Below, one piece after another: positions 1-10,056 of a stretch of 10,056 nt of DNA. Where the stretch lies: the UHGV virus genome UHGV-1666018; one strand, written 5' to 3'. The position numbers were made by a program, and so were the translations under genes. This DNA comes from a virus. Position 1 is the stretch's first letter. Each line of letters opens with the position of its first letter. Under the pieces are notes generated by a model, which saw only the letters and a list, made by a program, of their open reading frames with translations, was not told the DNA's origin and made no database searches.

Positions 1-5
1 TGCCT

Positions 6-39
6 GTCTCGTGGGCTCGGAGATGTGTATAAGAGACAG
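6..39. other. Illumina Nextera transposase adapter (Read-2 arm ending in the 19-bp Tn5 mosaic end); library artefact, not genomic
   Basis: Positions 6-39 read GTCTCGTGGGCTCGGAGATGTGTATAAGAGACAG, the Nextera adapter with the Tn5 mosaic end AGATGTGTATAAGAGACAG at 21-39. The preceding 5 nt are probably also adapter or index. Confidence 0.9.
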
Positions 40-753
40 GAGCGTTCCATCTCCAAAGCTATCCTCGGCGGCACGCTGACCACGGAAGCCGGAGACAAAG
101 GCGCGCGCTCGCTGGGTGAAGTGCATAACGAGGTGCGCCGGGAAATCAGGGATTCTGATTTACGTCAGCTGGCCGCCACGCTGAACCGCGATCTGGTGTA
201 TCCGCTGTATGCCCTGAACACCGCCCACGCCATTGATATCCGTCGCCTGCCGCGTATCTGTTTCCAGACAAAAGAGCCGGGGGATATCACCAAAATCACC
301 AGTGCGGTGATGCAGCTCAGTACGGGGATGGATATTCCTGATCCCTGGGTACGGGAGCAGACCGGTATTCCACAGCCTGCCCCCGGTGAAGCCATCTTCC
401 GTGTCCGTCAGAGTGGCAATGAACCTGCTCAGACAGACAAAGAGATGCCACCGGAAAAACAGGAAAAGACAGAGCAGACGGCGCTGTCAGCCCGAGTGCC
501 GGAAGCGAAAAGCAGCCCCCGTGATGAACTGGACGACATGGGGGACGCGGTGCCTGCCCGCCGGTTACAGGAGGCCATCGACCCGCTACTGGATCCGGTC
601 ATTGATGCCATCAGAACGCGGGGGCTGGCGGATGCGCTGGCAGACCTGCCCGCCCTTTACCGTGAAATGGATGATTCCCGTCTGATGACGCTGCTCAGTG
701 ATGCCATGTTTGCTGCGGAAATGAAGGGGATGCTGGATGGCACAGGGGATTGA
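40..753 (+). CDS. Portal protein, C-terminal fragment (Mu gp29/H-like); 5-prime truncated at the adapter junction
   Basis: Frame is open from the first genomic base and ends at TGA 751-753, overlapping the F start. It sits immediately upstream of a MuF-family gene, as the portal gene does in Mu. The GTG at 25 given by the ORF track lies inside the adapter and is not a real start. Confidence 0.7.
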   Translation, partial: ERSISKAILGGTLTTEAGDKGARSLGEVHNEVRREIRDSDLRQLAATLNRDLVYPLYALNTAHAIDIRRLPRICFQTKEPGDITKITSAVMQLSTGMDIPDPWVREQTGIPQPAPGEAIFRVRQSGNEPAQTDKEMPPEKQEKTEQTALSARVPEAKSSPRDELDDMGDAVPARRLQEAIDPLLDPVIDAIRTRGLADALADLPALYREMDDSRLMTLLSDAMFAAEMKGMLDGTGD

Positions 754-2062
754 TTTAGGTTATGCCGCGACCCTTCCCTCAAAAGAGGCAGTGGCATACT
801 TCCGCGCCAAAGGGGCGCATATCAGCTGGAACTGGTTCGAAACAAACGCAGATGTTCATGCCCGTTCATTCACGGCGGCAAAAGTGGCACGCCTGGACGT
901 ACTGACCACACTACAGGCGGAAGTGCAGCGTGCTGTTGATGAGGGGATTTCACAGAAAGCATTTATCCGCACACTGACGCCCCGCCTGCAAAAGCTGGGA
1001 TGGTGGGGAAAGCAGATTGTGGTGGACAGCGCCGGTAACGCGGAAGAAGTGCAGCTGGGCAGTCCCCGCCGTCTGGCGCTGATTTACAACGTGAACACCC
1101 GCGTGGCTTACAATGCCGGGCGTTACACGCAGATGATGAACAACACGGACACGCATCCGTTCTGGCAGTATGTGGCGGTGATGGACAGCCGCACCCGCCC
1201 GGCACATTCCGCCCTTAACGGGCTGGTATTCCGCTATGACGATCCGTTCTGGAATACACACTACCCGCCCAATGGCTGGAACTGTCGCTGCCGTGTCCGG
1301 CCATTGTCTCAGGCCCGTCTGGATGCAATGGGGTTATCCGTTTCATCCGGTCAGGATCATCTCTCCACCCGCAATGTTGAGGCTGGCGTGGATAAGCAGA
1401 CCGGGGAAGTCAGAGAAATGCCGGTGACCACATATTCAGATGGCACCAGAACCATGACACCGGATGTGGGCTGGTCATATAACCCCGGCTCGGCAGCGTT
1501 CGGCACAGACCAGGCGCTGATCCGCAAACTGATCGAGGTGAAAAGCCCGGAGTTACGGGAAATGGTGGTTCAGGAGATGAACAACAGCCCGGAGCGGCAG
1601 CTGGCGTTCCGCATCTGGGCAAAAAATATCATGAAGACCCGGCGCGGTGGTCACGATATCCGCACGCTGGGCTTTATGACCGAAAGTATTGCGCAGGCGG
1701 TGGAAAGCCGGACGGGAACACCTCCGGCCCGCCTGCTGGCTATGAGCGGTAAAAATGTGCTCCATGCGGACAGCGTGAAGCATCAGAATGATGGCATCGC
1801 CCTGACGCCGGAGGATTTCGCACAGCTTCCCGCCATGCTGGCCGCACCCGATGCCGTGCTGTGGGATAATGTCCACCAGAACCTGCTTTACATCACTGAA
1901 ACCCGTGACGGAACGGCAAAGATTGCCGTCAATGCGCCTTATGGTGTGAAGCGTCAGCCGGATAAGCTGGATGTGGTGATTAATGCCTACAGAGTGAGTC
2001 GTGCAACCCTGATTGATGCTGTCCGGGGTGGAAAACTGGAATTACTGGAAGGTAAGTTGTAA
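737..2062 (+). CDS. F: Phage head morphogenesis protein, MuF (gp30) family
   Basis: 441 aa ORF containing the MuF hallmark region RTRPAHSALNGLVF...HYPPNGWNCRCRVRPL. Position between portal and G-like genes matches Mu. A GA-rich stretch precedes the ATG. Confidence 0.85.
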   Translation: MAQGIDLGYAATLPSKEAVAYFRAKGAHISWNWFETNADVHARSFTAAKVARLDVLTTLQAEVQRAVDEGISQKAFIRTLTPRLQKLGWWGKQIVVDSAGNAEEVQLGSPRRLALIYNVNTRVAYNAGRYTQMMNNTDTHPFWQYVAVMDSRTRPAHSALNGLVFRYDDPFWNTHYPPNGWNCRCRVRPLSQARLDAMGLSVSSGQDHLSTRNVEAGVDKQTGEVREMPVTTYSDGTRTMTPDVGWSYNPGSAAFGTDQALIRKLIEVKSPELREMVVQEMNNSPERQLAFRIWAKNIMKTRRGGHDIRTLGFMTESIAQAVESRTGTPPARLLAMSGKNVLHADSVKHQNDGIALTPEDFAQLPAMLAAPDAVLWDNVHQNLLYITETRDGTAKIAVNAPYGVKRQPDKLDVVINAYRVSRATLIDAVRGGKLELLEGKL

Positions 2063-2149
2063 GCCGGTGGTGGGGGTCGAACCCACATAAACATCCTTCG
2101 GGCGAGGATATCCCTCAGGTGCCGCTTTACCAGTTAAGAGTACACCAGC
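2063..2149 (-). other. tRNA-like element (T-arm plus acceptor-stem mimic); not a confident tRNA gene
   Basis: On the minus strand the 3-prime part reads GTGGG-TTCGACC-CCCAC-CACCGGC: a canonical 5-bp T-stem, 7-nt TTCGANY-type T-loop and a 7-nt strand that pairs with GCTGGTG at the 5-prime end (7 bp, one G-U). The interior does not form a canonical D-arm or anticodon loop, and no CCA is encoded. Confidence 0.25.
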
Positions 2150-2187
2150 TTGTATTTATTTTAACCAGATAGTTTTACGGAGGCAAT

Positions 2188-2661
2188 ATGTCATCCATTG
2201 ATGCGGCTGTGGTGGTGGACGTTGCGCGTCTCCAGCGGGTGTTTGCCCGGCTTCAGTTTGTGGAAGGCGGGAAAGACCTGGCCCGCAGTGTGGCGGCGAG
2301 TCTTCTGTCATCGTCAGAAATGGCGTTTGAACAGGAAAAAGAGCCGGACGGCGAACGCTGGCATGACTGGTCAGATCCTTACCGCAAGTGGCGTACCCGT
2401 AAGGGATACATGCCCGGCAAAATCCTGACGCTAAACGGCGATCTGGCCCGACGCCTGACCACGGATTATGGCGATACCTGGGCGCTGATTGGATCAAATG
2501 AGCCTTATGCGGCCATTCATCAGTGGGGTGGCCTGCCCGGTATGCCACCGGGACCGGCAGCCATTGGCGCGCGTCCGTATATGGGCTTTGATCAGGTGGC
2601 AGAGCAGGAGATCATAGACGAAATCAGAAAACGCTTTAAAAAGGCCACAGAAACGCCTTAA
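2188..2661 (+). CDS. G: Virion morphogenesis protein, Mu G (gp31) family
   Basis: 157 aa ORF with a strong GGAGG Shine-Dalgarno sequence 5 nt upstream of the ATG. Size and position after F match Mu G. Confidence 0.8.
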   Translation: MSSIDAAVVVDVARLQRVFARLQFVEGGKDLARSVAASLLSSSEMAFEQEKEPDGERWHDWSDPYRKWRTRKGYMPGKILTLNGDLARRLTTDYGDTWALIGSNEPYAAIHQWGGLPGMPPGPAAIGARPYMGFDQVAEQEIIDEIRKRFKKATETP

Positions 2662-2836
2662 TTGTTTAAGGTATGCAGATGCATTACCTTACCCCCTTCA
2701 GGCGCGTGTCGTGATTTTCTAACCTGTATTTAACGGGCTTTAAAATCTGCGTGAAGCGCCTTTGCATTTTTTCCTGAAAGCACTTCCTGAAATCCCGCAA
2801 AACCCGCCCTGAAAAACACCGGCTTATGCTGCCGGA
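2662..2836 (+). promoter_or_regulatory. Non-coding region upstream of gene I with direct repeats; candidate late promoter or operator
   Basis: 175 bp with no credible ORF. Contains three direct copies of CCTGAAA (2773-2779, 2786-2792, 2808-2814), two CCCGC motifs, and a -10-like TAAAAT at 2741-2746 with a poor -35. In Mu a C-activated late promoter lies upstream of I. Confidence 0.3.
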
Positions 2837-3961
2837 ATGAAGACGAAAAACACGCCCAAACTTGCTTATGCCATTCTGAATGCCATCAGCCTGTCCGCAG
2901 ACGGGGACGGTGACTGGTGTCAGATCATGCCTGCCGGTCGGGTAAAGGCCCGTGACGGTCGCCCGGAAAAACCGGCTGAAGGCTGGCTGATTAACCGTGC
3001 GACCGTTGAGCGCATGGTATCCCGGGTTGTGGCGCTCAATCAGCCGGTAAAAATTGACTACAACCACCAGACCCTGATTAAGGGGCATCCGGCACCGGCT
3101 GCCGGTTTTGTCATGGCCTCACCGGAAAACTTCCGCTTCAGTGAAGAGCGGGGTTTTGAAGTGCGTCCGGACTGGAACCCTCCGGCCATTGAACACCTGC
3201 GCAATAACGAGTTTCCCTGGTTTTCCCCGGTGATTGGTTATGACGAAATCACCGGGGAACCTGTTGAGCTTCGGATGCTGGCTATTACCGGTGACCCCGG
3301 TCTGACTGGCATGAGTCCTGTCGCCGCACTGTCGGCGGATGACCTTTATAACGCCTTAAACCCTCCTTTAAAGGACACCTCCATGAATGAGCAATTACGC
3401 CAGTTGCTGACGGCGCTCGGTCTGACCGTGGCTGACGGTGACGAATTTACGCCGGAACTGGGCACGGCGGCGCTGTCTGCCCTTACCGGGATCAAAACCC
3501 GTGCGGATGCGCACGACACCCTGAAAACGCAGGTTGCCAGCCTGTCGGCAGAGCTGGAAACCGCAAAAGGCACACCAACTGGCGGCACTATTGATCTGAC
3601 GAAATACGTGCCCGTTGAGACGTATAACGCCCTGCGTACCGAATATGTCGCGCTGTCGGCACAGCACGGCAGCACCACGCTGGAGCAGTTGCTGGATAAG
3701 GCCGAGTCCGAAGGACGCATTTTCAAAAGCGAACGCGGATACATGGAAGGACTCGGACAACAGATTGGCGTTGCAGCACTTTCTGCACAGCTTGACGCCC
3801 GCCAGCCGGTTGCGGCTCTGACCACTCTTCAGACCGACACCGTGACCGTGCCGGATAAAAAGACCGCCACAGCCTCACTGTCGGCTGAAGATATCGCCGC
3901 CGCCCATCTGCTGGGTAAAACTGAAGCCGAGTTCCTGAAAATGAAAGAGGAAATGCAATAA
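2837..3961 (+). CDS. I: Head maturation protease / scaffold protein, Mu I (gp32) family
   Basis: 374 aa ORF between G-like and major-head genes. The C-terminal half is Ala/Leu/Glu/Gln-rich and predicted helical, as expected for a scaffold. Its stop overlaps the T start (TAATG). Confidence 0.8.
   Translation: MKTKNTPKLAYAILNAISLSADGDGDWCQIMPAGRVKARDGRPEKPAEGWLINRATVERMVSRVVALNQPVKIDYNHQTLIKGHPAPAAGFVMASPENFRFSEERGFEVRPDWNPPAIEHLRNNEFPWFSPVIGYDEITGEPVELRMLAITGDPGLTGMSPVAALSADDLYNALNPPLKDTSMNEQLRQLLTALGLTVADGDEFTPELGTAALSALTGIKTRADAHDTLKTQVASLSAELETAKGTPTGGTIDLTKYVPVETYNALRTEYVALSAQHGSTTLEQLLDKAESEGRIFKSERGYMEGLGQQIGVAALSAQLDARQPVAALTTLQTDTVTVPDKKTATASLSAEDIAAAHLLGKTEAEFLKMKEEMQ
3383..3961 (+). 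CDS. Possible nested scaffold protein from an internal in-frame start (Mu Z-like)
   Basis: In-frame ATG at 3383 preceded by AAGGA (3371-3375) at about 7 nt spacing. Downstream sequence is the scaffold-like half of I. Mu makes Z by internal initiation within I. Confidence 0.35.
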   Translation: MNEQLRQLLTALGLTVADGDEFTPELGTAALSALTGIKTRADAHDTLKTQVASLSAELETAKGTPTGGTIDLTKYVPVETYNALRTEYVALSAQHGSTTLEQLLDKAESEGRIFKSERGYMEGLGQQIGVAALSAQLDARQPVAALTTLQTDTVTVPDKKTATASLSAEDIAAAHLLGKTEAEFLKMKEEMQ

Positions 3962-4908
3962 TGCCTACCCCGATTACACCGGCGATGATCACCGCCCTGA
4001 TGACGGGCTACCGTTCTGATTTTCAGGCCGGGATGTCCATGGCTCCGTCGCAGTACCAGAAAATTGCGATGACCGTACCGTCCACGTCGAAATCCAACAC
4101 CTACGGCTGGCTTGGGCAGTTCCCGCAGTTCCGTGAGTGGATCGGCTCCCGCGTCATCGAGAAGATGAAAGCCTATGGCTACGCCATCGTGAACAAAACC
4201 TTCGAAGGCACCGTCGCCATTAGCCGCGATGACTTCGAAGACGACAATCTTGGCATCTACTCCCCATTGTTCCAGGAGATGGGGCGCGCTGCGGCGGCAC
4301 AACCGGATGAACTGGTCTTTGCTGCACTGCGTGACGGGATTAGTGCGGCCTGCTATGACGGCCAGAACTTCTTTGATACCGAACACCCGGTTTACCCCAA
4401 AGTGGATGGCTCCGGGGATGCACAGATGGTCAGCAATATGTTTGTGGCAAAAACCGGCTCTGTCGGTGCACAGGCGGATTACAGTGGCCCGGCCTGGTAT
4501 CTGCTCGACTGCTCCCGCGCGGTAAAACCGCTGATTTATCAGGATCGCCGCAAAGCCGAACTGGTTGCCCAGACAAAAGTCGATGAAGGCCGTGCGTTTA
4601 CTGATAACGAGTTTGTGTTCGGTGCTTCCGCCCGTCGCAATGTGGGCTACGGCTTCTGGCAGATGGCCTACATGATGCAGTCACCGCTGACGCTGGATGC
4701 GCTGTGGCACGGCTGGTCAGCCATGCGTGACTTTAAGGCTGACGGTGGCCGCAAACTCGGCATCAAACCCACCCATATTGTTGTCCCCACCTCGCTGGAA
4801 AAACAGGCGGTGCAGCTGCTGGAGCGCGAGCTGTTCGCAGACGGTAACGCCACAGTCTCTAACGAGATGAAGGGCAAGCTGGAGCTGGTTGTCGCGGATT
4901 ATCTGTAA
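3961..4908 (+). CDS. T: Major head (capsid) subunit, Mu T (gp34) family
   Basis: 315 aa ORF immediately after the protease/scaffold gene; size and position match Mu T. Followed by a strong stem-loop. Confidence 0.85.
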   Translation: MPTPITPAMITALMTGYRSDFQAGMSMAPSQYQKIAMTVPSTSKSNTYGWLGQFPQFREWIGSRVIEKMKAYGYAIVNKTFEGTVAISRDDFEDDNLGIYSPLFQEMGRAAAAQPDELVFAALRDGISAACYDGQNFFDTEHPVYPKVDGSGDAQMVSNMFVAKTGSVGAQADYSGPAWYLLDCSRAVKPLIYQDRRKAELVAQTKVDEGRAFTDNEFVFGASARRNVGYGFWQMAYMMQSPLTLDALWHGWSAMRDFKADGGRKLGIKPTHIVVPTSLEKQAVQLLERELFADGNATVSNEMKGKLELVVADYL

Positions 4909-4915
4909 ACGGTGA

Positions 4916-4934
4916 GCCGGGCTTACGGCCCGGC
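4916..4934 (+). other. Perfect 7-bp GC stem-loop after the major head gene; no U-tract
   Basis: GCCGGGC (4916-4922), loop TTACG, GCCCGGC (4928-4934); all seven pairs are G-C. It lies 8 nt after the T stop codon and is followed by GGAGGG and the next ATG rather than a T-run. Confidence 0.4.
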
Positions 4935-4951
4935 CCCTGCGGAGGGCAAAT

Positions 4952-5311
4952 ATGAATGAACATCACACTGTGGCAGCAACAGATGATTCAGGCCTTCAGG
5001 TCAGTGGTGACAGTCCTGTCACGGTACTGGCAGAAGTGCGTTGCAGTCGTACGCATTTTCGTCGTGCGGGGTTCCTGTTCATGCGGGGACGCCAGCAGGT
5101 TGACGTCACCCCGGAGCAGCTTGCCCGACTGGAAGCGGAGCCATGCCTCACTGTACGAATACTACAGACGCCTGGTGATGATGCGGGAGCCGTGGCGGGT
5201 GTGGTTCATGCAGAGACCGGTGCAGATTTAGCCGAAGCCGAAACCGTACAGGATGCTCCCCGGAAAAAGACCGGCAATAACGCCAGACAGGCGAAAAAGG
5301 CGCGCGCATGA
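4952..5311 (+). CDS. Small hypothetical head-module protein (position of Mu gp35)
   Basis: 119 aa ORF with a GGAGGG Shine-Dalgarno sequence 5 nt upstream. Its stop overlaps the next start (ATGA at 5308-5311). C-terminus is basic (PRKKTGNNARQAKKARA). Confidence 0.6.
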   Translation: MNEHHTVAATDDSGLQVSGDSPVTVLAEVRCSRTHFRRAGFLFMRGRQQVDVTPEQLARLEAEPCLTVRILQTPGDDAGAVAGVVHAETGADLAEAETVQDAPRKKTGNNARQAKKARA

Positions 5312-5727
5312 ATTACGCCACCGAAACCGATATGCGGGCACGTTACCGCGAGGATTTGCTCAGGCCATTACTGGCCGTGCCCCGTTCGGATGAACCGGAC
5401 ACGCGCAAGCTGAACCGGGCACTGACGGACGCGTCTGCCCTTATCGACAGCTATCTGTCTTCCCGTTACACGCTGCCGCTGGCGGTGGTTCCGGCGGTCC
5501 TTGTTCAGCATTGCTGCACGATTGCCTTTTATTACCTGTGCGATCAGCGGGCATCCGATCAGGCGCGTGACCGTTACCGTGAGGCGCTGGCCTGGCTGAA
5601 AGATGTCATGAACGGTAACGTGCCGGTCGGCGTGGATACAGACGGTGCGGCCCCTGAATCCGGGGATTTACCGCAGGTGCAGTCTGATGCGGCGGTGTTC
5701 GGGCGCAACCAGAAGGGCTTTATATGA
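5308..5727 (+). CDS. Head completion protein (position of Mu gp36/J)
   Basis: 139 aa ORF, coupled to both neighbours by ATGA overlaps. Family assignment is by synteny. Confidence 0.7.
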   Translation: MNYATETDMRARYREDLLRPLLAVPRSDEPDTRKLNRALTDASALIDSYLSSRYTLPLAVVPAVLVQHCCTIAFYYLCDQRASDQARDRYREALAWLKDVMNGNVPVGVDTDGAAPESGDLPQVQSDAAVFGRNQKGFI

Positions 5728-6287
5728 TTACGGAAACCGAGCAGGCGTACATCGCCCGTATCCGTGAGTATTTCGGGAATGAACTGGTGTCTGTTGACAC
5801 ACATCCCGGCGACTGGAGCGACAGCGTACTGCGCACCATGCTGATTAACGCCCCGGCTATCTATGTTGCCTGGCTGGGTGCCGGTGAAGGGCGTACCCGT
5901 GGGCGTCTGGTCAGTCACTGGGTGTTCTACGTCATCGGCGACATGCTCAATGGCCGTGAGGTCAGCCGTCCCGGGCTTTATCAGATTGTGGCCCGCCTGA
6001 TTACCGTGCTGGACGGCTTCAGAGCAGAAAAAACCTCACCGCTTTACTTTGAAAAGGCGGTCAACGGTTACACCGAAACGCAGGCAGGCAGCGGTGCCGT
6101 GATGTACGCCCTGTATTTCTCATGCGAGGAAATGATCGACCCGCTGACGGATATCAGCTCGCTGGATGATTTCCTGCGCCATTACGAAACCTTTACCGAA
6201 CCGGAAGGCACGCCGGAATTTAAGGCACACATCCGTCTGCCTGGTGCAACTGCCGCCGGTGAAAACGCCGGACTGTCAGAGGAATAA
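5724..6287 (+). CDS. Head-tail joining / virion protein (position of Mu gp37/K)
   Basis: 187 aa ORF starting at the ATGA overlap 5724-5727. Family assignment is by synteny. Confidence 0.7.
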   Translation: MITETEQAYIARIREYFGNELVSVDTHPGDWSDSVLRTMLINAPAIYVAWLGAGEGRTRGRLVSHWVFYVIGDMLNGREVSRPGLYQIVARLITVLDGFRAEKTSPLYFEKAVNGYTETQAGSGAVMYALYFSCEEMIDPLTDISSLDDFLRHYETFTEPEGTPEFKAHIRLPGATAAGENAGLSEE

Positions 6288-6290
6288 CAG

Positions 6291-6569
6291 ATGACAACCA
6301 TTTTTATTAAACCTGCGCCGGGATGCCTGATCCGCGATCCCGACACGATGACTCCGCTCTCTCAGGACGGGGAAGAGAAACCCTTCACTCCGTTCTGGTG
6401 CCGCCGTCTTAATGATGGCGACGTCATTGTGGTGGATAAAACGGCGGAGCCTGCCCCGGCTGCCACAACTGCTAATACCGGCGCGGCGGCAAAACCAGCG
6501 GGAGCGGTAGCAGAAAAAACTGCGGCGGTGGCTGAAAAAACCGCAGCATCAGATAAGGGGACGTCCTGA
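6291..6569 (+). CDS. Small hypothetical protein with repetitive Ala/Lys/Thr-rich C-terminal tail (position of Mu gp38)
   Basis: 92 aa ORF with GAGGAA 6 nt upstream of the ATG. Its stop overlaps the sheath start. The C-terminal tail contains a tandem AVAEKTAA repeat. Confidence 0.6.
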   Translation: MTTIFIKPAPGCLIRDPDTMTPLSQDGEEKPFTPFWCRRLNDGDVIVVDKTAEPAPAATTANTGAAAKPAGAVAEKTAAVAEKTAASDKGTS

Positions 6570-8071
6570 TGATTAACTTTGATTATATCGGCGATAACAA
6601 TCGCATTCCGCTGGTACAGATTGAAATCAATAATTCAATGGCCGTGACCGGCACTCCACCACAGCGTCAGGCGGTACTGTTGTTTGGTCAGGCTGCAATG
6701 AAAGACACTACCATTCAGGGGCGCGGTCAGCTTGATGTACCAGTACGTATTACCCGAGCTTCACAAGCAAGAGAACTCTGGGGGCGAGGTTCCATGATTG
6801 CACTGATGGTAGAGGAATTTATCGCCATTAACCCTGACACAGAGTTATATGCCATTGCACAGGGGGCTGGAACAGGTCAGTCCAGGGCATGCGTGATGAA
6901 TATCATTGGAACAGCATTGGCAGACGGGGTGTTAAGTGTTTACATCGGCGGTCGCCGTTACCTCCTGCCCGTCAGTAAGGGGAAAAAAGGTAAAGAGCTT
7001 GTGGAAGAGCTGGCTAAGGTCATTAACGCTGACACTGATGCGCCATTCACTGCTATCGCAGCTGAAGTCAGTGGTGATAATGCTGAAGGACTTAAAGGCA
7101 GCATGGGGGTTAACGCCCGCTTTATCGGTGAATGCTCAGCTCATGATTTACGGGTGAACTATTATGACGGTGAAACTACACCGGCCGGTCTTACGCTGGA
7201 GCTCGTCGCGCCAACACAGAAGGCAACAAACCCCGATATCACCCGTAGCGTCTCAGGGATGGGGAATCGTCAGTACAACTACATCGTCATGCCCTATAAG
7301 GATGCGGCAAATCTCAAAATTCTGGCGGATGAACTGCTGAAACGCTGGGGACCGGTAAAAATGTCGGACGGTATGGTCTGGATGGCGCATACCGGCACCT
7401 TCGGTACGGCAACCAGTTTTGGTGAATCCCGTAATGACTTCCTGTTTACCTGCACTTCTATTCCTAAAGCACCAGAGCCGGATTATGTCTGGGCTGCCTC
7501 CATTTGTGCGGTCTGTGCGCCCTCCCTGTCAACGGATCCGGCCCGACCATTACAGACACTGGCGCTGCCTGCCCGTATGGCACCTGAAGCACCGGATCGT
7601 CTGACGCGGGAAGAGCGAAACAGCCTGCTTTATACCGGCATGTCCACGGTGACCGTCGCGGCCGCGGATGTGGTGCAGATTGAACGTCAGGTGACGATGT
7701 ACCGTCAGAATGCATACGGCGAAATCGATCCCAGCTATCTGGATGTGGAAACCATCTACACCCTGTCATATCTGCGTTATTCCCTGCGCACCTTTATCAC
7801 GCAGCGTTTTCCGCGCCATAAACTGGCTGATGACGGGACGCCCGTTCGTGCCGGTCAGAATATCGTGACACCGGAGATCATGAAACTTCAGTTAATTTCG
7901 CTGGGGGAAGAATGGGTGGATCTGGGACTGGTCGAAAATCTGGACACCTTTAAAAAGAATCTGCTCGTGGAGCGCAACACAAAAGACCGTAACCGTCTGG
8001 ATGTGATGTGTACACCGGATCTGGTTAACCAGTTCCGCTTCATGGCCGCGCAGATCCGTTTCATTTTGTGA
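6569..8071 (+). CDS. L: Contractile tail sheath protein, Mu L (gp39) family
   Basis: 500 aa ORF directly upstream of a roughly 120 aa tube-like gene, the standard myovirus arrangement. AAGGGG Shine-Dalgarno sequence 8 nt upstream. Confidence 0.85.
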   Translation: MINFDYIGDNNRIPLVQIEINNSMAVTGTPPQRQAVLLFGQAAMKDTTIQGRGQLDVPVRITRASQARELWGRGSMIALMVEEFIAINPDTELYAIAQGAGTGQSRACVMNIIGTALADGVLSVYIGGRRYLLPVSKGKKGKELVEELAKVINADTDAPFTAIAAEVSGDNAEGLKGSMGVNARFIGECSAHDLRVNYYDGETTPAGLTLELVAPTQKATNPDITRSVSGMGNRQYNYIVMPYKDAANLKILADELLKRWGPVKMSDGMVWMAHTGTFGTATSFGESRNDFLFTCTSIPKAPEPDYVWAASICAVCAPSLSTDPARPLQTLALPARMAPEAPDRLTREERNSLLYTGMSTVTVAAADVVQIERQVTMYRQNAYGEIDPSYLDVETIYTLSYLRYSLRTFITQRFPRHKLADDGTPVRAGQNIVTPEIMKLQLISLGEEWVDLGLVENLDTFKKNLLVERNTKDRNRLDVMCTPDLVNQFRFMAAQIRFIL

Positions 8072-8079
8072 GGTAAGGC

Positions 8080-8445
8080 ATGAGCGGAAAACAGTATCAG
8101 GGCACGGCCACCATCCGTGTGAACGGGCAGGAGTACGACACCCTTGAGGGGGCCACGTTCTCCCCGTCCGGCTTTGAGCGTGAAGTGGTGAAAGGCGCGA
8201 AAGTTTACGGCTATCGCGAGAAACCCCGTGAGGCGACGCTGGACTGTAAATTCCCGGCGGGCGGAGAAGGTTCACCGGCTGCCGATGAAATCAACACCTG
8301 GACTGCGGTCACGATTGAGTTCGTGGCCGATACCGGTGAAGTCCACATGATGACGAAGGCCTGGAGCAGTGAACCGGCCTCGCTTGACGGTGGTGGTGAT
8401 ATCTCCGCGAAGTTCGCCAGCGCCACCAGTACCCGTGTCCAGTAA
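8080..8445 (+). CDS. M: Tail tube protein, Mu M (gp40) family
   Basis: 121 aa ORF immediately after the sheath gene, with an AAGG ribosome-binding site. Confidence 0.8.
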   Translation: MSGKQYQGTATIRVNGQEYDTLEGATFSPSGFEREVVKGAKVYGYREKPREATLDCKFPAGGEGSPAADEINTWTAVTIEFVADTGEVHMMTKAWSSEPASLDGGGDISAKFASATSTRVQ

Positions 8446-8459
8446 TCAGGAAAAATGTA

Positions 8460-8936
8460 ATGAGCACACGTAAGAAAAAAACGGCGGTTTCTGACGAGGC
8501 CGTGATGGAGGCTATCCGGGATGCACTTGAAGACGGCGATCCCCGCACCGCCGGGCTGGCTGAACAACTGGCGAACGGCTATGTGGATCTGCTCGACGGT
8601 CTGCCGTTCGGGGAATCCCGTGAATACCGCGTCACCTTCCGCGAACTGACGGCAAAAGACAGCATTGATGCGGAGAGCGAGGCCGAGCGTCTTATGGAAA
8701 CCCGAAACGGTCCGGTTCTTGTGGCCTCACCGGCACTGCGCGGCATTGCGCTGCTGCGCCGTCAGATTGCCGCTGTCGGCCAGATTGAGGGGCCATTGTC
8801 TCCGCGTCAGATAGGACAGCTCAGCGAGCGCGATCTCTCCCGACTGATGGCGGCAGTAAGCCTGCTTGATTCCGCGATGGCCGGAAAGCTGGTCGCTGAA
8901 CGGGGGCGACCAGATGCAGTGCCGGGATCAGATTGA
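8460..8936 (+). CDS. Tail assembly chaperone (position of Mu gp41/Y)
   Basis: 158 aa acidic protein between the tube and tape measure genes, the conserved chaperone position. AGGA ribosome-binding site upstream. Confidence 0.65.
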   Translation: MSTRKKKTAVSDEAVMEAIRDALEDGDPRTAGLAEQLANGYVDLLDGLPFGESREYRVTFRELTAKDSIDAESEAERLMETRNGPVLVASPALRGIALLRRQIAAVGQIEGPLSPRQIGQLSERDLSRLMAAVSLLDSAMAGKLVAERGRPDAVPGSD

Positions 8937-9060
8937 AGAAGCCGCAATTGTGCTGGGGATGGTGACAAAAAGCGGCCCGGAGTGGGCGCTTAACCTCCCC
9001 TTATCGCAGCTTTACCGGCACTGCCGACAGACCGAAAAAATTCTCAGAACGAAGCAGTAA
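8866..9060 (+). CDS. Overlapping +1-frame ORF: candidate frameshift extension of the tail chaperone, or a small independent gene
   Basis: The +1 frame is open from 8860 to TAA 9058-9060, overlapping the last 77 nt of the chaperone ORF and ending 3 nt before the tape measure start. A G-run CGGGGGC (8901-8907) sits in the overlap. An internal ATG at 8914 preceded by GGGGG could instead start a 49 aa protein. Confidence 0.4.
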   Translation: MIPRWPESWSLNGGDQMQCRDQIEEAAIVLGMVTKSGPEWALNLPLSQLYRHCRQTEKILRTKQ

Positions 9061-9063
9061 CCC

Positions 9064-10056
9064 ATGGCAAAAAACCTGAAAGCCTCCCTGATTGTCGATT
9101 TACTCGGCAATATTTCTGCCAAATCCCGCCAGTGGTCACAGGAGCTGGGGGCATTCTCCCGTTCCGGCAGGACGGGGCTGGGTGGTCTTGGAAATGCAGC
9201 ACGTCGTGCCGGTCAGGAGACAGAACTTGTCGGCTCCCGTATGCAGCGAACGCTTGCCGGTGTTCGTGGCAGTATCCGCACGGTGACGTCAGATTTTGAC
9301 CGCCTTCAGGGCAGCATTACCGGCACCATCGGGCGGATAAGCAACCTTTACGGGATGCTGGCGGGAGGGGCTGCGGTCTACGGGTTTAATAAAGCCTTTA
9401 TCCGCCCGGCCGCAGAGATGGAGAACTATATTCTGCGTCTCAACGCCATTAATCATGGCGATACGGCAAAAACGGAAGCAGTGAAAGCCTGGGCGGTACA
9501 GAACGCCAAAGACACCACCTGGGGGCTGGCGGGGGTTATGCAGGAATACGCCTCCAGTCGCGGGTTCGGTATGAGTGACAGGGAAGCCCGTCGCTTTATT
9601 ACCATGCTTCAGGATCAGGGCGGCTATCACGGCTGGTCACTGTCAGATGCACAGGGTGCGTCCCTGCAACTCAAACAGATGTTTGCCCGCCAGAGTATCC
9701 AGGCAGCGGACGCCAATATTCTGACCGGATACGGGATTAACGTTTACCAGTTGCTGGCCGATAAGCTGGGTGTAAACCAGAAGATCATCCGTGAGAAAGG
9801 CGAGAAAGGAAAACTGGGACCGGACAGCATTCGCCTGTTATTTCAGGTGATGGCCGAACAGGCAAAAGGTGCCCAGAAAAACGCCATGAATTCCTGGACG
9901 GGAATGACGTCCATGATGGGCGATGTCTGGGACGGATTTGCCCGCGAGGTGATGGCAAAGGGACCGTTTGACAGCCTGAAAAAGAGCCTGAAAGGCTTTC
10001 TGGATTATGCTGATGCGGCACAGAAAAGCGGCTTACAGGATAAGCTGGCCACACAG
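9064..10056 (+). CDS. Tail tape measure protein, N-terminal part (3-prime truncated by window end)
   Basis: ATG at 9064 opens a frame with no stop to the window end (331 codons), so it is absent from the ORF track. The translation MAKNLKASLIVDLLGNISAK... is Ala/Gly/Gln-rich and sits after the chaperone pair, the tape measure position. Confidence 0.8.
   Translation, partial: MAKNLKASLIVDLLGNISAKSRQWSQELGAFSRSGRTGLGGLGNAARRAGQETELVGSRMQRTLAGVRGSIRTVTSDFDRLQGSITGTIGRISNLYGMLAGGAAVYGFNKAFIRPAAEMENYILRLNAINHGDTAKTEAVKAWAVQNAKDTTWGLAGVMQEYASSRGFGMSDREARRFITMLQDQGGYHGWSLSDAQGASLQLKQMFARQSIQAADANILTGYGINVYQLLADKLGVNQKIIREKGEKGKLGPDSIRLLFQVMAEQAKGAQKNAMNSWTGMTSMMGDVWDGFAREVMAKGPFDSLKKSLKGFLDYADAAQKSGLQDKLATQ

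Follow-up and report, generated by a model that had tools for sequence, protein, structure and literature searches.

The window considered here is the whole stretch of DNA that was analyzed, 10,056 nt of UHGV virus genome UHGV-1666018. Nearly all of it is an ordinary Mu-like late region of the E. coli prophage type. On the plus strand, the genuine 3′ part of a Mu-type portal gene (DUF935/Portal_Mu; 40–753, codons 293–529 plus the stop) is followed by genes for MuF, a virion morphogenesis protein (gpG-like), a protease (Mu I), the gpT major head protein, FluMu_N, Gp36, Gp37, DUF2635, sheath, tube, Gp41, and the start of a tape-measure protein running off the 3′ end. After the portal, the gene order (MuF, gpG-like, protease, gpT, sheath, tube, and tape measure) is the same as in the usual E. 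coli Mu-like prophages. The 39 bases preceding the portal codons are of a different kind, and they are the main subject of this report. Read from base 1, the window consists of TGCCT, then GTCTCGTGGGCTCGG and AGATGTGTATAAGAGACAG, and then GAGCGTTCC..., with which the portal sequence begins.

Bases 1–39 and their counterparts on other contigs

Bases 6–39 (GTCTCGTGGGCTCGGAGATGTGTATAAGAGACAG) are identical at 34 of 34 positions to the 34-nt Nextera Tn5ME-B (Read 2) oligo, which is made up of a 15-nt primer stub and the 19-bp synthetic Tn5 mosaic end (ME). Picelli et al. 2014 (PMC4248319) list Tn5ME-B (Illumina FC-121-1031) as a string identical to window 6–39 and give the complement strand, Tn5MErev, as CTGTCTCTTATACACATCT. 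On the plus strand, the Read 2/index-primer binding stub (GTCTCGTGGGCTCGG) occupies 6–20 and the hyperactive ME (AGATGTGTATAAGAGACAG) 21–39, base 39 being the transferred 3′ end of the ME; both are exact matches. Searching both strands and allowing up to 3 mismatches, we found this single match to the 34-mer in the window. Chance occurrence was considered and rejected, as the 34/34 match stands against 0 of 200 shuffled sequences with a match and 0 expected by chance. In a literature text search, the exact 34-mer and the word “Nextera” occurred together in 1,836 papers.

The five bases in front of it (TGCCT, 1–5, plus strand) correspond to the last 5 nt of the Illumina i7 index N703 (TTCTGCCT) in the orientation of the index PCR primer, as judged from the published primer and from other contig ends. 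Of the 8-mers found in front of the adapter in 127 occurrences on other contigs, none but TTCTGCCT ends in TGCCT; the remaining ones (e.g., CTAGTACG, AGGAGTCC, and CATGCCTA) we take to be indices of the same kit. The N703 primer is given as CAAGCAGAAGACGGCATACGAGAT-TTCTGCCT-GTCTCGTGGGCTCGG in the key-resource table of PMC12153380, a paper that also gives the N702, N705, and N706 indices. The window thus shares with a Nextera Read 2 adapter carrying i7 N703 the 34-nt identity, the index tail, the position at an end, and the ME facing the insert, whereas it differs from the full i7 N703 end in having 5 of the 8 index bases and no P7. Elsewhere in the window, its 3′ end included, Nextera Read 1, TruSeq, P5, and P7 sequences are absent, and neither a mate-pair junction nor a second adapter was found there.

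The same adapter is widespread. In IMG/VR, the exact 34-mer is present in at least 120 DNA stretches, and the species-representative genome set contributes at least 120 more, spread over numerous unrelated phyla of bacteria and archaea. In 126 of the 127 measured occurrences on other contigs, it lies no more than 80 nt from the end of the locus, with the ME pointing inward and an 8-nt index before it, and bases 1–39 of the window show this very geometry on the plus strand. The listed positions in the species-representative genome set follow the same terminal pattern, judged by eye. Many of the affected contig names in this set carry low k-mer coverage (0.9–18), values that fit the survival of a contig tip when no genomic extension competes with it.

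GenBank phage records are affected as well. With window 1–1500 as the BLAST query, three unrelated “Bacteriophage sp.” records match all of bases 1–39. LT985573 ends in T10, the full P7, TTCTGCCT, and the adapter; LT985588 in ...CATACGAGAT, TTCTGCCT, and the adapter; and LT996076 in TTTCTGCCT and the adapter. Beyond the adapter, each carries a different sequence. Because these records begin with index/P7 and Nextera adapter, their ends are library junctions. It may be noted that all three (LT985573.1 1–76, LT985588.1 1–52, and LT996076.1 1–43) are labeled “complete genome” and that, in the same search, the ends of Listeria phage LM 4-14-1 and Streptococcus phage 140 also match the adapter.

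A search of E. coli genomes with bases 1–39 further returned imperfect adapter copies (89–94% identity) in four complete chromosomes, namely at NZ_AP024114.1:4330931-4330966, at NZ_CP069692.1:3167112-3167149 (in ybjT), at NZ_CP054388.1:2277747-2277780 (in a glycosyltransferase gene), and at NZ_CP071328.1:3493839-3493872. These are probably adapter remnants that were carried into finished assemblies.

The significance of the finding is purely practical. Unless it is trimmed off, the adapter gives rise to a portal “protein” whose start is false and whose N-terminus is artificial; it also hints at a prophage or genome boundary that does not exist, and the perfect Tn5 ME left in the contig could be flagged by a transposon/IS scanner. 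The remedy is to remove bases 1–39 and to label the portal gene as 5′-partial.

The junction with the portal gene and the prophage

A search of E. coli with window 1–1500 gave 253 records, and among the matches listed all alignments begin at query base 39. The best match, NZ_CP189662.1 (strain 102651, from stool, Gambia), is 100% identical over 39–1500. When the whole window was searched against E. coli genomes, the listed rows started at 39 or 40, with best identities of ~96%. Homology in BLAST begins at 39 and not at 40 because the genome happens to have a G at this position, too: base 39 is G both in the ME and in the E. coli reference genome. As a consequence of this shared base, the junction is ambiguous by one base from the sequence alone.

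Upstream of the junction, the sequence in the reference is ...GAAACCATGATTTCGTGGGG; here two E. coli genomes mutually agree, whereas the window agrees with the E. coli sequence upstream of window 40 at 14 of 38 bases. In the alignment, bases 1–39 of the window are those of unrelated contig ends and the bases from 40 onward are those of E. coli portal genes. On both counts, identity to the former and disagreement with the latter, the original prediction that the first 39 nt are adapter and not biology stands up. We put the probability that bases 1–39 are leftover Illumina Nextera library adapter, and hence an assembly artifact, at about 97%; no feature of the sequence speaks against it. The exact 48-nt junction pattern had 0 matches in the viral, genome, and metagenome contig collections. 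Base 1 of the window is very probably also base 1 of the contig.

The reference DUF935/Portal_Mu gene (NZ_CP189662.1) measures 1590 nt and encodes 529 aa. Window base 40 corresponds to reference base 3002, which lies 876 nt (292 codons) into the gene and is the first base of codon 293; therefore, only residues 293–529 are present in the window. This fragment scores 97.5 bits against PF06074 (Portal_Mu; gathering cut-off 23.9) and covers only profile positions 231–336 of 336. Window 40–753 matches the Mu gp29-type portal gene (PF06074) of the E. coli 102651 prophage over its 3′ part with 100% identity but, compared with the Mu gp29-type portals of E. coli Mu-like prophages, is without the N-terminal 292 residues. 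Their absence is due to the end of the contig and not to a different gene. The window accordingly holds 237 genuine codons against the 529 aa of the reference, and no complete portal gene with a native start.

What stands in for that start is an in-frame GTG inside the ME (25–27, plus strand), from which the mechanical ORF list derives an ORF at 25..753. The adapter contains no stop in the portal frame and adds five artificial residues when read from the GTG, or 13 when read from base 1; in the latter case, the translation is CLSRGLGDVYKRQ|ERSISKAILGG..., as opposed to ...FETMISWG|ERSISKAILGG... in the reference. With the adapter open in this frame and a GTG at hand, ORF finders therefore report a “complete” protein of 242 aa, made up of five artificial residues at the front and a genuine 237-aa C-terminal fragment. 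That the GTG at 25 would be a false portal start had been proposed from the window’s letters, and it proved correct: the real 529-aa gene begins 876 nt upstream of the window-40 match, and the Pfam profile is entered only at position 231. Exact look-ups of the artifactual protein in the protein collection, as a 250-aa edge-partial form and as a 242-aa form with an M or V start, came back empty. As a side observation, a GGAG lies within the adapter 2 nt upstream of the spurious GTG (window 19–27); it is Shine-Dalgarno-like, with a spacing that is too short. With this motif in front of it, the false start might be accepted more readily by some gene callers.

The genomes of strains 102651 and JE86-ST05 reveal what normally lies before the break. 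Running up to their portal genes are MuB-like genes, Gam, Mor, lysis genes, Gp27, and then a conserved 554-aa ORF without a Pfam match, which by its position is a candidate terminase; after the portal come the same late genes as in the window. In complete genomes and draft assemblies alike, the N-terminal half of the portal and the early region are found directly upstream, and in nine further assemblies with an identical sheath protein, an intact 529-aa Portal_Mu gene lies upstream in all nine; the look-up with the sheath protein gave only long NCBI contigs in which the portal gene is intact. Since the breakpoint falls more than 12 kb inside the element in JE86-ST05, the start of the window is not a prophage boundary. 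The contig end is a library junction, just as the original prediction had it, with the portal N-terminal half, the 554-aa ORF, Gp27, and the early region continuing upstream elsewhere.

Origin of the terminal bases and alternative explanations

Given what is observed, namely the identity of bases 1–39, the breakpoint, the truncation of the portal gene, and the generality of the artifact, a plausible course of events can be outlined. Tn5 transposase loaded with Tn5ME-B would have cut the DNA in vitro at portal codon 293 and joined the ME to it, after which the index and P7 would have been attached in an index PCR with primer N703. Sequencing of a fragment that did not reach the read length would then have run through the insert into the adapter. 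Adapter sequence is not known to enter Illumina reads except by 3′ read-through of this kind, where the read is longer than the insert. If the reads were not adapter trimmed, the assembler could have retained the adapter bases as a contig tip, with no competing genomic extension at this place, probably because coverage was low; the tip would be the reverse complement of a read-through into the i7-side adapter. The mechanism of Tn5 leaves 9-bp gaps. Bases 40–48 (GAGCGTTCC, plus strand) would thus represent the 9-nt target of the staggered cut, filled in during the library PCR, and mark the site of in vitro tagmentation. That precisely 39 adapter bases were kept may, speculatively, reflect the k-mer size of the assembler or partial trimming.

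As the ME is a transposon end, the window could in principle record a real insertion in vivo, in which a synthetic transposon of the EZ-Tn5 or mini-Tn5 type entered the portal gene. Such ME-flanked insertions do exist, since the 19-bp ME alone is found at 100% in five complete E. coli genomes, several of them engineered laboratory strains (such as EPI300 and MG-phbCAB). The 20 bases interior to the ME, however, are the Illumina Read 2 stub and the N703 tail, an arrangement that occurs only in finished library molecules; they make an insertion of this type very unlikely, to the point of being hardly credible. Speaking against it as well is a dedicated search with bases 1–39, in which no perfect copy of the 34-mer was found in 5,426 complete E. 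coli genomes. A natural IS50/Tn5 end in the prophage would have in its favor that the IS50 outside end (OE) matches the ME of the window at 16 of 19 positions, and the natural 19-bp ends indeed have the same length and belong to the same transposase-binding family (15 of 19 positions alike for the inside end, IE). Yet the reverse complement of 21–39 has no mismatch to the synthetic ME and differs from the natural OE at 3 positions and from the IE at 4. The ME and OE sequences were those of PMC2566895. In contrast to natural Tn5/IS50 ends, the window carries the engineered hyperactive ME and a synthetic interior, and it has neither IS50 nor a second end: only one end lies inside the window, no other ME was found there with up to 3 mismatches, and where IS50 sequence (the transposase gene) would be expected, the visible 20 bases are primer stub and index. 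An identical 34-mer, moreover, is found on the contig ends of unrelated phyla, archaea among them. The natural IS50 end was rejected on its ME mismatches and on the interior sequence, which as an Illumina primer with index rules it out and leaves it a negligible chance. The concern that the Tn5 ME might be misread as a real transposon end was well placed.

Two further explanations leave the adapter an artifact and differ in how it came to lie here. The 34-mer also serves as the reverse “overhang adapter” on locus-specific primers in two-step PCR amplicon libraries, and several of the papers with both the 34-mer and “Nextera” among the matches listed are amplicon protocols. The window, on the other hand, is a 10-kb contiguous assembly of the shotgun type through a prophage late region, in which an amplicon ending inside the portal gene is implausible; we regard this source as highly unlikely. 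The other explanation concerns the prophage itself, which might have a real break or rearrangement at portal codon 293 or close to it, for instance if it is a remnant left by truncation or recombination. The adapter-bearing read would then have been the sole extension available, and bases 1–39 would still be artifactual. We consider a genuine break of this kind very unlikely. Leftover Nextera adapter at a library junction is thus the reading that we adopt for bases 1–39.

Minor features of the late region

Over 39–4500, the window is identical to the strain 102651 locus at 4460 of 4462 positions, yet the whole window reaches only ~96% to 102651 or to any complete genome. This suggests a mosaic prophage in which the tail half is differently related.

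In the tail region, the Gp41_Mu tail-assembly gene (8460–8936, frame 3) overlaps a frame-1 ORF (8866–9060) whose end lies 3 nt short of the tape-measure ATG (9064), and the run CGGGGGCGA lies within this overlap at 8901–8909. The arrangement looks like the usual programmed frameshift of tail chaperones, except that a shift of −2 or +1 would be required.

Immediately past the stop codon of MuF, a tRNA-like element of 88 nt lies on the minus strand (window 2062–2149), antisense to the late genes. It scores 27.8 bits with the Rfam tRNA model, which it covers in full, against a gathering score of 29, and its anticodon region measures 26 nt compared with 11 in the model. ARAGORN called no tRNA at 2062–2149, and the fold energy is not unusual (z = −1.0). 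RefSeq has a “tRNA-OTHER” annotated at the corresponding place in two genomes. Compared with the 80-nt copy in JE86-ST05, the acceptor and T stems of the element are changed on both sides, with the pairing kept.

Follow-up and report, generated by a model that had tools for sequence, protein, structure and literature searches.

A probable gene for a conserved, anticodon-less tRNA-like RNA between late genes F and G of Mu-like phages

Between genes F and G of a Mu-like prophage, we find what is probably a real, conserved and expressed gene for a tRNA-like RNA that has no anticodon, a member of an apparently unstudied family in many Mu-like phages. The DNA analyzed, hereafter the window, is a stretch of 10,056 nt from UHGV virus genome UHGV-1666018 that represents the head-tail module of the prophage, and the element takes up 88 nt of its minus strand. 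The comparative evidence laid out below makes it very likely that this is an expressed and selected RNA gene whose product does not decode. On the current view, phage tRNA genes help with codon usage or replace tRNAs that host defenses have destroyed. A conserved phage tRNA-like RNA wholly unable to decode fits neither role.

The tRNA-like element in the F-G gap

The 125-nt gap lies between F, a minor head protein gene (737-2062, plus strand; Pfam Phage_Mu_F and MuF_C), and G, a virion morphogenesis gene (2188-2661, plus strand; Phage_tail_S). Both genes flank the element without being part of it, and both had been labeled correctly in an earlier reading made without database searches (the sequence-only reading). 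A Mu-type protease I gene (ORF 2837-3961) is a neighbor in the window. The G-to-I gap of 175 nt (2662-2836) has a terminator-like hairpin on the minus strand (2835-2819), and in the annotation of Mu the equivalent region holds a strong gyrase site, a terminator and the late promoter for I.

Read along the minus strand from 2149 to 2062, the element follows the order of a tRNA. The 5' strand of the acceptor stem, GCUGGUG (2143-2149), pairs with CACCGGC (2063-2069) over 7 bp that include one U.G. The sequence-only reading had described this helix and an 87-nt element, and both descriptions stand once the discriminator U is counted (3' strand and discriminator, 2062-2069), which brings the length to 88 nt. 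Position 2062 doubles as the final base of the F stop codon, and CCA is not encoded. The connector between acceptor and D stems, UAC (2140-2142), consists of U8-A9 and one extra C, giving 3 nt where a usual tRNA has 2, and is invariant throughout the family. It leads into the D arm, UCUU-AACUGGUA-AAGC (2124-2139), whose loop is of the A14/A15/G18G19/A21 type and whose stem has one U.C mismatch in the window copy. A canonical D arm had been denied to the element from the sequence alone; it is nonetheless present, and its stem covaries in relatives (GCUU/AAGU, GGAU/AUUC, GAGU/AUUC). After a variable arm of 34 nt (2090-2123) at the anticodon-arm position come UAU (2087-2089), an invariant remnant of the variable loop whose final U sits at the U48 position, and the T arm GUGGG-UUCGACC-CCCAC (2070-2086), as canonical as first described.

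The variable arm begins with proximal pairs (G.U, C-G, A-U) that covary in relatives, and its distal part is an allele-specific closed hairpin without an anticodon loop. Because a closed hairpin replaces that loop, the tRNA-like RNA cannot decode. The palindrome GGATATCC (2100-2107, with an EcoRV site within it) and the hairpin AUCCU-CGCCCGA-AGGAU, to which the sequence-only reading had drawn attention, do occur inside this arm. The palindrome is incidental, since it is already lost in the closest relative, L002, which reads GGATATCT there, and the hairpin competes with the fold that the relatives support.

The Rfam tRNA model (RF00005) aligns to the element end to end at 27.8 bits (E = 7e-4 in 351 nt searched), just below its gathering score of 29, and places 26 nt at the anticodon stem-loop, where 11 are expected. 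The window copy has the acceptor stem, the T-Psi-C-R-A T loop, the G18G19 D loop and the core tertiary nucleotides of a tRNA, and has neither a 5-bp anticodon stem with a 7-nt loop, nor U33, nor a readable anticodon, in agreement with the earlier remark that a canonical anticodon loop is missing. A covariance model made from relatives scores the same copy at 74 bits. Between 1950 and 2300 no Rfam family other than tRNA matched at E <= 10, no family was at or above its gathering threshold in the whole window, and ARAGORN called no tRNA and no tmRNA there. The same program, run over 56 family loci, called no family gene a normal tRNA and reported one locus as 'tRNA-???'. We rejected an ordinary tRNA or tmRNA on the blank ARAGORN result in the window and the lack of any normal tRNA call at the scanned family loci. 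Folded as a single sequence, the element is no more stable than shuffles (z = -0.9 on the minus strand, -0.1 on the plus strand). As these z-scores are uninformative, the evidence for structure is comparative rather than thermodynamic.

The element is already known to annotation pipelines, solely as the label 'tRNA-OTHER'. E. coli 102651 carries a sequence 100% identical to all 88 nt (ACQCOH_RS18505), labeled in this way by NCBI PGAP. A query with the chassis alone matched at full length in at least 157 of 5,426 complete E. coli genomes, among them O157:H7 strains and two plasmids; nearly all of these copies bear the tRNA-OTHER label and are flanked by the F and G homologues of Mu-like prophages, one carrier being prophage Sp18 of O157:H7 Sakai. 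These calls are neither errors nor pseudogenes. A full-text literature search returned no published description of the element. Within the collection of cultured phages searched, family members are confined to the partial Pasteurella phage Pmp9 (OR544140.1, 10105-10183, unannotated and 100% identical to the copy at L130) and two Stx phages that carry an inserted Mu-like phage.

Conservation, arm types and transcription signals

Pattern scans of viral contigs, of one genome per species and of E. coli loci gave a family of 58 distinct sequences, from Enterobacterales, Pasteurellales, Orbales and Alteromonadales within the Gammaproteobacteria. A covariance model, R1, was built from these 58, and pair counts were made after realigning the same 58 to it. 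Standard pairs fill 93.1% of the cells in the 58 sequences, against 37-56% when the 3' partners are slid by 1-3 columns. Both-sided changes occur in 14 of the 19 pairs (acceptor 6/7, D stem 3/4, proximal arm 3/3, T stem 2/5), so that the compensatory changes which the earlier reading had named as a test are found in all four helices. None of 500 shuffles reached the observed covariation score, and RNAalifold recovers the acceptor, proximal-arm and T stems from a MAFFT alignment fitted to no structure. The invariant positions (U8, A9, A14, A15, G18, G19, A21, U48, G53, T54-Psi55-C56, A58 and C61) make up the tRNA core and elbow. Together these comparisons indicate that the fold is under selection.

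G.U pairs are frequent on the tRNA strand and would be A.C on the opposite one. Because they exist on that strand only, it is the tRNA strand that functions, in antisense to the late operon; we rejected a functional structure in the late mRNA (plus strand), since G.U would become A.C there and the T-loop motif would be lost. The acceptor stem, the discriminator and the first base pair vary freely among relatives. Position 3:70 may be C-G, U-A, G-C, A-U or U.G, so that G3.U70 is not conserved, and CCA is encoded in none of the 58 sequences. The free variation of acceptor stem and discriminator therefore indicates no specific synthetase or other acceptor-reading partner.

Most copies (48 of 58) lie between G and an F homologue 44-98% identical to the F of the window, always in antisense. 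Of 79 viral loci sampled on the F protein alone, 50 have the element directly after F. Mu and 27 other loci without it have F-G gaps of -4 to +11 nt, overlapping or abutting, whereas loci with it have gaps of ~100-125 nt that the element fills completely. Since F and G overlap or abut in Mu and the other lineages without it, the element is a conserved insertion and not a scar; aligning the junction, as the sequence-only reading had proposed, thus returns both answers, conserved in the family and inserted relative to Mu. An insertion between two genes that are contiguous in related phages is what characterizes a phage moron, as does an own promoter and often a terminator; in this family, consensus promoter matches are conserved and terminator hairpins occur in three clades, with none in the window. 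Its distribution is patchy relative to F similarity, which fits an accessory insertion that is old and has undergone gains, losses or transfers.

tRNA-like genes that are more divergent, and whose anticodon arms are abnormal, were seen at L013 6792-6871, L169 2911-2976, L275 3821-3894, L097 3793-3878 and L059 4994-5072. The first three are at the F-G junction of distant Mu-like phages whose F is 34%, 44% and 49% identical, respectively. L169 has a second family copy upstream of F on the same strand (4456-4534), and the gene of L097 is 86 nt long with a 13-nt loop. A divergent version of 66 nt has an arm of 4 bp closed by GAAA.

Family members also occur outside the F-G junction. An 8.4-kb island inserted in mdtP of the Shiga-toxin-producing strain E. 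coli STEC17-183 (NZ_CP075652.1; L277 16646-24640) encodes an integrase, HTH, Ash and Icd-like proteins, DUF4222, a RepA helicase, SSB, PerC and a Mor-family activator, and at its end has three tandem tRNA-like genes with three different arms (L005 3895-4194). PGAP annotates two of the three, one as 'tRNA-Tyr', which is another family member whose 6-nt loop merely contains GUA. The island may be a satellite of Mu-like phages, and its array, with a promoter-like site at the first copy only, is reminiscent of a tRNA operon transcribed as one unit and occupies the place where a satellite-like element has its cargo; as such an operon it would need tRNA-type processing. In another Mu-like group (L140 11859-13330, L153 429-1055) the tRNA-like gene follows the major head gene, beside DUF2971 and DUF2199 genes, in what looks like an accessory-gene cluster. 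A few copies are chromosomal. In Alishewanella aestuarii (L178, 3656-3729 and 4457-4527) a genuine tRNA-Gly(CCC) is followed 730 nt downstream by a family member with no F or G detectable near it, and the region may be an island integrated at tRNA-Gly.

All 58 arms fold as one unbranched hairpin of 17-37 nt. In the commonest, an outer stem of 4-5 bp leads through a small internal loop with unequal sides (5', AA or CA; 3', CAC, CAU or AG) to a GC stem of 3-4 bp with a stable cap, which may be UUCG (8 sequences), GCAA, GAAA or GUAA (8 sequences) or a triloop. The window arm belongs to a longer class with 9-16-nt loops. By eye, nothing convincing linked the arms to CRISPR repeats, boxB or host anticodon arms.

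The arms differ between close phages and are shared between distant ones. Between the window and L004, third codon positions are 86-89% identical and the chassis 93%, and the arms 44%, with different lengths. L054 and L070, like L002 and L195, have flanks 93-100% identical and arms merely 33-53% identical. Along the last pair, identity is 100% through G, falls to 35-65% within the element, is 55-85% in the ~300 nt of F that follow, and is 100% again beyond them. Conversely, L195 shares the whole element, arm included, with L022 and L073 at 97-100% despite flanks of ~70%, and L004 is 90-97% identical to L070 and L150 despite similarly diverged flanks. Between distant phages, no other stretch of the F-G region is as well conserved as the element (90-100% against ~70% for the flanks), and neither the 'degenerate tRNA' nor the 'recombination scar' offered by the sequence-only reading accords with this conservation or with G.U pairs on the tRNA strand only. 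A neutral spacer was likewise rejected for the arm, which is 97-100% conserved between phages with ~70% identical flanks. Because arms are conserved across distant phages and differ between close ones, the arm types are limited in number, each of them under purifying selection, and are shuffled among phages by recombination. The comparisons indicate an arm that is functional and not a neutral stub. Strong conservation combined with frequent exchange is what specificity determinants in genetic conflicts typically show.

F ends in a C-terminal tail (~1990-2059, the last ~20 codons, after ...NAYRV) that is hypervariable between prophages otherwise 95-100% identical. In a comparison of L002, L003, L004, L195, L011, L022, L054, L070, L101 and L150, the tail type changes together with the tRNA-like allele, the recombination block being the element plus 60-300 nt of the 3' end of F. 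L054 and L101 share a tail and differ in the arm loop, and no base pairing was found between arm and tail, so we treat the co-change as linkage.

Upstream of the element on the minus strand, we predict a -35 hexamer, TTGCCT (2181-2186), which overlaps the Shine-Dalgarno sequence of G on the other strand (GGAGG, 2179-2183), and after a 17-nt spacer a -10 hexamer, TAAAAT (2158-2163). As the latter ends 8 nt before the acceptor 5' end, any leader would be 0-3 nt long. Relatives have TTGCCT, TTGCCC, TTGAAC or TTGCAT at the -35 equivalent, and the predicted -10 ends 5-14 nt before the mature 5' end across the family, with hexamers that differ among clades. Upstream regions score at least 8 of 12 in 47 of the 58 sequences and at least 9 of 12 in half, against 2.8% in shuffles. 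By its match to consensus, this is a conserved promoter-like site of the sigma-70 type, and an antisense promoter of this kind would be consistent with expression either in the lysogen or straight after entry. In three clades the 3' end is followed at once by a GC hairpin and a U-run, which the window copy lacks.

A possible role and its alternatives

We are evenly divided on whether the element is a stand-alone, trans-acting gene for a non-decoding tRNA mimic, an accessory moron lying antisense between late genes F and G. That the mimic is directed at a protein in a conflict is a more tentative proposal, which we doubt somewhat more than we believe. We infer transcription, processing, action in trans and the identity of a partner as follows. 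Host RNA polymerase would initiate a few nt ahead of the acceptor stem, from a sigma-70-type promoter belonging to the element, and host tRNA-maturation enzymes would trim the transcript, with RNase P at the 5' end, trimming nucleases at the 3' end, and then the CCA-adding enzyme. T4 tRNAs that lack CCA mature in this way, by RNase P, RNase BN/Z-type trimming and CCA addition. The RNA produced would be stable and L-shaped, its acceptor/T-arm stack and its D-loop/T-loop elbow both intact, and would be barred from decoding by the closed hairpin at the place of the anticodon loop. Acting in trans, its tRNA-shaped core would be seen as a tRNA by a tRNA-binding protein, and the exchangeable arm types would set which partner or variant is engaged. 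The arena would most probably be phage-host or phage-phage conflict, where the RNA might, for example, inhibit a tRNA-directed effector or lure it as a decoy, or might be an exclusion determinant that the lysogen produces. We favor a conflict over a role in head assembly because the element occupies an accessory position (in prophages and in a satellite-like island), because its antisense promoter is of the sigma-70 type, and because its types are discrete and exchangeable.

Several observations count against parts of this proposal. Arms whose caps are generic stable tetraloops have the look of structural parts more than of recognition surfaces, a decoy would face competition from a very large pool of cellular tRNA unless the RNA is preferred by its partner, and the strict F-G position and antisense orientation of most members could reflect a local role. 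A further step, in which the arm is the specificity module of tRNA-shaped RNAs that neutralize tRNA-directed immune effectors, or direct them in a lysogen, would amount to RNA-only counter-defense or exclusion with discrete 'serotypes', and is speculative enough that we consider it unlikely. The swapping of arms together with the F C-terminal tail suggests a bolder variant still, in which F would bind the RNA and deliver it with the injected DNA.

A serious rival is a base-pairing RNA with a target in the host, although we regard base pairing as improbable overall. The tRNA body would here serve processing and stability, and the arm loop would pair with an RNA target as C4 and CI do, the arm type setting immunity or regulatory specificity. 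Arm types conserved across distant phages and swapped between close ones would suit such an RNA, as would the 9-16-nt loops exposed by long-class arms, that of the window among them, the three different arms of the tandem array, and the C4 and CI precedent itself. Scans for duplexes with three whole prophages (~40 kb, both strands) nevertheless showed cognate pairings to be no more favorable in energy than non-cognate ones (a 3x3 test), and a 12x12 test of the adjacent F tail mRNA and the 3' trailer showed no cognate-specific complementarity, although short kissing contacts could escape duplex scans. The commonest arms, moreover, end in UUCG or GNRA tetraloops or in triloops, which offer no seed for pairing. 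Rfam C4 (RF01695) had no match at E <= 10 in 1950-2300, while P4 CI, the positive control, matches it at 74.9 bits, and R1 had no match in P4. A C4/CI-type antisense RNA was rejected, given no cross-match of models in either direction and no cognate target in the three prophages, the F tail or the 3' trailer. Of the 'tRNA-mimicking regulatory RNA' suggested by the sequence-only reading, the mimic holds up, by the model match, the compensatory changes in every helix, the kept promoter and the held position; the regulatory part was not borne out, and no base-pairing target was found.

A cis-acting regulator of the late operon seems quite unlikely. Antisense transcription, starting from the promoter that overlaps the G ribosome-binding site, or pairing with the late mRNA at the F-G junction would damp or uncouple F and G, for instance by silencing leaky late transcription in lysogens, and the invariably antisense orientation of junction members, the overlap of the -35 hexamer with the G Shine-Dalgarno sequence and the abutment of the 3' end on the F stop codon all point that way. 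Such a regulator gives no reason for a complete tRNA core with compensatory changes, however, and the RNA does not cover the G ribosome-binding site, a terminator separates the element from F in three clades, and in Mu-like phages without the element F and G just overlap. Since some members are found away from any F or G, a purely local antisense role is unlikely.

We give still less credence to a real adaptor, that is, an RNA aminoacylated and used in translation, with the loop CGCCCGA read as anticodon CCC, or serving as amino-acid donor in a non-ribosomal reaction. The acceptor/T-arm half is intact, and the arms of the window and L002 can be drawn with a 7-nt loop containing CCC; this loop lacks U33, though, and sits on a stem of 7-9 bp, too long for the decoding site. 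Most relatives have loops of 3-6 nt, no discriminator, first base pair or G3.U70 is conserved, and the lack of an encoded CCA is general. Least probable of all is an element with no RNA function, whether a tRNA pseudogene in decay, a recombination scar or a site acting as DNA, for instance in integrase attachment; the sub-threshold Rfam score, the missing anticodon and a degenerate copy (L006) beside an integrase in a tRNA-Phe island speak for it, but the comparative data largely refute it, through strand-specific covariation that includes G.U pairs, conservation above that of the flanking coding DNA, a promoter kept in relatives, and retention while F diverges to 44% identity, or 34% in one outlying relative.

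Comparison with known systems

Phage tRNAs commonly lack an encoded CCA, as this family does. Canonical phage tRNA genes share with it the acceptor stem, D arm, T arm and tertiary core, as well as the status of accessory phage cargo, and the family T arm resembles those of phage tRNA-Leu, tRNA-Met and tRNA-Lys. They differ in that the family has a 3-nt connector and no anticodon loop, falls below the Rfam threshold, is missed by ARAGORN, and could not replace a cleaved tRNA in translation. T5 tRNA-Tyr is an example of a phage tRNA that rescues against a tRNA-directed defense, retron Ec78 (bioRxiv 10.1101/2023.03.15.532788).

The tRNA-like domain of tmRNA (SsrA) is also a tRNA top half without an anticodon. 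The T-arm sequence GCGGGUUCAACUCCCG of some family alleles presumably occurs in E. coli ssrA as well. The family differs in having a normal D stem, an arm where SmpB would bind, and no mRNA-like part. Conserved G3.U70, a missing D stem, linkage to a tag reading frame and detection by ARAGORN, by which a tmRNA is known, are all absent from it. The tRNA function of SsrA is reported to influence Mu prophage repression (Ranquet et al. 2001, cited in PMC11633108), so that, as far as that report goes, tRNA-like functions would not be foreign to Mu biology. We take this link as a lead only.

C4 and CI are immunity RNAs of P1/P7 and P4, matured by RNase P. C4 of P1/P7 and CI of P4 (RF01695, clan CL00128) resemble the family as small phage or satellite RNAs whose variable loops set specificity between similar elements. 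C4, however, has a 17-bp closing stem with two hairpins and neither T nor D loops, and the tRNA-like element finds no target repeats in its own genome.

Non-decoding tRNA mimics are known from bacteria too. YrlA, a bacterial Y-RNA-like molecule, differs from the family in being circularly permuted, having both ends within its long stem and being linked to Rsr, and the 'tRNA-Other' pseudo-tRNA of Bacillus cereus in being chromosomal and having an anticodon arm. The mascRNA of MALAT1 and the tRNA-like RNAs of murine gammaherpesvirus 68 share the tRNA shape, the atypical anticodon arm and the lack of decoding; they are recognized by tRNA-processing enzymes and are not charged. These RNAs belong to another domain of life with other machinery, and are released from longer transcripts, whereas the family has its own predicted promoter.

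The same architecture, a tRNA body with an arbitrary hairpin in place of the anticodon arm, was arrived at by design in the tRNA scaffold that Ponchon and Dardel are said to have engineered in 2007 for RNA hairpins in E. coli, and which reportedly gives stability and correct processing. That scaffold is man-made and the family is natural. Common and easy to manipulate, the family would be the scaffold's natural counterpart.

Follow-up and report, generated by a model that had tools for sequence, protein, structure and literature searches.

Homologues of the Mu strong gyrase site and of the Mu late promoter PI in the G-I gap of an Sp18-like prophage of E. coli

The window analyzed here is the whole 10,056-nucleotide stretch of virus genome UHGV-1666018, read on one strand, 5' to 3'. 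Its late genes occur in the order portal, F (minor head), G, I, T (major head), adaptor and tail sheath, which is the late order of phage Mu, and the window represents a Mu-like prophage. Judged from its sequence, it is an Sp18-like Mu-type prophage of E. coli. The G-I region is matched in 228 of 5,426 complete genomes. A 701-bp query from G-I is 100% identical to the prophage of E. coli 102651 (called L002 below) and 97.3% identical to O157:H7 strains, and identities of 95-97% were found in 214 further complete E. coli genomes, including many of O157:H7. The whole window is 96.3% identical to L002, in which the genes of the late region are all on the + strand; near G-I, subtracting 17601 from an L002 coordinate gives the window coordinate. 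Conservation within the close family was judged on 15 distinct close relatives.

Genes G and I are separated by 175 bp (2662-2836). The earlier note had singled out this gap as the largest non-coding stretch, lying upstream of a protease/scaffold gene, and both statements hold: no longer non-coding stretch separates plausible genes in the window, and the downstream gene is I. The I protein is about 47% identical to that of Mu by tblastn and 50% identical in a MAFFT alignment, and its N terminus, MKTK, is common to the relatives. Rfam searches with the whole window and with 2640-2860 gave no meaningful match in the G-I region. The features of the gap and its borders are as follows, where SGS stands for strong gyrase site.

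2188-2661, + strand: gene G, virion morphogenesis / neck protein (PHROG 26, E 6e-42)
Within the 3' end of G (2188-2661): predicted left arm of the SGS, placed from the position of the Mu cut
2668-2690, unstranded: predicted SGS core, an imperfect palindrome, with a cut expected from Mu at about 2679-2682
2691-2765, unstranded: right arm of the SGS with phased A/T tracts, containing columns common to the window, Mu and lineage A1
2713-2721: A/T tract ATTTTCTAA
2727-2733: A/T tract TATTTAA
2739-2746: A/T tract TTTAAAAT, containing the sequence that the earlier note had taken for a -10
2766-2785, unstranded: variable spacer with the first copy of CCTGAAA; the most variable intergenic bin, with 24% non-majority bases in close relatives
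2786-2809, + strand: predicted C-type activator box CCTGAAATCCCGCAAAACCCGCCC, ungapped to ACTCAAATAGCATAACCCCAGA of Mu PI and at an equal distance from the -10
2808-2814, + strand: third copy of CCTGAAA, in the promoter spacer; it overlaps a rival -10, GAAAAA (2811-2816), and is homologous to GAAAAT/AAAAAT of the Mu class
2819-2835, + strand: inverted repeat CCGGC-ttatgct-GCCGG, which encloses the predicted -10 and stops 1 nt before the start codon of I
2825-2830, + strand: predicted -10, TATGCT, which fits the Mu late -10 pattern tA..cT and is invariant in the family
2836-2838, + strand: predicted transcription start, placed from Mu late starts; A2837 is the seventh nucleotide after TATGCT
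2837-3961, + strand: gene I, head maturation protease / scaffold (PHROG 328, E 2e-105)

The 5' two-thirds of the gap, from about 2668 to 2765, is by alignment homologous to the strong gyrase site of Mu. The sequence record of Mu annotates a gyrase cut at 17879/17880, which is 20 nt past the G stop and within the G-I gap. From the G stop to the block of A/T tracts is 51 nt in the window and also in Mu; because of this equal offset, the alignment of the window with Mu is ungapped, and the Mu cut maps to about 2679-2682, at the centre of the palindrome. The block common to both reads GATTTTCTAACCTGTATTTAACGG in the window and GATTTTTAAACCGGTATTTAACGG in Mu. In a MAFFT alignment of the window, Mu and a third lineage, A1 (I protein 62-71% identical), this non-coding block has the invariant columns CGCG..CG...TTTT..AA...GT.TT.AACGG. 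Measured from the predicted cut, the tracts of the window lie at approximately +37, +50 and +62, compared with +36, +48 and +59 in Mu.

An nhmmer profile of the block detected further lineages outside the training set, with E values from 4e-8 to 5e-3, and the matches were always on the + strand and 100-250 nt upstream of I. Their cross-lineage consensus consists of three TTTTRAA tracts, which are 22 and 11 bp apart. The window family is missing the first TTTTRAA tract of most lineages and has an extra tract, TTTAAAAT, further out. Among 15 family variants, positions 2700-2759 are almost invariant, which is only modestly above the flank, as gene G is also well conserved. Over 2700-2836, A/T content recurs with a period of about 12 bp, a periodicity that none of 2000 shuffles reached; for the 79-bp arm alone, p is 0.06. 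A proxy based on strong and weak bases, derived from a published 133-bp gyrase consensus, did not place the Mu SGS near the top within Mu, and it gave no support here.

The core of the site is formed by AAGGTATGCA (2668-2677), the dinucleotide ga and TGCATTACCTT (2680-2690). The earlier note had described AAGGTA...TACCTT at this place, and the palindrome is indeed present at 2668-2690. Its outer arms, AAGGTA and TACCTT, are kept in the family, and the centre, 2675-2682, varies without compensation. Over the 166 bp of 2600-2765, only 2 positions distinguish the window from the prophage of O157:H7 F8492, and one of these falls in the palindrome centre.

The site is also where a central gyrase site would be expected. 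The prophage measures about 39.7 kb, of which about 19.0 kb precede the site on the left; this puts the site at 47.9% of the length, compared with 48.7% in Mu; the prophage ends were placed from a split motA-like pseudogene and an ACCAG duplication and are good to a few bp only. The Mu SGS was reportedly described by Pato, Howe and Higgins in 1990, and its counterpart in prophage Sp18 of O157:H7 Sakai is said to have been tested by Oram and Pato in 2004. The SGS sits between gpG and gpI in Mu and in FluMu (PMC2628397). In Mu it is central and needed for efficient replicative transposition, and its right arm, which has phased bending motifs, is essential (PMC10052514; PMC6379681; PMC2628397; PMC3820752). 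The site of the Mu-like prophage of O157:H7 Sakai is the one exception that is able to replace the Mu SGS, and strong gyrase cleavage, processive supercoiling and support of Mu replication have been reported for it (PMC10052514).

To the homology, position and conservation seen in these alignments, a prediction of gyrase cleavage may be added by analogy with Mu and with the near-identical O157:H7 site. Host DNA gyrase would bind about 2668-2765 together with the left arm in the end of G, and would wrap about 130 bp of DNA, with help from the right arm and its phased A/T tracts. Since the cut in Mu comes 20 nt past the G stop, a gyrase footprint of about 130 bp would extend back into G. The enzyme would cut near 2679-2682 and supercoil the DNA processively, and this supercoiling would bring both prophage ends together for assembly of the transpososome as replication by transposition begins. 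The likeness of 2696-2746 to the Mu site, which concerns the larger part of the region, is absent from the earlier note.

The 3' third of the gap, 2786-2836, aligns as a homologue of the Mu late promoter PI. The earlier note had proposed that an activator-dependent late promoter like that of Mu lies upstream of I and that it lacks a good -35, and this part of the gap does align ungapped to the mapped Mu PI. No -35/-10 pair for sigma-70 was called on the + strand, and the sequence 17 bp upstream of TATGCT is ACCCGC. The comparison with the C sites of Mu late promoters that the earlier note had suggested places CCTGAAATCCCGCAAAACCC of the window with ACTCAAATAGCATAACCCCA of Mu PI, from the box through the -10 and without gaps. 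MAFFT aligned TATGCT with CAAACT of Mu PI and with CACACT of the third lineage. From GCAA at 2797 to TATGCT at 2825 is 28 nt, the same as the distance from ATAA to the hexamer in Mu Plys (TAGACT), PI (CAAACT) and Pmom (TAAGAT). The GAAAT at 2789 was also considered as the equivalent of ATAA and was rejected; its 36-nt spacing is unlike that of Mu, and the ungapped alignment and other lineages favour GCAA.

The C-dependent late promoters of Mu were reportedly characterized by Margolin, Rao and Howe in 1989. They have a -10, no -35 and a C site whose centre is near -43.5 and whose consensus is TTAT-N5-6-ATAA (PMC2582627; PMC12867686). The published oligonucleotide for the PP promoter carries CCATAACCCC, a 28-nt spacing from ATAA to the hexamer and then TATCCT (PMC4461284). 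The promoter oligonucleotides of that study extend by design 20 nt past the start, which places the starts about 7-8 nt after the hexamer, and that of PI about 8 nt after CAAACT (PMC4461284). The box of the window, CGCAAAACCCGCC, is only a partial match to the Mu C consensus ccATAAcCcCRSac (TTAT-N5-6-ATAA).

The pattern WWWTYCCGCAAAW occurs exactly three times in the 40.7-kb L002 prophage, always on the + strand and before late or cargo genes, as listed here.

L002 position 12208, + strand: between the C homologue and the lysozyme gene, with TAnnCT at 12243, at a window-like distance
L002 position 20391, + strand: before I, equal to the site in the window
L002 position 36358, + strand: before a DUF6645 gene, with TAnnCT at about 36392, one nucleotide closer

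At all three boxes, TAnnCT follows CCGCAAA by 22-23 nt; the pattern was derived from these same three sites, which makes chance estimates indicative only. A search of the L002 prophage for a fourth late promoter of the PP type found no convincing site. Outside the window, at L002 11786-12208, there is a gene of the Mor/C family, annotated as Mor, whose product shares 40% identity with Mu C (E 2e-37). Nine independent lineages of I genes have an nAnnnT hexamer preceded, at 27-28 nt, by an element that resembles the C box; in one of them, CTGATTTACCGCAAACCCACC is followed by TAAGCT with a 28-nt spacing from GCAA to the hexamer. By inference from Mu, a Mor/C-family protein whose gene is elsewhere in the prophage would occupy the box CTGAAATCCCGCAAAACCC, the centre of which is about 40-45 bp before the start. 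The bound activator would then let RNA polymerase with sigma-70 use the -10 TATGCT without a -35, and the promoter at 2786-2836 would drive the head operon, composed of I, T and the genes that follow.

The earlier note had drawn attention to short repeats in this part of the gap and suggested that they may be binding sites for an activator or repressor. All of the motifs that it listed are present, with coordinates within 1 nt. CCTGAAA is found at 2773-2779, 2786-2792 and 2808-2814, and the paired CCCGC motifs are at 2794-2798 and 2803-2807. Three copies of CCTGAAA within 42 bp compare with about 1.4 expected across the whole 10-kb window from shuffles. However, this baseline is too low, because CTG-AAA is a common codon pair in coding DNA; the whole window has 10 copies, most of them in coding DNA. 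The box at 2786-2809 spans the second CCTGAAA and both CCCGC motifs, of which only the first CCCGC is conserved. Comparison with related prophages, also suggested in the earlier note, revealed that the core of the box is essentially invariant and the -10 invariant, and that the repeat array is not conserved. CTGAA(A/G)TCCCGCAAAACC and CGGCTTATGCTGCCGG are essentially unchanged among the 15 close relatives; the single exception is a variant with CGGCCTATGCTGCCGG, whose change is outside the TATGCT hexamer. In contrast, the first CCTGAAA is replaced by CCTGTCA or CCTGGAA in relatives that include O157:H7, the third is replaced by CCCGAAA, CCCAAAA or CCTGAAAATT, and the second CCCGC is replaced by CCGGC, CCTGC, CCAGC or CCCGT. 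Of the repeats, the conserved box takes in the middle CCTGAAA and the first CCCGC alone. As an array, the repeats are unsupported by conservation in the 15 close relatives, and the CCTGAAA/CCCGC repeats may be a simple reflection of phased A-tracts.

A second inverted repeat, CCGGC at 2819-2823 with GCCGG at 2831-2835, is absent from the earlier note. Folded as RNA, the repeat at 2819-2835 has a free energy of -9.6 kcal/mol (z -3.4). The TATGCT that it encloses is 6 nt upstream of the I ATG, and the sequence before this ATG, GCTGCCGGA, has no Shine-Dalgarno sequence. These features suggest that the predicted I mRNA is leaderless or nearly so, with transcription beginning at the A of the ATG or beside it. 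Were it to begin one nucleotide later, I would lose its start codon.

The repeat also suggests a fold-back block on the translation of read-through transcripts. RNA made from the late promoter would be without the 5' arm of the repeat and would be translatable, and read-through RNA would fold a hairpin abutting the start codon and would stay untranslated. An arrangement in which the 5' arm is upstream of the transcription start and the 3' arm is at the translation start was found in the window, at Mu Plys, at the Plys-like promoter of L002 and at Mu PI, where the starts are predicted except in Mu. At Mu lys, CTGCCATCA, which comprises the end of the -10 and the discriminator, pairs with a stretch over the lys ATG (-13.9 kcal/mol). 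At the L002 lysozyme gene, the -10 is contained in GTTACGCTG, and the pairing partner of this sequence is CAGCGTAAC, 1 nt upstream of the ATG (-19.2 kcal/mol, z -6.45). Because the RNA from the late promoter is without the 5' arm in the Mu class of I lineages and in the class of the window alike, the hairpin could form only in read-through RNA or in DNA. Fold-back at late genes is put forward as a hypothesis, since the starts outside Mu are predicted ones.

The generality of this arrangement was surveyed with I homologues from IMG/VR (36-99% identity), scanned with a protein and then with an alignment. A search of contigs with a single I protein gave no confirmed relative. The upstream regions were reduced to 26 lineages that are less than 75% identical to one another. 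In 25 of these 26, a stem of at least 5 bp ends 0-6 nt, and mostly 0-1 nt, from the start of I (combined Fisher p 2e-16 against shuffles), and the stems represent at least 14 different sequences. A comparable stem occurs at 6 of 54 other gene starts in L002 and at 6 of 50 in Mu. Motifs that resemble a Shine-Dalgarno sequence are present at -16 to -5 in two lineages of the 26. An nAnnnT hexamer that ends exactly at -7 was found in 12 of the 26 lineages, compared with a background of 6% (p 1e-8). Because this hexamer can lie in the loop, across the loop or in the 3' arm, it is not just the closing A-T pair of the stem. In Mu and its closest class, the hexamer is directly 5' of a repeat with a long loop and about 25 nt from the ATG. 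We advance tentatively, and with some doubt, the broader idea that in most Mu-like phages, with this prophage among them, the I mRNA starts exactly at the A of its ATG and is leaderless, and that a GC-rich repeat, the sequence of which co-varies between lineages, keeps read-through RNA untranslated, including RNA from host transcription that enters a prophage inserted at random.

The promoter could be read with a different -10. If GAAAAA (2811-2816; GAAAAT/AAAAAT in relatives) were used, transcription would start in the 5' arm of the repeat, and the message would have a leader of some 15 nt that contains no Shine-Dalgarno sequence. This reading draws on the resemblance of CCCTGAAAAACACCGGC to CCCCTGAAAATGGCC of the Mu-class lineages, in which the hexamer is directly 5' of the repeat; in Mu, that hexamer (CAAACT) is the mapped -10. 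However, GAAAAA does not have T at its last position, is just 14 nt from GCAA, has no box-like sequence 28 nt upstream and lies in a stretch that varies in relatives. At the other two L002 boxes, moreover, no hexamer occupies the place of GAAAAA, and TAnnCT is within one nucleotide of the position of TATGCT, so that we regard use of GAAAAA as unlikely. Another -10, TAAAAT at 2741-2746, had been favoured in the earlier note, and together with this hexamer the CCTGAAA/CCCGC array could be taken as a set of activator or repressor sites. The repeats are real and locally dense, and TAAAAT is kept in the close family, yet the first and third CCTGAAA and the second CCCGC vary in close relatives, including O157:H7. 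Nor is a -10 conserved at this place, where Mu has TATGAAT and others have GTTGCTC or TTTGAAA, and no box lies 28 nt upstream. A promoter scan also made no call on the + strand. This arrangement is very unlikely; TAAAAT belongs instead to the right arm of the gyrase site, which is conserved, and TATGCT (2825-2830) is the candidate -10.

Both inverted repeats could also serve as RNA signals of other kinds. The palindrome at 2668-2690, which the earlier note had called a hairpin, begins 7 nt past the G stop, and as RNA it folds to -10 kcal/mol (z -3.1), a value equalled by 1 of 200 shuffles, which would be consistent with a terminator or a stabilising 3' hairpin that ends the G message. Against this, the stem is followed by ACCCCCTTC and not by a run of T, a terminator scan made no call on the + strand, and changes of the inner stem in relatives are mostly uncompensated; on these grounds the palindrome was rejected as a terminator. 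No comparable hairpin occurs at the aligned place in Mu or in the third lineage, and in Mu that place is the mapped gyrase cut, so an RNA element of either sort is highly improbable here and the core of a gyrase site is the preferred reading. A scan of the minus strand did call a terminator at 2819-2835, where CCGGCAGCATAAGCCGG is followed by TGTTTTTCAG, and such a terminator might keep antisense RNA out of G. One call on the minus strand is, however, about what shuffles give (0.9), the stem has only 5 bp, no T-run accompanies the equivalent repeats on the minus strand of other lineages, and the late-region genes of the prophage are all on the + strand. A function of this repeat as a minus-strand terminator is therefore extremely improbable.

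We consider it likely, from the alignments described, that the G-I gap is a Mu-type central gyrase site followed by a PI-type late promoter, with the functions proposed above. The region is thus largely ordinary and offers a new allele of each of two Mu elements already known, the SGS and PI. The parts that may be new are the conserved repeat that abuts a start codon without a Shine-Dalgarno sequence and the predicted leaderless start, and these parts only. The finding in the earlier note was real and its core interpretation half right, and most of its assignments of individual motifs were wrong.

Sp18-like prophages, which are common in pathogenic E. coli, appear to keep the central gyrase site of Mu and its PI-type late promoter. 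Both elements aid annotation and help in judging whether such prophages can still replicate, and the three phased TTTTRAA tracts offer a simple signature for the SGS in other Mu-like elements. Fold-back would suit a phage whose insertions fall within host genes. If the leaderless and fold-back reading holds, it would show how a phage that enters host transcription units at random keeps lysis and head genes off until the activator of the phage acts, and the layout at the lysis promoters of Mu and of the L002 family would then represent a general safeguard for the late genes of transposable phages.

Among known systems, the Mu SGS is the closest counterpart of the 5' part of the gap: both lie between G and I, near 48% of the genome length and equally far from the G stop, and both have a right arm of phased A/T tracts. 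An O157:H7 prophage that belongs to this family has a nearly identical site, with 2 differences in 166 bp. Unlike the Mu SGS, in which AAAATC...GATTTT surrounds the cut, the core in the window is an imperfect palindrome. The promoter resembles Mu PI, Plys, PP and Pmom in having no -35, a -10 of the form tA..cT, a box 28 nt from the hexamer and a phage-encoded activator of the Mor/C type, and like the Mu late promoters it has a box that is repeated at other late promoters of a related prophage. It differs from them in that the box CGCAAAACCCGCC is not ccATAAcCcCRSac and in that its activator shares just 40% identity with Mu C. Mu PI has about 25 nucleotides more between its -10 and the start codon, and hence a leader, whereas 6 nt separate the hexamer and the ATG in the window.

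Fold-back inhibition of transposase translation in IS10 and IS50 is said to have been described by Davis, Simons and Kleckner in 1985 and by Schulz and Reznikoff in 1991. In these elements, fold-back shields the transposases from outside transcription. As in IS10 and IS50, the inverted repeat at I straddles the transcription start of its own gene, which here is a predicted start, and the native transcript would be without the 5' arm. The comparison is a working analogy only, since it concerns phage late genes and not a transposase, and the transcript of the window class would also be leaderless. Leaderless mRNAs are known from phages and transposons of E. coli, namely that of lambda cI made from PRM and that of Tn1721 tetR. 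Like these two genes, I has an ATG without a Shine-Dalgarno sequence and a predicted start at the A of this ATG. Unlike them, it has a start that is predicted and not mapped, and it is a highly expressed structural gene and not a regulator.

Of 26 diverse lineages of Mu-like phages, 25 have a GC-rich inverted repeat adjoining the start codon of the head maturation protease/scaffold gene I (2819-2835 in the window), a start codon without a Shine-Dalgarno sequence. The stems comprise at least 14 different sequences. An nAnnnT hexamer occupies positions -12 to -7 of the I start in 12 of the 26 lineages. The layout of the repeat is matched at lysis-gene late promoters of phage Mu (L003 10448-10486) and of L002, a related whole prophage from E. 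coli 102651 (12241-12278). There, the 5' arm overlaps the -10 element and discriminator upstream of the transcription start, while the 3' arm covers or adjoins the lysis-gene ATG. The predicted fold energies are -13.9 kcal/mol in Mu and -19.2 kcal/mol in L002.

L002 also carries a further copy of the late-activator box, the predicted site for a Mor/C-family activator:

L002 36358-36400: third late-activator box, with TATTCT 22 nucleotides after CCGCAAA

The box lies 3' of the invertase gene and 5' of a gene for a 684-amino-acid DUF6645 protein, a location that suggests a late-expressed cargo gene. Elsewhere in L002, TTATTCCCGCATAA (38825-38838) fits the consensus for Mu C, TTAT-N6-ATAA, at every position. 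It is found directly 3' of a terminator-like hairpin, and a DUF826 gene starts 12 nucleotides further.

Within the window's prophage family, a sharp mosaic boundary occurs at about 2760 and 2840-3380. Upstream of it, G and the homologue of the strong gyrase site in the G-I gap are nearly invariant. In I, by contrast, the part encoding the N-terminal two-thirds shows 10-40% variation in each 20-bp bin, and protein identity falls to 73-79% next to identical upstream DNA. In lineage L055-L061 (about 150-290), the profile of the gyrase site has a minus-strand match as well, at the position of the plus-strand one, as would fit a site with nearly two-fold symmetry.

A tRNA-like element is located between F and G, antisense to the late genes:

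Window 2062-2149, minus strand: tRNA-like element, F-G intergenic

In a local search it scores 27.8 bits against the Rfam tRNA model (E 3e-4), where the gathering score is 29, and it has a canonical T-arm (GGTTCGA), with a 26-nucleotide insertion within the anticodon/variable region. RefSeq annotates it as tRNA-OTHER; ARAGORN found no tRNA there. Because F and G overlap in Mu, the 125-bp F-G gap of the window is an insertion.

Two further copies of CCTGAAA, the repeat that the earlier note had described in the G-I gap, occur 12 nucleotides apart within the tape-measure gene (9975-9993); they probably reflect the common CTG-AAA codon pair rather than a signal.

At window 2826-2840, a mini-ORF (ATG CTG CCG GAA TGA) overlaps the I start at its end through ATGA. 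It would be present only in read-through RNA and could be due to chance. Mu has an analogous mini-ORF, ATG ATG AGC AGC AGG ACA TGA (18036-18059).
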